From Truepera sp. (GTDB taxonomy: Bacteria > Deinococcota > Deinococci > Deinococcales > Trueperaceae), in NCBI GenBank assembly GCA_965218435.1, contig CBDCKW010000009.1:2592001-2656000 (forward strand): DNA of 64,000 nucleotides. The letters are read 5' to 3'. A model generated the notes under the pieces. The model did not search any database, was not told where the DNA came from, and saw nothing but the letters and a program-made list of their open reading frames with translations. The first letter of the stretch is position 1; every line of letters begins with the position of its first letter. Made by a program: the position numbers and the translations under genes. Of this stretch, positions 1-64,000 are shown piece by piece.

Positions 1-1293
1 ACCGGGCGCTGCGACGCTCAGTAGGGCCATAAGTGCGAGGCCGAGCGTTGCCAGCGTATGACCCGCCAAGTTGGGGTCACCAAAGATGATGGTCTGCCGG
101 GTGCTCGAGACCGCTTCGGGCAGCCTCTTACCGGTTGCGTCCGTCAGGGTGACGTTACGCGTTGCCAGCACAAGTCCACTAGCACTCGAGAGGTGCGCCG
201 TCACGGTATTATTCGCAGTGTTATTCATGGTGTTATTCACAGCGTCCCCGGCCTGCCGCCGGACCTTGACCTCGAGCTGTTGCCACTTAGGGGTCGGGAT
301 AAACGACTGACCCGACTGCGCCTCCGGGCGCTCCCCCCAGGTGAGGTTCAGTGCGCCGCCCTGCGGCAAAAGTGGCTTTAGCTCCCTTTTAAGCGTAAAC
401 AGCCTGACCCGCCTGACGTCATAGTTACCGGTCAGACCGCTGAGCAAAACCCGGACGACCGACGCGTCAACGGCTTCCGGGACATGCCACGACAAGCTGT
501 AGCGCGTCCAGCTAGCGGTCAAAGTCAGGGGCAAACAGCGCCCACCCCCGCGGTACGCCCACGCTTGCAGCAAGAGACCACTGCACTGACGGCCGCCAAT
601 CGGCGCACCTCGTACGATGCTCGTGTCCGCTTGGCCGTCAGTGGATGAAGTATCGGACGTTTCCAGATCAGACACTTTTGTAACATAAGCTGCCGCGTTA
701 CCCTCGGCCCGCCTAAGGTCTACAAGAACCCGAAAAATGGTCCCTCCGAGCGGTTTTCGGAAGTCAAAGGTCCGCATTAGATAAGGGGGGCCTTTGGCGT
801 CTTGCGCCGCCGGAACCTCTACGTGGGTATACGGATAATCCTTGCCGGTTTGGGGCGTAAGGACAAACTCGGCGTCCGAGCGAAACCAGTCCCAGGTGGG
901 TTGTCCGGAAACGAGCCGAACCTCCGCACTGAGCTTGACCGGCCCGGTCGCGCCCACAGCGTTCCAACTGCGGTAGCCGTAACCCGAAACCTCAGCTTTG
1001 CGCCCTAACGCGCTCCACAGTCCCGCTTTATCCGAGACCTGCCAGTCATATTTGGACAGGTCACGCTCTAAAACGCCGCCCGCCAGTAAGAGCACCAACC
1101 CGCCCCCGAAAAACCAGCGCAGCGCCTGCGGCTTAACCGGTAAGAGCGCGACGAGGCACGCTAAGAACAGTTCTCCGACTAACCCGAGAAGAGCCGACAC
1201 CGAGCTTTGAAACACGGCGGCGTACAGGAGGAGCGGCGCAGATACGGCCAACCAGAGCAGACCGAGCGGCGCGGCGCGGCGCAAAGGGGGCAA
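1..1293 (-). CDS. O-antigen ligase-like membrane protein with large extracytoplasmic domain (partial, runs off window start)
   Basis: Hand-translated open frame from TTG at 1293 (LPPLRRAAPLGLLWLAVS...) to the window edge. It has N-terminal TM helices, a soluble domain, then FGDPNLAGHTLATLGLALMALL, resembling Wzy_C/ligase NPN-G motifs. Lies in the polysaccharide cluster. Confidence 0.6.
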   Translation of the reverse strand, partial: MPPLRRAAPLGLLWLAVSAPLLLYAAVFQSSVSALLGLVGELFLACLVALLPVKPQALRWFFGGGLVLLLAGGVLERDLSKYDWQVSDKAGLWSALGRKAEVSGYGYRSWNAVGATGPVKLSAEVRLVSGQPTWDWFRSDAEFVLTPQTGKDYPYTHVEVPAAQDAKGPPYLMRTFDFRKPLGGTIFRVLVDLRRAEGNAAAYVTKVSDLETSDTSSTDGQADTSIVRGAPIGGRQCSGLLLQAWAYRGGGRCLPLTLTASWTRYSLSWHVPEAVDASVVRVLLSGLTGNYDVRRVRLFTLKRELKPLLPQGGALNLTWGERPEAQSGQSFIPTPKWQQLEVKVRRQAGDAVNNTMNNTANNTVTAHLSSASGLVLATRNVTLTDATGKRLPEAVSSTRQTIIFGDPNLAGHTLATLGLALMALLSVAAPG

Positions 1294-1300
1294 AGAGCGT

Positions 1301-2518
1301 TTAATTAGGGGCGCTCCCCCGTAAAGAATCAGTGAATGCTCGGTAGCGTTCATCCATAAAGCGGCCGAACTCGGCCCTAAAACGCGGGATTGAAAAGGTT
1401 TCGGCGTGAGCACGGATAAGGGCCGGATCAAACGTCAGCGTTTCAAACTGCTGTACAGCTTCTTTAAGGCTGGCGACAGTCTGGGCGTCAAAAAAAACGC
1501 CGGTCGGGTCAGGCCGGTACCCGACGCCGCGAACGGTCTCGAGGCTCCCCCCTTTACCGAACGCAACAACCGGCGTACCGCACGCCTGCGCTTCTAACGG
1601 CACAATTCCGAAATCTTCTTCAGCAGCAAACACAAACGCCCTCGCACGCTGCATATGGTCTTTAAGGACTGAAAACGGTTGATAGCCCAGCAGCGTCACG
1701 TTCGGCCCCGCTTTAGCTTTAACCTTATCAAAGTCGGGGCCGGTATTAATGATGACGAGCTTTTTGTCGGGCATGTCAGAAAACGCTTGGGCGATCAGGT
1801 CCATTTTTTTATACGGCACCATCCGCGAAGCGGTGAGGTAAAAGTCTTCTTTGTCACAGTGCAACTCGAACCCCGCAGTATCTACCGGTGGATAGATGAT
1901 CGTTGAGGGACGGCGGTAGACCTTGTAGATACGCCGCGCGATAAACTCCGAGTTGGCGACAAACTCGTCTACGCCGTTGGGCGTACGAGAATCCCACAAA
2001 CGGATACGGTGCAGCAGATAGCGTGCCAGGGCGCTTTTGACCCCGCGCTCGAGGCCCGACTCTTTCAGATACTGAGCCTGCAAATCCCAAGCGTAGCGGA
2101 TCGGTGAGTGGCAGTAGCTGAGGTGCAACTGATCAGGGCCGGTTAAGACACCCTTAGCTACCGCGTGCGAACTCGAGATCACCAGGTCATAACTCGACAA
2201 GTCGAACTGCTCAATGGCCAGGGGCATCAGCGGCAAATATTGCCGGTACTTCGTTTTGGCGAACGGCAGGCGCTGAATAAAGGTGGTCGTCACCGGCTTG
2301 TGCTGGATGAAATCGCGCTGGTCTGAGGGAAGAAAGTCAACGACGCTAAAAAGGTCGGCTTGCGGCAATAAATTAAGTAGCTCTTCTAAAACCTTTTCGG
2401 CTCCGGCGTAAACGGTCAACCAGTCGTGAACGATGGCGACTCGAGCGTCTTTATACGAAGGTTCTTTATACAAAGGTTCTTTGGACAAGGGTTCGGTTGT
2501 GCCAGCTGGGTTGGTCAT
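1301..2518 (-). CDS. Glycosyltransferase family 4 (WbaZ-like)
   Basis: HDWL...GAEKV N-terminus; EDFGIVPLEAQACG GT-B motif. Confidence 0.9.
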   Translation of the reverse strand: MTNPAGTTEPLSKEPLYKEPSYKDARVAIVHDWLTVYAGAEKVLEELLNLLPQADLFSVVDFLPSDQRDFIQHKPVTTTFIQRLPFAKTKYRQYLPLMPLAIEQFDLSSYDLVISSSHAVAKGVLTGPDQLHLSYCHSPIRYAWDLQAQYLKESGLERGVKSALARYLLHRIRLWDSRTPNGVDEFVANSEFIARRIYKVYRRPSTIIYPPVDTAGFELHCDKEDFYLTASRMVPYKKMDLIAQAFSDMPDKKLVIINTGPDFDKVKAKAGPNVTLLGYQPFSVLKDHMQRARAFVFAAEEDFGIVPLEAQACGTPVVAFGKGGSLETVRGVGYRPDPTGVFFDAQTVASLKEAVQQFETLTFDPALIRAHAETFSIPRFRAEFGRFMDERYRAFTDSLRGSAPN

Positions 2519-2563
2519 CGGCTCATTTCCGCTAATCGTAGGGTCTGCTCGGCGCTACTCGTT

Positions 2564-3502
2564 TCAAGCATACTTGGCCCGTTCAAACGCCAGCATTTCG
2601 TCTAACGTCGCTTCCAGTAAAATCGTAGGACGCCAGCCGACCGCGGCGCGCGCTTTGTCAGCGTTTCCGACAAGTTCGGGAATATCCGTTTGACGAGTGC
2701 GCGCCGGTTCGCTTATCAGCTCGACCTCACGCTGCGCCCGTGCTAGCACCAACTCGACGAGTTCTTTGACACTGACACCGCGTCCCGACGCCAAATTGTA
2801 CACCTCACCGTTTTCTCCTTCACGTAAAAGTTTAGGATACGCCCGCACCACGTCGCGGACATCGGTAAAGTCGCGCACCGAGCTCAGGTTGCCGAGTTCG
2901 AGGGTAGGCCCGAGCTGTCCCGCTTCGATCCGCGCAAGCTGCTGCACCAAGGTCGGCAGTAGAAAGTCGGGCGACTGCCCCGGCCCCACATGATTAAACG
3001 GGCGGACGCGGACAACGCGCCTCCCGGAAAGCGCGTACGGAAAAGAGGCGAACTCGGCGGCAAGCTTTGAAGCGCCGTAATGGTTGACGGGGTTGAGCGG
3101 TGCCGTTTCCGCTAGTGCGCCGGTCTGTGCGCCGTAGACGTAGGCGCTGCTGACCACAAGCACTGCCGCGCCCACCTCCGCCGCAGCTTCTAACACGTTG
3201 AGCGTACCTTGCAAATTGACATTGTAGAAGTCGGCGAGTTGACCCAGCGCAGGACGCGTAACCCCGGCTAGATGGTAGACCTCACGGGGCTGAAGCTCTC
3301 TAAAGACAGCACGCACCGCCGCGCCGTCACGCACGTCGAGCTTGACACGCTGGTCGCCCGGTGGATCGTCACGAAAGACTCCGGTCCAAACGCCCTCACC
3401 GAGCGCCTCGAGGTGCGCTTTCAAGTAGCCCCCAACAAAGCCGCCTCCCCCGGTAATCAGCGCCCCCCCCGGTACGCCTCTGCTTTTTTCAGCGTTTGTC
3501 AT
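2564..3502 (-). CDS. GDP-4-keto-6-deoxy-D-mannose reductase-like SDR (Rmd-like)
   Basis: GGGGFVG NAD(P) motif, YGASK catalytic motif, RPFNHVGPGQ; adjacent to gmd; ATG 3502 preceded by TAAGGA. Confidence 0.75.
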   Translation of the reverse strand: MTNAEKSRGVPGGALITGGGGFVGGYLKAHLEALGEGVWTGVFRDDPPGDQRVKLDVRDGAAVRAVFRELQPREVYHLAGVTRPALGQLADFYNVNLQGTLNVLEAAAEVGAAVLVVSSAYVYGAQTGALAETAPLNPVNHYGASKLAAEFASFPYALSGRRVVRVRPFNHVGPGQSPDFLLPTLVQQLARIEAGQLGPTLELGNLSSVRDFTDVRDVVRAYPKLLREGENGEVYNLASGRGVSVKELVELVLARAQREVELISEPARTRQTDIPELVGNADKARAAVGWRPTILLEATLDEMLAFERAKYA

Positions 3503-3567
3503 CGTCCTTACCCCGGTATTCACTACGCGATTTTACGAACGTACCTGTGTGGACCTGAGCAGCGCGG

Positions 3568-4593
<1,026 letters not shown>

Positions 4594-4630
4594 TCAACCG
4601 CGTCGAGTAAAACTTCGAGTAAAACCCCGC

Positions 4631-5689
4631 TTAAAGCCCCAGCGCGTGCTCGGCAAAGTTCAGGACCTCACGGGTGGTACGGTCCCAACTAAAGCGTTGA
4701 GCTTGTGCGCTGCCCAGGGTACACAAGCGGGTTTGCAGGGCTTTGTCCTGCATGAACGTCTGAATTTTAGCAGAGATGTCGTCTTCGTCAAAAGGGTCGA
4801 AGTAGAGCGCCGCGTCGCCGCAGACTTCCGGCAAGGACGCGGCATGTGAACAGAGCACCGGGCATCCGAGCGTCATGGCCTCGAGGGGAGGAATCCCAAA
4901 CCCTTCGTAATAGGCCGGGTGAACGAAACCGGTGGCGTGTTCATAAAGCGCGCGCAGCTCACCGTCCGAGACGTAGCCGACGTGGAGGACGCTCGCCGGT
5001 AAAGCGCCGGTCGCAGCGTGAACCTTGGGGTTGCTACCGCCTGCAATCACAACCCGGAACGGGGTTTCGCCGAGCGTCTCGAGCGCGTGAACGAGCCGAC
5101 CGAAGTTCTTGTGCGGGCTGCTGCTGCCGACCGCGAGCAGATAGGGGCGGTCTTGCAGGTTGTGCTGAGCCAAAATACCGGGGTCGCTGGGGCTTTCTAA
5201 GACGTGCTCGCGGCCCAGATAAACAACCTTGAGTTTACGTTCAGGAATCCCGGCGCGGCGGACTAAATCTTGACGCGAAAACTCCGAATCCGTCAAGATA
5301 CCCCTGGCGTTTTCTCCGAGCCCCCGAAAGAGCACGTTGTACCAACTCCGAAACGCCCTCGAGTACGCCTCGGGTACCGCCATCGGCGCGGCGTCGTGGA
5401 GCGTCACCACCTGCCGTGAGTGAAAGATCGGCCCGGTATTGCAGAGGCTTAGGAGCGGCGCACCGTAAGCCAGACGTGCGAGCTCGAGCTGTTCCCACGC
5501 GTGCCCGGTCAGCCGCCCGGTGACTTCGGCCCCTAGCTGCTCGGCGAGCGCCTCGTGAACGACGCCTTTAGGCGTTAAAAAGCGAGTATCGGGGCGGAGC
5601 ACCTTGAGGCGTTTGGCAATCTCGACGGCGTAACGCTGCACCCCGACGATGGATTGCGTTAAAAACCGGGCGTTGACAACGAGCGTCAC
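4631..5689 (-). CDS. Glycosyltransferase family 4
   Basis: EGFGIPPLEAM motif; likely GTG start at 5689 overlapping the upstream stop. Confidence 0.88.
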   Translation of the reverse strand: MTLVVNARFLTQSIVGVQRYAVEIAKRLKVLRPDTRFLTPKGVVHEALAEQLGAEVTGRLTGHAWEQLELARLAYGAPLLSLCNTGPIFHSRQVVTLHDAAPMAVPEAYSRAFRSWYNVLFRGLGENARGILTDSEFSRQDLVRRAGIPERKLKVVYLGREHVLESPSDPGILAQHNLQDRPYLLAVGSSSPHKNFGRLVHALETLGETPFRVVIAGGSNPKVHAATGALPASVLHVGYVSDGELRALYEHATGFVHPAYYEGFGIPPLEAMTLGCPVLCSHAASLPEVCGDAALYFDPFDEDDISAKIQTFMQDKALQTRLCTLGSAQAQRFSWDRTTREVLNFAEHALGL

Positions 5690-7047
5690 GGCTTTGCGGG
5701 CGGGCGCAGCCCGGTGTGACGTCCGGCGTGGCCCCAGGCGCGGTAAAGGTAGAGCAACACGCCCAGATTGACCCAAAAAAACGCGTGCAAAAACTCGTAA
5801 CCGATACACATATTGAGAAAAATAGTCAGGGCTCCGATCAAAAAAGGTAGATAGTGTTCACGTTCAGGTTTGCTCAGGCGCGGCAGCACCCGGGTAAACT
5901 TACTAAATAGTACGATGAATAACAGCGCGACGAGTAAAAAGCCAAAGACCCCTGTTTCTGCGAAGATCGAAACAATATCGTTACCCGCCGTGTAGTTAGG
6001 ATTGTCGTAAGGGTTGTTAAAGAGCAGCGCCCCCCGGTAAGTGCCGTACTGACCGACGCCGATCCCGTCGAACGGTTCTTTTTCGATGATGGTGAGCATG
6101 ATACCCAGGTTGTCCAAACGGTCGGTAAAGGCTTGAGCCTCGAGCCCCTGCCTCAAGGTGTTGCGAAAAACCGGCAGCGTACTTACCAGGGCCGCACCGG
6201 GAGGGATCAAGAGCACCAGCAGCGCACCGAAAATGAGCCGGTGCTGCTTATAGATCGTGTCCACATAGAAGCCCACCGCAACGAGTGAGATCAGCGCAAA
6301 CTTCGACTGGGACAAGACGAGGGCCAGGAGACCCAGGAGCGCCAGCGGCCAGCAAAAGCGCACGTAGCGGCGGCTCACCATCAGCATCAAACCGGTTAAA
6401 AAAGCGACCGAGAACTGCTGCGGTTCAGCGGTCGTCCCGGCTAACCGAGGCAAAAACGAACCCGTCGGCCAGACCCCTAAAGAGCCGCCGAACGAGTGAG
6501 CCAAGACCTCGTTGGTACTGTGAAAGCCGGTCCAGTAAAGACCCAGCAGCACATAGGCAATGAGGATAGAAACGGCGGCGCTGACGATCAGGAGCAGCTC
6601 GAGCCACCTGAGCCGGACCAAACCCTCGGCGAGCGCGTAATAGACCAAAAACGCCACCGCGAACACCGCGACGTATTTGGACAACTCACTGACGTAGCGG
6701 AGCCAAGCAAAAATCTCGGTATTGGCCACGTTGGTGACGGTCGTCACCCCTAAAACGGCAAAAAACAGCAGCACGACCGCGAGGTAAAACCGCACCGCCG
6801 CGTTCGCCCGAAAACGCCCCCGCAGACAGATCGCCAGCGCGACCAGCGCCAAACCGACCCAGCCTAAGACGCGCTGAAACGGCAGCGCAACCCCGGCCAC
6901 GTCAGGGATACGGAGCCACGGAAACGAGTAGAGGAGCGCCGTCGCGTAGACGGTCGCGGCGATCAGCGGCGGCGTCCGCAGCAAACTTAAAAACCGTCCG
7001 GCCAGCCAATCCAAGTTGCTTTTTCTAAACGGGTAAACCTTCGCCAC
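5686..7047 (-). CDS. Wzy-like polysaccharide polymerase / O-antigen ligase family membrane protein
   Basis: About 11-12 hydrophobic helices, RLAGTTAEP and PFDGIGVGQY...AETGVFG Wzy_C-like motifs. Confidence 0.7.
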   Translation of the reverse strand: MAKVYPFRKSNLDWLAGRFLSLLRTPPLIAATVYATALLYSFPWLRIPDVAGVALPFQRVLGWVGLALVALAICLRGRFRANAAVRFYLAVVLLFFAVLGVTTVTNVANTEIFAWLRYVSELSKYVAVFAVAFLVYYALAEGLVRLRWLELLLIVSAAVSILIAYVLLGLYWTGFHSTNEVLAHSFGGSLGVWPTGSFLPRLAGTTAEPQQFSVAFLTGLMLMVSRRYVRFCWPLALLGLLALVLSQSKFALISLVAVGFYVDTIYKQHRLIFGALLVLLIPPGAALVSTLPVFRNTLRQGLEAQAFTDRLDNLGIMLTIIEKEPFDGIGVGQYGTYRGALLFNNPYDNPNYTAGNDIVSIFAETGVFGFLLVALLFIVLFSKFTRVLPRLSKPEREHYLPFLIGALTIFLNMCIGYEFLHAFFWVNLGVLLYLYRAWGHAGRHTGLRPPAKP

Positions 7048-7257
7048 CCTACGCTCCTCATATGTTCAGCAGATATACTACGGCTCTATGTAGCCACTCA
7101 GCACCTATAGTTTAAGCTGCTACGGGTACCGCCTATACCTCTGCCAGTTTAACCAAAATTCGCTTTTTACGGGATACTCACAGATTAGGAAATTGTCGCA
7201 GCAGCCTAAGAAGTACGTGCTGGACGAATTATTTTAGTGAAGCTTAAGTTACCGAAA

Positions 7258-8172
7258 CTAGGCACTGACATTACCGCCGCGCAACATCACCCGGACGACG
7301 AGTTGGACGCGCCGCCACTGCTGCCGCCTTACCCGGTTGGCAAGGGCGACGAGGAGCCCCAGGTACACCGTAGGGAGCGCGTAGGGGTAAAAGCGGCGGG
7401 TAAAACGCACCCGGTTCTTAAGCGCGTAGAGGTCGGCGGTGTAGCTTTTAGCTGCTTTGGCGCGGTCGGTACCGCCGATACTCGAGCCCTCCTTGTGGTA
7501 GACGATACTTTTAGCCGCGTATCCGAGCCGAAATTGGCCCCGTGCCCGCGCCGCCCAATCGAGTTCTTCAAAGTATAAAAAGTAATCATCTTGCAGCAAC
7601 CCGACCGTTTCTAAAAAACGCCTCGAGGCGAGCGTAGACGCGCCGATGAGGTAGCTCAGTTTTTCTTCAACTTGACGTTCTAACGCCTCGGCGTTAAGGT
7701 CTTGCGGCCAAGTCTCATGTTGCCCGATATGCGCGACCGTCCCGAGCCAGCGGTTATAGCATGCGCCGCCGAGCGCCTGCACGGTGTCTCTTTGCTCTTC
7801 GTAAAGGAGCGTTGACCCGCATAAACCCAGGTCGGGCTCACGCTGCATCTTCTCGACGAGCTGCGTGAGGGCATCCGGTTCGACCACCGTATCGTTGTTA
7901 AGGAGCCAGACGTACTCGGCCCCATTGTCCAGCGCGTAACGGAGCCCGACGTTGTTACCTCCGGCGAAGCCCAGATTTGCGCCGCTCTGCAAGAGCGTCA
8001 GACCGGGGTGACGCCGCCGCAGTTCCGCTTCAGACCCGTCGCTCGAGGCGTTATCTACGACCACGACCCGGTAGTTGGGATAGTCAAGCCCGGCAAGTGA
8101 CCCTAGACAGGCGTCGGTGTCGCTTAAGCCGTTCCAGTTTAAGAGGACGATAAAGACAACCGGCGCGTTCAC
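7258..8172 (-). CDS. Glycosyltransferase family 2
   Basis: VVVDNASSDGS, NLGFAGGNN, LLNND, FLYFEELDW. Confidence 0.9.
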   Translation of the reverse strand: MNAPVVFIVLLNWNGLSDTDACLGSLAGLDYPNYRVVVVDNASSDGSEAELRRRHPGLTLLQSGANLGFAGGNNVGLRYALDNGAEYVWLLNNDTVVEPDALTQLVEKMQREPDLGLCGSTLLYEEQRDTVQALGGACYNRWLGTVAHIGQHETWPQDLNAEALERQVEEKLSYLIGASTLASRRFLETVGLLQDDYFLYFEELDWAARARGQFRLGYAAKSIVYHKEGSSIGGTDRAKAAKSYTADLYALKNRVRFTRRFYPYALPTVYLGLLVALANRVRRQQWRRVQLVVRVMLRGGNVSA

Positions 8173-8192
8173 CTGATGTGGCGACCTCTGGG

Positions 8193-9548
8193 TCAGCGGC
8201 CTACCCCAACGTAGGTCAGCCCGGCTTCGCTGACCGTGGTCGGCTCGAGCATATTGCGTGCGTCTAAGATCAGATTGCCGCGCATCGCCGCTTTAATGTC
8301 CCCCAAGGGCAAACGGGTGTACTCGGACCAGTCGGTAGCAACGACGATAGCGTCACAACCTGCTGCAAGCTCGACCACCTTGTCGCAGTATTCAACCGGC
8401 AACTCTGGATAGAGGCGTTTCGTGTTCGGAACAGAAATCGGATCATGAACTTTGATCACTGCCCCACGTTCGTGAAGGTGCTCGATCAGCGTCAGGGCGG
8501 GCGAGTCCCGTAAATCGTCGGTATTGCCTTTGAAAGCAAGACCCAAAATTCCAATCGTGGTACCGCGCAAGACTTTGAGGTGTTTTTGCAACTTGTCAAT
8601 AACGTGGAGTCGCTGCCGCTGATTGACGCTGATCGCCGACTCGACAATCGGCATCTGATAGTCGTACCCCTTAGCCATTGACAAGATCGCACGAGTATCT
8701 TTGCCAAAACAGCTGCCGCCCCAGCCGATACCGGCTTGTAAATGCTTCGACCCAATCCGCGTATCTAAACCAATCGCCCGTGATACTTCGGTGATGTCTG
8801 CGCCGACGTGCTCGGCCAGGCGTGAAAACTCGTTGATAAAGCTGATTTTGGTCGCTAAAAACGAGTTGGCGGCGTATTTGGTCAGCTCGGCGCTCGTCGG
8901 GGTAGTGGTGATCAGGGCGGGCAGCGTGTAACGCTCCGGGCGCGGCGTTTCGGCCGGGTCGGGAAATGTTTGCTCTAAAAAGGGCGCGTAGAGGTTACGC
9001 AAAAGTCCGACCGCGGTCGGGTCGTCTGCGCCGATGACCACGCGGTCGGGGTAGAGCGTGTCGTGGACCGCTTTACCCTCGGCCAAAAATTCGGGGTTCG
9101 AGGCGACCCACACGTCCGCGTCAATCTCCCTGGCCGCGAGCGCCCGGTGGACGATTCCCTCGACGTGTTTGGCGCTGCCGATAGGGACGGTTGACTTATT
9201 GACCAAAACGAGTTTCGCACCTGTTTGAATCTGCTCGGCGACCTCTTTGGCGGCGGCGTCTACATATTGCAAATCGGCGTCACCGTTAGCTTTGGTCGGG
9301 GTCCCGACGGCAATAAACACGACACCGTTACCCGCGAGTTTGGGAATGTCGGTCTGAAACTTTAGATGGCCTTTGGCGCGGCTTAACAGCTCTTCTAAAC
9401 CGGGTTCGTGAATCGTCGCGTGACCTTTAGCCAAGGTTTCGACGATGCGTGGGTTTTTATCAACGCAGGTAACTTGGTGACCGACGTAAGCGAGAGCGAC
9501 GCCGGTTGTCAAACCAACGTACCCGGTTCCAATAATCGTAACGTTCAT
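8193..9548 (-). CDS. ugd: UDP-glucose/GDP-mannose dehydrogenase
   Basis: GTGYVG, NPEFLAEG, GWGGSCFGKD, GLAFKGNTDDLRDSP. Confidence 0.9.
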   Translation of the reverse strand: MNVTIIGTGYVGLTTGVALAYVGHQVTCVDKNPRIVETLAKGHATIHEPGLEELLSRAKGHLKFQTDIPKLAGNGVVFIAVGTPTKANGDADLQYVDAAAKEVAEQIQTGAKLVLVNKSTVPIGSAKHVEGIVHRALAAREIDADVWVASNPEFLAEGKAVHDTLYPDRVVIGADDPTAVGLLRNLYAPFLEQTFPDPAETPRPERYTLPALITTTPTSAELTKYAANSFLATKISFINEFSRLAEHVGADITEVSRAIGLDTRIGSKHLQAGIGWGGSCFGKDTRAILSMAKGYDYQMPIVESAISVNQRQRLHVIDKLQKHLKVLRGTTIGILGLAFKGNTDDLRDSPALTLIEHLHERGAVIKVHDPISVPNTKRLYPELPVEYCDKVVELAAGCDAIVVATDWSEYTRLPLGDIKAAMRGNLILDARNMLEPTTVSEAGLTYVGVGR

Positions 9549-11251
9549 GCGTGTACCTTTCGGGTGGGACGATCAGGGCGGCGAATCGCGGCCCGCAAAA
9601 AGACGAGGACGAGTCCGATAAGTGCGCCGGTCACAGCGACCAAACCGGTGTTAAACGCGCGGCGCGGGCCGACGGGACTGGTGGGGACGGACGCTTGGCT
9701 TAAAATTCGCGCGTTGGTCGGCGCAAGTTCGGTCAGGTACGAGATGCTCGACTGCAGTCCGGCAACCGTGTTATACGACGCGAGCACGTTCTCGAGCTCC
9801 CTATCCAACCGGTCACGGCGTTGGTCTAAAGTGGCGAGCTGTTGTTGAATCGCTGCGGCACTTTTGGTGTAGCCACCGAGTTCACCCTCTAGGTCGGCGC
9901 GTTCGGCGCGCATCCCGGCGAGAGCAGTCTGCTCCTGCTGGAGTTCAGCTGCGTTCAGGAGCGAAAGGGCCGCTTCGTTCCCGGATTGTATAGGTGCCGG
10001 GGCAGCTTGGGGTTGGTTAGTTTGGGGCTGAGTTTGGGCGCTCGCATACCCTAAAAGCGCCAGCTCGAGTGCCCCTTGCGCCTGCGCTTTAGCAGCCTGC
10101 TGCGCCACCCGCTGCTCGGCGGCGAGGCCGTCCTCGAGCGCCCCCACCGACGCGGTGTAGAGCGTTTGCACGAGGCTGACAAACTCCTCTTCATTGCCTT
10201 GGAGGAGCTTTGAGAGCGTCTTAGATTCGGCGAGCGCCGCCGTAAACGTGCGGCTGAGCTGCGCACTTGAAACAAATTGAGGCCGTGCGCGCATCCCGTT
10301 TTCTGCGCCCGCGAGTGCCTGCTGCGCCTCTAGCACACCCAAGAAGGCCGGACTCAGCGCCGCACCTTGAGCTTGGCGCTGATTTGCAGGTCCTTGTGCG
10401 CCGGACTGACCTAAATGTCCAGAAGTTTGACCAGAACCTGCTGAACCAGCCCCTAGCTGCTCGAGTACCCGAATGCGGGCTTCAGCGGCAGCGATGTCGC
10501 GCGTCAATTCTCCTTGACGCTCGCGCCCGTCGGTAATCTGACGGGTGACACCCTCGAGTTCGGCCTCTAACAGGGGACCGTTGTCTTGCGCCGCAAACGC
10601 CTGCACCTGCGCCTCGACCTCTTCGACATTTTTTTGCAGCCGCGACGCCTCGCGTGTGGTCGTCTCGTCTACCGGGCGGAGGCTTGAAAAGAGCGACTCG
10701 CGCACTGCTTTTAGGGTGCTCTGCGCCCAGGCGTCGGCGAGGAGCGCCGCCCGTTCGGGGTCGCCGTTACGGACGCGGTGAATAACCGACAAGGGCGCAA
10801 CGTCGCCGATCCGTTGCGGGCCGAAAAGTTGCCGGAGCGTTCCTAGAGCCAAAAGCTGATTGGGCGCAATCTTCACGTCCTTGACCCGCGAGACCGCGTC
10901 ACGCAGCACCGTTTGGCTCCGCGCTAAGGTGTCGTAAGTTTGAAACGACACCTCGTTGATCGGGCTGAACGAGATGTTTTCGTCACCTTGAATCTGAATC
11001 GGCGGCGGCGTCACGAGCACCGTACTTTCGGCGGCGTAAACGGGTTTACGCTGCGCGTTGAGAAAGTAGGCGACGCCGCCGCCAAGGAGGGCTAACAGCA
11101 AGATAAAAGGGAGACCCCGGAGCAAGACGAGGTAGAGGTCGCGGAGTGAGACCTCAGCGCCGGGATCACGGGCTGAGTCATAAGCCGAGTCACGAACCGG
11201 CTCACGGGTTACGGGTTGCCGGGGGTCACGCGGTGTAGGTGTATCGGTCAC
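9545..11251 (-). CDS. Polysaccharide co-polymerase (Wzz/GumC-like chain-length determinant)
   Basis: EVSLRDLY N-terminus, TM helices near both ends, long coiled coil, PTSPVGPRR before the C-terminal TM; no kinase domain. Confidence 0.75.
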   Translation of the reverse strand: MTDTPTPRDPRQPVTREPVRDSAYDSARDPGAEVSLRDLYLVLLRGLPFILLLALLGGGVAYFLNAQRKPVYAAESTVLVTPPPIQIQGDENISFSPINEVSFQTYDTLARSQTVLRDAVSRVKDVKIAPNQLLALGTLRQLFGPQRIGDVAPLSVIHRVRNGDPERAALLADAWAQSTLKAVRESLFSSLRPVDETTTREASRLQKNVEEVEAQVQAFAAQDNGPLLEAELEGVTRQITDGRERQGELTRDIAAAEARIRVLEQLGAGSAGSGQTSGHLGQSGAQGPANQRQAQGAALSPAFLGVLEAQQALAGAENGMRARPQFVSSAQLSRTFTAALAESKTLSKLLQGNEEEFVSLVQTLYTASVGALEDGLAAEQRVAQQAAKAQAQGALELALLGYASAQTQPQTNQPQAAPAPIQSGNEAALSLLNAAELQQEQTALAGMRAERADLEGELGGYTKSAAAIQQQLATLDQRRDRLDRELENVLASYNTVAGLQSSISYLTELAPTNARILSQASVPTSPVGPRRAFNTGLVAVTGALIGLVLVFLRAAIRRPDRPTRKVHA

Positions 11252-11339
11252 ATAAAACCTCTGCTAAACATACCGTTAAGGTGGTTCGTCTCGATATGGT
11301 TCATCTCATCTAAACGTCTGCTAAGCATACCTCGGTAGC

Positions 11340-12506
11340 CTAACGCGGTTGCAGGTGAGCTGTCGGTGACGTGTCACCGACCGTGCGGACAAACCCCTCG
11401 GCTTCGAGCCGCTCGACAAGTCCGCCGAGTTCGGCGACCTCGAGACCCAACGTACCGGCGGCGACCTCGACGCTGAGGTCGCGGCGAAACTGCTCGAGGG
11501 CGCGTCTGCCGGAGCGCCCGAAGTCACCTTGAAAGCGCATCGAAAGCTCGGTCATCGGGTTGAGCGCGTCGCGTCCACGCAGCGTCAGCCCGTAACGCCG
11601 CCCCTCCCAGCCACTCGGTTCGCCCGGTAACGTCAGACTCGGGACATGCTGACACGCAGCAAACAGGCCGAGCGTAGGGGGTACGAGACCCTCAGGGCGG
11701 AGTTGTAACAAGTAGGGGGTTCCGGCGCGGTAAAAGCGGGCACCGGTGGCGGTCAGCTCGAGGCCGCTAAACCCGTCAGGTCGCCGCTGCTGTGCGGCAA
11801 GATCACTGAGTTGCAACCCTAAAAGCCAACCCAACAGTCCAGCAACAACCGGTTCGGGCAGCGCGTGTAACGTGAGCGCCGCTGACAGCCGCGTCAGCGT
11901 CCGGAGCGCTGCAGCGCCCCTCTGCTGCAGCGCCCCTTCGCCGTAGACTGCGCCCGCAAGCTGTCCGTCCTGAAAGAGGAGTAACCCATAAGGCGCACCC
12001 TCGGCGTCACCGGTCGTTAAGACGACCGCGCCGCCAAAGGCGTCGGCGCTCAGCCGTGCGACCAGCTCACGCAAACCGGTCTCAGCTGTACTCAGAAGGG
12101 TTCGCTCGGTGAGTGCGGGCAACGCCCAAAGCGGTCCCAAAACGGGGTAACGGCCGGGGAGAGCCGGAACAGAGGGGTCTGCGAGGTTTACAACAGGGCC
12201 GGGTGAGGCAGGCGGCCACAAGCTGAACGTTGCGCCAAGTTGGGCAAAGTCGAAAGCCGCGCCGCCTCCTCCGAACTCGGTTTTGACCTGCGGCTCGCCG
12301 CGCCCTAAGTTCAGCAGTACGCTGCTGTCATGACCCACACGGTTGCTGCCGTTACCATCTGCAAGGCTCAGATAGAGCGTGCCCGAAACTTGTTGTGCGC
12401 TCAGCACCGCTAAGAACGCCTGGGCGCTGATGCCTAACGTGCCCCTGGTCGGCGGGGCCGGTTTCGCGTCCGGGACGACAGAAATCCGCGTCACGGCTGC
12501 GCCCAA
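11340..12506 (-). CDS. Hypothetical protein with DUF4388/PATAN-like domains and C-terminal winged helix
   Basis: L..L...SG.L.L pattern occurs twice; C-terminal HTH-like VEVAAGTLGLEVAELGGLVERLEAEGFV. Confidence 0.5.
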   Translation of the reverse strand: MGAAVTRISVVPDAKPAPPTRGTLGISAQAFLAVLSAQQVSGTLYLSLADGNGSNRVGHDSSVLLNLGRGEPQVKTEFGGGGAAFDFAQLGATFSLWPPASPGPVVNLADPSVPALPGRYPVLGPLWALPALTERTLLSTAETGLRELVARLSADAFGGAVVLTTGDAEGAPYGLLLFQDGQLAGAVYGEGALQQRGAAALRTLTRLSAALTLHALPEPVVAGLLGWLLGLQLSDLAAQQRRPDGFSGLELTATGARFYRAGTPYLLQLRPEGLVPPTLGLFAACQHVPSLTLPGEPSGWEGRRYGLTLRGRDALNPMTELSMRFQGDFGRSGRRALEQFRRDLSVEVAAGTLGLEVAELGGLVERLEAEGFVRTVGDTSPTAHLQPR

Positions 12507-12946
12507 GCCGACGTTCCAAAATGGGTGAGCATCGCGGCTAGCAGCTGCCTGTCCTCAGCGAAGCTGAGCCGAAGCCGCGCCTCTTCAGGGGCAAAAAACC
12601 CGCCCTCAGGGAAGAGGAACTCGCGCAGTACCGGCTGCTCGGCCTCGCTTAACAGTAGAAACCAGGTGATCACGCGCGCCACACCACGGACGTTCTGGTA
12701 ACGCGTCGTTTCAGTTAGCGCCGGGTCGGGGCAGTACGCCCGTACGCCCGCCTCCTCCTCGACCTCGCGGACGGCGGCCCCCAGCGCGTCCTCGCCGGGG
12801 TCGATATGACCTTTGGGAAAAACCCAGGTTCCCTCGAGGTGACGCAAGAGTAACACCTTCCCGTCGGCGCGAAAAACGACGCCCCCGGCTCCCTCAACTT
12901 TAGCGGCGTGCGTGCTGTGTGTGTGTTGTGGTACGTCTTGTGGCAT
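12491..12946 (-). CDS. Nudix hydrolase (Ap4A hydrolase-like)
   Basis: Nudix box GHIDPGEDALGAAVREVEEEAG. Confidence 0.9.
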   Translation of the reverse strand: MPQDVPQHTHSTHAAKVEGAGGVVFRADGKVLLLRHLEGTWVFPKGHIDPGEDALGAAVREVEEEAGVRAYCPDPALTETTRYQNVRGVARVITWFLLLSEAEQPVLREFLFPEGGFFAPEEARLRLSFAEDRQLLAAMLTHFGTSAWAQP

Positions 12947-13144
12947 CCAGGCCCCTTACGCCGCTATGCTACCATCTCACCCGGTTTACCTCACAGGTAC
13001 TTTATTTGCAGGTACTTCAGCTTGTCGTAACCAAGTAGCGTTGGCTAGAGCATTTCCGAGAGTAACTTACACCCGGGTTTCGCCTCTTAAAATCAGCTCG
13101 GAAAAATTCAGCATACAGAATGTAAAAGTCGGTAGCCTGACAGC

Positions 13145-14869
13145 CTAATTTTTAGGTGGCTCGAGCGCAGCCAGCGCACCGCCCTGCGCTAAAAAGGCTT
13201 CGATCCCGTCCGCCAGCGCCTCAGCGAGTGTGTCTTGATAGCTCGCTTCGGCGAGCTTGGGACCTTCGTCGGCGCTGTCAACGAACCCGAGCTCGACGAG
13301 CACCGCGGGGACGCGGGCGTTACGGATGACCACAAAATAGTTTTTCTTGACCCCACGGTCCGCGCTACCGGTAGCGTTTAACAAGTCTTGTTGTACGTTG
13401 TCGGCGAGGACGGTGCTGTATCTCAGGTTTTCTTCACGTAATAAGTCACCGTCAATACTCGCCGCCGTTTCTTGCGCCCGTGCGGTGCGGGTACGGCCGA
13501 CCTCGCCGCCGCCGTTCTCGAGTACCGCTAAGTCAATCAAGGAATCGTCTTGCTGTTCGCCGAACACCCAAGTTTCGATGCCTTCAGCGTCGCCGCGCCC
13601 GGTCGCGTTGGCGTGCAAAGAGACGAACAGGTTGTCTTTGGACGGCACCGCAAAGGCGGCGCGGTCTTCTAAGGAAACAAAGGTGTCGTCGTCGCGGGTC
13701 ATCTCGACGTTGATACCGCGCGCCTCGAGCTTGTCGCGTAGTAGCAGCCCGACGCTCAACACGACGTCTTTTTCCATCACATAGCCACTCGAGGTCCCCG
13801 GGTCTTTGCCGCCGTGCCCCGGGTCGATCACCACGGTTTTTTGGACGCTTTGTGGGCGCTGCACAGCGGCGAGCTTGCGTTTAGAAAGGTCGGCGAGCTC
13901 AGCGACCTTTTCCCCTTGCAACTCCGGCGCAAAGTTGACGTAAAACGTTTGACTACCATCTTCGTGCTCTAAGACACCCGTCTGAAACCCTTGGGTCGTG
14001 GTGAGCGGATAACCCGTTCCGGCAATCAGCGCCAACATGCCTCCCTGCGCGGCGCTCCCCCCGACCGTACGGTAACCCAAGCTGACGAGCTGCGCTCCGT
14101 TCGGCGTGACTTCATAGGGTTCAGCCTTTGCTCCCTCGAAGAGCACGATAAAATTGTCACCGTCAACTGCGAGCTGATAACTTACACCCGCCGGAATATC
14201 AACCGCGACGCGGGTGTAGCCCCCTTCATGAGCAGCGTAACGGGGGTCGGCAAGTTCAGTCAGGGTATCGCTCGGTGCGGCTTCGGCTCCAGCTTCGGTA
14301 GGCACCGGCTCAGTAGGTACCGGCCCCATAGGTATTGACTCAGTAGGCTCAGCCGAAACTTCAGGCGAAGGGTTTTGAAAATCTACGAGCGCGAGCCGCG
14401 CCGGACCGTTCCAAGAGACCGAGCCGCCGAACGCCGCGACGATTTCAGCGAGCGGCAAGTAGCTGCTGCCGGCTAAAATTGCGCTGCGCCCTGTTTCGGC
14501 CTCTCCACCAACAGTAAGAACGTCAGGGCGTTTTGAAAGTGCGGCGTCTACGTCGTCGGTTGCGAGTAATAGGGCACTCCGGTCACCTTTAACAAACCGC
14601 AGCTGTCCGGTATCAGGTAGGTAGGCGGACTCCAACCCGAGCGCCGCCGTCACCAAGTCGGTCCGGACATAGGCGTTCTCGAGCCCCTCAGCAGCGCCGA
14701 AGTAGCACGCGGTCGCCGCACCGTCCCCCAATATCGCGCCGTTAACGGCGACAAAATCGCTGCACCGCTGCGCGGTCGCGTTCTGCAAGCTCAGCATAGC
14801 GGTAGCTGCAAGTAAGCTGAGTAAAAGACGCCAACGAGTAGAGTGAGTCACAACGTCAAAGTTTAACAC
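13145..14869 (-). CDS. N-acetylmuramoyl-L-alanine amidase (Amidase_3) with signal peptide
   Basis: IDPGHGGKDPG, EKDV, SLHAN, LVELGF catalytic/Zn motifs intact. Confidence 0.9.
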   Translation of the reverse strand: MLNFDVVTHSTRWRLLLSLLAATAMLSLQNATAQRCSDFVAVNGAILGDGAATACYFGAAEGLENAYVRTDLVTAALGLESAYLPDTGQLRFVKGDRSALLLATDDVDAALSKRPDVLTVGGEAETGRSAILAGSSYLPLAEIVAAFGGSVSWNGPARLALVDFQNPSPEVSAEPTESIPMGPVPTEPVPTEAGAEAAPSDTLTELADPRYAAHEGGYTRVAVDIPAGVSYQLAVDGDNFIVLFEGAKAEPYEVTPNGAQLVSLGYRTVGGSAAQGGMLALIAGTGYPLTTTQGFQTGVLEHEDGSQTFYVNFAPELQGEKVAELADLSKRKLAAVQRPQSVQKTVVIDPGHGGKDPGTSSGYVMEKDVVLSVGLLLRDKLEARGINVEMTRDDDTFVSLEDRAAFAVPSKDNLFVSLHANATGRGDAEGIETWVFGEQQDDSLIDLAVLENGGGEVGRTRTARAQETAASIDGDLLREENLRYSTVLADNVQQDLLNATGSADRGVKKNYFVVIRNARVPAVLVELGFVDSADEGPKLAEASYQDTLAEALADGIEAFLAQGGALAALEPPKN

Positions 14870-15417
14870 GCTTTTACAGGGTCGCGTATAACGGTAGAGC
14901 TAAAAAGATAGCGCCCCGTTGTAGTGGCGGGTAAAAAGTCAGCTTGCCCGGCAACAAAGCTGAATGAGCGACGTTTAGCGTGCGAGGTGTCTTTCGCCGA
15001 ACATGCAAACCGCCTCAGAACGACCGCGTGGCTCGAGCCTTACCGTAAAGCCTTGGGAGCACCTGGTAGTTCACCCAAATCTATTGCCGGATAGCTATAA
15101 AGCACTCGTGCCAGCCAAAAGGTTCACTCGAGCCTATTTAACAAGGCTTGTTTGTCGGAGTATGAGGGTACGTTGATGTTTGCTCTTGTTACCGTGCTTC
15201 GAATACGTGAGAAACGCCGGTTTTGTTGTTTAGCTACTGCCTCTTTACCCCTTAACTGCTCCGTTCTTACTTCTCTTGTACTCTACTCTTGTACTCTACG
15301 CTGCGAACGACGCTCGCCGAGCTCAGAAAGTCAACCGAACCCGGCTGTATGGACTCGAGAAGCTACGTGCTAGAAACTGTGAAAAACATCACACCACAAT
15401 ACCGCTAGACTCGGCCC

Positions 15418-15921
15418 ATGAAACTGACCAAAAAGCTCAGCCGACTGAGCGCGTCAGCTTATGGGCTTGTGTTTAACCCGGATGTGCTCGCACAGCTCGG
15501 CGTCAAAGCGGTAAACGCCCCCGGGGAGGTCGAGGTTACCCTGACGTTTTACGGCGATACGCTTGTCGTGCGGCGCGCTGACGCCGAGCCGCCTACCCCG
15601 GCTGAAGTTGCTTACTTTTTAACCGATGACCTCGGGCTCGCCAAGCACTTTCCTACCCGTCAAGTAGCCGAGGTTGATGAAGTCCAGCTGGCTATCGAGA
15701 CATTTATCAAACCGGGGGCGAGACTTCGGTTGACCCCGATGATGCGTTACGGTTTTGGTTTGTTCAAAGCCTTTGGAGAATTGTCTCGAGACGACCTGAT
15801 TAAACGCTTCGGCGTAGCCCCGGCCCAAGCGACGCGTATCCTTAGCGCCGGTTTCGAAGATCACGCCCTACTCAAGCGCGGCAACCGTTACCGGCTAAAC
15901 CCTGAGGTATTCGACGTCTGA
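15418..15921 (+). CDS. Hypothetical DNA-binding protein (AbrB/MazE-like N-terminus plus winged-helix C-terminus)
   Basis: KKLSRLSASAYGLVFNPDVLAQLGV...EVTLTFYGDTLVVR; C-terminal LSRDDLIKRFGVAPAQATRIL...RGNRYRL; TAGACT 6 nt before ATG. Confidence 0.55.
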   Translation: MKLTKKLSRLSASAYGLVFNPDVLAQLGVKAVNAPGEVEVTLTFYGDTLVVRRADAEPPTPAEVAYFLTDDLGLAKHFPTRQVAEVDEVQLAIETFIKPGARLRLTPMMRYGFGLFKAFGELSRDDLIKRFGVAPAQATRILSAGFEDHALLKRGNRYRLNPEVFDV

Positions 15922-16442
15922 GCAGCTTGGGCGGAGTTGGTTGGCTACACCAGCTTACCTCGAGCTCGGGCTACCGTAAACGCAGAAGTGTCTCTTCGGG
16001 CGTTGTCAAAAACAGTAAGTGCGAAAGGCAAGTACGAACTTACTCGAGCTGCTTTGCTCGCACGTCCGTCTAAAAAGTGCTTACCGGAGCTTTTAAGCCG
16101 ACCTCAAAGCCTCTCAAAATGTTTTGGCCGAGCTAGGCGAGTAAGCTGGGACGCTCTAACAGGGCTTACGCATATGGACTACAGCGAAGTTTTCACGGCC
16201 CTACTACCTTCACATCAAAAGTCATTTATTTTAGTTTTGCTCTCTGCAAGCGTCCTCAACGCGAGTAATACAAGAGCTACACCGAGGTCGGCAATACTAT
16301 CTAAGGCAGTGAGTCACCCCAGTTTGTAAAATCGTTTCACATGCGTAAGCCCTGGGACGCTCTAAGTCTAGGAAATCACTCTTGAGATAGGTTCTAGTAT
16401 GCTTGAGATCATGACGGTGACCTTGGTAGCGGTAACGGACTC

Positions 16443-17741
16443 GTGACGGTCATTTTGCGCGCCCGCATCTTTCATACACCGCAAAATCCGTTTGCGGTCG
16501 AGGGCGCTTTAGAAACCGTCGAGGGTGCGCTCGCGCTCTCAAACGGGCGTGTCGGCGCGCTCGGGAGTTTGAGCAAAGTGCAAGCTCAGTTCCCCGACGC
16601 GCCCGTCTTAGGTGACGGACAAGACTATATTCTGCCGGGCTTTGTTGATACCCACGTGCATTACCCACAGGTCAGCGTGATCGGAACGATGGGGGTCACG
16701 CTGCTCGAGTGGCTGAAGACGCGTACCCTGCCCGAAGAGGTGCGCCTCAGCGACAGTATTTACGCGCAGAGGGTCGCCGAAACGTTTTTGCGTGGCCTCG
16801 CCCGTAACGGCACGACGACGGCGCTCGTTTTCGGTGCCCACCAACCGGCCGCGCAAGACGCTTTTTTTAGCGCAGCCGACGCCTCGGGTTTACGGATTAC
16901 CAGCGGACTCGTGCTGGGTGATAGGTTGTTGCGGCCGGAACTCGAGGCCGACGCCGAAACCTGTTTCGCCGAGAGCGAAACCCTGCTAAACCGGTGGCAC
17001 CGTCACGGCAACGTGCGTTACGCCGTGACGCCGCGCTTTGCCCTGTCTTGTAGCGAGGGAGTGTTGGAGGCCGCAGGCGCACTTTTACAGGCGCAGCCGG
17101 ATGTTTGGCTACAAACTCACCTCAACGAGTCGCCTGCCGAAATCGCGCAAGTGGCCGAGCTGTTTCCGTGGGCGGGCGATTACTTAGAGACCTACGAACG
17201 GTTTGGTCTCGTCACGCCGCGTTCGGTGTTCGCCCATAACGTTCACGTTTCAGACAGCGAACTTGCCCGCTTGGGCGCGGCGCGGGCGTGCGTCGCACAC
17301 TGCCCGAGCAGCAATATGTTTATCGGGAGTGGCCTGTTCGACCTGCGGCGGCATCTAGCGCACGGCGTCCGTTTGGCGCTCGGGAGCGACGTCGGCGGCG
17401 GCACCGGTTTCAGCCTTTTTAAGGAAGGCTTGATGAGCTATCAAGGCCAGATGCTGCACCCGGACGGCTTTCCTCTCGGCCCCAAGCACCTGCTTTATTT
17501 AGCAACGCGGGCCGGGGCGCTGGCGCTGGGCTTAGGCGAAGTAGGCGACCTAAGCGTCGGCAACCAGGCCGACTTCAGCCTCGTCCGCCCCCCCGCCGGG
17601 AGCACCTTGGCCGACGTACTGGCGCAGAGCCCTTCGGCAGAGGCGAGTTTGGGCGCACTTTTTACGCTGGCCAGGGAGGAGTCAGTCAGGGAAGTTTTCG
17701 TCGCCGGGGAGCCGCTCTTTACGCGTCTAGGGCTGGCCTGA
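16443..17741 (+). CDS. guaD: Guanine deaminase
   Basis: PGFVDTHVHYPQ, VTPRFALSCS, QTHLNE, HCPSSN, LGSDVGGG. Confidence 0.92.
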   Translation: MTVILRARIFHTPQNPFAVEGALETVEGALALSNGRVGALGSLSKVQAQFPDAPVLGDGQDYILPGFVDTHVHYPQVSVIGTMGVTLLEWLKTRTLPEEVRLSDSIYAQRVAETFLRGLARNGTTTALVFGAHQPAAQDAFFSAADASGLRITSGLVLGDRLLRPELEADAETCFAESETLLNRWHRHGNVRYAVTPRFALSCSEGVLEAAGALLQAQPDVWLQTHLNESPAEIAQVAELFPWAGDYLETYERFGLVTPRSVFAHNVHVSDSELARLGAARACVAHCPSSNMFIGSGLFDLRRHLAHGVRLALGSDVGGGTGFSLFKEGLMSYQGQMLHPDGFPLGPKHLLYLATRAGALALGLGEVGDLSVGNQADFSLVRPPAGSTLADVLAQSPSAEASLGALFTLAREESVREVFVAGEPLFTRLGLA

Positions 17742-17813
17742 GCCTTTGATACCTGAGCCTTACGCTGAAGGTGAAAGTTGCGGCGGGGCGTCTCGAGCCG
17801 TCTCAGAAGAGGA

Positions 17814-18059
17814 TTAACCGAGGAGCGTCTCATCAACGACAGGAACCGCCAGCGCACCCCGCGCCGCCCGGTCACTCAGGGCTCCGCGAAAACGGGCCTC
17901 ACCGACCAAGCAGTTGGCACCGGCCTCGAGCTTAGCCTTAAGCGCCTTGATTTCAGCATTTTGACCGCTCCGCATACGGGTATAACCGTACATTAAAAGC
18001 GCCCCTACCAAAAACGTGACGAGCAGTTGCCATAATGTCACCCACCCTCCATAACGCAC
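17814..18059 (-). CDS. Small single-TM hypothetical protein
   Basis: Hydrophobic LWQLLVTFLVGALLMYG followed by a short coiled coil. Confidence 0.4.
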   Translation of the reverse strand: MRYGGWVTLWQLLVTFLVGALLMYGYTRMRSGQNAEIKALKAKLEAGANCLVGEARFRGALSDRAARGALAVPVVDETLLG

Positions 18060-18217
18060 TCACTTAAGCTTCTGTCAGCATTTACAGAGAGCAGGGCATC
18101 ATCACTCTTGAAGTCTGCCTCGGACTAAAAATCATGGTTAAAATTCTTTGCGAGCCTGAAGTTTTGCCGGAACGTGACGCAAAAACGGCCTCTCTAAAAC
18201 GACTTTAGGCAACCACT

Positions 18218-19237
18218 TTATACAGGCACGCTCAGTGCAAAACGCTCCCGCCAAGCCGTCACCTGTTCTACGGTCGTATTGCCGCCACACATCACGCTGA
18301 CAACCCGGCGGCCGGCAAGCTCAGGAATCAGCCCGTCTGCCAGAGCTGCCAGCGTACAACTTGCAGCAGGTTCGACGAGGAGTTTTTCGCGGTTGAGGGT
18401 AAACAGCAGTTCGGCAACGGCGCGCGCGTCGGAAACCGTAACAATGCGCTCGACCCCAGCCTGGACAATGGCAAAAGGGCGGGCGCTGCTGCGCCGGGTA
18501 CCGAGGCTTTCGGCAACCGACGTAAACTTCGGCAACGTGACGAGTTCACCTCGCGCCAGCGACTGCGCCAGACAATCCGCCCCGAGCGTCTCGACGCCGA
18601 CGACGCGCACGTCCGGGCGGAGGTGCCGCACCGCCGAGGCGATACCGGAGATGAGACCGCCGCCACCGACTGAGCAGACGATAACGTCGGTGTCAGGGGC
18701 CTGCTCGAGAATCTCGAGTGCAATGGTTCCCTGGCCCGCCATCACCTGTGGGTCGTCAAACGGGCTCAGGTACGTGTAGCCGTGCGCCCGTTTGAGCGCG
18801 TGCGCCAGCGCGTCAGCGGCGTTCCAGTCGTCGCCGTGGACGAAAACCTCACCGCCGAGTTCACGAATCGTCGCAATCCGGAGTTCGGGCGTCGTAGTCG
18901 GGAGGGCGATGACGGCGCGGACCCCGAGGAGCCGCGCGGCGTAGGCGAGCCCGAGGCCGTGGTTGCCGCCCGAAGCCGTCACGACGCCGACCGCCAGGGC
19001 TTGTTTAGGCATCGTCAAGAGCGCGTTCAGTGCGCCGCGCACCTTAAAGGCGTGCGTGGGTTGGAGGAGCTCGAGCTTTAAGCTCAGCTCACACCCGAGC
19101 CGCGCCCGGTACGCCTCGGCGGGTACCAGCGGCGTCGGCTTTAAGTAGGGCTGCAACCGGGTCCGGGCGGCCTGCAGCTCCGCGAGCGGGATGTAAGGCG
19201 GCGTCGGGGTAGGAGCGGCGGTATGCACGGTATTCAT
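18218..19237 (-). CDS. Threonine/serine dehydratase (PLP, fold type II)
   Basis: AFKVRGA PLP lysine, SGGNHG, VGGGGLISG. Confidence 0.88.
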   Translation of the reverse strand: MNTVHTAAPTPTPPYIPLAELQAARTRLQPYLKPTPLVPAEAYRARLGCELSLKLELLQPTHAFKVRGALNALLTMPKQALAVGVVTASGGNHGLGLAYAARLLGVRAVIALPTTTPELRIATIRELGGEVFVHGDDWNAADALAHALKRAHGYTYLSPFDDPQVMAGQGTIALEILEQAPDTDVIVCSVGGGGLISGIASAVRHLRPDVRVVGVETLGADCLAQSLARGELVTLPKFTSVAESLGTRRSSARPFAIVQAGVERIVTVSDARAVAELLFTLNREKLLVEPAASCTLAALADGLIPELAGRRVVSVMCGGNTTVEQVTAWRERFALSVPV

Positions 19238-19329
19238 GTTTTATCACAAAACTCAGGGCGCGGCTGTCGTCAGCTTTTAGCCACAGCCATGACTCTCTGA
19301 CAAGCGGCGTAAGAACGGTAAAGTGGGGC

Positions 19330-20103
19330 GTGTCCGACCCGTTCGCCCACAAAACGTACTTACACCTGGCTGACGACCCGGCGTTACCCGTTCAATTCTC
19401 AACCGGCAAAAGGCTGCGGGCGCTGCAAGTGCAGAGCTTTTTGAAGACCTTGAGCGAGGCGGCGGCGGCAAAAACCCCGTCTGAAACAGCGGCGTGCAGC
19501 CTTAACCTAGCCGTGCTGAGCAGCGCCGATTGGCGGCGTTTATTGTCAGCGCCGTACGGCTGGGGTGTCGCGCGGCGCTCTGAGGGCGTGGTCAGCTTGG
19601 CGCTCCCAGCAGCGTATCCGCCGCGGCTTATCGCCCGGTGGGACGCTGTAAGGCTACGGGCAGGACAGCAGGGGGTGCGTGCGCCGGGGAGTGTCGGCGC
19701 GTATATCGACGCACTCTTAGGGCTCGAGTGGGCGCACGCGCTGCTCCTCACCCGGCAGCAGGGCCGTGCGACGCGCCCCTGGCTCCGCGAGGTGGCAGCG
19801 GCGCACCTCTATCAAGCTGCGCTCGTTCAACTGGGAGATGTGCAGCGGCTCGAGTACCTCGACATGTGGGCGCGGCTGCAGCAAGCAGGGGCCGTACCCG
19901 AAATCCAAGCAAGCAGTCCCGAAGCATTTAGCTATCCGCGAGCCAAGCAGCCCTTTGAGGCGCTGCTCTGGGCGCAGAGTGCGTTGTGGCTACGGGCCGC
20001 GCAGCTGGGCGAAGCGTACCACTGGACACTTACGGCGGCGGAAGTCCGGGACCAACTGCGAGCTGAGGCTAGGGCTGCGTTTACCCGTCCCCTGACAGAG
20101 TAG
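19330..20103 (+). CDS. Hypothetical protein
   Basis: 257-aa ORF filling the gap between flanking genes; no family recognised. Confidence 0.6.
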   Translation: MSDPFAHKTYLHLADDPALPVQFSTGKRLRALQVQSFLKTLSEAAAAKTPSETAACSLNLAVLSSADWRRLLSAPYGWGVARRSEGVVSLALPAAYPPRLIARWDAVRLRAGQQGVRAPGSVGAYIDALLGLEWAHALLLTRQQGRATRPWLREVAAAHLYQAALVQLGDVQRLEYLDMWARLQQAGAVPEIQASSPEAFSYPRAKQPFEALLWAQSALWLRAAQLGEAYHWTLTAAEVRDQLRAEARAAFTRPLTE

Positions 20104-21775
20104 ACCCCAGCAGGGTAGAAACCGGGGTGTCGGCGCGGCTTTCGCGGTAATGGTGCTCTAACAGGGACGCGAGCTCATCTGAAACGCGGGGGGCCAGCCA
20201 CGCGGCGATGCGTTCGTGCAGGCTCGGGCGTTCGCTGAGCGGCACCGTGAGGAGCGCGGCGCGGCGCAGCAGTTCGCTGCGAAAGCGGAGTTCGGTCTCT
20301 CCGGGTAGACTCGAGTACAGCTCTTTAGCCAACAACTCTTCGCTGAGCAGTGCTTCGATATCTGCGCCCTTAACGTCGGCAAGGTGCGCTGTGAGGTGCG
20401 CGGCCAGCCCCGTCCACGACCGCTCCCCGACGAGCGCCAGCTGCGCGAGCAGATAACGCTGCGCCTGCGGCAGCATATCGAGGCGCGCTTGCAAAAGTGA
20501 AGTCAGTGAACCTGAAAACGACCCGGTGCGGGCGTTGCTGAGGGTGCGGCCGAGCTCGATGGTGTAGGCCGGATTACCGCCGGTCTCGCCGACCAGCGAG
20601 GTCGTTACGAGCCGCAAACTTGGGTCAACGAGCTCTTCTAAAATACTTAAGCAAGCGTCTTTCGGCAGGGGTGCTAACGCAAGCTCCGCCGCGCCTACAG
20701 GGGCGGGTTTACGGGAGAGCCGCAGGTGCAAAAGGGGCGTAGGGAACGCTCCAGGAGGCGGTAGAGCTTGGCGTGGTCCATCGGAGATAAGGAGAAGTTG
20801 CGCCGCGCCGCGCCCTGATTCCGCTTGTGACTCTGGTGGTGATTCCAGTTGCAAGTCAGCTGAACCTTGCAAGTCCGAAATCTGCCCAAAAGGATGCACG
20901 GAAGCAGCTGTAGGGTCGGACCCCAACCACACGACTTGCGCCAGCCCCTGCACCCTGACCGCCTCGCTAAACTCACGCACTAACCGCGTTTTGCCGCTCC
21001 CCGCCTCACCGACGATCCACAGTTCTTGCGCCGTTTCCTGCGTTCTGGCCCGTTCTAGTGCGCCCCACAGGGCGATCATCTCAGCGTTCCGCCCGACGAA
21101 CTTGAGCTGCGCGTAAGGGTCGCGCTGCCGCGCCTCGTGCATAAAACGCTGTGCCTGCGTGATGTCGGGAAACCCGGCGAGGGTAAGCACCGGGCTCGGC
21201 TCGTAGCGCAGGCTGTGCCGTGTGGCGCGGTATGTTTCCGGCCCGACCCAAACCTCGCCGGGCGTGGCGGCGGCCTCGAGCCGCGCTGCCAAATTGACCG
21301 CGCTGCCCATCACGGTATAGTCCTTGATTTTGCCCGACCCCAAATTTCCGGCGATCACCAAGCCGGTATTGACGCCCGCTCGCCCTTTAAGCGGGTAGCC
21401 CTTGCTCCGGCCCATCGCCTCAATCGCTCGCAACCCTTCGGCCGCTGCCAAAACTGCCCGCTCCGGGTCGTTCGGGTGCGCGTTGGGAGCACCAAAAAGC
21501 GCAATCAGCCCGTCACCCTGAAACGCGTCAATATAGCCGTCATACTCTTCAATGATGCCTGCGACAACGCTCAGTACGTCGTCGGCCAAGTCACGAAGTT
21601 TTTCGGGGTCAAAGTCCCGGGTCAAGGTGCTAAAACCGGTCAGGTCAACGAAGACGGTCGTGACCCGCCGCCGTTCGCGCCGCGCCGGGGCCACCGCTAG
21701 AGGCGCGCCGCACATCCCGCAAAAGCGCATCGAGGCAGGGTTTTCAGCGGCGCAGTTCGGGCAGCGAAGACTCAT
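20081..21775 (-). CDS. Zinc ribbon + class III nucleotide cyclase + shortened AAA ATPase
   Basis: CPNC...CGMC; FVDLTGFS, QGDG, GSAVNLAARLE; Walker A GEAGSGKT. Confidence 0.85.
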   Translation of the reverse strand: MSLRCPNCAAENPASMRFCGMCGAPLAVAPARRERRRVTTVFVDLTGFSTLTRDFDPEKLRDLADDVLSVVAGIIEEYDGYIDAFQGDGLIALFGAPNAHPNDPERAVLAAAEGLRAIEAMGRSKGYPLKGRAGVNTGLVIAGNLGSGKIKDYTVMGSAVNLAARLEAAATPGEVWVGPETYRATRHSLRYEPSPVLTLAGFPDITQAQRFMHEARQRDPYAQLKFVGRNAEMIALWGALERARTQETAQELWIVGEAGSGKTRLVREFSEAVRVQGLAQVVWLGSDPTAASVHPFGQISDLQGSADLQLESPPESQAESGRGAAQLLLISDGPRQALPPPGAFPTPLLHLRLSRKPAPVGAAELALAPLPKDACLSILEELVDPSLRLVTTSLVGETGGNPAYTIELGRTLSNARTGSFSGSLTSLLQARLDMLPQAQRYLLAQLALVGERSWTGLAAHLTAHLADVKGADIEALLSEELLAKELYSSLPGETELRFRSELLRRAALLTVPLSERPSLHERIAAWLAPRVSDELASLLEHHYRESRADTPVSTLLGSTLSGDG

Positions 21776-21966
21776 TACCTTAGATTATACGCAGCCCGTC
21801 TTAAGGCATTCTTAAGGCGTTGGGAAGAAAATATTCATCTGGCTTTCATCTTTAGAGGGCTCGAGCTCCCAAACGCTGCAAAGCAAGTGAAGTTCCTTTC
21901 ACTCTGAAAAGATGTAATAGACAGTTGGTCTTTTCGCCTATTACATCTCACAATTGGTGACTACAG

Positions 21967-23352
21967 CTAGTTTTTTACCCAGTAGGCTTCTAAGTCGCTG
22001 GGGTACCCACCGCCTTGATCTTCTTCATCTGATCTATCGTTAGCCGCGACCAAGAAAGCGTCACTGTAGCTTCCTCCGGACGTGGCCGAATAACCCGCAA
22101 GATAGAGGCGTGTTTGCGGATTGCCATATGAGTCTGTGGTCATCGTCGTAGCAATACCGAGCGGATAGGTGATGGAATCAAGTACACCACGCTCACCGGG
22201 GGCTTTAAGTGGAGAAAACCAGTCCTGCTCACCTTCTGGTGAATAGCGGAGTGCGTAACCATAGGTTAAGCGTTTTTCCGTTTCTACTGTACCAACGACG
22301 TAAAGCCTACCCCTAGCATCTACTGCCGTCTCACTTAGCGCCCAGTAAGGTTCGGGCTCGAGGGTTTTATTCCACAACAAGTTGCCTTCACCGTCGAACT
22401 TGGTAATTGTAGCGGTACCGTCATCGTAGATTCTATCGGCTTTATCTATACCCGTTACGACATACACACGCGCTTCACCTGAGACTGCTAACGACACGGA
22501 AAAGTCATCATGGGAGTTAGGGATTATCTTTTCCCACAAGGTTTCACTGTCCGTCGTCAGTTTGCGCAATTTGCTCACCGCACCTTCGGGATTGTCTTCG
22601 TAGCTGCAGAGTTTTTTTACACCAGCCGTGTAGACGCTATCTCCTGACACGGCTACCTTTTCTGTGTCTGAGAAGCCGCCCGGTTTCTCCCAGAGTTTCT
22701 GACCGTTCGTGTCATACTTGAGTAAGGCGGCATCTTGGCCTACCTTGCTACATGGTCCCCCACGACGAGCGATGAGATAGGCGTTTCCATCGGTAGCTAC
22801 AGCAAAGTCATTAGCGAGTTGACCTAAACCCCCCTGGTCGTCATCATGATATTCGGCCACTTGTTCGTCCCAAAGACGCGTCCCGTCAACTGTGTACTTG
22901 CTAAGGTAGGTCGTTATAACGTCGCCTTCACCGGTATTTGTCTGGCTCAAAGCGTAGGCGTTCCCTACGTCATCCGAAGCTACAGCGACGCTCGAGTCTG
23001 CACACTCCGGTGGTGAGCCAGGGTCGGGCTCGACATTAGGTACAAAAGGGGGGTCTTCACAGCGGTCTACCCGCTGCTCCCACGCGAGTTTTCCCTCCGC
23101 GCTGTAACGCCGTAAAAACCAAAAATCAACGTCTTTGCGGTCGTTGACCTCACCGATGTCACCTGCCGTAAAACCGACAACCAGCACGTCACCGTTTGGC
23201 GTCACTGCAACGTCTACTGCTGCGTCGGCAAGCTCGGTGCTCATCGAAGCGGGCGGTGAGAAGTCCGGGGCAGTTGACGGTTCGGGCGTCGGCACATTTT
23301 GGCTACAACCAACTAGCAAAGCGAGCAGGGTAAAACGCAAAAGACGGTTCAT
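21967..23352 (-). CDS. Lipoprotein with beta-propeller (SBBP-like) repeats
   Basis: Lipobox LVGC; repeated VAVxxxGNxY...KYxxxGxxLW blades. Confidence 0.75.
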   Translation of the reverse strand: MNRLLRFTLLALLVGCSQNVPTPEPSTAPDFSPPASMSTELADAAVDVAVTPNGDVLVVGFTAGDIGEVNDRKDVDFWFLRRYSAEGKLAWEQRVDRCEDPPFVPNVEPDPGSPPECADSSVAVASDDVGNAYALSQTNTGEGDVITTYLSKYTVDGTRLWDEQVAEYHDDDQGGLGQLANDFAVATDGNAYLIARRGGPCSKVGQDAALLKYDTNGQKLWEKPGGFSDTEKVAVSGDSVYTAGVKKLCSYEDNPEGAVSKLRKLTTDSETLWEKIIPNSHDDFSVSLAVSGEARVYVVTGIDKADRIYDDGTATITKFDGEGNLLWNKTLEPEPYWALSETAVDARGRLYVVGTVETEKRLTYGYALRYSPEGEQDWFSPLKAPGERGVLDSITYPLGIATTMTTDSYGNPQTRLYLAGYSATSGGSYSDAFLVAANDRSDEEDQGGGYPSDLEAYWVKN

Positions 23353-23662
23353 AAACCTCCTGGACTCCTACGCGTTTTTGTAGACGTAACGGCTTTCGGG
23401 GCGCAATGCTGACTAACTATAGCTAGCTTTGGCTTGCTAAGCGAGTAAAAAGAGTGTTCACAAACTTCACATACTTGAGCCGTACCGGTAGCTTGTAGCC
23501 GGATAAAGCTCGTAGTTTTACACCTCTCGAGACACTTGTTAAGACGCTGTTTGGCTCGAGCCTTACAAAGCTAAAAATCGTCTTATACATACACATCAGC
23601 AGCTGCTAAAAAGCTCAGAATAGAGTAGTGCGGCGTTGCCGCCAAGGGGCTCAAAACTTTTT

Positions 23663-25573
23663 ATGACAACCACGCATAACCAACACCACACGCACACTAC
23701 AGTTCCGCCCAAGGGCCGCTACCTCTTTACACTGGCGCTTGGCGCGCTTGGCATCGTCTACGGCGACATCGGCACCAGCCCGCTCTACGCGCTGCGCGAG
23801 TCATTCGCCACCGGGCGCGGCACAGCGCCTACGCCTGAAAACGTCTTGGGAATTTTGTCCCTTATCTTTTGGTCACTGATTATCGTGATTTCAGTGAAGT
23901 ATCTGGCCTTTATCATGCGCGCCGACAACCACGGCGAAGGGGGCATTCTGGCCTTGACCTCGCTCGTAACGCCGATGCAGGTTAAACGGGGCGGTGGCCG
24001 CTGGCTGCTCATCTCGCTCGGGCTTTTCGGGACGGCGCTCCTCTACGGCGACGGCGTAATTACCCCGGCGATTTCAGTCCTCAGCGCCGTTGAAGGCTTA
24101 GGGGTGGCGACGCCTCTTTTCGAGCCTTATATTTTACCCCTGACCATCGGCATTCTTGCGGTTCTCTTCGTAGCGCAGCGCCTCGGGACGGGCGGCGTCG
24201 GCAAGATATTCGGCCCCATTACGGTGGTCTGGTTTGTCACCCTGGCAGCTTTAGGCGTCGCTCAGATTGTGCAGCACCCCGGCGTCTTGGTGGCCGCTAG
24301 TCCGGGTTACGCGCTCTCTTTTTTTCTCAGGAACGGTTGGCAAGGATTTTTAGTGCTCGGGTCGGTGTTTTTGGTCGTGACGGGCGGGGAGGCTCTTTAC
24401 GCCGACATGGGTCACTTCGGGCGGCGTCCGATCCGGCTGGTCTGGTTCGGGATCGTGTTACCGGCCTTGCTGCTCAACTACTTTGGTCAAGCAGCACTCA
24501 TTTTGAACGATCCCAAAACGGTAGAAAACCCTTTTTATCAGATGGTGCCGAGTTGGGGGCTTTATCCGGTGGTGATTCTGGCAACGCTGGCGACTGTGAT
24601 CGCCTCACAAGCCCTGATTTCCGGAGCCTTTTCGCTGACTGCGCAGGCGGTGCAACTCGGCTATTTGCCCCGCGTGCGTATCTTGCATACGTCGCGTAAA
24701 GAGTACGGACAGGTCTATATCCCGGCGGTCAACTGGCTTTTGATGGTGACCTGTATCGGGCTTGTCCTCAGCTTTCAGTCGTCGTCAAACCTAGCTGCCG
24801 CTTACGGCGTCGCGGTCACGATGACGATGGCGATTACCACGCTGCTCTTTTACTTTGTCGCCAGGGAGCGTTGGCACTGGCCCCTGTGGGCGGTAACGCC
24901 GTTATGCACCTTCTTTTTCATGATAGACCTAGCATTTTTCGGGGCGAATGTACTCAAAATTCCGCAGGGCGGTTGGTTTCCGCTCGTTGTCGCTATCGGG
25001 ATTTTTACCCTGATGACCACCTGGAAACGGGGCCGGATGATCTTGGCAGAAAGGCTTGACGAGCGCGTCGCGCCTTTTAACGAGTTTTTAGAGCATGTCG
25101 CCCAAACCAACCCCGTGCGAGTTCCGGGTACCGCCGTCTTTATGTCACGGAAGCCAACCGACACACCCTACTCGCTGGCGCAAAACTTCGAGGTCTACAA
25201 ATGTCTGCACGAGCAGGTTATTTTGCTCACCGTAGAGACCGCCGAAGTGCCGCGTATCCGGCGGGGTAGACATATTGACGTAACGCCGCTCGGCAGCGGC
25301 TTTACCAGGGTCGTCTTACGTTACGGGTTTATGGAGAGCCCAAACGTTCCTAAAGCACTCAGCCGCGTCTGTATCAACGGCAAAACCCTGTCAACCAGCG
25401 AGATTTCTTACTTCATCGGGCGGGAAACGCTTTTCGCCACCCCGCGTCCGGGGATGGCCCACTGGCGTGAACAGCTCTTCGCGCTGATGTCGCGTAACGC
25501 TCTTTCCGCATCGTCTTTTTATCGGCTACCGCCCGACCGGGTCATCGAGTTAGGCGTGCAGGTTGAGCTTTAG
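23663..25573 (+). CDS. kup: KUP/HAK/KT potassium transporter
   Basis: GIVYGDIGTSPLY, ADNHGEGG, GEALYADMGHFG, GQVYIP. Confidence 0.95.
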   Translation: MTTTHNQHHTHTTVPPKGRYLFTLALGALGIVYGDIGTSPLYALRESFATGRGTAPTPENVLGILSLIFWSLIIVISVKYLAFIMRADNHGEGGILALTSLVTPMQVKRGGGRWLLISLGLFGTALLYGDGVITPAISVLSAVEGLGVATPLFEPYILPLTIGILAVLFVAQRLGTGGVGKIFGPITVVWFVTLAALGVAQIVQHPGVLVAASPGYALSFFLRNGWQGFLVLGSVFLVVTGGEALYADMGHFGRRPIRLVWFGIVLPALLLNYFGQAALILNDPKTVENPFYQMVPSWGLYPVVILATLATVIASQALISGAFSLTAQAVQLGYLPRVRILHTSRKEYGQVYIPAVNWLLMVTCIGLVLSFQSSSNLAAAYGVAVTMTMAITTLLFYFVARERWHWPLWAVTPLCTFFFMIDLAFFGANVLKIPQGGWFPLVVAIGIFTLMTTWKRGRMILAERLDERVAPFNEFLEHVAQTNPVRVPGTAVFMSRKPTDTPYSLAQNFEVYKCLHEQVILLTVETAEVPRIRRGRHIDVTPLGSGFTRVVLRYGFMESPNVPKALSRVCINGKTLSTSEISYFIGRETLFATPRPGMAHWREQLFALMSRNALSASSFYRLPPDRVIELGVQVEL

Positions 25574-25679
25574 CTCATTTGCTCGGCTGATTTAGCAGTA
25601 GCTCGTAGTTACACTTACACATGCGTTAAAGGGCTAGGCACACGTTTGCAAATGCATGTCACATCGTCTAAAGTGCGCT

Positions 25680-26051
25680 ATGAAACCGACTGTAACGGTA
25701 GCGTTTTTAAGCATCATGTTGTGGTTGACGTCGTGCGCAACACAACCCACTCAGCCGCCATGCACCACTGAACTCTCGCCTATCGTTACCCCTACAAACA
25801 TTAATCTGCTGCCGGAGGAAACCGCGCAGCCTTCGTTCAAAGTTTTGAGTTGCGGGGGCAAGCTCGAGCTAGGTGTCACCCCACGCTGGGTATCGGCAGA
25901 CCCGAGCGTCGCAACTGTAGACGCCTCGAGCGGCCTTATCACAGCGCAGCTTGTTGGAGGAAACACGAAGATTACGGTATCAGAAGAAGAATACGGCACC
26001 AAGGCTACAGTTACCGTCAATGTCGCTGTCGTTGACCCTGTACCCCGGTAA
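25680..26051 (+). CDS. Lipoprotein with Ig-like (Big_2) domain
   Basis: Lipobox LTSC; WVSADPSVATVDASSGLITA. Confidence 0.7.
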   Translation: MKPTVTVAFLSIMLWLTSCATQPTQPPCTTELSPIVTPTNINLLPEETAQPSFKVLSCGGKLELGVTPRWVSADPSVATVDASSGLITAQLVGGNTKITVSEEEYGTKATVTVNVAVVDPVPR

Positions 26052-26081
26052 AGCTCAGGACAGCCAAATCGTCGTTCCGAC

Positions 26082-27350
26082 TTACTGCAAGCCTAGCAGC
26101 GGAGCGGGGTCTTGGTACACGAGGTCAAACCCTTCTGAACGGCCGATGCGAAGTTGCAAAATATCGGGGGCGATGATGCCGCCGCCCAAATAGCCGATGA
26201 TGTCCCCTTGCTCCACGCGGTCACCCAGCTTGACCACGGGAACCTGCAGATTGGTATAGGCCGAGATAAGCCCGTCAGCGTGGCGCACGGCCACGGTAAA
26301 ACCGCTGTTAGCGGTAATCACCGAAGCGCGGTAGACGAGCCCGGAGCGCACCGCCCGCACCGCCGTACCGGGTTGCTGGGCGCGGAGCCACACGTCAGTT
26401 GCGCCGTCTTGACCGTAGGGGCGCACAACCACCGCACCGGGAAAGGGTTCAGCAAAGTCTTGTTCGTCAGTTGGCGCAGGCGTGTCGAGGCCGCGGATCA
26501 GACGCTCGAGCCGCGACGCTTCGGTGGCGAAGGTATCGTCTTTGGGCCTTTCAGGTTGGGCTTCGGCGAGTTGGGCTTGGCGGGCGGCCGCTTCACGGAG
26601 GCGCTCGAGTTCAGCTGCTAACGACCCGCGCGCACCGGTAAGCCGCGCTTCAACCCGGTTTTGCTCAGTCAGTAAGGCTTCACGCTGCGCGAGTTGCCCC
26701 GCCCGTGACCCGCTCAGCTCCGCGATAACCCCTTCCAAGTTAGCTTGCGCCGTCTTTAGAGCTTGCGCGTTGGCTTTAAGTGCGCGGCTCTGCTGGCCAA
26801 GCGCCTGTACCTGTCCGGTACGCTGGGCTCTGGCTTGGCGCAGCGCCTCGGTCGTAGTGTTAAACGTTTCCAGCAGGGCGACGTCTTGGTTGGTAAGTTG
26901 CCCCAAATAGTAGTTCCTAACCCGCAGCTTAAAGAGTGATTCGCTCTGCGTAAGAGCGCCAAAAAAACGCCCGCTACGGCGTTTGTGGAGGTTGACCAGC
27001 AGGTCTTGAAGCTGCCCTTTGAGGCCGTCGGCTTGGGCGCTGAGGCGTGTGATACGCTTCGCCGAAGCCCGCTGCTGCGTCCGTAGCCGCGCCGTTTGGG
27101 TGCGAATACGGCTCTGGTGGTTACTTAGCGCCACGATTTTTTCACCCAACCGGTCGCGCTCGGCGAGCTGCGCGTCGAGCTTCGTATTGGTATCTGAAAG
27201 CTGCGCGGCGAGAGTTGACAGCGCAGCTTCTCTCTCGGCCAAGACCTTCTCGTACGCAGCAATCTGCTCTTCTAACACCTTTTGCTTTTGTGCCCCAGCT
27301 ACCGGCAAAAGTGCGCCGAGTAACAGCAGGGTGAGCAAGACGCGCTTCAC
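26082..27350 (-). CDS. EnvC-like murein hydrolase activator (coiled coil + degenerate M23 domain)
   Basis: Signal peptide, long coiled coil, M23-like C-terminus lacking HxxxD/HxH Zn ligands; directly downstream of ftsX. Confidence 0.8.
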   Translation of the reverse strand: MKRVLLTLLLLGALLPVAGAQKQKVLEEQIAAYEKVLAEREAALSTLAAQLSDTNTKLDAQLAERDRLGEKIVALSNHQSRIRTQTARLRTQQRASAKRITRLSAQADGLKGQLQDLLVNLHKRRSGRFFGALTQSESLFKLRVRNYYLGQLTNQDVALLETFNTTTEALRQARAQRTGQVQALGQQSRALKANAQALKTAQANLEGVIAELSGSRAGQLAQREALLTEQNRVEARLTGARGSLAAELERLREAAARQAQLAEAQPERPKDDTFATEASRLERLIRGLDTPAPTDEQDFAEPFPGAVVVRPYGQDGATDVWLRAQQPGTAVRAVRSGLVYRASVITANSGFTVAVRHADGLISAYTNLQVPVVKLGDRVEQGDIIGYLGGGIIAPDILQLRIGRSEGFDLVYQDPAPLLGLQ

Positions 27351-28211
27351 CTACAGCTCCTCTTGCAGGTACTGCGAGACCGACAAGGCGCTACCGATCA
27401 GTCCGACCAACAGGGCTAAGGCAATCAGCAACAGCGACAGCTGGGCGAGCGCGAAGGGATCGCGGACCAGGGGCAAAAACCGGAGCGTTTCCGAGAGCCG
27501 CAACGTCACGAAGCTGTACCCCGGTACGACCAGAAGCAGGGTCAGAAGTGCACTTAGCAAGCCTAAAAAAACGCCTTCAATGAGAAACGGCGAGCGGATA
27601 AAGCCGCGCGTCGCGCCGACCAAGCGCATGACTTCGATCTCTTCACGCCGCGCGGTAATAGCGGCCCGAATCGAGTTGACGATGGCAAACAGGGCGCTCG
27701 AGAGCAGCACCACGATTAAAACCGAGCCGATCAGCCGCAGCGCGTCGTTGATGGCTAAAAAAGTCGAGACCGCCTCGCCGCCGTCTTCAACCTCGGCCAC
27801 GCCGGGGAGCGCCCGCAGTTCAGCGGCGACGCGGGCCGTTTGTGCAGGGTCGGAGAGCCGCAAGTACAGGGAGTACGGTAACGGATTGTTAACCTCGCGG
27901 CTCGCGCTCGCAATATACGGGAGCTGCGTTTCCAAGTCTTGCAGCGCCTCGGCGGGTGAGACGAGTTGTACGTTCACCACCCCGTTCCAACCGCTGACCG
28001 TTTCTAACACACTTTGCGGCGCTGCGTCAGGGGACAAATAGGCGGCCAGCTCGAGCTCATTTTGCAGCTCACCTAAGTTGAGGTTGACATTGAGCGTCAG
28101 CAGACTAAATCCGGCTAGAATCGTCAGGGAAAGCGTCATCGTCGTCAGGGTGGAAATGCTCGCGATCCAGTTTTTGCGCATCGCACGTAGAGCTTGGCTA
28201 AGAGCGTACAT
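27351..28211 (-). CDS. ftsX: Cell division permease FtsX
   Basis: NPLP loop, ARREEIEVMRLVGATRGFIRSPFLIEG; GGAGG RBS before ATG 28211. Confidence 0.92.
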   Translation of the reverse strand: MYALSQALRAMRKNWIASISTLTTMTLSLTILAGFSLLTLNVNLNLGELQNELELAAYLSPDAAPQSVLETVSGWNGVVNVQLVSPAEALQDLETQLPYIASASREVNNPLPYSLYLRLSDPAQTARVAAELRALPGVAEVEDGGEAVSTFLAINDALRLIGSVLIVVLLSSALFAIVNSIRAAITARREEIEVMRLVGATRGFIRSPFLIEGVFLGLLSALLTLLLVVPGYSFVTLRLSETLRFLPLVRDPFALAQLSLLLIALALLVGLIGSALSVSQYLQEEL

Positions 28212-28362
28212 GGGTTCCTCCGGCAATCGTCCTTAAGCGTTTATACCAAACCCACCCCCTCAGGCTATGAGATGGGTTGGTTGGTCCACAGGTAACCGCC
28301 TGAGTCTGCGAAAAACCGGCTTGAGAATAGTCTGATGAACCCCGCTACAAGAGTCAGGCCAC

Positions 28363-28396
28363 AAAAATCAAGCCGAACTGTTACGCTCGGCCTGAC
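28363..28396 (-). terminator. Rho-independent terminator after the DUF1080 gene
   Basis: Minus strand TCAGGCCGAGC-loop-GTTCGGCTTGA then TTTTT. Confidence 0.6.
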
Positions 28397-28494
28397 AGGA
28401 AAATCGCTACAGGGTGTCAATACAAGGCTGGGTTGACGCCCGATTTTATGCTGACTCCCTACTACTTACTTCTATCTTCTGACTCCTGTCTCCC

Positions 28495-30426
28495 TTAATT
28501 CAGCGGCTCAAGCCAGATGTTGCGGTAACGTACCCGGTGGCCGTGGTCTTGCAGACGGATCGGCCCGTCACGCGGCCCTTCAGCGTCGCCCAAGGTCGTG
28601 GCGCGCGAGATCGCCGTCCCATTATGAACTTTTACGCCGTTCCAGACAACGGAGACGTAAGCCGGTCCGACCTTGCGGCCACCTGAGTATCGGGGCGCAC
28701 GAAAGGTGATGTCGTAGCTTTGCCAGCTGCCTGCCGGTCGGCTCGCGTTGCGGCTCGCATCTTTGATCCCGTAGATAGCACCCGCGTCATTCTGACCGCT
28801 TAGCGTTCTGCGGTATGAGTCGAGCACCTGCACCTCGTAGCGCCCTTGCAGGTAGATACCCGAGTTACCCCGGTTCTGCTCAGAGGCGCTAGAGGATGAC
28901 TGAGGAACCTGAAACTCGACGTGCAACCGAAAGTCGCCGAAGCTGCGTTTGGTCTCGAGGTCGTTTTGCCCGACGCGGGAACCGGGGTTGACCTCGAGCG
29001 CCCCATCCCGGACGGCCCAACGTGATCCGTCCCGGTTTTTAGGTGTCCACTCGGCTGTGCTGCCGCCACCAAAAAGTGTGATGCGTTTGCCACCACTACT
29101 GCCGCTGCTACCCCCGCTACTACCGCCCCCGCCACCCGACTCAGACACCAGCGGTTTCAGCTCGATGTTGCGGTAGTACACCTCGGCCCCTTCAGCCTGA
29201 AACGCGATGCGCCCCGCTGTCAGCGGCTTCCCGCTGCTACGCAAACGCTCACCCCGGTTGACCACTTCACCGTTGACGATATGAATGGTCTCATCGCCCT
29301 TAACGATGATCTCGCCGGTGTTCCAGGCTGTGAGCGAGTCCCGTTGCCGATTCCGCACAACCCGGACAAACGAACCTGGTCGAGTTGTATAGGATGCTCC
29401 ACCCTCGCGGTACTGCTTCGGGTCAGCTCTAAGTGACGCAACCGTCGTCGTCAGGGTTGTACCGCCGAGCAACCAGAAATCGCCGGTATTACCCTCGAGT
29501 ATCTGGTATTCGACGCTCCGAGGCCACACCCGGTCACGCCCCTGAACGTGATAGACCACGCCGCTATCGCGTTTGGCGTTGGCCCTGGGAGCAAACTTCT
29601 TACGGCCCCAGCGGTACTGAAAACGCAGGTGATAATCGCCGTAGTTGCGGTCTGTCGCTACGTAGCCGAACTCCTGCCGCTGGCCACGGTCGGGAACGTC
29701 TAAGATATGAAGCATCCCGTTTTCGACCTTAAACACACCTTGTGGGTCGTTGTTGCGACCCTTCGAGGGTAAATAGGTGTACCAGCCGTCTAAGTTTTTG
29801 CCGTTAAACAGTGAAATCCAGTCACTGCTGGTAGGTCTAAGCGGCTCGGACAGGGCAGCGCCTACCGGGACAAAGCTCAGGCTGTCGAGCGCCAACACGT
29901 AACCACGGCTCTGAGGGTTTTTACCCGTGACGGTAAACCTGAAATACTTACTCCCCGCCTTGGTAAAAACCACTTCTCCCAAGGTTACGGTCTCAAACGT
30001 TGCTGAAGGCGCGTAGAGGTCGGTCGGTTCGCCGACGTTTGCAAACCCCTCCGGCGCAGCTTCGGCCACAGCCAGCTGAAACATGCCGCGCGACACCCAC
30101 TTTTTCGTGCGCAGCTGAACGCTGTAGCGTCCTGCCGGAACGTCGGCGCGGTAGGTAACGTACGGGCCGGAGGTTCTAGCTCCTAGAAACGCGCACTTAC
30201 CGCCGCTACAACCGGCGTCGTTGGAGACGGCCGTTTTAGCGCCTGAAAGCTCGGCAAGCGGCTGCGTCTCGAGCTCAAAGGTCACCGTCTGCGCCGCCAG
30301 CGTGTCTAAAGACACCCCGTCAGTCGGCGCGGTGATCCTTGCACACCCGCCTAGAAAAAGCGTGGCGTAAGCTAACATTAGGGCGGTAATAACATACCTA
30401 GAACTGTACTTGGAACGGCGAAACAT
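28495..30426 (-). CDS. Lipoprotein: CBM-like domain + two DUF1080 (3-keto-disaccharide hydrolase-like) domains
   Basis: Lipobox LGGC; LFNGKNLDGW, DSG/NSGIY, EYQI/EVQVLD, FQAEG/LQDHG...YRNI repeated twice; G/S linker. Confidence 0.85.
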   Translation of the reverse strand: MFRRSKYSSRYVITALMLAYATLFLGGCARITAPTDGVSLDTLAAQTVTFELETQPLAELSGAKTAVSNDAGCSGGKCAFLGARTSGPYVTYRADVPAGRYSVQLRTKKWVSRGMFQLAVAEAAPEGFANVGEPTDLYAPSATFETVTLGEVVFTKAGSKYFRFTVTGKNPQSRGYVLALDSLSFVPVGAALSEPLRPTSSDWISLFNGKNLDGWYTYLPSKGRNNDPQGVFKVENGMLHILDVPDRGQRQEFGYVATDRNYGDYHLRFQYRWGRKKFAPRANAKRDSGVVYHVQGRDRVWPRSVEYQILEGNTGDFWLLGGTTLTTTVASLRADPKQYREGGASYTTRPGSFVRVVRNRQRDSLTAWNTGEIIVKGDETIHIVNGEVVNRGERLRSSGKPLTAGRIAFQAEGAEVYYRNIELKPLVSESGGGGGSSGGSSGSSGGKRITLFGGGSTAEWTPKNRDGSRWAVRDGALEVNPGSRVGQNDLETKRSFGDFRLHVEFQVPQSSSSASEQNRGNSGIYLQGRYEVQVLDSYRRTLSGQNDAGAIYGIKDASRNASRPAGSWQSYDITFRAPRYSGGRKVGPAYVSVVWNGVKVHNGTAISRATTLGDAEGPRDGPIRLQDHGHRVRYRNIWLEPLN

Positions 30427-30744
30427 GGCCCTTACCTCCGGTTCGCTACGTGAGGCCGACGCTTGTCTGGAGCGTCGGCTCCTAGAGAAGTCAGCGCAGC
30501 TTGAACACCTACGCGTCCGCTTACCCTAAAGGCGGTACCGGCCCGTAACCTGTAAAATCTTTTACATCTGGTTTATAAACATTTAGGTTTTCGTAAAGGA
30601 TATAGCAAGTAGCCTTCGGTTAGCGGCGCTCTGCAGCTGATGTTCGCCAATCAGCACGCATATTTCACAACAACGTTCATGGCGGTTTTTTACGAAAATA
30701 CCAGAGCTGGTGTCGCAGGTTCCAAAAAGCCAGCTGCTGGGACT

Positions 30745-31536
30745 TTACGGGTGCCACCATACCGTAAAATCCGGGTAGTACGCCGATACAACCCTTTGAA
30801 AGAGAAAGTAGTCAACAATCAGGTGAACGAGCAAGACCCACAAGAGAACACGGGAGCGTTCATACATCGCGCCCTGCGTGAGCGCAAAAAGATAAACGAA
30901 CAGCGGACCGACGCCGCGAAAAGCCATCGTCCAGAGCACAGTCGTGTAGATCACAGCTTGCGCCAAATTCGCGGTGCGTGGCCCGAAAAGCTGCCGCAGC
31001 ACCGCGTAACCGGTGTTGATAAAAAACAGCTCATCCCAAATCCCAACCAGGTTGATGCCGATAAAGAGCCTGAAGAGTTCGCCGGTGTCAGGCTCCGGCG
31101 GCAGCGTCCAGTTAAACGGCACCTCGGGGCTAAGCACACCGACATAAAGCGTGAGCGCCCCCCATGCCAGCGGCGCAGCGAGCAGCGTATAGAGAAGCTC
31201 GAGCGGTTCAGCTCGTTTGGGCCAAAAGGCAAGGGTGATGGGGCTCGTCTCACCGCTTAAGAGCAGCGTGGGGACGACCAGCGCGAGGCTAAAAAAGCTG
31301 CCGAGGAGCAAAAACCCGCGCAAGCCCGTATCGGTCGCAATCGGCGCGAACGCGAGCAGCAGTGAAGCTGAGAGCGCCAAGTACCGTTTGCGGCGGTACG
31401 GGGTCTCCCAGAATAGACTGAGCAAAAACACCGCCGTAAGCGGCGCACCCCAGCGCCACGCGTCTAGAGCAAGCCACAAAATAGTCGCGGCGAGCAAACT
31501 GACAAGGGGCGCGAATCGGCGTAAGGCGTCTGCCAT
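30745..31536 (-). CDS. CPBP (CAAX/Abi) family intramembrane protease-like protein
   Basis: Multi-TM; WDELFF and HLIVD motifs. Confidence 0.65.
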   Translation of the reverse strand: MADALRRFAPLVSLLAATILWLALDAWRWGAPLTAVFLLSLFWETPYRRKRYLALSASLLLAFAPIATDTGLRGFLLLGSFFSLALVVPTLLLSGETSPITLAFWPKRAEPLELLYTLLAAPLAWGALTLYVGVLSPEVPFNWTLPPEPDTGELFRLFIGINLVGIWDELFFINTGYAVLRQLFGPRTANLAQAVIYTTVLWTMAFRGVGPLFVYLFALTQGAMYERSRVLLWVLLVHLIVDYFLFQRVVSAYYPDFTVWWHP

Positions 31537-31864
31537 CGGCTTATCTTAGCGGTTCGTCCGAATGGGCCAATTTATGGTGTCTTTACCGCAAAAGTTGCAC
31601 CGTAAAACTACACACCTCGAGTGCTAGTTGGTTATGAGAAGAAGACTCAAAAAGTTCACCGTTGCGTCATAGACGTCGTTTCCAGCTCGCTCAGAAGGGT
31701 CGAGAAAATAACCACGAGCGGCAAGCAGCCTTGAAGATTCACCAAAAGTATGTGTTCGGGTGGGTCAGCAGTCATGGTTAAAATACCATTTTGCGTTACA
31801 GACGCACTTCCTCGGTTGCAACGGGTCGTTTGTCTACTAGCACTCGAGGTTACACCATAAAAAT

Positions 31865-31900
31865 GGCGTTGTTGCACAAACAGCGAGCAAAAGGTTGTGG
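31865..31900 (+). repeat. Solo IS903-like IS end (remnant)
   Basis: GGCGTTGTTGCACAAACAGCGAGCAAAAGGTTGTGG closely resembles the IS end at 35844 read inward (GGTGTTGTTGCACAAATAGCCAAAAAGGTTGCGG). Confidence 0.7.
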
Positions 31901-32189
31901 CACTAAGCTTAGTACACGACAAAAAACAATTTTACGAGTCTGGAACGGGCTATTGAGCCCTCTGAAAAGTAGCGTTCATGTCCTCCTAGATTGCTGTCTA
32001 AGACAATGTTCAAAGGGGTTTACCTGGTCATGCTCATGCAGGCAAACATCTTCTTGTCTAGCTTATACAACAAAGCACGTTCTGGACAAGGTTGCTAAAG
32101 AATTGTCGTGTACTCGGGTAAAGTTGTACACATAATGAAAACGAAGTGCGAAACCTTGATAATAAATCTGAGCAATCTCTAAATCATGT

Positions 32190-32227
32190 AAGAATACCCC
32201 GCGTCATCCTTTAACGCGGAGTGTCAA
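32190..32227 (+). repeat. Possible IS200/IS605-type right end (hairpin + TCAA)
   Basis: AAGAATACCCCGCGTCATCCTTTAACGCGGAGTGTCAA: CCGCGT/ACGCGG stem followed by GAGTGTCAA. Confidence 0.4.
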
Positions 32228-32247
32228 TTCAAGTTGCGCTTTGCTTC

Positions 32248-33402
32248 TTACTTTTGCGGCCACTCCGGGTTCGGCACAAAGTCGGTTGGGTCAAGGTCGT
32301 AGCGCCCCACGTCTTTTTCGTGCTTGACGATCTTGCCGTAAACACGCTGCACGTCACCCTCAACAAGCCCGTAATCAAAGGTGTCCCAGATGGCGGTCTG
32401 ATGGCTGCCGTCGTCGTTTTTGGTCGGGACGATACGGCCTTTTTTGATGCCTTCCTCGAGCTTTTTCCGACTCTCGATCCCGAGGTTGCGAAATACCACC
32501 TGCACCACGTCGCGGGCGTACTCGCGGGGGCCGTAAATCCCGGCTTTATACACCGCGTAGTTAAACTGATCCCAGTCAGGGACGATGTTGTTGGCGGGCA
32601 TCGTAAAGTGGGTGATTACATCTTGAATAGCCTCTAAGGTGCGCTGCGGGTAGTAGTACAAAAACAGCCGGACGCCCTCTAAAAAGAAGTTGTAGTGCGC
32701 GGCTTCGTCTACGGCAATGGTTTGCGCAACGCGGGCCAGCACCGGGTCGGCGTCGTCTTTGTGCTGCGGTTTGTCCGATTTGCCGTTGGCGATCTTCAAG
32801 AGGTTTAGGTAGTTGAGCTGCGTGGCGCGTTCTTGAAACACCGTGTAGACGAGGTTACGGAGGGCGTCGCCTTCCCAGAGGCTACGGTGAACCGAGGAGC
32901 GCAAATCTTCTTTGTACGACTCGATAAACTCGGGGCTGCGCTGCTGTGAAAAGAGGAGCGAGTTCTCCCAGGTGTCGGCGTGTTTTTCCTCTTCGGAACC
33001 CCAGCGCAGCTGAAAGTGGCTGCGGCCGTGGCTGCGGCGGACCAAGTTCAAAATCTCGTCTACATAGTCCGGGGTAAAGTATTCGACAGCAAAAAAGCCC
33101 TGCAAAATCTGCATCAGCGGTTCGGAAAAATCTTTACGAAGTTTGCGCCAATCAAACGATTTGTCCGGGTTCCAGTTGCGCGTCTCTTGGCTGCGAGCGG
33201 TGTACCAGCGGTACAGCCCTAAAAAGCCGCGTTCGATGAGGCGGTCTTTTTCCTGGCGGCTTAAGAGACCGGCTGGCGTCTGCGAGCGAAGGTCGTCTAA
33301 GATATTTTTTGGCGGTACAATCAGGTCAATCAAGGAAAACTCCTTAGCTTGCGTTGTCTTGAACAGTGTTGCTGGAAACGGTGTCGTTGCAAACAGTGTC
33401 AC
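32248..33402 (-). CDS. Acyl-ACP desaturase (ferritin-like di-iron, DesA-like)
   Basis: Di-iron ligands AVEY, WGSEEEKH, FQERAT, DEAAH. Confidence 0.85.
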   Translation of the reverse strand: MTLFATTPFPATLFKTTQAKEFSLIDLIVPPKNILDDLRSQTPAGLLSRQEKDRLIERGFLGLYRWYTARSQETRNWNPDKSFDWRKLRKDFSEPLMQILQGFFAVEYFTPDYVDEILNLVRRSHGRSHFQLRWGSEEEKHADTWENSLLFSQQRSPEFIESYKEDLRSSVHRSLWEGDALRNLVYTVFQERATQLNYLNLLKIANGKSDKPQHKDDADPVLARVAQTIAVDEAAHYNFFLEGVRLFLYYYPQRTLEAIQDVITHFTMPANNIVPDWDQFNYAVYKAGIYGPREYARDVVQVVFRNLGIESRKKLEEGIKKGRIVPTKNDDGSHQTAIWDTFDYGLVEGDVQRVYGKIVKHEKDVGRYDLDPTDFVPNPEWPQK

Positions 33403-33574
33403 GTGTTGTCAACGGGATGGCTAAGTCTAACAAATTAACGGTTGCCACCAAGACGATAGTCTTACAGTTTACCTCAATATGGGACGTTGATACCCAAAGT
33501 TTAAGCGTCTTCTCAGGCTTTCTACATGCGTTTCTTTAATTTCGTCGGCGTTAGGTAAGTGTGATAGGCGCAAG

Positions 33575-34720
33575 CTAAGCTGAGTAGTTCCGTACAACCC
33601 GCACGCCTAAACGTACCAGAAGCTCATAAGAGATGGTTCCGGCAGCCTGACCTAAGTCTTCTGCCGTGGGGCCGTCAGGTCCAAAGATCACGGCCCTATC
33701 CCCGACTTGGACGTCTAAGTTACTGACGTCGATCATCAACTGATCCATACACACACGCCCGACGATGGGGCGGCGCTGGCCGCACACTTGGACCTGCGCG
33801 GCAGGCTGGGTGCTGAGCACTCTGGGATACCCGTCGGCGTAGCCAAAACGCACCGTCGCCACCGCTGTATCTTCTGGGGCCGTCCAAAGTGCGCCGTAAG
33901 AGACGCTTTGCCCTTTTTGAACGCGTTTGACAAATGTCACGGGGGCGCTGAGGGTCATCACGGGTGTGAGGTCGGGGGCGAGCGTGGCGCTGTGGGGGCT
34001 CGAGCTGTACCCGTAGAGCGCGATCCCCGGCCGCACCAAATCGAAGTGGGATTCAGGATAGGCGAGTGTCGCCGCAGAGTTGGCGGTGTGTTTGAGCGGT
34101 ACCTGAATCCCGGCGTGCTTCAAAGCCGAAACCGCCTCGTGAAACTGTGCGAGTTGCGCCTCGGTATAGCCTGGGTCGGGTTCGTCTGAGCAGGCAAAGT
34201 GTGTCCAGAGGCCCTCGAGCTCGACTCCAGGCAGCTTGTCCAACAGTTTGGCCGTCGCTAACGTCGCTGCTGTGCCGCCGCCCAAACGCCCCATGCCGGT
34301 ATCTACTTTGAGGTGAACACGCGCACTCTGGTTTGCTTGTGCTGCGGCCCGACCTGCGGCTTCGGCGCTGCGGACGTCCCCAACGCTTAAGGTGATGTCG
34401 TGCGCTAACAGCTCTTCTAAACCTTGATAGACCGGAATAAAGACGAGGATGCGGCCCCCCACGCCCCCGGCACGCAGCCCCAACGCCTCCTCAGGCGTTG
34501 CGACGCCGAACCACCCCACGCCGAAGGTCTCCAAATGCTTAGCTGTCTCTACCGCGCCGTGACCGTAAGCGTTGGCTTTGACCGGCGCTAAAATCTCCGT
34601 TCCCGGACGCAGCCGCGACCGCAGCGCCGCGACGTTCTGACTGAGCGCCGTAAGCGAAACGGTCGCGTGAGGTGCGCCGGAGTGTAAAGAATCAAGGTGT
34701 AGGGGAGACGTTTGCGACAT
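33575..34720 (-). CDS. alr: Alanine racemase
   Basis: VKANAYGHG, HLKVDTGMGRLG, VRPGIALYG, GYADGY, GRVCMDQ. Confidence 0.96.
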   Translation of the reverse strand: MSQTSPLHLDSLHSGAPHATVSLTALSQNVAALRSRLRPGTEILAPVKANAYGHGAVETAKHLETFGVGWFGVATPEEALGLRAGGVGGRILVFIPVYQGLEELLAHDITLSVGDVRSAEAAGRAAAQANQSARVHLKVDTGMGRLGGGTAATLATAKLLDKLPGVELEGLWTHFACSDEPDPGYTEAQLAQFHEAVSALKHAGIQVPLKHTANSAATLAYPESHFDLVRPGIALYGYSSSPHSATLAPDLTPVMTLSAPVTFVKRVQKGQSVSYGALWTAPEDTAVATVRFGYADGYPRVLSTQPAAQVQVCGQRRPIVGRVCMDQLMIDVSNLDVQVGDRAVIFGPDGPTAEDLGQAAGTISYELLVRLGVRVVRNYSA

Positions 34721-34788
34721 GATCCTATGCAGCATACCGTTTCTATACGCCGTAGCTTTACGGAGGCCGCAACAGTGTAATTTTTATG

Positions 34789-35844
34789 GGCTTTGTTGCA
34801 TAAATGCCCCAACCGAGCTAGCTGCGCTTATCGTCGTCGGTACAGCTCAGGTTACGAGGTAACTTTGCGGCTTAGCCAGCTGAATCATCTTATTAAGAGC
34901 TTTGCACTTGAGCTTGAGTTCAACGACTTGGTTTTTGAAGCAGCGGGAAGAGGCTTGAGCGGTAAAGGTTGTTTTGAAGCGAAACATGGTGGTTTCAGCT
35001 AAGGAGCGGCGGTGATAGTGGCATAAACGTTTCCACTTTTTACGTCCGTGCTTTCTGATCGCACGCAGGTTTTCGTCTCTAGGATGAGGTGCTTGCTTGC
35101 AGTTGCCGTGTTGCCAAATCTTGGCGTCCTTACGTGGTGCAATGGCGGCTTTGACATTACGCTCACTAAGTAGGTCATAGCAGCTTCTCTGATCGTAGGC
35201 ACCATCAGCACCAACTTGTTCGATGTTCGCTTCAACTAGCTCAAGCAGCGGCTCCAAAAGCTGACCATCCTTCTTGTCATTGCGCGTCACCTCGGCTGCT
35301 AGGATTTCACCACTGGTTTCATCTACCGCTAGATGCAATTTGCGCCAAGTGCGACGCTTGCTCGCCCCATGTTGTCTAGTCTTCCATTCCCCTTCACCGT
35401 AAATCTTGATGCCAGTCGCGTCGATGACGACGTATCTAGCACCCTCTCTAGGCAGAACAGGCAGTTTGACCTCCAAGCTGGCTAGGCGTCTTGACACCGT
35501 GCTATGTTCCGGTACCCGTAAGTCAACCTCATCAGATCAAAGATGGCTGTGACCATGCCCGTTGCTTGACGTCCTGCTAAGCCGTAAACGCTTTTGATGA
35601 CGGTGACAGTCTCAACCGCTACGTCACTGTACTTGCGGCTCGCGCCACGTCGCCCCGTCTTTTTGGTATTGAACCACTGCGCTATGACCGCCTCATCCAG
35701 CCAAAAGGTAAGACTACCTCGCTGTTTTAAGCCTGCGTTATACTCGCTCCAGTTGCGGATTTTGTAGCTGTTTCGTTTTTTGCTTACACACCGAACTTAA
35801 TATCTGCTATCCGCAACCTTTTTGGCTATTTGTGCAACAACACC
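34789..35844 (-). mobile_element. IS5 family (IS903 group) insertion sequence, no target-site duplication
   Basis: Inverted ends GGCTTTGTTGCATAAAT (34789) and ATTTGTGCAACAACACC (ends 35844); flanks ATTTTTATG vs ACGCCGCAT differ. Confidence 0.9.
34847..35787 (-). pseudogene. IS5/IS903 DDE transposase, frameshifted
   Basis: N-part YKIRNWSEYNAGLKQRGSLTFWLDE is out of frame (shift near 35530) with C-part IDATGIKIYGEGEW...RRTWRKLHL...ADGAYD...YHRRSLAET; apparent start codon reads GTA. Confidence 0.88.
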
Positions 35845-36024
35845 ACGCCGCATCCGAAGTTCTGCGCGTTACGAAAACTCGAGACTAGCCTCAGCTTGCT
35901 CGAGCTGAGGGCGAACTTTACCTGACTTGAACGAGTTTCGCTTCGTCGCAGAACCGCTCCCGGTCAAGCTACCGACAGCCAAGCCAAAGCTCTCGATTCA
36001 ACCTGTGCTTTTTGAGGCGACGAA

Positions 36025-37017
36025 ATGACCGCTGACATCCAAGCCCTCAAAAATGCCGTTCCATTCCCGGAACTCGTCAGCGAAACACACATTATCGGAC
36101 GTGACGGTAAGGTGCTGTGCCCCGCTTATAGCGACACGCGGCCCTCATGCCATGTTTACCCTGACGGCTGGAAATGCTTCAGCTGCGGTGCTCACGGTGA
36201 CGTGCTCGACTGGCTCGAGCTAGTCCATAATTTGAGCTTTACTGAAGCGACTGAAGCACTACAGAGACGCGCCGGGATGTACCCCCCGGTTAGCGAGCGC
36301 CCGGTTAAGGTTAAGAAACCGGCCCCAACATTCAAGGTTGTTGACGAAAACATACTCGAGGCTCACCGCCGCCGCGCCGCTCAGCTTGACCGCGTGCCCC
36401 TTGCGCTGAAGGAGCGCGGGTTCAATCTGAACGATTTGAAACGCTTAGGAATTGCAGCCTACGGCCCGGATGCCGTCCTACCTATCACCGGCCCGGATGG
36501 AACGACACTCGCACTCAAAAAACGCTTTGCCGAGCCCTACGAAGGGCAACGCTACCGCTACGTTGTACCGGGACACGGCACGCCCGCATGGTGCTCACCC
36601 GGATTTTTAGACCACGACCGGCTGTTCCTCTGTGAAGGCGAATTGAACGGAACGATTTGCTCTTTGGTCTGTCCTGAAATCGGAGTCATGGCAACTGCCG
36701 GGACATCCGGCGCTTTACATCTGGAAGCTCTACGGGGCCGCACCGTTTACGTCTACGCCGATGCCGACGCTACAGGTCAGGCCGCCCGTGATGAATGGGC
36801 ATCGTCGGCGCTTTCGGCGGGCGCTGCAAAGGTGTTTGTGCTCGAGGCTTGGTCTGCTGATGCCTGCGACTTTGCCGGACAGAGCGGACGTTCTGCACTT
36901 CGGGGGCTGCTCATCCGTAGCCTCGAGACTGCAAAAGCTTTTGACCCCACATTTACCGAACAGCCCCCATTTAACGAACACGGTAGTTCGTCAAATAAAA
37001 GCCCGTGGGGTTACTGA
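36025..37017 (+). CDS. DnaG-like primase (CHC2 zinc finger + TOPRIM)
   Basis: CPAY...PS...WKCFSCGAHGD; LCEGELN; YADADATG. Confidence 0.8.
   Translation: MTADIQALKNAVPFPELVSETHIIGRDGKVLCPAYSDTRPSCHVYPDGWKCFSCGAHGDVLDWLELVHNLSFTEATEALQRRAGMYPPVSERPVKVKKPAPTFKVVDENILEAHRRRAAQLDRVPLALKERGFNLNDLKRLGIAAYGPDAVLPITGPDGTTLALKKRFAEPYEGQRYRYVVPGHGTPAWCSPGFLDHDRLFLCEGELNGTICSLVCPEIGVMATAGTSGALHLEALRGRTVYVYADADATGQAARDEWASSALSAGAAKVFVLEAWSADACDFAGQSGRSALRGLLIRSLETAKAFDPTFTEQPPFNEHGSSSNKSPWGY
36951..36996. repeat. Iteron-like repeats (ATTTNNCGAAC) including an N6-spaced inverted pair
   Basis: ATTTACCGAAC 36951, ATTTAACGAAC 36969, GTTCGTCAAAT 36986. Confidence 0.6.
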
Positions 37018-38252
37018 TGGCAGTCAACAAGTTGGAACTCCCAATCGTGCCGCCTAAAGCGTCGTGGGCCGTGACCAACATCTTTCCGGTAGGCCACACA
37101 TCTATGCTTTACGCTCCTGCTGGAGTCGGCAAAACCCGCATCGTGTCTTACCTGGCAGCGCAGATGACAAGACCATATCCGAACGGGCTTTTTCTAGGGC
37201 ACGAGGTACGCGGGGGCCGTGTCGTCATCTTAGATGCAGACGACCCGACTGGCTACGGCTATGCAGTCTGGCTTAACCGCTTTCTAGCAGCTCATGCTGA
37301 CACACGCCGCGAGCTGATAGACCTCCGTTCTATCACCGGAGGGCTCACCCCTGAAGATGTCGCCAAACTTCAGGATGAACTGAAGGGCAAACCGCCGCGC
37401 CTTATCGTCATAGACACCTTCGCATCTGCCTTTGTCGGGCTCGACATCCTAAGAGCGCACCACGTACAGCTTGCGCTTGTGGGGCTGGCACAGCTAGCCA
37501 AAGATTTGAACTGTGCCGTGCTCATCCTTGACCACGTATGCAAGTTGCAACCCGGTCAAACGGTAGCGAGTAAAGGCCCTTACGGTGCGGCTAAGACCTT
37601 CAGCCCCCGCGCTGTGTTTGCACTTTCCAGAGTGCCACCTAAAGAAGTAGAGGGCCGGGACATCCTGAAACTGGAATGTACCAAGATGAGCTACGCCCCA
37701 GAACCGCCGCCCAAAGGGGTAGAAATCACCCTCGAGCAAAACGACACCGTAGCCCGTGCCAAGCTTGCCGACCTACCCGGCAAGACAATGTTAGAGGATG
37801 CGGTCAAGGCGATAGAGGACAAACTCAAGTCAGCACAAGGCGAGCATGTACCTCGGAAACTACTGCTTAACGCTGCTGTTGAGAAGGTGAACATCACCCA
37901 GCGGTATGCAGAGAAAGCACTCGACAAGCTTATAGATGAATTGGGCAACCGGCTCGAGGTCATCACCTTACCGGCTAAAGGGAGCCCCAAGGCTTATAGG
38001 TATGTGTTGAGTTCGTCAAATGACAAGATTAGCGTCCCTGACGGTGAATCATTTGACGAACAGCTTAGTTCGTCAAATGAACCTTATGACCGTTTGCGTT
38101 CCAGACTTGAGCGGGGAGATTGGGCGGTTCCGAGTGCTGAGAGGCTACTCGACTACTACCGCCGCGCCGATGATGGCAACAGCTCAGCACAGACCGCGAT
38201 AGACGATTACCTAAAGAACCCTCAAGTCGTTCAGGCTCCCGAGGTCAACTGA
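37017..38252 (+). CDS. RepA-like SF4 helicase (AAA_25) with C-terminal winged helix
   Basis: Walker A APAGVGKT, LIVIDTF, LILDH; ATG overlaps the primase stop. Confidence 0.8.
   Translation: MAVNKLELPIVPPKASWAVTNIFPVGHTSMLYAPAGVGKTRIVSYLAAQMTRPYPNGLFLGHEVRGGRVVILDADDPTGYGYAVWLNRFLAAHADTRRELIDLRSITGGLTPEDVAKLQDELKGKPPRLIVIDTFASAFVGLDILRAHHVQLALVGLAQLAKDLNCAVLILDHVCKLQPGQTVASKGPYGAAKTFSPRAVFALSRVPPKEVEGRDILKLECTKMSYAPEPPPKGVEITLEQNDTVARAKLADLPGKTMLEDAVKAIEDKLKSAQGEHVPRKLLLNAAVEKVNITQRYAEKALDKLIDELGNRLEVITLPAKGSPKAYRYVLSSSNDKISVPDGESFDEQLSSSNEPYDRLRSRLERGDWAVPSAERLLDYYRRADDGNSSAQTAIDDYLKNPQVVQAPEVN
38011..38078. repeat. Iteron-like repeats, putative replication origin
   Basis: GTTCGTCAAAT 38011; ATTTGACGAAC-agctta-GTTCGTCAAAT 38051-38078. 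Confidence 0.65.
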
Positions 38253-38461
38253 GATGCCTCATCCGATTGATACCTACCTTGACGCGCAGCTCAGGACGCT
38301 CGAGCATCTTTATGCCCAGCACTGTCCTACCTGAAACTCAACACGCCCGTCGCCTCGTTCGCCACGTTCACTTTCACAAACAGCGAGGACTAACACCTCT
38401 TAAGCGCCGTTACCTGCTTGCCGACATCCGGGCTATGACCCACATCTTGAAAGGGAAAATC

Positions 38462-38900
38462 ATGAACCACAACCTTGACGAAATCCACACCGCACTTGAT
38501 TCCGCTACTGCCGACCTTGCTTTGAAACCGCCGCATCACCCTCGAGGCTGAACTTAGTGGCCTCGCAACTCAGGAAGCCGGTGTACTGAAGCAACTCGCG
38601 CCCCTTCAGGCCGAACTTCAGCGCCTTGAGCCACCCGCACCCGCCCCACGCCCCCAAGATGTTGAGCGTCTTGGGCAACTCACGGCAATCCTGCACTCGA
38701 AACTCGCAAAGACCCCGCGAAACTCACCCACCGCTGCACGGGTCAGGGAGCAGCTCCCTCGTCTTAACGACGAAACCGTTTCCGTTCACGACCGCCTGGG
38801 TATCGCCAAAGGCTTGATGTCTGAACTCAGCGACTGGTATCAGCGTGACCGTCAGGTTTGGGACCTTGCTGAAGGTCGTGCTGCCCAAAGGCTCCGCTAA
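38462..38900 (+). pseudogene. Frameshifted coiled-coil hypothetical protein
   Basis: MNHNLDEIHTALDSATADLALK continues in the +1 frame as NRRITLEAELSGLATQEAGVLKQL...RLR*, ending 2 nt before the next GTG. Confidence 0.55.
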
Positions 38901-38902
38901 CC

Positions 38903-39379
38903 GTGCCCCGTGTTTGCACCGTTTGTAACCATAGCCAACGGGCAGAAATTGAGCAGCTGCTACTTGAAAACGAACCTTTGCGGGACGTAGCGGGACGCTA
39001 CCGGGTTTCTAAATCGGCTCTGGAGAGGCACAAAAAGGCGCACATCCCTTTAGCCTTAGTGAAAGCTCAGAACGCTGCTGAAGCTGCCCAAGCCGACACG
39101 CTACTCGAGCAGGTGCAACACCTTAAGGCTCGAGCCTTAACCATCCTCGACAAAGCTGAAGGGGCAGGCGACTTAAAGACTGCTCTCTCAGCAATTCGGG
39201 AAGCCCGGAACACGCTAGAGCTGCTGGCTAAACTCATGGGTGAGCTTGACGAAAGCCCGACCATCAATCTTGTGAGCGTCCCGGAATGGCTCAACTTACG
39301 CGCCGTCGTCATTCAAGCGTTGCTACCCTTTCCGGCAGCTGCGAAAGCTGTAGTAGAAGCCCTTCATGAATCTCCGTAG
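38903..39379 (+). CDS. Putative small terminase subunit (CxxC + HTH + helical oligomerisation region)
   Basis: CTVCNH, LRDVAGRYRVSKSALERH HTH; immediately upstream of and overlapping the TerL ATPase gene. Confidence 0.6.
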   Translation: MPRVCTVCNHSQRAEIEQLLLENEPLRDVAGRYRVSKSALERHKKAHIPLALVKAQNAAEAAQADTLLEQVQHLKARALTILDKAEGAGDLKTALSAIREARNTLELLAKLMGELDESPTINLVSVPEWLNLRAVVIQALLPFPAAAKAVVEALHESP

Positions 39380-40124
39380 CGATTTAAGATTTGCCCTGTC
39401 ACCGGCTGACTTTGCCTCTGAGCTGCTAGGACTCGAGCTTGACCCCTGGCAACGCGGTGTTTTGGAAAGCATCGGCAAAAGAGACATCTTGAACATCACG
39501 CGGCAGGGGGGCAAAAGCACTGTGTCGGCTGTTCTGGCTTTACACCAAGCCCTGTACCGACCCGGCTCACTCTCTATTTTGGTCAGCCCGTCACAACGTC
39601 AGAGCGGCGAACTTTTCCGTAAGTGTCTCGAGTTCAAAGCACGCTTACCTCGTCAGCCCGACCTGGTAGAAGATTCCAAGACTTCACTCAACCTCGTCTC
39701 CGGGGGCCGAATCGTGAGCCTACCCGGTAGTGAGGCCACGGTCAGAGGTTTTAGTGCAGCAAACCTGATTATCGCGGATGAGGCGGCACGAATTGACGAC
39801 AGCCTTTATCTGGCGATTCGTCCGATGTTGGCAACCTCAAACGGCAGGCTGATACTGATGTCAACACCGTTTGGCCGTCGTGGTTTCTTTTGGCGTGAAT
39901 GGGACACAGGCGTGAACTGGAACCGGGTTGAGGTTCCTGCTACGTCTATACCCCGCATCTCGGCAGCGTTCCTAGCAGAGGAACGTGCATCTATGCCTGC
40001 ACTTTGGTACTCACAAGAATACTGCTGCGTCTTCGGAGAAAATACCGACAGCGTTTTTGCCTATGCCGACGTACAAAACGCCTTATCAGATGACATACAA
40101 CCGCTCTTTGGAGGTAGCTTATGA
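39366..40124 (+). CDS. Large terminase, ATPase domain only
   Basis: LDPWQ (Q motif), TRQGGKST (Walker A), LIIADEAA (Walker B), LMSTP (motif III), SQEY. Confidence 0.88.
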   Translation: MNLRSDLRFALSPADFASELLGLELDPWQRGVLESIGKRDILNITRQGGKSTVSAVLALHQALYRPGSLSILVSPSQRQSGELFRKCLEFKARLPRQPDLVEDSKTSLNLVSGGRIVSLPGSEATVRGFSAANLIIADEAARIDDSLYLAIRPMLATSNGRLILMSTPFGRRGFFWREWDTGVNWNRVEVPATSIPRISAAFLAEERASMPALWYSQEYCCVFGENTDSVFAYADVQNALSDDIQPLFGGSL

Positions 40125-40840
40125 CTCAGCAAACGAAGCAACCCGCCGCTGTAGCGCCGGTACTACCGCCGCCTGTTTATCTCTTAGGCGTTGACCTGGC
40201 ACAATCCGCTGATTTCACCGCGCTAGTCGTGCTTGAGTGCTCGTTCGTTGATACCGGCAAAGTTGAGAACGGCCTGCCCAGCATGACCGTCAGACTGCCG
40301 AGCGGACGCTCTTACGGGGGTGAGTCTCGCACCCGTCCGGTCTATGAACACCACTACGCTTGCCGTCACCTCGAGCGATTACCACGGGGTACGCCCTACC
40401 CGGCTCAGGTTGCAAGGATTAAGCAGCTATCGGATGAACTCACCAAGACCACTGGAACGACGCCGCGCCTGGTAGCTGACGCGACCGGCGTTGGTAGGCC
40501 GGTTTTGGACATGCTGCGCTCTGCTGGACTCTCACCAGCTGCAATTACGATTACCGGCGGCGATAACGTTTCACAAGATGGGCTCGACTACCGCGTTCCT
40601 AAAAGAGATTTGGTCTCCGTGATACAGGTGCTTTTGCAAAGTCAACGGCTGAAGATTGCCCGCGCCTTACCCGAAGCCGATACCCTCACCGCTGAACTCT
40701 TATCGTTCAAAGTGTCTATCAGACTGAAGGGTCATGATAGTTACGGAAACGATAAGGGCGAATGGCGCGAGAACCCGCATGATGATTTGGTTTTGGCGTG
40801 TTCACTCGCTGCTTGGTTTGGGGAGACGCAGCGGCGTTGA
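40121..40840 (+). CDS. Large terminase, RNase H-like nuclease domain only
   Basis: LGVDLAQSADFTA, VADATGVG, HDDLVLA; own GGAGG RBS at 40110 and ATGA overlap. Confidence 0.82.
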   Translation: MTQQTKQPAAVAPVLPPPVYLLGVDLAQSADFTALVVLECSFVDTGKVENGLPSMTVRLPSGRSYGGESRTRPVYEHHYACRHLERLPRGTPYPAQVARIKQLSDELTKTTGTTPRLVADATGVGRPVLDMLRSAGLSPAAITITGGDNVSQDGLDYRVPKRDLVSVIQVLLQSQRLKIARALPEADTLTAELLSFKVSIRLKGHDSYGNDKGEWRENPHDDLVLACSLAAWFGETQRR

Positions 40841-40858
40841 CGCTCATGTCAGTACGCA

Positions 40859-40893
40859 TAAAAGAGCCCCGGCGCGTTGACCGGGGCTTCTCT
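40859..40893. terminator. Bidirectional terminator between convergent operons
   Basis: GAGCCCCGG-loop-CCGGGGCTT with flanking A-rich and T-rich tracts. Confidence 0.7.
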
Positions 40894-40906
40894 GGTGTTG
40901 GGGAAC

Positions 40907-41245
40907 CTACGCCGCTTCTCGGTAGCTCTCTACCTCTAACATCCGCACCTGATACCAGCATAAATCCCACTCGAGCCGTGCCGGTTCAAAAGCACACCGG
41001 GCTTCTGTCAGCGCGTCCTCTGCCTCAGCTAAGGCGGTGTAGTCGGATGAAAGCTCGAGCCTAAGCTTAGTGGCCCGCTCCCGTTTGTTCCTGCCGTCAA
41101 CGCTTTCACACAGTTTTAGGGCTTCAGTGTGCTCGAGCGTCCGCTTAGCTTCAGCGTGGGCTGTGACCGCACCGCATAAGGTGATCTGGGCATCCTCTAG
41201 TCCGTTCTTAGCGGTTGTCAGTTGGGAGAGAAGAGGGGGCATCAT
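40907..41245 (-). CDS. Small coiled-coil hypothetical phage protein
   Basis: Helical 112-aa ORF, ATGA-coupled to the upstream ORF. Confidence 0.6.
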   Translation of the reverse strand: MMPPLLSQLTTAKNGLEDAQITLCGAVTAHAEAKRTLEHTEALKLCESVDGRNKRERATKLRLELSSDYTALAEAEDALTEARCAFEPARLEWDLCWYQVRMLEVESYREAA

Positions 41246-41404
41246 GCTGCCTCTCCCCAGAAGTCATAGTCAGGTACTTCGTCTTGGATGATTGGGGGCA
41301 GTTCATCGTCTGCCCCGTCGTCCTCTGCCGCTAGCTCACAGAGCTTGCAAGTCCTCTTCACGGTCGCTGTACATCTCAATATCTGCGAAGGTAAAGGGGC
41401 TCAT
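41242..41404 (-). pseudogene. Frameshifted small, highly acidic protein
   Basis: MSPFTFADIEMYSDREEDLQAL* then ELAAEDDGADDELPPIIQDEVPDYDFWGEAA* in another frame. Confidence 0.45.
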
Positions 41405-41446
41405 TACAGAGCCCGCCTTGCGACACGTACCGCTTGATGGTGTACT

Positions 41447-41608
41447 TTACTTAGACACGAGGTTAAAGGCAGTGTCTAAAACCTCCCAGACGGTGCCCCA
41501 AGTCTGTAAGGAACCGACGATGTCGGAACCGCGTACTAAATCATACGCCTTGATAGGGGTGCGGTAGCTTGCGCCGTCTTGCTTGTGAAGGGTGATGGTA
41601 TTCTGCAT
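41447..41608 (-). CDS. 53-aa hypothetical protein, first gene divergent from the HTH regulator
   Basis: TAGGAG RBS; MQNTITLHKQDGASYRTPIKAYDLVRGSDIVGSLQTWGTVWEVLDTAFNLVSK. Confidence 0.5.
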   Translation of the reverse strand: MQNTITLHKQDGASYRTPIKAYDLVRGSDIVGSLQTWGTVWEVLDTAFNLVSK

Positions 41609-41772
41609 TTTAATCTCCTACTTACGGGATTCTAAGGGGCTTGCTTTTGCGGGCTCTGCCCCTTAGTGACTTAATGGTACCATGAGCTTTGGTATATATC
41701 AAGTACCTTGTAATCCCTTTTACTTTGTAGTAGTATAGACACATGGTAATACAAAGCCCTAATATATAGGAC

Positions 41773-42024
41773 GTGAAAGACAAAGCCATTTGGAAACTCC
41801 CAGAGCTATTAAAGCGTGAGGGCATTACGCCCTATCGGTTGCATAAAGACATAGAAGCAAGTGAGGGCGGCAAAGCCTCACGCAACACGATTTATAGATG
41901 GTCTAACGAACTGCCAGACACGTTAGATGTAGCGCTACTTATGAGTGTGCTCTACGCGGTGCGTGCCCGAACGGGTAAGGCTTTAAGTGTGTGCGACTTG
42001 CTCGAGTATAGAGAAGAGGCTTAA
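41773..42024 (+). CDS. XRE/Cro-like HTH regulator
   Basis: WKLPELLKREGITPYRL...SRNTIYRW...CDLLEY; directly upstream of the integrase. Confidence 0.8.
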   Translation: MKDKAIWKLPELLKREGITPYRLHKDIEASEGGKASRNTIYRWSNELPDTLDVALLMSVLYAVRARTGKALSVCDLLEYREEA

Positions 42025-42026
42025 AG

Positions 42027-43202
42027 GTGGCAGGGTCAAGAGGACAGATACTCGAGCGTAACTACGGCTTTCTCGTGCGGGTATTCGTCGGCAGAGACGC
42101 CACCGGCACCCGCATCTATCACAACCAAAAGGTAACGGGCACTAAGAAAGATGCCCAAAAGATACTGACGGCTGTTTTACGCAAGCTCGATATGGGCGAA
42201 CTCTTACTCGAGCCCTCAACCCAAACGGTAGAAGCGTACTGTGAGGACTGGCTTACGACGATTGCCCAGGGGCGTTTAGCTAAGAGCACCTTTAAGAATT
42301 ACTGCCACTACCTACGCAAACAGGTCTATCCGGCTGTGGGTAAGCAGAAGCTTGTGAGACTTGCCTCGAGAGACGTACAGAAGCTTTACGGCGATCTCTC
42401 AGCACGGGGTCTGTCCGGGCGCACCGTCCGCTACACGCACACCGTCCTCAACTCGGCACTAGAACACGCGGTAGCGCAGCGGCTTATACCCAGTAACCCT
42501 TGCAGGTACACCCAACTCCCCCGGCTCGACACGAAAGAGATGAACGCGATGAATGAGGCAGAGCGGGCCGCGTTTATAGAGGCTGCCACCCATAACCGGA
42601 TGCACGTCTACTTTGCGCTACTGCTAGCCACAGGCTTACGACCGGCTGAAGGGTTAGCCCTCAAGTGGGGAGACTTCGACCCGGTAAGCAAGACGCTACG
42701 CATCACCCGGACGCTCGAGTATGTTTCAGGTAAGGCGTATTTTAAGGAACCTAAGACGAAACGCTCACGGCGCACCATCAACTTGCATGACGGCACCGTG
42801 GCGCTGCTGTTAGAGCACAGACAAACGGGACTCATGCCGGGTGAACTGATTTTCAGCACGCTCACAGGTGAACCCTTTTACACAAATAACGTACTCAACC
42901 GCTACTTTAAGCCGTGCCTGGTAGCGGCAGGGCTGGCGACGGTTGAGGCGACCGCTAAGGGAACCGAGCGCATCGTGTCGAAGTTTCGGATGTACGACCT
43001 ACGCCATACCCACGCGACGATGTTGCTCGAGGCAAACGTCAACCCTAAAATTGTCAGCGAACGCTTGGGCCACGCTTCAGTCTCGCTTACCTTAGACACC
43101 TACAGCCACATTTTACCGACAATTCAAGATGCCGCAGTAGAGGCGCTAGGTTCAGCTCTTTATAGCGGGTCAAAAGTAGCTTTAGACCTACCCCTAAATT
43201 AG
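42027..43202 (+). CDS. Tyrosine integrase (phage/ICE type)
   Basis: TGLRPAE, PKT, YDLRHTHAT, LGH, TLDTYSH; N-terminal arm-binding and SAM-like domains. Confidence 0.95.
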   Translation: MAGSRGQILERNYGFLVRVFVGRDATGTRIYHNQKVTGTKKDAQKILTAVLRKLDMGELLLEPSTQTVEAYCEDWLTTIAQGRLAKSTFKNYCHYLRKQVYPAVGKQKLVRLASRDVQKLYGDLSARGLSGRTVRYTHTVLNSALEHAVAQRLIPSNPCRYTQLPRLDTKEMNAMNEAERAAFIEAATHNRMHVYFALLLATGLRPAEGLALKWGDFDPVSKTLRITRTLEYVSGKAYFKEPKTKRSRRTINLHDGTVALLLEHRQTGLMPGELIFSTLTGEPFYTNNVLNRYFKPCLVAAGLATVEATAKGTERIVSKFRMYDLRHTHATMLLEANVNPKIVSERLGHASVSLTLDTYSHILPTIQDAAVEALGSALYSGSKVALDLPLN

Positions 43203-43235
43203 TTTGGCACACGTCCGGCACATGAAATAGAAAAC

Positions 43236-43263
43236 GGTGAGGCTCTTAAGTGCGAGCCTCACC
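43236..43263. terminator. Hairpin terminator between the integrase and tRNA-Thr
   Basis: GGTGAGGCTC-N8-GAGCCTCACC. Confidence 0.7.
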
Positions 43264-43294
43264 TTAGTTTTATCGTCCCTGACGGTGTTTTTAC

Positions 43295-43369
43295 TGGAGC
43301 CGATGGTCGGAGTTGAACCGACGACCTATCGATTACGAATCGATTGCTCTACCTCTGAGCTACATCGGC
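43295..43369 (-). tRNA. tRNA-Thr(CGT)
   Basis: GCCGATGTAGCTCAG...ATCGA-TTCGTAA-TCGAT...GGTTCAACTCC...ATCGGCTCCA. Confidence 0.95.
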
Positions 43370-43379
43370 GGGAGTGTAG

Positions 43380-43455
43380 TGGTGGCCAGAGGCGGGCTTG
43401 AACCGCCGACACCACGATTTTCAGTCGTGTGCTCTACCGGCTGAGCTATCTGGCC
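43380..43455 (-). tRNA. tRNA-Phe(GAA)
   Basis: GGCCAGATAGCTCAG...CACGA-CTGAAAA-TCGTG...TCTGGCCACCA. Confidence 0.95.
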
Positions 43456-43506
43456 ATGCTCATTAGTATCATCAATGGCAAGTCATTGATGATACCTTTA
43501 ACTTGT

Positions 43507-43582
43507 TGGCGGAGCCGACGGGATTTGAACCCGCGACCTTCTGCGTGACAGGCAGATATGCTAACCCCTACACTACGGCTCC
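43507..43582 (-). tRNA. tRNA-Asp(GTC)
   Basis: GGAGCCGTAGTGTAGGGG...TCTGC-CTGTCAC-GCAGA...GGCTCCGCCA. Confidence 0.95.
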
Positions 43583-43639
43583 ACAATGTGATCTTAACCA
43601 TGCGGTATTACAGTTCTACTACCCCGAAGGGCAAGCGGT

Positions 43640-43669
43640 ATGATACCCAAGAATTTGGGGGCTTGTCAA
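43640..43669 (-). promoter_or_regulatory. Sigma-70-type promoter of the tRNA operon
   Basis: TTGACA-N18-TATCAT on the minus strand; -35 overlaps the upstream gene's stop codon. Confidence 0.6.
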
Positions 43670-44550
43670 CGCGGGTAGAGCACGACGTCTAAGATAATAG
43701 CCACGAGCATCACACCACTGACGTAGAGGTTGCCGTTAAATGAGCGCAGCGCGTCGCCCAAGTCCTTTGAATGTGCAATTTTTTGTCCCCAAATCAGCAC
43801 CGCCGCAACGACGATGAGGCCGAGGGCGAAAGGCCAGTGTGACCCTGACAAGGGCAGCGTCAAGGCTAAAAAACCCCACGCTAAGAGGTGAAAGGCGGCG
43901 GCGACCTCGAGCGCCCGCTCCACCCCGAAGTCCGCCGGAATGCTGTGAACATGGTTTCGAACATCATGCTTATAATCCAACACGCCGTAAATCACATCAA
44001 ACCCGGCAATCCAGCAGGCCACCCCTGCCCAGAGCGCCCAGGTCGCCGGGGCAAAACTTCCGGTGACGGCAATCCAACCCCCTGCCGCAGCCGCCCCAAT
44101 CGTTACACCGAGCCAAACGTGACAGAGCCAAGTAAAGCGTTTGAGATACGGGTAGAGCGTCAGAAAAACGACCGCGACCGGCAGCAGCGCCAGCGTCAGC
44201 GGATTGAGCGACCAACCTGCAACGATCAGAAGAGCAAACCCGACTAACGCCAGCGCGAAGCCGTTACGTTTTTTGAGGACGCCCCTGGGGATTTCGCGGC
44301 CTGCTGTGCGCGGATTGCGGGCGTCGAGGTCCGCGTCAATGACCCGGTTGAGGGCCATACTCGCGGTACGCGCCCCGACCATCGCCACAGTAATCCAGAA
44401 AAATACATTCCACCCCGGCCAGTTTCTGGTTGCCAAGAGCATCCCGCCGTAGGCAAAGGGGAGCGCAAAAAGCGTGTGTTCAAACTTGACAAAATCCAAG
44501 TAGGTTTTGAGAGTACGCTTAGGGGAAGCGGACGCGGCGGCTTGGTTCAC
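43666..44550 (-). CDS. UbiA-family prenyltransferase (MqnP-like, menaquinone futalosine pathway)
   Basis: VKFEHTLFALPF, NRVIDADLDARNPRT, YPYLKRFT, GFDVIY. Confidence 0.85.
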   Translation of the reverse strand: MNQAAASASPKRTLKTYLDFVKFEHTLFALPFAYGGMLLATRNWPGWNVFFWITVAMVGARTASMALNRVIDADLDARNPRTAGREIPRGVLKKRNGFALALVGFALLIVAGWSLNPLTLALLPVAVVFLTLYPYLKRFTWLCHVWLGVTIGAAAAGGWIAVTGSFAPATWALWAGVACWIAGFDVIYGVLDYKHDVRNHVHSIPADFGVERALEVAAAFHLLAWGFLALTLPLSGSHWPFALGLIVVAAVLIWGQKIAHSKDLGDALRSFNGNLYVSGVMLVAIILDVVLYPR

Positions 44551-44713
44551 CCCTTTATGGTAGCACCGCCCGACATAGGCGCAGGATGCTTAACAAGCAT
44601 TTGCGAAAAGATGCCGATGAGCCGTACGGAACGTAAGTTAGGGATAGATTTCGTTCTGAAATGGGCGTTTATGACTAGAAGATAGCTGCTGTATGATGCA
44701 GCTATAAGGAGGC

Positions 44714-46354
44714 ATGATGACCCAAACTGAGACTGCCGCAGCCTGGAGTGTTCTACAAGAACACCGAGAAGAGATGCAAGGCGTGGAGATGCGCCACCTG
44801 TTCGACGAAGACCCCGCGCGTTTCGAGACTTTTTCATTGCGGTTAGGGAACCTCTTGTTCGACTACTCCAAAAACCGCGTGACGCAAGAGACGGTGGACA
44901 AACTTGTCGCGCTGGCTCAAGCTGCTGGCGTACCCGAACTGCGTGACGCGATGTTTCGTGGTGATAAGATCAACACCACTGAAAACCGCGCCGTACTGCA
45001 CATCGCGCTGCGAAATCGCCCCGACCATCCTATTTACGTGGACGGCGAAGACGTGATGCCGAGCGTAACCCAGACCTTAGACAAGATGCGCACCTTTTCC
45101 GACGCCGTTCGTAGCGGCTCGTGGCAGGGCTATACGGGCGAAGAGATCACCGATATCGTCAACGTCGGCATCGGCGGTTCGGACTTGGGGCCGAAGATGG
45201 TCACGCACGCGCTGATCCCTTACGGGCACCCACGCCTCAACGTTCACTATGTGTCGAACGTTGACGGCAGCGACATCTCCGAAACGCTAAAGCGGCTCAA
45301 ACCCGAAACGACCCTCTTTTTAATCGCGTCAAAGACGTTTACGACTCAGGAAACGATGACCAACGCAGCGACCGCAAGGGACTGGCTCTTGGCGACTGCC
45401 AAAGACGACAGCGCCGTCGCCAAGCACTTTGTCGCCATGTCAACGAATGAACAGGCCGTCGCAGCGTTCGGCATTGACCCTGAGAATATGTTCGAGTTTT
45501 CCGATTGGGTGGGTGGACGCTACTCACTCTGGAGCGCGATTGGGCTCTCAATTGCCCTTTACGTCGGGATGGATAACTTTGACGCACTCTTAGCGGGCGC
45601 ACGCACAGCCGACGAGCACTTTTTGAATGCGCCGCTGTCTGAAAATATCCCGGTCATCATGGGCGTGTTAGGCGTGTGGTACAACAATTTTTTTGACGCG
45701 CAGACCCACGCGATTTTGCCTTATGACTATTACCTCGAGTATTTTCCCAGTTATTTTCAGCAAGGCGATATGGAATCAAACGGCAAAAGCACGACCCGCG
45801 AGGGCGAGCCGGTAACAGAAAGCACCGGTCCCGTCATCTGGGGTCAACCCGGCACCAACGGCCAGCACGCGTTTTATCAGCTCATCCATCAAGGCACCAA
45901 GCTCATCCCCTGCGACTTTTTGGCCGCCGCCAAAACGCACAACCCGGTCGGAGAGCATCACGAAATCTTGCTCTCAAACTTCTTCGCTCAAACCGAAGCA
46001 CTCATGAAAGGCCGCACCTTTGAAGAGGCAAAAGCCGAAGTCGGGCAAAGCGCGGATGGCGTTGACCCTGACCTATTAGCCGCGTCGAAGACGTTTCCCG
46101 GCAACCGTCCGACGAACAGCTTTTTGTATGAGGAACTCGACCCCAAAACGCTCGGGACGCTGATTGCGCTTTACGAGCACAAAATTTTTACGCAAGGTGC
46201 AATTTGGAACATCAACTCGTTTGACCAGATGGGCGTTGAACTCGGGAAGGTGTTGGCGAAGAAGATTTTGCCGGAGCTCGAGGGCGACGAAGAGGTTAGG
46301 AGCCACGACAGCAGTACGAATGGGCTGATTAACGCCTATAAAGAGCTGCGCTAG
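44714..46354 (+). CDS. pgi: Glucose-6-phosphate isomerase
   Basis: [43 protein letters not shown]. Confidence 0.98.
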
Positions 46355-46453
46355 GGAAGTTCTCTATAGGCAAGTACGGGGCCACTTGTACTTTGAGCTA
46401 AAAGATAGCAGCCCGTCACCGATAAAGAGACGCGCTTAAAGAAAGGGAGTCTT

Positions 46454-46651
46454 ATGACCTACAAAATTGCGTTACGCCGCTCGGAAGAAGGCTTCAGCGT
46501 TTCTGTTCCTGGCTTGCCTGGTTGCTGGTCGCAGGGTGAAACAGAAAAGGAGGCACTCGAGAATATCAGAGAGGCCATTCAAGACTACCTCTCGGTCGTT
46601 GAGGAGGAATTTCAAGACGCCGACATGCGTGAGGTTGACGTTACGGTTTGA
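46454..46651 (+). CDS. hicB: HicB-family antitoxin (short, no DNA-binding domain)
   Basis: VPGLPGCWSQGETEKEALENIREAI. Confidence 0.85.
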   Translation: MTYKIALRRSEEGFSVSVPGLPGCWSQGETEKEALENIREAIQDYLSVVEEEFQDADMREVDVTV

Positions 46652-46863
46652 TGCCCAAACTAGCTGGTATTAATCACCAGAATGCCGTTCGTGCGTTGCA
46701 GAAAGCAGGCTTTCGAGTTTCCCGACAAGGAAAACACATTGTGATGACAGATGGTGTCCGCATCCTGACAATTCCACGGGCGAAACCAGTAAACGCTTTT
46801 ACGATGGGTGGGATCGTGCGGGACGCCGGTTTGACGATTGAGGAGTTCAAGAAACTGCTGTAG
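46651..46863 (+). CDS. hicA: HicA-family mRNA interferase toxin
   Basis: ALQKAGF...RQGKHIVM...TIP...IVRDAGLTIEEF. Confidence 0.85.
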   Translation: MPKLAGINHQNAVRALQKAGFRVSRQGKHIVMTDGVRILTIPRAKPVNAFTMGGIVRDAGLTIEEFKKLL

Positions 46864-46972
46864 GGAACACCAGCTAACCCGCGCTTGCAACCGACATTCT
46901 GTAGCGTCTCCGTGACCAAGTGTTTTATTTAGTTTGATTGAGAAGAGACTAAACCACGAGCTGTTAAAGCAG

Positions 46973-47001
46973 AAAAAAGGCCAGCTGAGGTGCTGGCCTT
47001 T
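46973..47001 (-). terminator. Rho-independent terminator of clpB
   Basis: AAAGGCCAGC-loop-GCTGGCCTTT with a T-run on the minus strand. Confidence 0.75.
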
Positions 47002-47020
47002 CCTATCGTCTGCTGCCTGG

Positions 47021-49600
47021 CTAATTCAACACTTCAGCGTGCTGCTGTTTCTCAAACGTAAACCCGTTCGCACCGGGCTCGAGCCTCACATCATCGCCAT
47101 CTTGAACATCTCCCGCGATGATTTTGCGTGAGAGCGGCGTCTCAATCAGCTGCTGAATCGCCCGTTTAAGCGGCCGCGCCCCAAACACCGGATCGTAGCC
47201 GACGCGGGCGAGTTGTTCTTTCGCCCCGTCCGAAAGCGTCAGGGTAATGTGCCGCTCAGCCAAACGCTCGCGCAAGCGGCCGAGCTGAATCTCAGCGATA
47301 GCTCCGACCTGATTGCGGTCAAGCGCGTGAAAGACAATCGTGTCGTCCACACGGTTTAAGAACTCCGGGCGGAAGTGGCTCTGCAAAAGGTTAAAGACGG
47401 TGTTTTTGACACTCTCATAGTCCGCTCCGCTGCGGCTGGCCTCCAAAATCTGCGGCGAGCCGATGTTCGAGGTCATGATCACCACCGTATTGCGAAAGTC
47501 TACGGTGCGTCCCTGCGAATCGGTCAGGCGGCCGTCGTCCAAAAGTTGCAAGAGCGTGTTAAACACGTCCGGGTGCGCCTTTTCAATCTCGTCAAAGAGC
47601 AGGACGCTGTACGGGCGGCGGCGTACCGCTTCGGTGAGCTGCCCACCTTCGTCGTAACCGATATATCCCGGAGGCGCACCGATCAGCCGCGCCGTCGCGT
47701 GCCGCTCCATGTATTCAGACATATCCAAACGGACGAGGTTCTCTTCAGTGTCGAATAGGAGTTCGGCTAGCGCCTTGGCAGTCTCCGTCTTCCCTACCCC
47801 GGTCGGCCCCAAAAAGATGAAGGAACCAATCGGTCGGTTCGGGTCGGAGAGTCCGGCCCTGGCCCGCCGAATCGCATCAGCTACGGCGGTCACCGCTTCG
47901 TCTTGACCGATGACGCGGGTGTGAAGCTCATGCTCTAAGCGTAAAAGTTTTTCGCGTTCGCCCTCGAGTAACCGCGAGAGCGGGATGTTCGTCCAGCGGC
48001 TGACCACTTCAGCGATCTCGTCGGCGTCTACATCCAAACGGACGTATTTTGCGTCGGCAAGTTGGGCCTCGAGGTCACGTAAGGTCTCAGTAAGCTTCGG
48101 CAACCGTCCGTACTGCAACTCGGCAGCTTTATTCAGGTCGTACTCGCGTTGCGCCGCCTCCATCTGGGTGCGCACCTCGTCGAGTTCGTTTTGCGCGGCG
48201 CTGTAGTCGTCGCGAATTTTCTTTTCGGCTTGCCAGTCCGAAGTCGTTTGGTTGATGCGTTCCTCGAGCCCGCGCAGCTCTTCTTCGATGCGGAGTAGGC
48301 GGTTCCCGGCCTCGGTGTCGTTCTCGAGCTTCAAGGCTTCTTGTTCGATCTCGAGCTGGAGCCTGCGCCGCCGCAGCGTGTCAATCTCTTCAGGCATACT
48401 GTCGAGCTGCACGCGAATCCGGCTCGCGGCCTCGTCAATTAAGTCAATCGCTTTGTCGGGGAGCTGCCGGTCGGCGATGTAACGGTTGGAGAGCGTCGCT
48501 GCCGCAATTATGGCAGAGTCGGTGATGGTGACGTTGTGGTGCACCTGATACTTCTCTTTAATGCCGCGCAAGATCGAGATGGTGTCTTCAACGCTCGGCT
48601 CAGCCACGACGATGGGCTGAAACCGCCGCTCGAGCGCGGCGTCTTTTTCGATGGTGCGGTATTCGCTTAAGGTGGTCGCGCCGATCATCCGGAGTTCGCC
48701 TCGAGCCAGCGGCGGTTTAAGCATATTGCCCGCGTCCACAGCACCCTCGGCCTTACCTGCGCCGACGATGGTGTGCAGCTCATCCATAAACAAGATGACT
48801 TCACCTTTGGACTGCACCGTTTCGTTGATCACCGCTTTCAGGCGCTCTTCAAACTCACCGCGAAACTTCGCCCCGGCTAAGAGTGAACCCATATCGAGGG
48901 CGATCACGCGTTTGCCGTGTAAGCCTTCGGGAATGTCTTTGTTGACGATCCGCTGCGCGAGCCCTTCGGCGATAGCGGTCTTGCCGACGCCCGGTTCACC
49001 GATGAGCACCGGATTATTTTTCGTCCGGCGCAACAAAATCTGCACGGCGCGGCGAATCTCTTCGTCGCGGCCGATCACCGGGTCGAGTGCGCCGGTACGG
49101 GCACGTTCGGTGAGGTCAATGCCGTATTTTTCCAGAGCTTCAAAGGTCGTTTCAGCGGATTTACTGTCCACGGTTCTCCCTCCACGTATCTCTTGGGCGG
49201 CCATCTCTAAAGCTTTCGCCTCGGGTAAACCGCTGAATTCTTTGCCGGCGGTGCGCCGCAGTGCCACGAGCAGCGCGTCGGCGGCAACAAACGAATCGTT
49301 CCAGGTTTTAGCAATGGTTTCAGCTTCGTCAAAAGCTTTAGCTAGGTTCGGGCTGAGGTACTGACCGTCGCTGCCGGAGACTTTCGGGAGGCCGTCAAGA
49401 ACAGTATTCAAGCTGTTCTGAGCAGCTCGAAGGTTGCCCCCGGCGCGTTCTAAGACTCGAGCTGAAGGACTGTTCGGGTCAGCTAACAACGCGGTGGCGA
49501 GGTGGGCGGGCGTTACGGTTTGGTGGCCGCGCGTCCGGGCGATCTGCTGCGCACTCTGCACAGCTTGTAAGGTTGATTCGGTAAAACGTTCTGCGTCCAT
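47021..49600 (-). CDS. clpB: ATP-dependent chaperone ClpB
   Basis: Two AAA+ modules ([16 protein letters not shown]), coiled-coil M domain with KAAELQYG; true start MDAERFT at 49600. Confidence 0.97.
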
Positions 49601-49609
49601 AGTGTCTCT

Positions 49610-49639
49610 ATTATGAAACTTGAGCGCATTATTGTCAAG
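49610..49639 (-). promoter_or_regulatory. clpB promoter overlapped by a HAIR-like (HspR) operator
   Basis: TTGACA-N17-CATAAT ending 9 nt before ATG; CTTGAGC-N7-TGTCAAG at 49619-49639 resembles CTTGAGT-N7-ACTCAAG. Confidence 0.7.
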
Positions 49640-49846
49640 TTTATTGCGCCTGAAGATAAGCTTTATGGTTGGTCTCAACTCGAGGCGTAACAGTGTGAAG
49701 TAACGGTGTAGCTCACCCGCACAGGCTCAGCGTAGAATAGAGTCAGCAAAGCGGTTTAGCAAGTAGGTCGGTAGCGTCTGTTCGAACGCTTGATTGGGCT
49801 CGAGACAGCAGTTACAAACTACAGCAGAGTGAAAGTGAGAACAAGA

Positions 49847-50689
49847 ATGTCAAAGAAGACAAAAGACAAAAAAGCTACCGCGGCGGAAGAAAACGGCAAA
49901 CACAGTGAGCACAAGAAGCTCGAGAAAAAGTTTTACGAGAGTGAACTTGAAAGGCTCCAGCTCGAGCTGGTTAAATTGCAAGAGTGGATTCGCGCAGAAG
50001 GGCTTAAAGTCGTCGTGATTTTTGAAGGGCGAGACGCCGCGGGCAAGGGCGGCGTTATCAAACGGATTACTGAAAGCCTCAACCCGCGTATCTGCCGCGT
50101 CGTCGCCCTCGGCACCCCGACCGAACGCGAAAAAACGCAGTGGTACTTTCAGCGTTATATCGCGCAGCTGCCTGCCAGCGGCGAGATGGTTTTATTTGAC
50201 CGGAGCTGGTACAACCGCGCAGGCGTCGAGCACGTGATGGGCTTTTGTACCAAAGCCGAATATCAGGAGTTTATGCGCTCGTGCCCCGAGTTTGAACGGA
50301 TGCTGGTGCGTTCAGGCGTCATCTTAATCAAGTACTGGTTTTCAGTCAGTCCTGACGAGCAGGAGAAACGGTTTCAAGACCGCCTCAAAGACCCGACCAA
50401 ACGCTGGAAACTCTCACCGATGGATTTGAAGGCGCGGAGCAAATGGGTCGAGTACTCGAAGGCCAAAGACACGATGTTTAACTACACCGACATCAAACAA
50501 GCGCCGTGGCTCGTCGTAGACGCCGACGACAAAAAACGCGCCCGCCTGAACTGTATCAGTCACCTTTTAAGCGTGATTCCTTATAAAGACCTGACGCCGG
50601 AGCCGATCAAGCTTCCGCCGCGGCAGGAAAACATCTCGTATGTGCGCCCGCCGATGAATGAGCAAACCTTTGTGCCGGAGGTTTACTAG
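49847..50689 (+). CDS. ppk2: Polyphosphate kinase 2
   Basis: FEGRDAAGKGG, QWYFQRY, FDRSWYNRAGVE, WKLSPMD. Confidence 0.95.
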   Translation: MSKKTKDKKATAAEENGKHSEHKKLEKKFYESELERLQLELVKLQEWIRAEGLKVVVIFEGRDAAGKGGVIKRITESLNPRICRVVALGTPTEREKTQWYFQRYIAQLPASGEMVLFDRSWYNRAGVEHVMGFCTKAEYQEFMRSCPEFERMLVRSGVILIKYWFSVSPDEQEKRFQDRLKDPTKRWKLSPMDLKARSKWVEYSKAKDTMFNYTDIKQAPWLVVDADDKKRARLNCISHLLSVIPYKDLTPEPIKLPPRQENISYVRPPMNEQTFVPEVY

Positions 50690-50724
50690 CGGGGTTGAAT
50701 CTGAGTATAGCCACCTCGAGCAAC

Positions 50725-51135
50725 CTATCCTGCAGGGGCCGGATTGAGCAGCTCGAGCTTAAAAAGTGACCTGTAGCTTTCGTCTCGGCTTATCAGCCCG
50801 GAGCCCGAAACGGCCGCGTGAGCCCCAATCAGAAAATCCGCCAGCATCCATTTTTTTAGACCCCCACGACGTTTGTAGGCGTAAAAGGCGCGGCCCGCCA
50901 AAAATGACGCCTCTAACGGAATGGGGTCACGCCGAAATAGCGTGAGAGGCAGGAGTTCGTTTAGCTCTTCTAACGAAGCTAAAGTAGCAGAAACCTCGGC
51001 CAGAACGACTGGATTAACGACCAATACGCCTGTTTGGGCGCAGGTTGACAAGACCCCAGCCGAACGTTCTCCAAAGGTTGCGTCGGCACCCAGCACGTCT
51101 AACATGATGTTGGTGTCAACCAACTACGGTTTCAT
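50725..51135 (-). pseudogene. vapC: VapC PIN toxin with an in-frame TAG at codon 4 (TTG restart possible)
   Basis: ATG AAA CCG TAG TTG GTT GAC ACC AAC; PIN motifs VDTN, LAEV, ADFLIGAHA, SRD. Confidence 0.7.
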
Positions 51136-51341
51136 TCGCGCAGGAGTTTTATCAGCTCAGTGGTTGAGCGTTCAAACTGTTTGCGACCGTAGAGTTTGGC
51201 CAGTTCATCTTGCCGACCTTCTTTAACGAGTAGCAGTGCGCCATCTTGTACGACAAACATTACTTCGGTTTCCGGCAAAAAGCCAAACGCTTCGCGCAGT
51301 GCTTGAGGAATCGTCACCTGACCACGTTCGCCGACCTTCAC
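51132..51341 (-). CDS. AbrB/MazE-family antitoxin
   Basis: KVGERGQVTIPQALREAFG...EVMF. Confidence 0.88.
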   Translation of the reverse strand: MKVGERGQVTIPQALREAFGFLPETEVMFVVQDGALLLVKEGRQDELAKLYGRKQFERSTTELIKLLRE

Positions 51342-51520
51342 ACCAAATCCCCAAAATACGAATCCGAATTCATACCAAGAATATAGCTCGAGTCCGTTTT
51401 ATGTTGCACGTAGGAAAGCTAGGTCGCGGCATACTATTTTGAACACCGTTACGAACCGTGTTTTACCGAATTTGCTAAGCTTGATTACATTAAGAGATTG
51501 CACTACGAAGGGGGAAAAGC

Positions 51521-53179
51521 ATGTCGCAGACAACTTGGTCGCAGTTCGAGGCGGCTTACGATGACCTCGAGGCCCGGGCATTGACGCTCAGCAACGTTGA
51601 GCGTTGGCTGCATGAGTGGAGCGACCTCGAGAAAGAGGTCGGCGAGCAGGCGATGACGCTTCAGCGTGCAAAAGACGAAGACACCCGCGATAAAGCAGCA
51701 GAAGCGGCCTATACAGCGTTTATTCAAGAGGTAATGCCGCCGCTAGATACCGTTAATCAAAAGCTCAAAGTCAAGTTCTTGGGGCTTTCAGACTACGGGC
51801 CTACCCCCGAAACAGCCGAGTTTATCAAAAAGTTCTGTAACGAAGTCGAGCTATTTAGAGACGCAAACACGCCTCTACTGGCCGACGAAACGACGCTAGG
51901 CAGCGACTACAGCAAGATCATGGGCAGCGTTTCAGTCCACTTAGACGGCGAGGCTCTAACGATTCCCGAAACGCAAAAGAAGCTGCTCTCCCCCGACCGA
52001 GCCTTACGCGAGCGGGCGTGGCAGGCAATTCACGAAGCCAAGCTGAGCGTCAGCGGTGAGTTAGACGACCTCTTCTTAAAGCTGCTCAAGTTGCGGCGGC
52101 AACTCGCCGCCAACGCCGACCTACCCGACTTTCGCGCTTTCTCGTGGCGGCGGTGGAACCGCTTTGATTACACGCCGGAAGAGAGCCTGACGCTGCACGA
52201 GTCTATCGCCAATGAGGTCGTCCCACTCACGGCCAAACTATATGAAGCGCGTCAAAGAGAGCTGGGCGTAGCGGAACTGCGTCCGTGGGATAGAAGCGTT
52301 GACCCGCACTCGAGACCGCCCCTCGAGCCCTTTGAGACTGTAGGAGAACTTGAAGAGGGTTTGGTACATATCTTCGGCCACCTCGACCCTGAGCTAGCTG
52401 AGCAGTTCAGCAGTCTCCGGGACGGTTGGCTCGACCTGGAGGCGCGTGAGGGCAAAGTGCCGGGGCTCGGGTATCAGGGCTATTTTCCGCAAAAAGAAAA
52501 GCCCTATATCTACTACACGGTCAACGGAACCCACAGCGACGTCACGGTACTCGTTCACGAGGCGGGTCACGCCTTTCATTCATTTGCGTCGGCAGCACGT
52601 AACGAGTTGGTGTGGAACTTTTATCCGGGTATGGAATTCGCTGAGGTCGCATCACAGACGATGGAACTTTTGATGTTGCCCTATCTAAACGAGGCTGAAG
52701 GCGGATTTTACAACGACGAGGACGTAGTGCGGGCGCGGCGTGAGGGGCTCGAGCGTGTTCTCTTTTTATCCCCTTACCTCGCCAAAAGCGACGCCTTTCA
52801 GCACTGGCTCTATACCGAAGCGCCCGAAGACGTAACTATTGCCGAGATAGATGCCAAGTGGCTCGAGCTAGAAGAGCACTTCGACCCTGGCGTGGACTGG
52901 TCGGGGCTGGAGCGAGAGCGGGCCAAAGGCTGGCAATACTTTCACATCTTCGCGGTACCCTTTTATATGCTCGAGTACGCTTTTGCGTGGCTCGGCGCGG
53001 TGCAAATCTGGCGTAACGCCCTAGATGACCCGCAAGCCGCGCTCAAAAAATACCGTGCGGCGCTCGCACTGGGCGGCACAAAACCGTTACCTGAACTTTT
53101 TGAAACTGCCGGGGCGCGGTTTGCGTTCGACCGGGAGACGGTCGGTGAGGCGATGCGGTTTGTCTACAGTCAGCGGTAG
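51521..53179 (+). CDS. M3 family oligoendopeptidase
   Basis: HEAGHAFH zinc motif, EFAEVAS, HIFAVPFYMLEY. Confidence 0.9.
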   Translation: MSQTTWSQFEAAYDDLEARALTLSNVERWLHEWSDLEKEVGEQAMTLQRAKDEDTRDKAAEAAYTAFIQEVMPPLDTVNQKLKVKFLGLSDYGPTPETAEFIKKFCNEVELFRDANTPLLADETTLGSDYSKIMGSVSVHLDGEALTIPETQKKLLSPDRALRERAWQAIHEAKLSVSGELDDLFLKLLKLRRQLAANADLPDFRAFSWRRWNRFDYTPEESLTLHESIANEVVPLTAKLYEARQRELGVAELRPWDRSVDPHSRPPLEPFETVGELEEGLVHIFGHLDPELAEQFSSLRDGWLDLEAREGKVPGLGYQGYFPQKEKPYIYYTVNGTHSDVTVLVHEAGHAFHSFASAARNELVWNFYPGMEFAEVASQTMELLMLPYLNEAEGGFYNDEDVVRARREGLERVLFLSPYLAKSDAFQHWLYTEAPEDVTIAEIDAKWLELEEHFDPGVDWSGLERERAKGWQYFHIFAVPFYMLEYAFAWLGAVQIWRNALDDPQAALKKYRAALALGGTKPLPELFETAGARFAFDRETVGEAMRFVYSQR

Positions 53180-53253
53180 CAGCTCAGATATTTTAGGTAA
53201 GTGAGGCTCGAGCCGATACACAAGGCCAAGAAGCAAAACGGGTATCCTCAGTT

Positions 53254-55284
53254 ATGATGCGCCGTTTGCCTCTACTGCTCGCACCCTTTTTGAGTGTCGC
53301 GTTTGCGGCGGGCGAGACCCCGGCTTTTTTTAGCGAAGTTGCAGTTTTGCTGGTTGTCAGCGCCGTGATCGCGTATATCTGCTTTCGGCTCGGTCTCGTC
53401 CCGATTATCGGCTTTTTGGTTGCGGGCGTCTTGATCGGCCCCAACGCACTCGGGCTCGTTCACGACGCTGAGCTGATCAGCGCCGCCGCTGAGCTCGGCG
53501 TGATTTTTTTGCTCTTTACCATCGGCATCGAGTTTTCCCTAGAGCAGCTCGCGCGAATTCGCCGCCTCATCTTTGTTGGGGGCGGCTTTCAGGTCGGCGT
53601 CACGGTCGCGCTGGTGACTGGAGTTTTGCTCCTTTTCGGCGTAGAGTGGCGCGTCGGCGTCTTTACGGGCTGCTTGGTAGCTTTGTCAAGTACCGCCATC
53701 GTCCTTAAACTGTTCGAGAGTAAGGGCGGGACCGACTCACCGATTGGGAACGTTTCGCTGGGCGTGTTGATCTTTCAAGACCTGGCGGTCGTGGTGATGG
53801 TGCTCCTTATTCCAATGCTCGGCGAGGGCGGCGGCTCGGTGCTGGGGCTCGGTTGGGCGCTCCTCAAAGCGGCCTTGCTGATTGTCCTCGTCTTAACGCT
53901 GGCAACAAGGGTGATGCCACATATTTTAGAAGCGGTTGCCCGTACCTGTTCACCGGAAATATTCCTGCTCACCGTCGTTGCTATATGTTTGGGAACGGCG
54001 TATGTCACGAGTCTAGCTGGGGTCAGCTTGTCGCTCGGCGCGTTTCTAGCGGGGCTTTTGGTCAGCGAGAGCCGCTTCGGACAGCAAGCACTGGGCGAAA
54101 TTTTACCGCTGCAAATTATCTTTAGTGCGGCGTTTTTTATCTCGGTCGGGCTGCTGTTAGACCTCAGCTTTGTAGTGATGAACCTGCCGCTGGTGCTCGC
54201 CGCGATTCTCGGCGTGCTGGCGCTTAAAACGCTCGTGACAACCGGCGCGGCGCGGCTGCTCGGGTATCCGCTTAACGTGGCGCTCCCTGCCGGATTTTTG
54301 CTCGCGCAAGTAGGCGAGTTTTCGTTTGTGTTGGAGCGGGCCGGACGCGAAGTGGGACTCTCCCCCGCTGGCCTCGGCGACGCGGGCGCACAGACGTTTA
54401 TCGCCACGACCGTACTGCTGATGGGCGCAACCCCGTTTTTAGCACGTATCGGACGGCAGGTTAAAACTCGGTTGCCGATCTCGCAAACGCCTCTCGCGGA
54501 AAAGCCACCCGACGCCTCGGCCTTTGCCGAGTTGCAAAACCACGTGATTGTCGCAGGCTACGGCGATAGGGCGCGGCGGTTGGTGCGAGTGTTGGGGGAA
54601 GCCCAAGTCCCTTTTATCATCGTCACGCTGAGCCCCACCGGAGCGACCGAAGCCGAAAATGAGGGACGCAATGTGGTGCGCGGCGACTACGCCAAAAGCT
54701 CGGTGTTAAACGCTGTAGGGTTGACTCGAGCCCGGTCGCTCGTCGTTGCCGACGACGACCCCAACATGACAGCGAGGGTTGTAAGCGTCGTCCGCGGACT
54801 TTCGCCGGAAGTCTATCTGATCGCGTCTACGCGTACCTACGCGCAGGCAAAAGCTCTTAAACAAGCCGGGGCAAGCGCGGTTATCTCTGAAGAGTACGCG
54901 GTGACTGAGCGTCTTGTCACCCACATTTTGGAAAACGCGGGCGTAAACCCTGACGACGCGCAGCGTTACGCCGAAGTCCATGACGCAGAGGCGCTACCGC
55001 CCGTAGCCCTAACTGCTGAGCAACAGGCGAGCCCCGCGTGTAGCCACACCGCTCAAGCACGTACCGTTTCGCCGCTCACAGCGGGGTGCGAAGAGTGTAT
55101 GAAACTCGGCGACAGCTGGGTTCACCTACGCGTGTGTATGAGCTGCGGCAAGGTCGGCTGCTGTGACGACTCGAAAAACAAACACGCTACGGCGCACTTT
55201 CACGAAACCGGGCATCCGATTATCCGCTCTCGAGAGCGGGGGGAAGACTGGGCGTACTGTTATGAAGATGAGGCGATGCTCTAG
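53254..55284 (+). CDS. CPA2 cation:proton antiporter with TrkA_N (KTN) domain and C-terminal UBP-type zinc finger
   Basis: LSSTAIV, FQDL, QVGEFSFV; VAGYG; CEEC...HLRVCMSCGKVGCCD...HATAHF. Confidence 0.88.
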   Translation: MMRRLPLLLAPFLSVAFAAGETPAFFSEVAVLLVVSAVIAYICFRLGLVPIIGFLVAGVLIGPNALGLVHDAELISAAAELGVIFLLFTIGIEFSLEQLARIRRLIFVGGGFQVGVTVALVTGVLLLFGVEWRVGVFTGCLVALSSTAIVLKLFESKGGTDSPIGNVSLGVLIFQDLAVVVMVLLIPMLGEGGGSVLGLGWALLKAALLIVLVLTLATRVMPHILEAVARTCSPEIFLLTVVAICLGTAYVTSLAGVSLSLGAFLAGLLVSESRFGQQALGEILPLQIIFSAAFFISVGLLLDLSFVVMNLPLVLAAILGVLALKTLVTTGAARLLGYPLNVALPAGFLLAQVGEFSFVLERAGREVGLSPAGLGDAGAQTFIATTVLLMGATPFLARIGRQVKTRLPISQTPLAEKPPDASAFAELQNHVIVAGYGDRARRLVRVLGEAQVPFIIVTLSPTGATEAENEGRNVVRGDYAKSSVLNAVGLTRARSLVVADDDPNMTARVVSVVRGLSPEVYLIASTRTYAQAKALKQAGASAVISEEYAVTERLVTHILENAGVNPDDAQRYAEVHDAEALPPVALTAEQQASPACSHTAQARTVSPLTAGCEECMKLGDSWVHLRVCMSCGKVGCCDDSKNKHATAHFHETGHPIIRSRERGEDWAYCYEDEAML

Positions 55285-55525
55285 TCTGTGAAACCCTTAC
55301 ATGTGTTGCCACCTTTAGCGTTCCCACACTAAAAATAATAGTCGCAGACAGCATAAAAGCCGTCTATAGTACGCGTCATTTGTTGACTCACAGTTTTTAC
55401 CAACCCAGCTGCTACAGCTAGCAAAGCCGCGCCCGGCCTATATAGAGACATAGGGCCAACCGTTAAGCTGTCAGCTGGTGTCTAGTTAGAAGTGTCCAAC
55501 AAACGACACTTATGGGGGCATAGCG

Positions 55526-57100
55526 ATGCGCATCGGTCTCAGGTCGGCAAAATCCCTTCGGTTCATAGAGCCTTTTATCTACTACTTCGTCATACTCGTT
55601 ACTAGCTCTATAAGTTTTACCGCCAAAGCTACCCCGTCTACACCAAACCGTGCAGACAAACCCAACCTCATTCTCATCATCACCGACGACCAGGTGGCCA
55701 ACCTCGTACCCTATATGCCGCAGGTGCAAAAGCTGCTCGTTGCTCAGGGAACGAGCTTTACTCAGGCGTTTGCCACGACGCCGCTCTGCTGCCCGGTACG
55801 TAGCACCGTGTTACGCGGGCAGTATGCGCACAACCACGGCGTCCTCAATAACGACGGCCCGGCGGGTGGCTTTCCAGAGCTTTACAGTTCGGGCGAGGAG
55901 GCTTCAACGATTGCCACGTGGTTACGCGGCGCAGATTATCAGACGGCGCTGCTCGGCAAATACCTTAACGCTTACCCATACGGCCCTACCGGGACGATGC
56001 CAAAGGCGTTTCGCGCACCACCCCACACCTACGTGCCACCAGGTTGGACTGAATGGTTTGGGTTCTTAGATGTCCCACGAAATAAAAAGCTCAACCCCTA
56101 CCGGATGTACAACTACAGCGTCAATCAAAATGGCCGGATCGTGCGTTACGGCCACGACTCGGAAGACTATCAAACCGATGTGTTGGCGCGTCAGACGCGC
56201 GGCGTCATCAGGCGTTTTAGTCAGTCACCCCAACCCTTCTTTATCTACCTAGCTCCGACTGCGCCGCATCTACCGGCCATTCCCGCGCCCCGTGATGAAG
56301 GAACGCTGCTTGGCGTCAAAGCGCCTCGGCCACCGTCATTTAACGAAGCTGACATCTCCGACAAACCGACCTGGCTCCGTGAGGTCGTCCGGCTGAACCG
56401 GCACAGCGTAGGGACGATTGACCGGATTTTCCGGCGCGAGCGTGAGATGATCCTAGCCCTCGACGACCTCGTAGGCACCGTCGTCAAAACGTTGCGAAAG
56501 CAGGGCGAGCTAAAAAACACGTATATTGTCTTTACCAGCGACCAGGGATTTCACTTCGGCGAACACCGGCTTTTTCGTATCAAACTGACGCCTTACCACG
56601 CGGCGACACACGTTCCGCTCGTCATCCGTGGGCCGGGGATTGTAAAGGGTCAGAAGCGAAAACAGCTCGTCCTTAATACGGACCTCGCCCCAACCTTGGC
56701 AGCGTTGGGAAAGGCCGAGGCACCACGCTTTGTTGACGGCCGTTCGCTGTTGCCACTCTTGGGTTTAGCGCCGAAACCTAAGGCGTGGCGGCAAACGTCA
56801 CTCGTCGAGTTTTGGCCCCGGAAGGTTCCGCTACTCGATACCCGTGACGAGTCGGTGTTATCGGTTAAGGTTCCCGAATACAGCGGCTTACGGACCAAAA
56901 AGTATCTTTACGTCGAGTACACCTACGCGGGTGGGCAACGTGAACGCGAGCTTTACGACCTCGAGAGAGACCCGTACGAACTTACGAATGTCGCCGAACG
57001 CGCACCCAAAGCCCTGCTCGCCAGACTCGAAAGGAAACTCACAGCGTTAAAAACCTGCCGCGCAGCAGGCTGCCGCAAGGCAGAAAACACGCTACCCTAG
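55526..57100 (+). CDS. Secreted sulfatase (GlcNAc-6-sulfatase-like)
   Basis: ITDDQ, CCPVRS (CxPxR), GKYLN, TSDQG, ELYDL..DPYEL.N. Confidence 0.88.
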   Translation: MRIGLRSAKSLRFIEPFIYYFVILVTSSISFTAKATPSTPNRADKPNLILIITDDQVANLVPYMPQVQKLLVAQGTSFTQAFATTPLCCPVRSTVLRGQYAHNHGVLNNDGPAGGFPELYSSGEEASTIATWLRGADYQTALLGKYLNAYPYGPTGTMPKAFRAPPHTYVPPGWTEWFGFLDVPRNKKLNPYRMYNYSVNQNGRIVRYGHDSEDYQTDVLARQTRGVIRRFSQSPQPFFIYLAPTAPHLPAIPAPRDEGTLLGVKAPRPPSFNEADISDKPTWLREVVRLNRHSVGTIDRIFRREREMILALDDLVGTVVKTLRKQGELKNTYIVFTSDQGFHFGEHRLFRIKLTPYHAATHVPLVIRGPGIVKGQKRKQLVLNTDLAPTLAALGKAEAPRFVDGRSLLPLLGLAPKPKAWRQTSLVEFWPRKVPLLDTRDESVLSVKVPEYSGLRTKKYLYVEYTYAGGQRERELYDLERDPYELTNVAERAPKALLARLERKLTALKTCRAAGCRKAENTLP

Positions 57101-57283
57101 ACTTCTTGCGAAGATAGAGCCTGACATTCTTCAGAGTTTTTGGTACGTTCGGTCAGCGCCTTAACCTAGCGAACAGCATTTGAACAGGCGTTAGTAGGTT
57201 AGCCCGACCATAAACAGCACAAGCCGGTTTGAGCTTCGGGGTAGCCACGGCTACCCTTATGACCGGGCGCTCTGAGGTCGTAC

Positions 57284-57748
57284 CTAAGCTGCCTGCAATT
57301 CTTTAAGCTCATCACTGACCTTTTGCGCGTGCCCGTCGTGGTTGACGTTATACATCGCTTCAGCGATGTTGCCGTCCGGGTTGATGATAAAGGTCGAGCG
57401 CTGGGTTCCTTCGTAGCTCGAGCCGTCAGGCAGTTTCTTTTCCCCATAGGTGCCGTAACGTTTGGCAACTTCGCCGCCCGGGTCGGAAAGAAGCGGGAAC
57501 GGCAGGTTGTGCCCCTCGGCAAAGTCCTCGTGAGACGCTAAATCGTCGGCTGAAACGCCTAACACTTGGGCACCCATGCCGGGCATGGCATCCCGAAAAT
57601 CGCACGCCTCTTGGGTACACCCCGGCGTGTTGTCTCTCGGGTAAAAGTACAACACGACCCAGGTGCCGCGGTAATCGGTGAGGTTTTTGCTGCCCTGATT
57701 GGACTCGAGGGTAAAGTCGGGGGCTTGGTCGCCTACTGCAAGGTTCAT
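57284..57748 (-). CDS. bcp: Peroxiredoxin Bcp/PrxQ
   Basis: YFYPRDNTPGCTQEACDFRD. Confidence 0.9.
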   Translation of the reverse strand: MNLAVGDQAPDFTLESNQGSKNLTDYRGTWVVLYFYPRDNTPGCTQEACDFRDAMPGMGAQVLGVSADDLASHEDFAEGHNLPFPLLSDPGGEVAKRYGTYGEKKLPDGSSYEGTQRSTFIINPDGNIAEAMYNVNHDGHAQKVSDELKELQAA

Positions 57749-57832
57749 AATGGCTCCTTTTGGGATGTTCCGTCACACATTTGCTAATCTACAGCATGAC
57801 AAGTCAAGCAAAACCATTCCGGGGTACAGGCT

Positions 57833-58531
57833 GTGCCTGTAAAAACTATGTCCGCTGAGGCGCTTAAAAAGCGGGCTGCGCTCGAGGCCATCAAACACGT
57901 CAAATCGGGCATGACGCTTGGTCTCGGCACCGGCAGCACCGCCCGCTATGCGACCATCGGCATCGGTGAGTTGCTCGGGCGCGGTGAGCTTCAAGATATT
58001 CGCGCCGCTGTAACCTCGCTCGACACCGCACGGCTGGCGCAAGAGGGCGGTATTCCGCTGATTGACTTAGGGCCTGAAGGCGTTGACCTGGCGATTGACG
58101 GGATAGACGAGGTGACCGACACCTTAGACGTGATTAAGGGACTTGGCGGGGCGCTGTTACGCGAAAAGATCGTCGAGGCGCGGGCGCACATATTTATCTT
58201 GATCGGCGACGTGAGTAAACGTGTGGCTTATCTGGGCGAAAAAGCGCCGGTGCCAACTGAAGTTTTGGAGTTCGGCAGCGGCGCAGCAAAAAAAGACCTC
58301 GAGGCGCTCGGGTGTCGTCCGGTGTTGCGCGAACGTGACGGTCAGCTCGTCCGTAGTGACAACGGTAACCTGCTCCTCGACTGTCACTTTGACGCACCCT
58401 TTGACCCTCAGCAAGTTGCGGCGGCCATGAGTCAGATTCCGGGCGTGCTCGAGCACGGCTTGTTTTTGGGGATGGCCGACTTCGCCTATATTGCTGACGA
58501 AACACAAGTGGTGAGGCTCGAGCGCCCCTAA
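57833..58531 (+). CDS. rpiA: Ribose-5-phosphate isomerase A
   Basis: GLGTGST, DGIDEV, KGLGGALLREK, SDNGN, GVLEHGLF. Confidence 0.95.
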   Translation: MPVKTMSAEALKKRAALEAIKHVKSGMTLGLGTGSTARYATIGIGELLGRGELQDIRAAVTSLDTARLAQEGGIPLIDLGPEGVDLAIDGIDEVTDTLDVIKGLGGALLREKIVEARAHIFILIGDVSKRVAYLGEKAPVPTEVLEFGSGAAKKDLEALGCRPVLRERDGQLVRSDNGNLLLDCHFDAPFDPQQVAAAMSQIPGVLEHGLFLGMADFAYIADETQVVRLERP

Positions 58532-58575
58532 ACCTTTGCGCCCATCCAACTACGGGTTCACTTTATACTGAGCTT

Positions 58576-58938
58576 ATGGTCATCGCTGTAGGACTCGATA
58601 TCGTTGAACTAGACCGCATTCAAGGCGTGTGGAACCGCCACCGCGACCGGTTTTTAGAACGGCACTTTCACCCCGACGAACTCGCCTACTGCCTGAAAAA
58701 ACCGCACCCGCTGCCGTCTCTCGCAGTTCGTTTTGCGGCCAAAGAAGCGTTTCAAAAGACCTGGCCGGTCGCGCACGGTTGGCGCGACGTGTGGGTCGTT
58801 CGTCAGGGTGACAAACCCGTCTTGAGGTTTTCTGAGGAGATTGCCGCCGAGATGGAACAAAACGGCTGGCGGGCACACCTGAGCATGAGCCACGCCCGTA
58901 CGCACGCGACGGCAGTGGTGATTTTAGAAGCACTTTAG
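58576..58938 (+). CDS. acpS: Holo-ACP synthase
   Basis: GLDIVE, FAAKEA, SMSH. Confidence 0.9.
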   Translation: MVIAVGLDIVELDRIQGVWNRHRDRFLERHFHPDELAYCLKKPHPLPSLAVRFAAKEAFQKTWPVAHGWRDVWVVRQGDKPVLRFSEEIAAEMEQNGWRAHLSMSHARTHATAVVILEAL

Positions 58939-59642
58939 GACTCCGTGGGTAAAAACGTCAGCGATAAAAAATAGGGTTTTTTGCCCGGAGCCGGCTGCCG
59001 GGTGTAGAGGTCACTTCTGAGTTCGTAAAACTTGAGCAGGAGCGTCTTGGCTTCATCATCGGTCAGGTAAAGCTGAGAGTTAAAATCTCCGCCTAACGGT
59101 CCCCGGTATGAAGCGACCAACGCTGTGTCGTGCGGATTGAGAAATAGTTGCAAGGTGTCGCTCAGCTCGCCCGTGCGCGACGCCGAGTTACCCCAGACCG
59201 TTCCGCTTTCAGTGTGACGGTAAAACTCGTACCCCTCGAGCCCTGACTCCCTTAAAAGCTTAGCAGTAGCAGGCAAAATAACAGCTTCTTGAGCGCGGTA
59301 GTGTTCACGCATCCGCTCCTCGAGTTCGGCATAGGGCGTCACCTCGAACGGGATGAAATAGGCGTCGTAAACGCTGCGGTAATGCTTGACCGGGCGACCC
59401 GCACGTTTTTCGAGTCTCGAGACCTCTAACAGACCAGCTTTCAAAAACGTCTTGATGCGGTAGAGCAGCGTGTCGAGCTTGCAGTCAAGTTCTGCGGCTG
59501 CCTCGGTCGCACTCAGCTCTCGAGCGACAAACGGTTCAAAAAATCTAAAACTCTCTCGGTTAGAGAGGAGCCTAGCCTGCTCAGAATCGGTAACCGTATA
59601 AAACGCCTCAGCGGGTGGCCTACCGGAATTTTGCTCTGCCAT
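58935..59642 (-). CDS. ArsR-like winged-helix transcriptional regulator
   Basis: SATEAAAEL...LLYRIKTFLKAGLLEV...RAGRPVKHY; divergent from the MFS gene. Confidence 0.7.
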   Translation of the reverse strand: MAEQNSGRPPAEAFYTVTDSEQARLLSNRESFRFFEPFVARELSATEAAAELDCKLDTLLYRIKTFLKAGLLEVSRLEKRAGRPVKHYRSVYDAYFIPFEVTPYAELEERMREHYRAQEAVILPATAKLLRESGLEGYEFYRHTESGTVWGNSASRTGELSDTLQLFLNPHDTALVASYRGPLGGDFNSQLYLTDDEAKTLLLKFYELRSDLYTRQPAPGKKPYFLSLTFLPTES

Positions 59643-59671
59643 TTCAAGTAGCAGCCTATCACACTGAACGG

Positions 59672-61005
59672 ATGAACCACCTCATGCTTATCAAACACGT
59701 TCAGCACAAGACTTACGATTATCAGCAGGAAGCGGCACAACAACGCCTTGCACGTGCCGCCATTCAAGCTAGTCCGACGCACGGGCTCGAGCGCACCTAT
59801 TACCTCACGCAAGGCTTGCTCTGGCTGGCGACGGCGCTTCCGGCACCCCTGTTGGTCTTGCTAGCACAAAACCGTGGCGTGACCCTCGGACAGATTGGGC
59901 TGCTTTTTGGGGTCTACGCGCTGACCGCTGCCGTGTTCGAGGTGCCTTCAGGAATGCTCGCGGACAGTTGGGGCCGTAAACCCACCACGCTGCTGGCCTA
60001 CGTGCTGATGATTGCGGCGCAAACGCTCTTACTCTGGGCGTTCTCACTACCATTGCTGCTCGTCTGGGCGCTCTTTTACGGCGTCGGGCGGGCGCTCGTT
60101 TCGGGGGCGCTCGAGGCGTGGTTTGTAGACGCGGTAGAACAGGCCGCGCCGGGAACCGAACTGCAACCGCTGTTTGCCAAAGCTGGAACCGTCGAACTTC
60201 TTGCCCTCACCCTTGGAACGCTTTTGGGGGGCGCACTGCCCAAACTCTTTGTAGGGTTGCCCGAAGGAGCGGTGCTGTCCTGTCACCCTTGTCAGCGGTG
60301 CTGCTCGTGTCGGTTTTTGTCAAGGTGATTTTGGTCGGCGTGGTGACTTGGCGCGTTAGGGAGACCCCACGAGTAAAACCACCTCACACAGGGCTTCGCC
60401 AGCTGTTCGCCAACGCTTTTAATGTGAGCCGCCGGAGTCCGGCGCTCAGGCTGCTTTTTGGCGGGGCTTTGGCCACCGGGTTTGCCACGGCTGGGCTCGA
60501 GACCTTTTGGCAACCACGTTTTGCCGCGCTGCTGGGGCCGGATACCCTTATCCTCAGCGTTATCTTAGCTGGCAGCTTCGGCACAGGGATGCTCGGTAAC
60601 TTAGCGTCTATTCCGCTCTGCCGCCTGTTTTCGGAACGTTACGCACAGGTTGCCGCGCTGATGCAAGGCTTGGGCGGACTGACGCTGATTTTGTTGGCCT
60701 TACAAACGCGGGCATTCCCGGCAGTCTTGCTCTTTTGGGCCGTTTATCTAACCCTCGGGGTGTCGGGGTCACCGCGGCAGACACTCCTCAACCGTGCGGT
60801 TCCAGGTGACTCGAGGGCGGCTCTCTTGTCGGTCAGCTCACTGATGACCTACGTCGGGTTTTTCTTGGGCAGCGTGCTGCTCGGTAGGCTCGCGGAGTGG
60901 CTGTCAGTCTCGGCAGCGTGGGGACTGGCGGGCGTGGTTTTTGCGCTGTCACTCGGGTTTTACGTGGGGCTCGAGCGGCTAAAGCTCACGACGTCCCCCG
61001 CTTAA
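59672..61005 (+). pseudogene. MFS transporter disrupted by a 5-bp duplication
   Basis: EVPSGMLADSWGRK MFS motif; CTGTC-CTGTC at 60275-60284; removing one copy joins the two ORFs (...GAVLSPLSAV...). Confidence 0.82.
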
Positions 61006-61020
61006 CTGCTACACTAATTT

Positions 61021-61332
61021 ATGACGGTTCCCGTTTTAGACAGGCATATCGAGGTTGACCCGACCATTTTAGGGGGAAAACCGCATATTAAAGGGCACCG
61101 CATCACCGTACAAAATATCGTTACCTGGCACGAGCGTATGGGTAAAAGCGCCGACGAAATAGCCAGCGAGTACAGTTTGACCTTGGCAGAAATCTACGCC
61201 GCGCTGAGCTACTATTTCGACCACCAAGACGAGGTGGCCCAGAGTATCTACGAAAGTAAAGCTTTTGCTGAAGAGATGCATAGGCAAAACCGCTCAGTTT
61301 TAGAGCACAAGCTGTCTAAACGTAGTGAGTAA
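61021..61332 (+). CDS. DUF433 family antitoxin
   Basis: DPTILGGKPHIKGHRITV...IYAALSYY. Confidence 0.88.
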   Translation: MTVPVLDRHIEVDPTILGGKPHIKGHRITVQNIVTWHERMGKSADEIASEYSLTLAEIYAALSYYFDHQDEVAQSIYESKAFAEEMHRQNRSVLEHKLSKRSE

Positions 61333-61654
61333 GATTCGTTACTACACCGATGAAAACGTTTCTCGAGCGGTTGTCAATGGTTTGAGGCAGAGAGGCGTCA
61401 ACGTCTTAAGCGTTCCCGAAACTGGCCTGCTTGGTGCCGGCGATGAGCAGCAGTTGGCATTTGCTCTCGAGCAAGGTCAGGTTATCTTTACACATGATGA
61501 TGACTTTTTGAGGTTGGCGACGGCTGGTAAACAGCACGCAGGTATCGTTTACAGCTCACAGCAGTTACCTCTCGGCGCTATCATTCGCGGCCTGATGCTC
61601 ATCTATGAAGTTTTGACGCCAGAAGATATGCAGAATCAGGTTGAGTTTTTGTAA
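61325..61654 (+). CDS. DUF5615 PIN-like toxin
   Basis: YTDENV, FTHDDDF, HAGIV. Confidence 0.85.
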   Translation: MSKIRYYTDENVSRAVVNGLRQRGVNVLSVPETGLLGAGDEQQLAFALEQGQVIFTHDDDFLRLATAGKQHAGIVYSSQQLPLGAIIRGLMLIYEVLTPEDMQNQVEFL

Positions 61655-61703
61655 TGGCGTTGTGCCTCGAGCTCACCCCCAACTACAGGTTAAGCTTGAG
61701 AAC

Positions 61704-62771
61704 ATGCTTTTACGGGCGTTGTCGCAGCTCAACTTCCGCAACCTCAACACGCCCCGGCTCACCTTCGGCCCCGGCGTCAGCGCCGTCGTCGGACGCAACG
61801 CGGCGGGTAAATCAAACCTACTCGAGGCCATTTACTTGGGCTGCACCGGCGAACTCCCTTACGGCAAAATCTCTGAAACCGTCCGCTTGGGTGAAAGCGA
61901 AGGATACGTGAGCGTCAGCGTCGAGCGAGACGACGGGATTGTGAGCACCCAGATCGGCTTGGCACCGGGCAAAAAAATCGTACGGTTAGACGGGCAAACG
62001 GTCCGCACCTTTGAACTCGCCAAGGTCTCAGCGGCGGTTCTGATTACACCCGAGGACGCCGACCTCATCCACGGCGCACCGGCCCTCCGGCGCGGGTATC
62101 TGGACAGCCTCCTGAGCAAGCTCTCAGTTCGTTACGCGCTGCTGCACCGCGAGTATACTCGGGTCGTGGAACAACGCAACGCCGCCCTTAAAAGCAATTA
62201 CCCCGACCCGACGCTGGACGTGTGGACGGAGCGGTTTATCGAGTTGGGGAACGCGGTGAACGCGCTCCGGGCTCGAGCCTTGGTTAAAGTGGCCGCGATT
62301 GCCGCCGAGACCTACGCCGAGATTTCAGGCGACGACAAACCGCTCGAGGTCTCGCTTACCGGCGCACACGAGAATCTAGCAGGTGCGCTTGCCGAGACCG
62401 ACCTCGAGGAACGCGCTCGGGGCGTCACCGTCGTGGGGCCGCACCGGGGCGATATGGTATTGACTTTGGGCGGCCACAGCGTCCAGGCGTACGGCTCGAG
62501 GGGTGAAGCCCGCACCGCCGCCCTAGCCCTGCGCGTCGCCGAATATCAGCTTTTAAGCGAAAAGCATAACGAAGCGCCTGTACTGCTGTTAGACGACTTT
62601 ACCGCCGAACTCGACGCCGGACGGCGGGAGTTTTTACTGCGGTTGGCCTCGAGAGCACCCCAAGCGGTGGTCAGCGGCACTGAAGCGCCCCCCTACGCCG
62701 CCGCGCAGTTTTTGATCTCCGGGGGTTTCGTGTCGGAAGGGCACCCGAAGGAGCCTCGTGCGGAACCGTAA
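61704..62771 (+). CDS. recF: DNA replication and repair protein RecF
   Basis: NFRN, GRNAAGKSNLLEAI, GPHRGD, GSRGE, LLLDD...ELD. Confidence 0.93.
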   Translation: MLLRALSQLNFRNLNTPRLTFGPGVSAVVGRNAAGKSNLLEAIYLGCTGELPYGKISETVRLGESEGYVSVSVERDDGIVSTQIGLAPGKKIVRLDGQTVRTFELAKVSAAVLITPEDADLIHGAPALRRGYLDSLLSKLSVRYALLHREYTRVVEQRNAALKSNYPDPTLDVWTERFIELGNAVNALRARALVKVAAIAAETYAEISGDDKPLEVSLTGAHENLAGALAETDLEERARGVTVVGPHRGDMVLTLGGHSVQAYGSRGEARTAALALRVAEYQLLSEKHNEAPVLLLDDFTAELDAGRREFLLRLASRAPQAVVSGTEAPPYAAAQFLISGGFVSEGHPKEPRAEP

Positions 62772-63606
62772 CGCCTCGCAGAATGTCTCCGACGTACTTG
62801 CCGAGGTCTTCAAAAAGGGCGGCCTCAAACGGGGCGTCAAACGCGCCGAGGCGGTGCTGTTATGGCCGCAGGTCGTCGGCAGCAAAGTCGCCCGCTTTAC
62901 CGAGGCCAAAACGCTGCAAGACGGCGTGCTCTACGTCGAGGTGCAGGATTCGGAAACGGCGATGCACTTGGGCTTTCAGCGGCAGAAATTCGTCAACGTC
63001 TACGCCGCCAAATTCGGCGTTAAAGACGTTAAAGATGTACGGTTTCGGCTCGGCCGGAGACCGCTGCTAGACGAGCCTGCACCGAGACCAAAGGCCGTGC
63101 CACCCGACCCCAAGGCGCTTGCAGAGTTGTCGAGGGCCGTCGCTGGGGCCGAGTTATCCGACGAACTGACGCAGCGTGCGATGCAGACCGCTAAAGCGAT
63201 GCTCTCATGGCGGGCCGCACGCGAGGCGGAGGGCTGGCGGGCGTGCGACGTTTGTGGCGGGCTGACCCCGGTGCGCGGGCTCTGCGTCACCTGCGCCCGT
63301 TACGCCGAGTTTCCGAAAGTCCGCACCGCGAGCCGCATACTTGCCGTCTCTCCCGGTCAAGCAACGCCGCTTTTAAGCGATGAGGAGCGGGCCGTTGCGG
63401 TGTTTCAAGCCAAGGCGTATTTGAGCGAAAAAGTTCAGGAATTACTGCCACAAGTTTTAGCCGACCCGGTATGCAAACCCCATCTCGAGTTTGCTGCCCG
63501 CTGCTATTTAGCGCACGAACTCAGCAAGCCCTTAGATGACGTCAGCGACGACGATTTCAGCGTCCTCGACCCCCGCATCGCCCGCGCGTTGGGCCGTTGG
63601 CATTAA
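62758..63606 (+). CDS. DUF721/DciA-like protein with C-terminal zinc ribbon
   Basis: WPQVVG..VA......GVLYV; CDVC...CVTC; follows recF. Confidence 0.75.
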   Translation: MRNRNASQNVSDVLAEVFKKGGLKRGVKRAEAVLLWPQVVGSKVARFTEAKTLQDGVLYVEVQDSETAMHLGFQRQKFVNVYAAKFGVKDVKDVRFRLGRRPLLDEPAPRPKAVPPDPKALAELSRAVAGAELSDELTQRAMQTAKAMLSWRAAREAEGWRACDVCGGLTPVRGLCVTCARYAEFPKVRTASRILAVSPGQATPLLSDEERAVAVFQAKAYLSEKVQELLPQVLADPVCKPHLEFAARCYLAHELSKPLDDVSDDDFSVLDPRIARALGRWH

Positions 63607-63648
63607 GCTTTAGCGGACTGGATTCTGAAGTACGGGTTATAAAACACT

Positions 63649-64000
63649 ATGCAGCTGATTTTGCCTTTTTCCGAAGCTTTGGAACTCGCCACCGCCGAGA
63701 AGCCCTTACCCGCGCCCATCGAACACGTGAGCTGCGCGGGTAGCACGGTTTTTGTCCAAATATCACCCGAGTCGGTGTTGCCCAAATTTTTACGGGCCGC
63801 CGCGCCGAAAGTGAGGCTCGAGCTTCACTTTTTAACCTTTTGGGCGGGCGTCGCTACCTTTAAGCTCGTCACCAACGTCTTGTCGCTCCCCGTCCACCGC
63901 CTGCTCAACTTTTTAACCGACGCGGTTCCGCTCCCGGAGGGCGTCCGTATCGAAAAGGGTGAGGGTACGCCGCGCCTCATCGTAGACGTGCAAAAACTCG
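63649..64000 (+). CDS. Hypothetical protein (partial)
   Basis: Open frame MQLILPFSEALEL... to the window end. Confidence 0.55.
   Translation, partial: MQLILPFSEALELATAEKPLPAPIEHVSCAGSTVFVQISPESVLPKFLRAAAPKVRLELHFLTFWAGVATFKLVTNVLSLPVHRLLNFLTDAVPLPEGVRIEKGEGTPRLIVDVQKL

What the first reader, a model, noticed from the sequence alone, without database searches (positions are those of the whole stretch)
35845..43294. Capsid-less phage-satellite-like element with its own packaging motor at tRNA-Thr
Seen: about 7.4 kb with integrase and HTH regulator, divergent small ORFs, and a convergent operon of primase, SF4 helicase, TerS-like gene, TerL ATPase and TerL nuclease. The operon ends at a terminator with no portal, capsid, tail or lysis gene after the terminase. 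Established: PICIs carry int/regulator/pri-rep and often terS, while capsid-forming PICIs add terL together with capsid and portal genes. Inference: a satellite that supplies a whole terminase but no shell could dock onto helper proheads or interfere with helper packaging. I do not recognise such a family in Deinococcota. Caveat: the left end is deleted, so structural genes could have been lost.
Basis: partly seen in the sequence, partly recalled or inferred. Interest (0 to 1): 0.85.

Follow-up and report, generated by a model that had tools for sequence, protein, structure and literature searches.

The report
Satellite carrying its own packaging motor
This is a damaged copy of a widespread family of 10-18 kb mobile DNA islands that encode a two-piece phage DNA-packaging enzyme but no recognisable phage shell, and that likely pump their own DNA into empty heads built by an incoming phage.

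Summary
Window 35845-43294 has primase, helicase, a small HTH/coiled-coil gene, a large terminase split into ATPase and nuclease genes, and an integrase at tRNA-Thr. No portal, capsid or tail gene is present. This copy is damaged: an IS5 replaces the left end, there is no attL, and one ORF is broken.

I found 22 complete relatives (15 att-bounded, 7 circular; 9.7-17.6 kb) with the trio and no portal or capsid hit. One is an intact 13.6-kb sister in the same genome. They span at least three phyla. Nuclease aspartates and Walker A/B residues are kept in 22 of 22, and dN/dS is low. The same split terminase also sits beside portals in real phages, so the split form is functional.

Best reading: a PICI-like satellite that brings a whole motor and takes only proheads and tails from an incoming helper. 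Docking, packaging and the TerS role are inferred, not shown. I found no paper describing this layout.

The parts
34789..35845 (-). IS5-family insertion sequence replacing the element's left end (not part of the element)
   Evidence: DDE_Tnp_1 2e-26; terminal inverted repeats, no target duplication seen; run X2 has one extra base at 35529, so the transposase frameshift may be an assembly error
35929..36017 (+). remnant of an upstream HTH_17-type gene cut by the IS (inferred)
   Evidence: 71% DNA match to a family member on contig C8 whose gene has HTH_17
36025..37017 (+). DnaG-type primase (CHC2 zinc finger + Toprim)
37005..38252 (+). RecA/SF4-like helicase (AAA_25)
38267..38551 (+). 94-aa ORF, no family, no homolog in the genome; doubtful
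38463..38897 (+). broken helix-rich gene directly upstream of the small terminase-like gene
   Evidence: 55% over 129 aa to L029:9801-10244; run X1 contig agrees with the window here
38903..39379 (+). predicted small terminase: CxxC + HTH, long two-helix region, C-terminal helices
   Evidence: alignment A3, model pLDDT 86.9; homolog directly upstream of terL in phages Riverbug, MMP7, MMP17; no structural match to a known TerS
39366..40124 (+). stand-alone TerL ATPase domain
   Evidence: phrog_7579; PDB 4zni 1e-20; 47% to residues 4-220 of the fused Riverbug TerL
40121..40840 (+). stand-alone TerL RNase H/RuvC-fold nuclease with D25, D31, D120, H220-D221-D222
   Evidence: PDB 5m1q/5m1f/5tge 3e-14; Foldseek top hits G20c and P74-26 nuclease
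40865..40888 (.). hairpin between convergent genes; terminator-like on the minus strand
40907..41245 (-). 112-aa backbone gene shared (77-79%) by sister elements with or without terminase
41447..41608 (-). 53-aa backbone gene shared (75-81%) by sister elements
41773..42024 (+). Cro/C1-type HTH regulator
   Evidence: HTH_26 0.005; family in sister elements
42027..43202 (+). tyrosine integrase
   Evidence: phrog_1 2e-71
43236..43263 (.). bidirectional terminator-like hairpin
43295..43369 (-). tRNA-Thr(cgt), inferred attachment site; partner att repeat missing
   Evidence: an intact relative uses the same tRNA with a 48-bp repeat (L252)

Best explanation
The region is an att-less, damaged copy of a family of tRNA-integrated islands that encode an integrase, a primase-helicase, a predicted small terminase and a two-gene large terminase but no recognisable portal or capsid, and that likely excise and replicate during phage infection and would use their own motor to fill the helper's empty proheads. 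Shown: gene content, att boundaries or circularity, intact catalytic residues, purifying selection, and use of the same split TerL beside portals in phages. Inferred: the small protein recognises the element's DNA; ATPase and nuclease assemble without a linker; the motor docks on a foreign portal; the 10-13 kb unit goes in as a headful concatemer, since no capsid-resizing gene is recognised. This copy cannot excise because attL is lost.
For: 22 complete relatives, 9.7-17.6 kb, with no portal or MCP hit. The only families shared across them are integrase, primase/helicase, HTH/xis, the small gene and the TerL halves. Three nuclease Asp, Walker A K and Walker B DE are kept in 22/22; they align to G20c D294/D347/D429. 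dN/dS in portal-less pairs: 0.04/0.15 (L064-L065), 0.15/0.21 (L059-L060) for ATPase/nuclease. The window's ATPase lies in a 9-row clade (SH-aLRT 99) with no adjacent portal, 4 rows complete. Split TerL sits upstream of portals of five PHROG families in viral contigs, so this motor lineage has worked with different portals. Cultured phages of the host's phylum carry the same small gene and a fused TerL of this family. The intact sister has about half the contig depth of its flanks, with the step at attL, as expected if the site is occupied in part of the population.
Against: No particle, transcript or helper was seen. The own genome has no portal or capsid gene by four family searches and 24 reference proteins, and 70 CRISPR spacers hit none of the loci. 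TerL is thought to bind portal through a C-terminal tail; the window and its sister have the shortest tails found (17 and 15 aa after HDD), though tails of portal-less and portal-linked proteins do not differ overall (p=0.23). The isolated P74-26 nuclease neither binds nor cuts DNA, so a split enzyme needs an untested non-covalent tether. In Riverbug the depositors label a different gene as TerS. The one full prophage found next to an element has an unrelated terminase. Profile searches miss some portals, and 5 of 22 elements hold an unassigned ORF of 340 aa or more on the terminase strand.
Confidence: 0.6

Rival explanations
1. The element is a satellite, but its terminase only cuts and marks its own concatemers or poisons the helper's motor through mixed rings; translocation is done by the helper's TerL.
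For: Very short C-terminal tails in the window and its sister. Relatives in the same genome have a small gene but no TerL, including circles C8 and C6, so TerL is optional in the wider family. Known satellites target the helper motor (PLE paper, search listing).
Against: All ATPase motifs, including the coupling motif and the lid EY, are as conserved as in portal-linked copies; a pure inhibitor would not need them. Most complete elements keep tails of 20-83 aa.
Confidence: 0.17
2. The terminase has been repurposed for a non-virion job, such as resolving replication concatemers or feeding DNA into vesicles or another export route.
For: No helper or portal in the own genome. Several circles show no integrase and look plasmid-like. 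The nuclease fold is RuvC-like.
Against: Portal-less and portal-linked ATPases are interleaved on the tree (monophyly rejected, p-AU 1.6e-12) and can be about 80% identical (L123 vs L097, whose portal is called by position only), which argues against a changed function. No conjugation or export gene family is shared.
Confidence: 0.1
3. These are repeatedly decayed prophages or cf-PICIs that lost head genes, with the terminase not yet eroded.
For: The window copy is decaying. Portal-less elements are not one clade. Small circles with MCP (L126) or portal plus MCP (L110) exist.
Against: 15 elements have both att repeats at a narrow size range with the same gene order. Purifying selection persists at dS from 0.2 to above 1. 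A 9-row clade with branches of 0.15-0.5 has no adjacent portal.
Confidence: 0.07
4. The elements encode a shell that current profiles do not recognise.
For: PHROG and Pfam missed a positional portal (L271). Five elements have an unassigned ORF of 340-425 aa; L211 has a weak head-protease hit (9e-7).
Against: By my reading with the scans, 17 of 22, including the sister L029, have no unassigned ORF of that size on the terminase strand; no such family recurs.
Confidence: 0.06

Closest known systems
PICI / SaPI (de Sousa 2023, PMC10085698)
   Same: Integrase, regulator, primase-replicase, then a packaging gene; size near 10 kb; no portal, tail or holin; defence cargo.
   Different: PICIs carry TerS (or Rpp) and use the helper's TerL. 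Here TerL is carried, in two genes, and no capsid-morphogenesis gene is recognised.
cf-PICI (bioRxiv 2022.09.08.507074; PMC10085698)
   Same: Own TerS and TerL after an int-regulator-primase backbone.
   Different: [quoted passage not shown] None of these was found in the 22 complete elements; the TerL is of the P74-26/T4 type and split.
PICMI, VEIMEs and PICI-like tycheposons (PMC10803314, PMC9618062, bioRxiv 2020.12.28.424599)
   Same: Small tRNA- or gene-integrated elements without capsid remodelling; concatemer packaging is the likely parallel; helper can be an incoming phage.
   Different: In the passages read they carry no terminase, or TerS or MCP only; the VEIME paper expects TerL to come from the helper.
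EPIPs (PMC12822802)
   Same: About 11 kb, no full structural set; some relatives found here also carry a tape-measure gene.
   Different: EPIPs list TerS, head-tail proteins, scaffold and TMP with a serine integrase, and no TerL.
Thermus phage Riverbug, Meiothermus phages MMP7/MMP17; P74-26/G20c TerL
   Same: Same small gene upstream of terL (about 41%) and same TerL family (43-47% in the ATPase).
   Different: Their TerL is one 417-aa chain followed by portal and head genes.

Membership tests
PICI | integrase at a chromosomal att site | tested here: met
   the window copy itself has lost attL
PICI | regulator (AlpA/Stl/MerR-like HTH) | tested here: met
   HTH_26 gene; HTH_17 in sisters
PICI | primase-replicase module | tested here: met
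PICI | small terminase | tested here: inconclusive
   position and HTH-helical architecture fit; no profile or fold match
PICI | capsid-morphogenesis gene (absent in type B) | tested here: not met
   no hit in 22 complete elements
PICI | relies on helper TerL; terL is a cf-PICI-specific component | tested here: not met
   element encodes TerL; definition
PICI | helper-induced excision, replication and packaging | not testable with these tools
   only indirect depth step at the sister's attL and circular contigs
cf-PICI | own TerL | tested here: met
cf-PICI | own capsid, portal, protease, head-tail connectors, HNH | tested here: not met
   one weak protease hit in L211
prophage (Caudoviricetes) | portal, major capsid and tail genes inside att sites | tested here: not met
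   15 att-bounded elements of 9.7-17.3 kb without such hits
large terminase (Terminase_6 / P74-26 type) | ASCE ATPase with Walker A/B and coupling motif, plus RNase H-fold nuclease with three acidic residues | tested here: met
   on two genes rather than one
SatelliteFinder classification | model match as PICI, cf-PICI, P4 or PLE | not testable with these tools
   program not available

The most novel reading that the evidence does not exclude
A new, cross-phylum class of 'motor-bearing' satellites: they supply a complete modular terminase whose separately encoded nuclease can be swapped, and so can dock on the portals of unrelated helper phages, stealing whole empty heads and tails without touching the helper's own terminase. 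They would fill the missing step between PICIs (TerS only) and cf-PICIs (whole head).
Probability: 0.45. Interest if true: 0.88.

Novelty: new variant of a known kind. Interest (0 to 1): 0.76.

Why it matters
Described satellites either redirect the helper's large terminase or build a whole head. A family that brings the motor alone implies that a large terminase can work on a foreign portal, which bears on the open question of how TerL docks and which domain touches the portal. A naturally split TerL gives a clean system to test ATPase versus nuclease roles. The family looks large (4233 stand-alone nuclease proteins, phage and element copies not separated) and carries defence cargo. Terminase hits are also a standard marker for calling viruses, so these elements are probably being counted as phages.

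Tried and rejected
Search for attL of the window copy: none within 80 kb or genome-wide. Resident helper: not found with PF04860, PF05065, PF05133, phrog_113 (its control rang nowhere) or 24 reference proteins. CRISPR link to a helper: 0 of 70 spacers. Expression: no RNA holder listed. Excision joints: contigs only, none seen; this is no evidence either way. Idea that portal-less TerLs lack the C-terminal tail as a class: rejected (p=0.23, 22 vs 22). Idea that the split is decay: rejected, it recurs in phages with portals. Monophyly of portal-less elements: rejected. Homology between the two small-gene families A3 and A4: none. A complex prediction of the small protein with the ATPase was not available, so there is no verdict on binding. 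Earlier scan findings were not available. Rows dropped: 77 of 193 distinct ATPase sequences had too little context and were left out of the tree; loci with short or frameshifted ATPase matches were not labelled. Literature searches found no description of a terL-positive, portal-negative satellite or of a split TerL.
Full report
What is in the window. The ATPase matches the P74-26 TerL ATPase (4zni, 1e-20). The nuclease matches G20c and P74-26 nucleases by sequence and by fold (model pLDDT 82.6; Foldseek). The break falls at the domain boundary: the ATPase aligns to residues 4-220 and the nuclease to 304-399 of the 417-aa fused TerL of phage Riverbug. The copy is damaged. An IS5 element abuts the primase, the tRNA's 3' end has no second copy, and the gene before the small gene is broken. 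The hairpin after the nuclease scores as a terminator only on the minus strand.

The same genome holds intact sisters. A 13.6-kb element at tRNA-Met has a perfect 57-bp att repeat, the same trio at 43/61/59% identity, a different primase, a SMODS cargo gene, and no portal or capsid hit. Elements at tRNA-Val (25.5 kb) and tRNA-Ala (8.6 kb) and two circular contigs share the backbone but lack TerL. In runs X1 and X2 (one sample) the tRNA-Met element has about half the contig depth of its flanks, with the step at attL, whereas the window copy is near flank depth. Contig depth is a rough measure, so this is a hint of recent mobility.

With the ATPase as query, 14 of 364 genomes of the host's phylum matched (own genome included): 7 of 127 in the host's family, with split TerL beside integrases, and 6 of 68 in another family, where the four examined are prophages with fused TerL (portal and capsid confirmed for L066). 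Profile searches matched 9 of 301 genomes in the phylum of an Acidobacteriota record and 7 of 301 in the phylum of a Thermomicrobiales record. From these and from scans of genome, viral and metagenome contigs (best 80 kept in the last two) I delimited 22 complete elements: 15 between direct repeats (13 at tRNAs; repeats of 17-87 bp, three imperfect) and 7 circular contigs. Sizes are 9.7-17.6 kb, median 11.7. Nineteen carry the window's small-gene family, one a second family, two neither. One has an IS inside the ATPase gene (L063). Scans of their ORFs gave no portal or major-capsid hit; I scanned selected ORFs, aiming at all of 230 aa or more, not every ORF. Five (L089, L101, L123, L216, L265) keep an unassigned ORF of 340-425 aa on the terminase strand, and profiles missed at least one positional portal elsewhere. 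Among the 80 best metagenome loci, 78 were labelled: 53 were too short, 25 had context, and none of those had a portal hit. Among genome loci with split TerL and context, 1 of 28 had a portal.

The terminase is alive. The three nuclease aspartates, Walker A lysine and Walker B DE are kept in 22 of 22 complete elements. They align to D294, D347 and D429 of G20c, which are required for catalysis (PMC5389553, passages). dN/dS is 0.04-0.21 in the portal-less pairs L064-L065 and L059-L060 (Nei-Gojobori). The split is a working phage form: 21 of 73 labelled viral loci have split TerL with a portal, from five PHROG portal families. On the ATPase tree (116 rows, quick IQ-TREE) the window sits in a 9-row clade (99) without adjacent portals, but overall portal-less and portal-linked rows are interleaved, and monophyly of the portal-less set is rejected (56 rows, p-AU 1.6e-12). 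The direction of exchange was not tested. ATPase and nuclease identities are often uncoupled (for example 90% vs 36%), which suggests the halves are swapped separately.

The small gene. It has a CxxC motif, an HTH-like start, two long helices and a short helical tail. It directly precedes terL in cultured phages Riverbug and MMP17. That fits the general TerS layout described for lambda (PMC9026076, passages). Against: no profile or fold match to a known TerS, and the Riverbug record calls another gene TerS; that gene has no PHROG hit and occurs in none of the elements.

Mechanism. I infer a satellite that excises and replicates on infection, selects its DNA with the small protein, cuts it and pumps it into helper proheads with its own TerL, probably as a headful concatemer as shown for PICMI (PMC10803314, passages). 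The host genome has no detected portal or capsid gene, so the helper would be incoming. Weak points: TerL is thought to dock by a C-terminal tail and the isolated P74-26 nuclease is inactive (bioRxiv 080440, passages); the window's tail is 17 aa, its sister's 15, the shortest found. No particle, transcript or binding was shown. Rivals are cutting or interference only (0.17), a non-virion role (0.10), decay (0.07) and an unrecognised shell (0.06).

Comparison with what is known. PICIs carry TerS and use helper TerL; terL comes with portal and head-tail genes in cf-PICIs (PMC10085698, passages; bioRxiv 2022.09.08.507074, passages). VEIMEs and PICI-like tycheposons carry TerS or MCP (passages). 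EPIPs list TerS and a tape measure, not TerL (PMC12822802, first of two parts). Passages of three further papers described nothing of this kind. Searches found no terL-positive, portal-negative satellite and no split TerL. The library lacks most subscription papers, including the 2025 satellite review seen only in a reference list, and I read no supplements; the SatelliteFinder tables could hold such variants. The element works like a PICI but fails membership of both PICI and cf-PICI on a defining feature.

Verdict. Observation confirmed; interpretation supported at the level of genome anatomy; mechanism inferred. New variant of a known kind, interest 0.76.

Noticed in passing
G000:C9:2055620-2069264 (L029:5551-19264): Intact 13.6-kb sister with the full trio and 57-bp att repeat; about half the contig depth of its flanks. 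It is the better experimental target.
   Followed up: yes
G000 contigs C8 and C6 (L033, L034): Doubled 10.5-kb and 13.0-kb units, i.e. circular family members in the same assembly, without TerL; C8 shows no integrase.
   Followed up: partly
L031:13454-14129; L033:8979-9508; L041, L059-L065: A second small-gene family (A4) is followed either by a TerL ATPase with an extra N-terminal leader or by a short ORF that starts with a similar leader. This may be a TerS-binding adaptor or a TerL relic.
   Followed up: partly
L006, L074, L076/L196, L187: Tape-measure genes next to the split terminase with no portal seen (PHROG hits for L006, L074, L076; L187 judged by look only); recalls EPIPs.
   Followed up: no
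L126 (8.8-kb circle), L110 (9.8-kb circle): L126 has integrase, primase, the trio and a major capsid gene but no portal; L110 has primase, portal, capsid and split TerL. Possible intermediates towards cf-PICI-like elements.
   Followed up: partly
viral loci L070, L092, L099, L102, L106, L107, L109, L115, L118, L125, L140-L142, L145, L148: Contigs with a TerL split into two genes upstream of a portal; I found no paper on naturally split TerL.
   Followed up: partly
G255:C21 (L061, L271): A terminase-bearing element lies next to a full prophage that has its own unrelated TerS and TerL; a candidate satellite-helper pair.
   Followed up: partly
L029, L030, L275, L031, L036, L163: Defence cargo on family members and neighbours: SMODS, type I and III R-M, SIR2, DarTG, CBASS-like patatin-nucleotidyltransferase, NB-ARC-TPR.
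   Followed up: no
L002, L063, L078, L152, L252, L262, L029; window 38463-38897: A 150-230 aa ORF rich in E, L, A, K, R, Q often lies just upstream of the small gene, without shared sequence; could be a scaffold-like or capsid-size factor (guess).
   Followed up: no
G000:C9 about 1391800-1392740; C5 about 485200: Further broken terL remnants, one near tRNA-Trp.
   Followed up: no
window 35529: Run X2 has one extra base in the IS5 transposase, so the split transposase may be an assembly error.
   Followed up: no
PQ109080.1 (L286:6001-8243): Riverbug's annotated TerS has no PHROG hit; the unannotated gene upstream of terL is the homolog of the window's small gene and may be the true TerS.
   Followed up: partly
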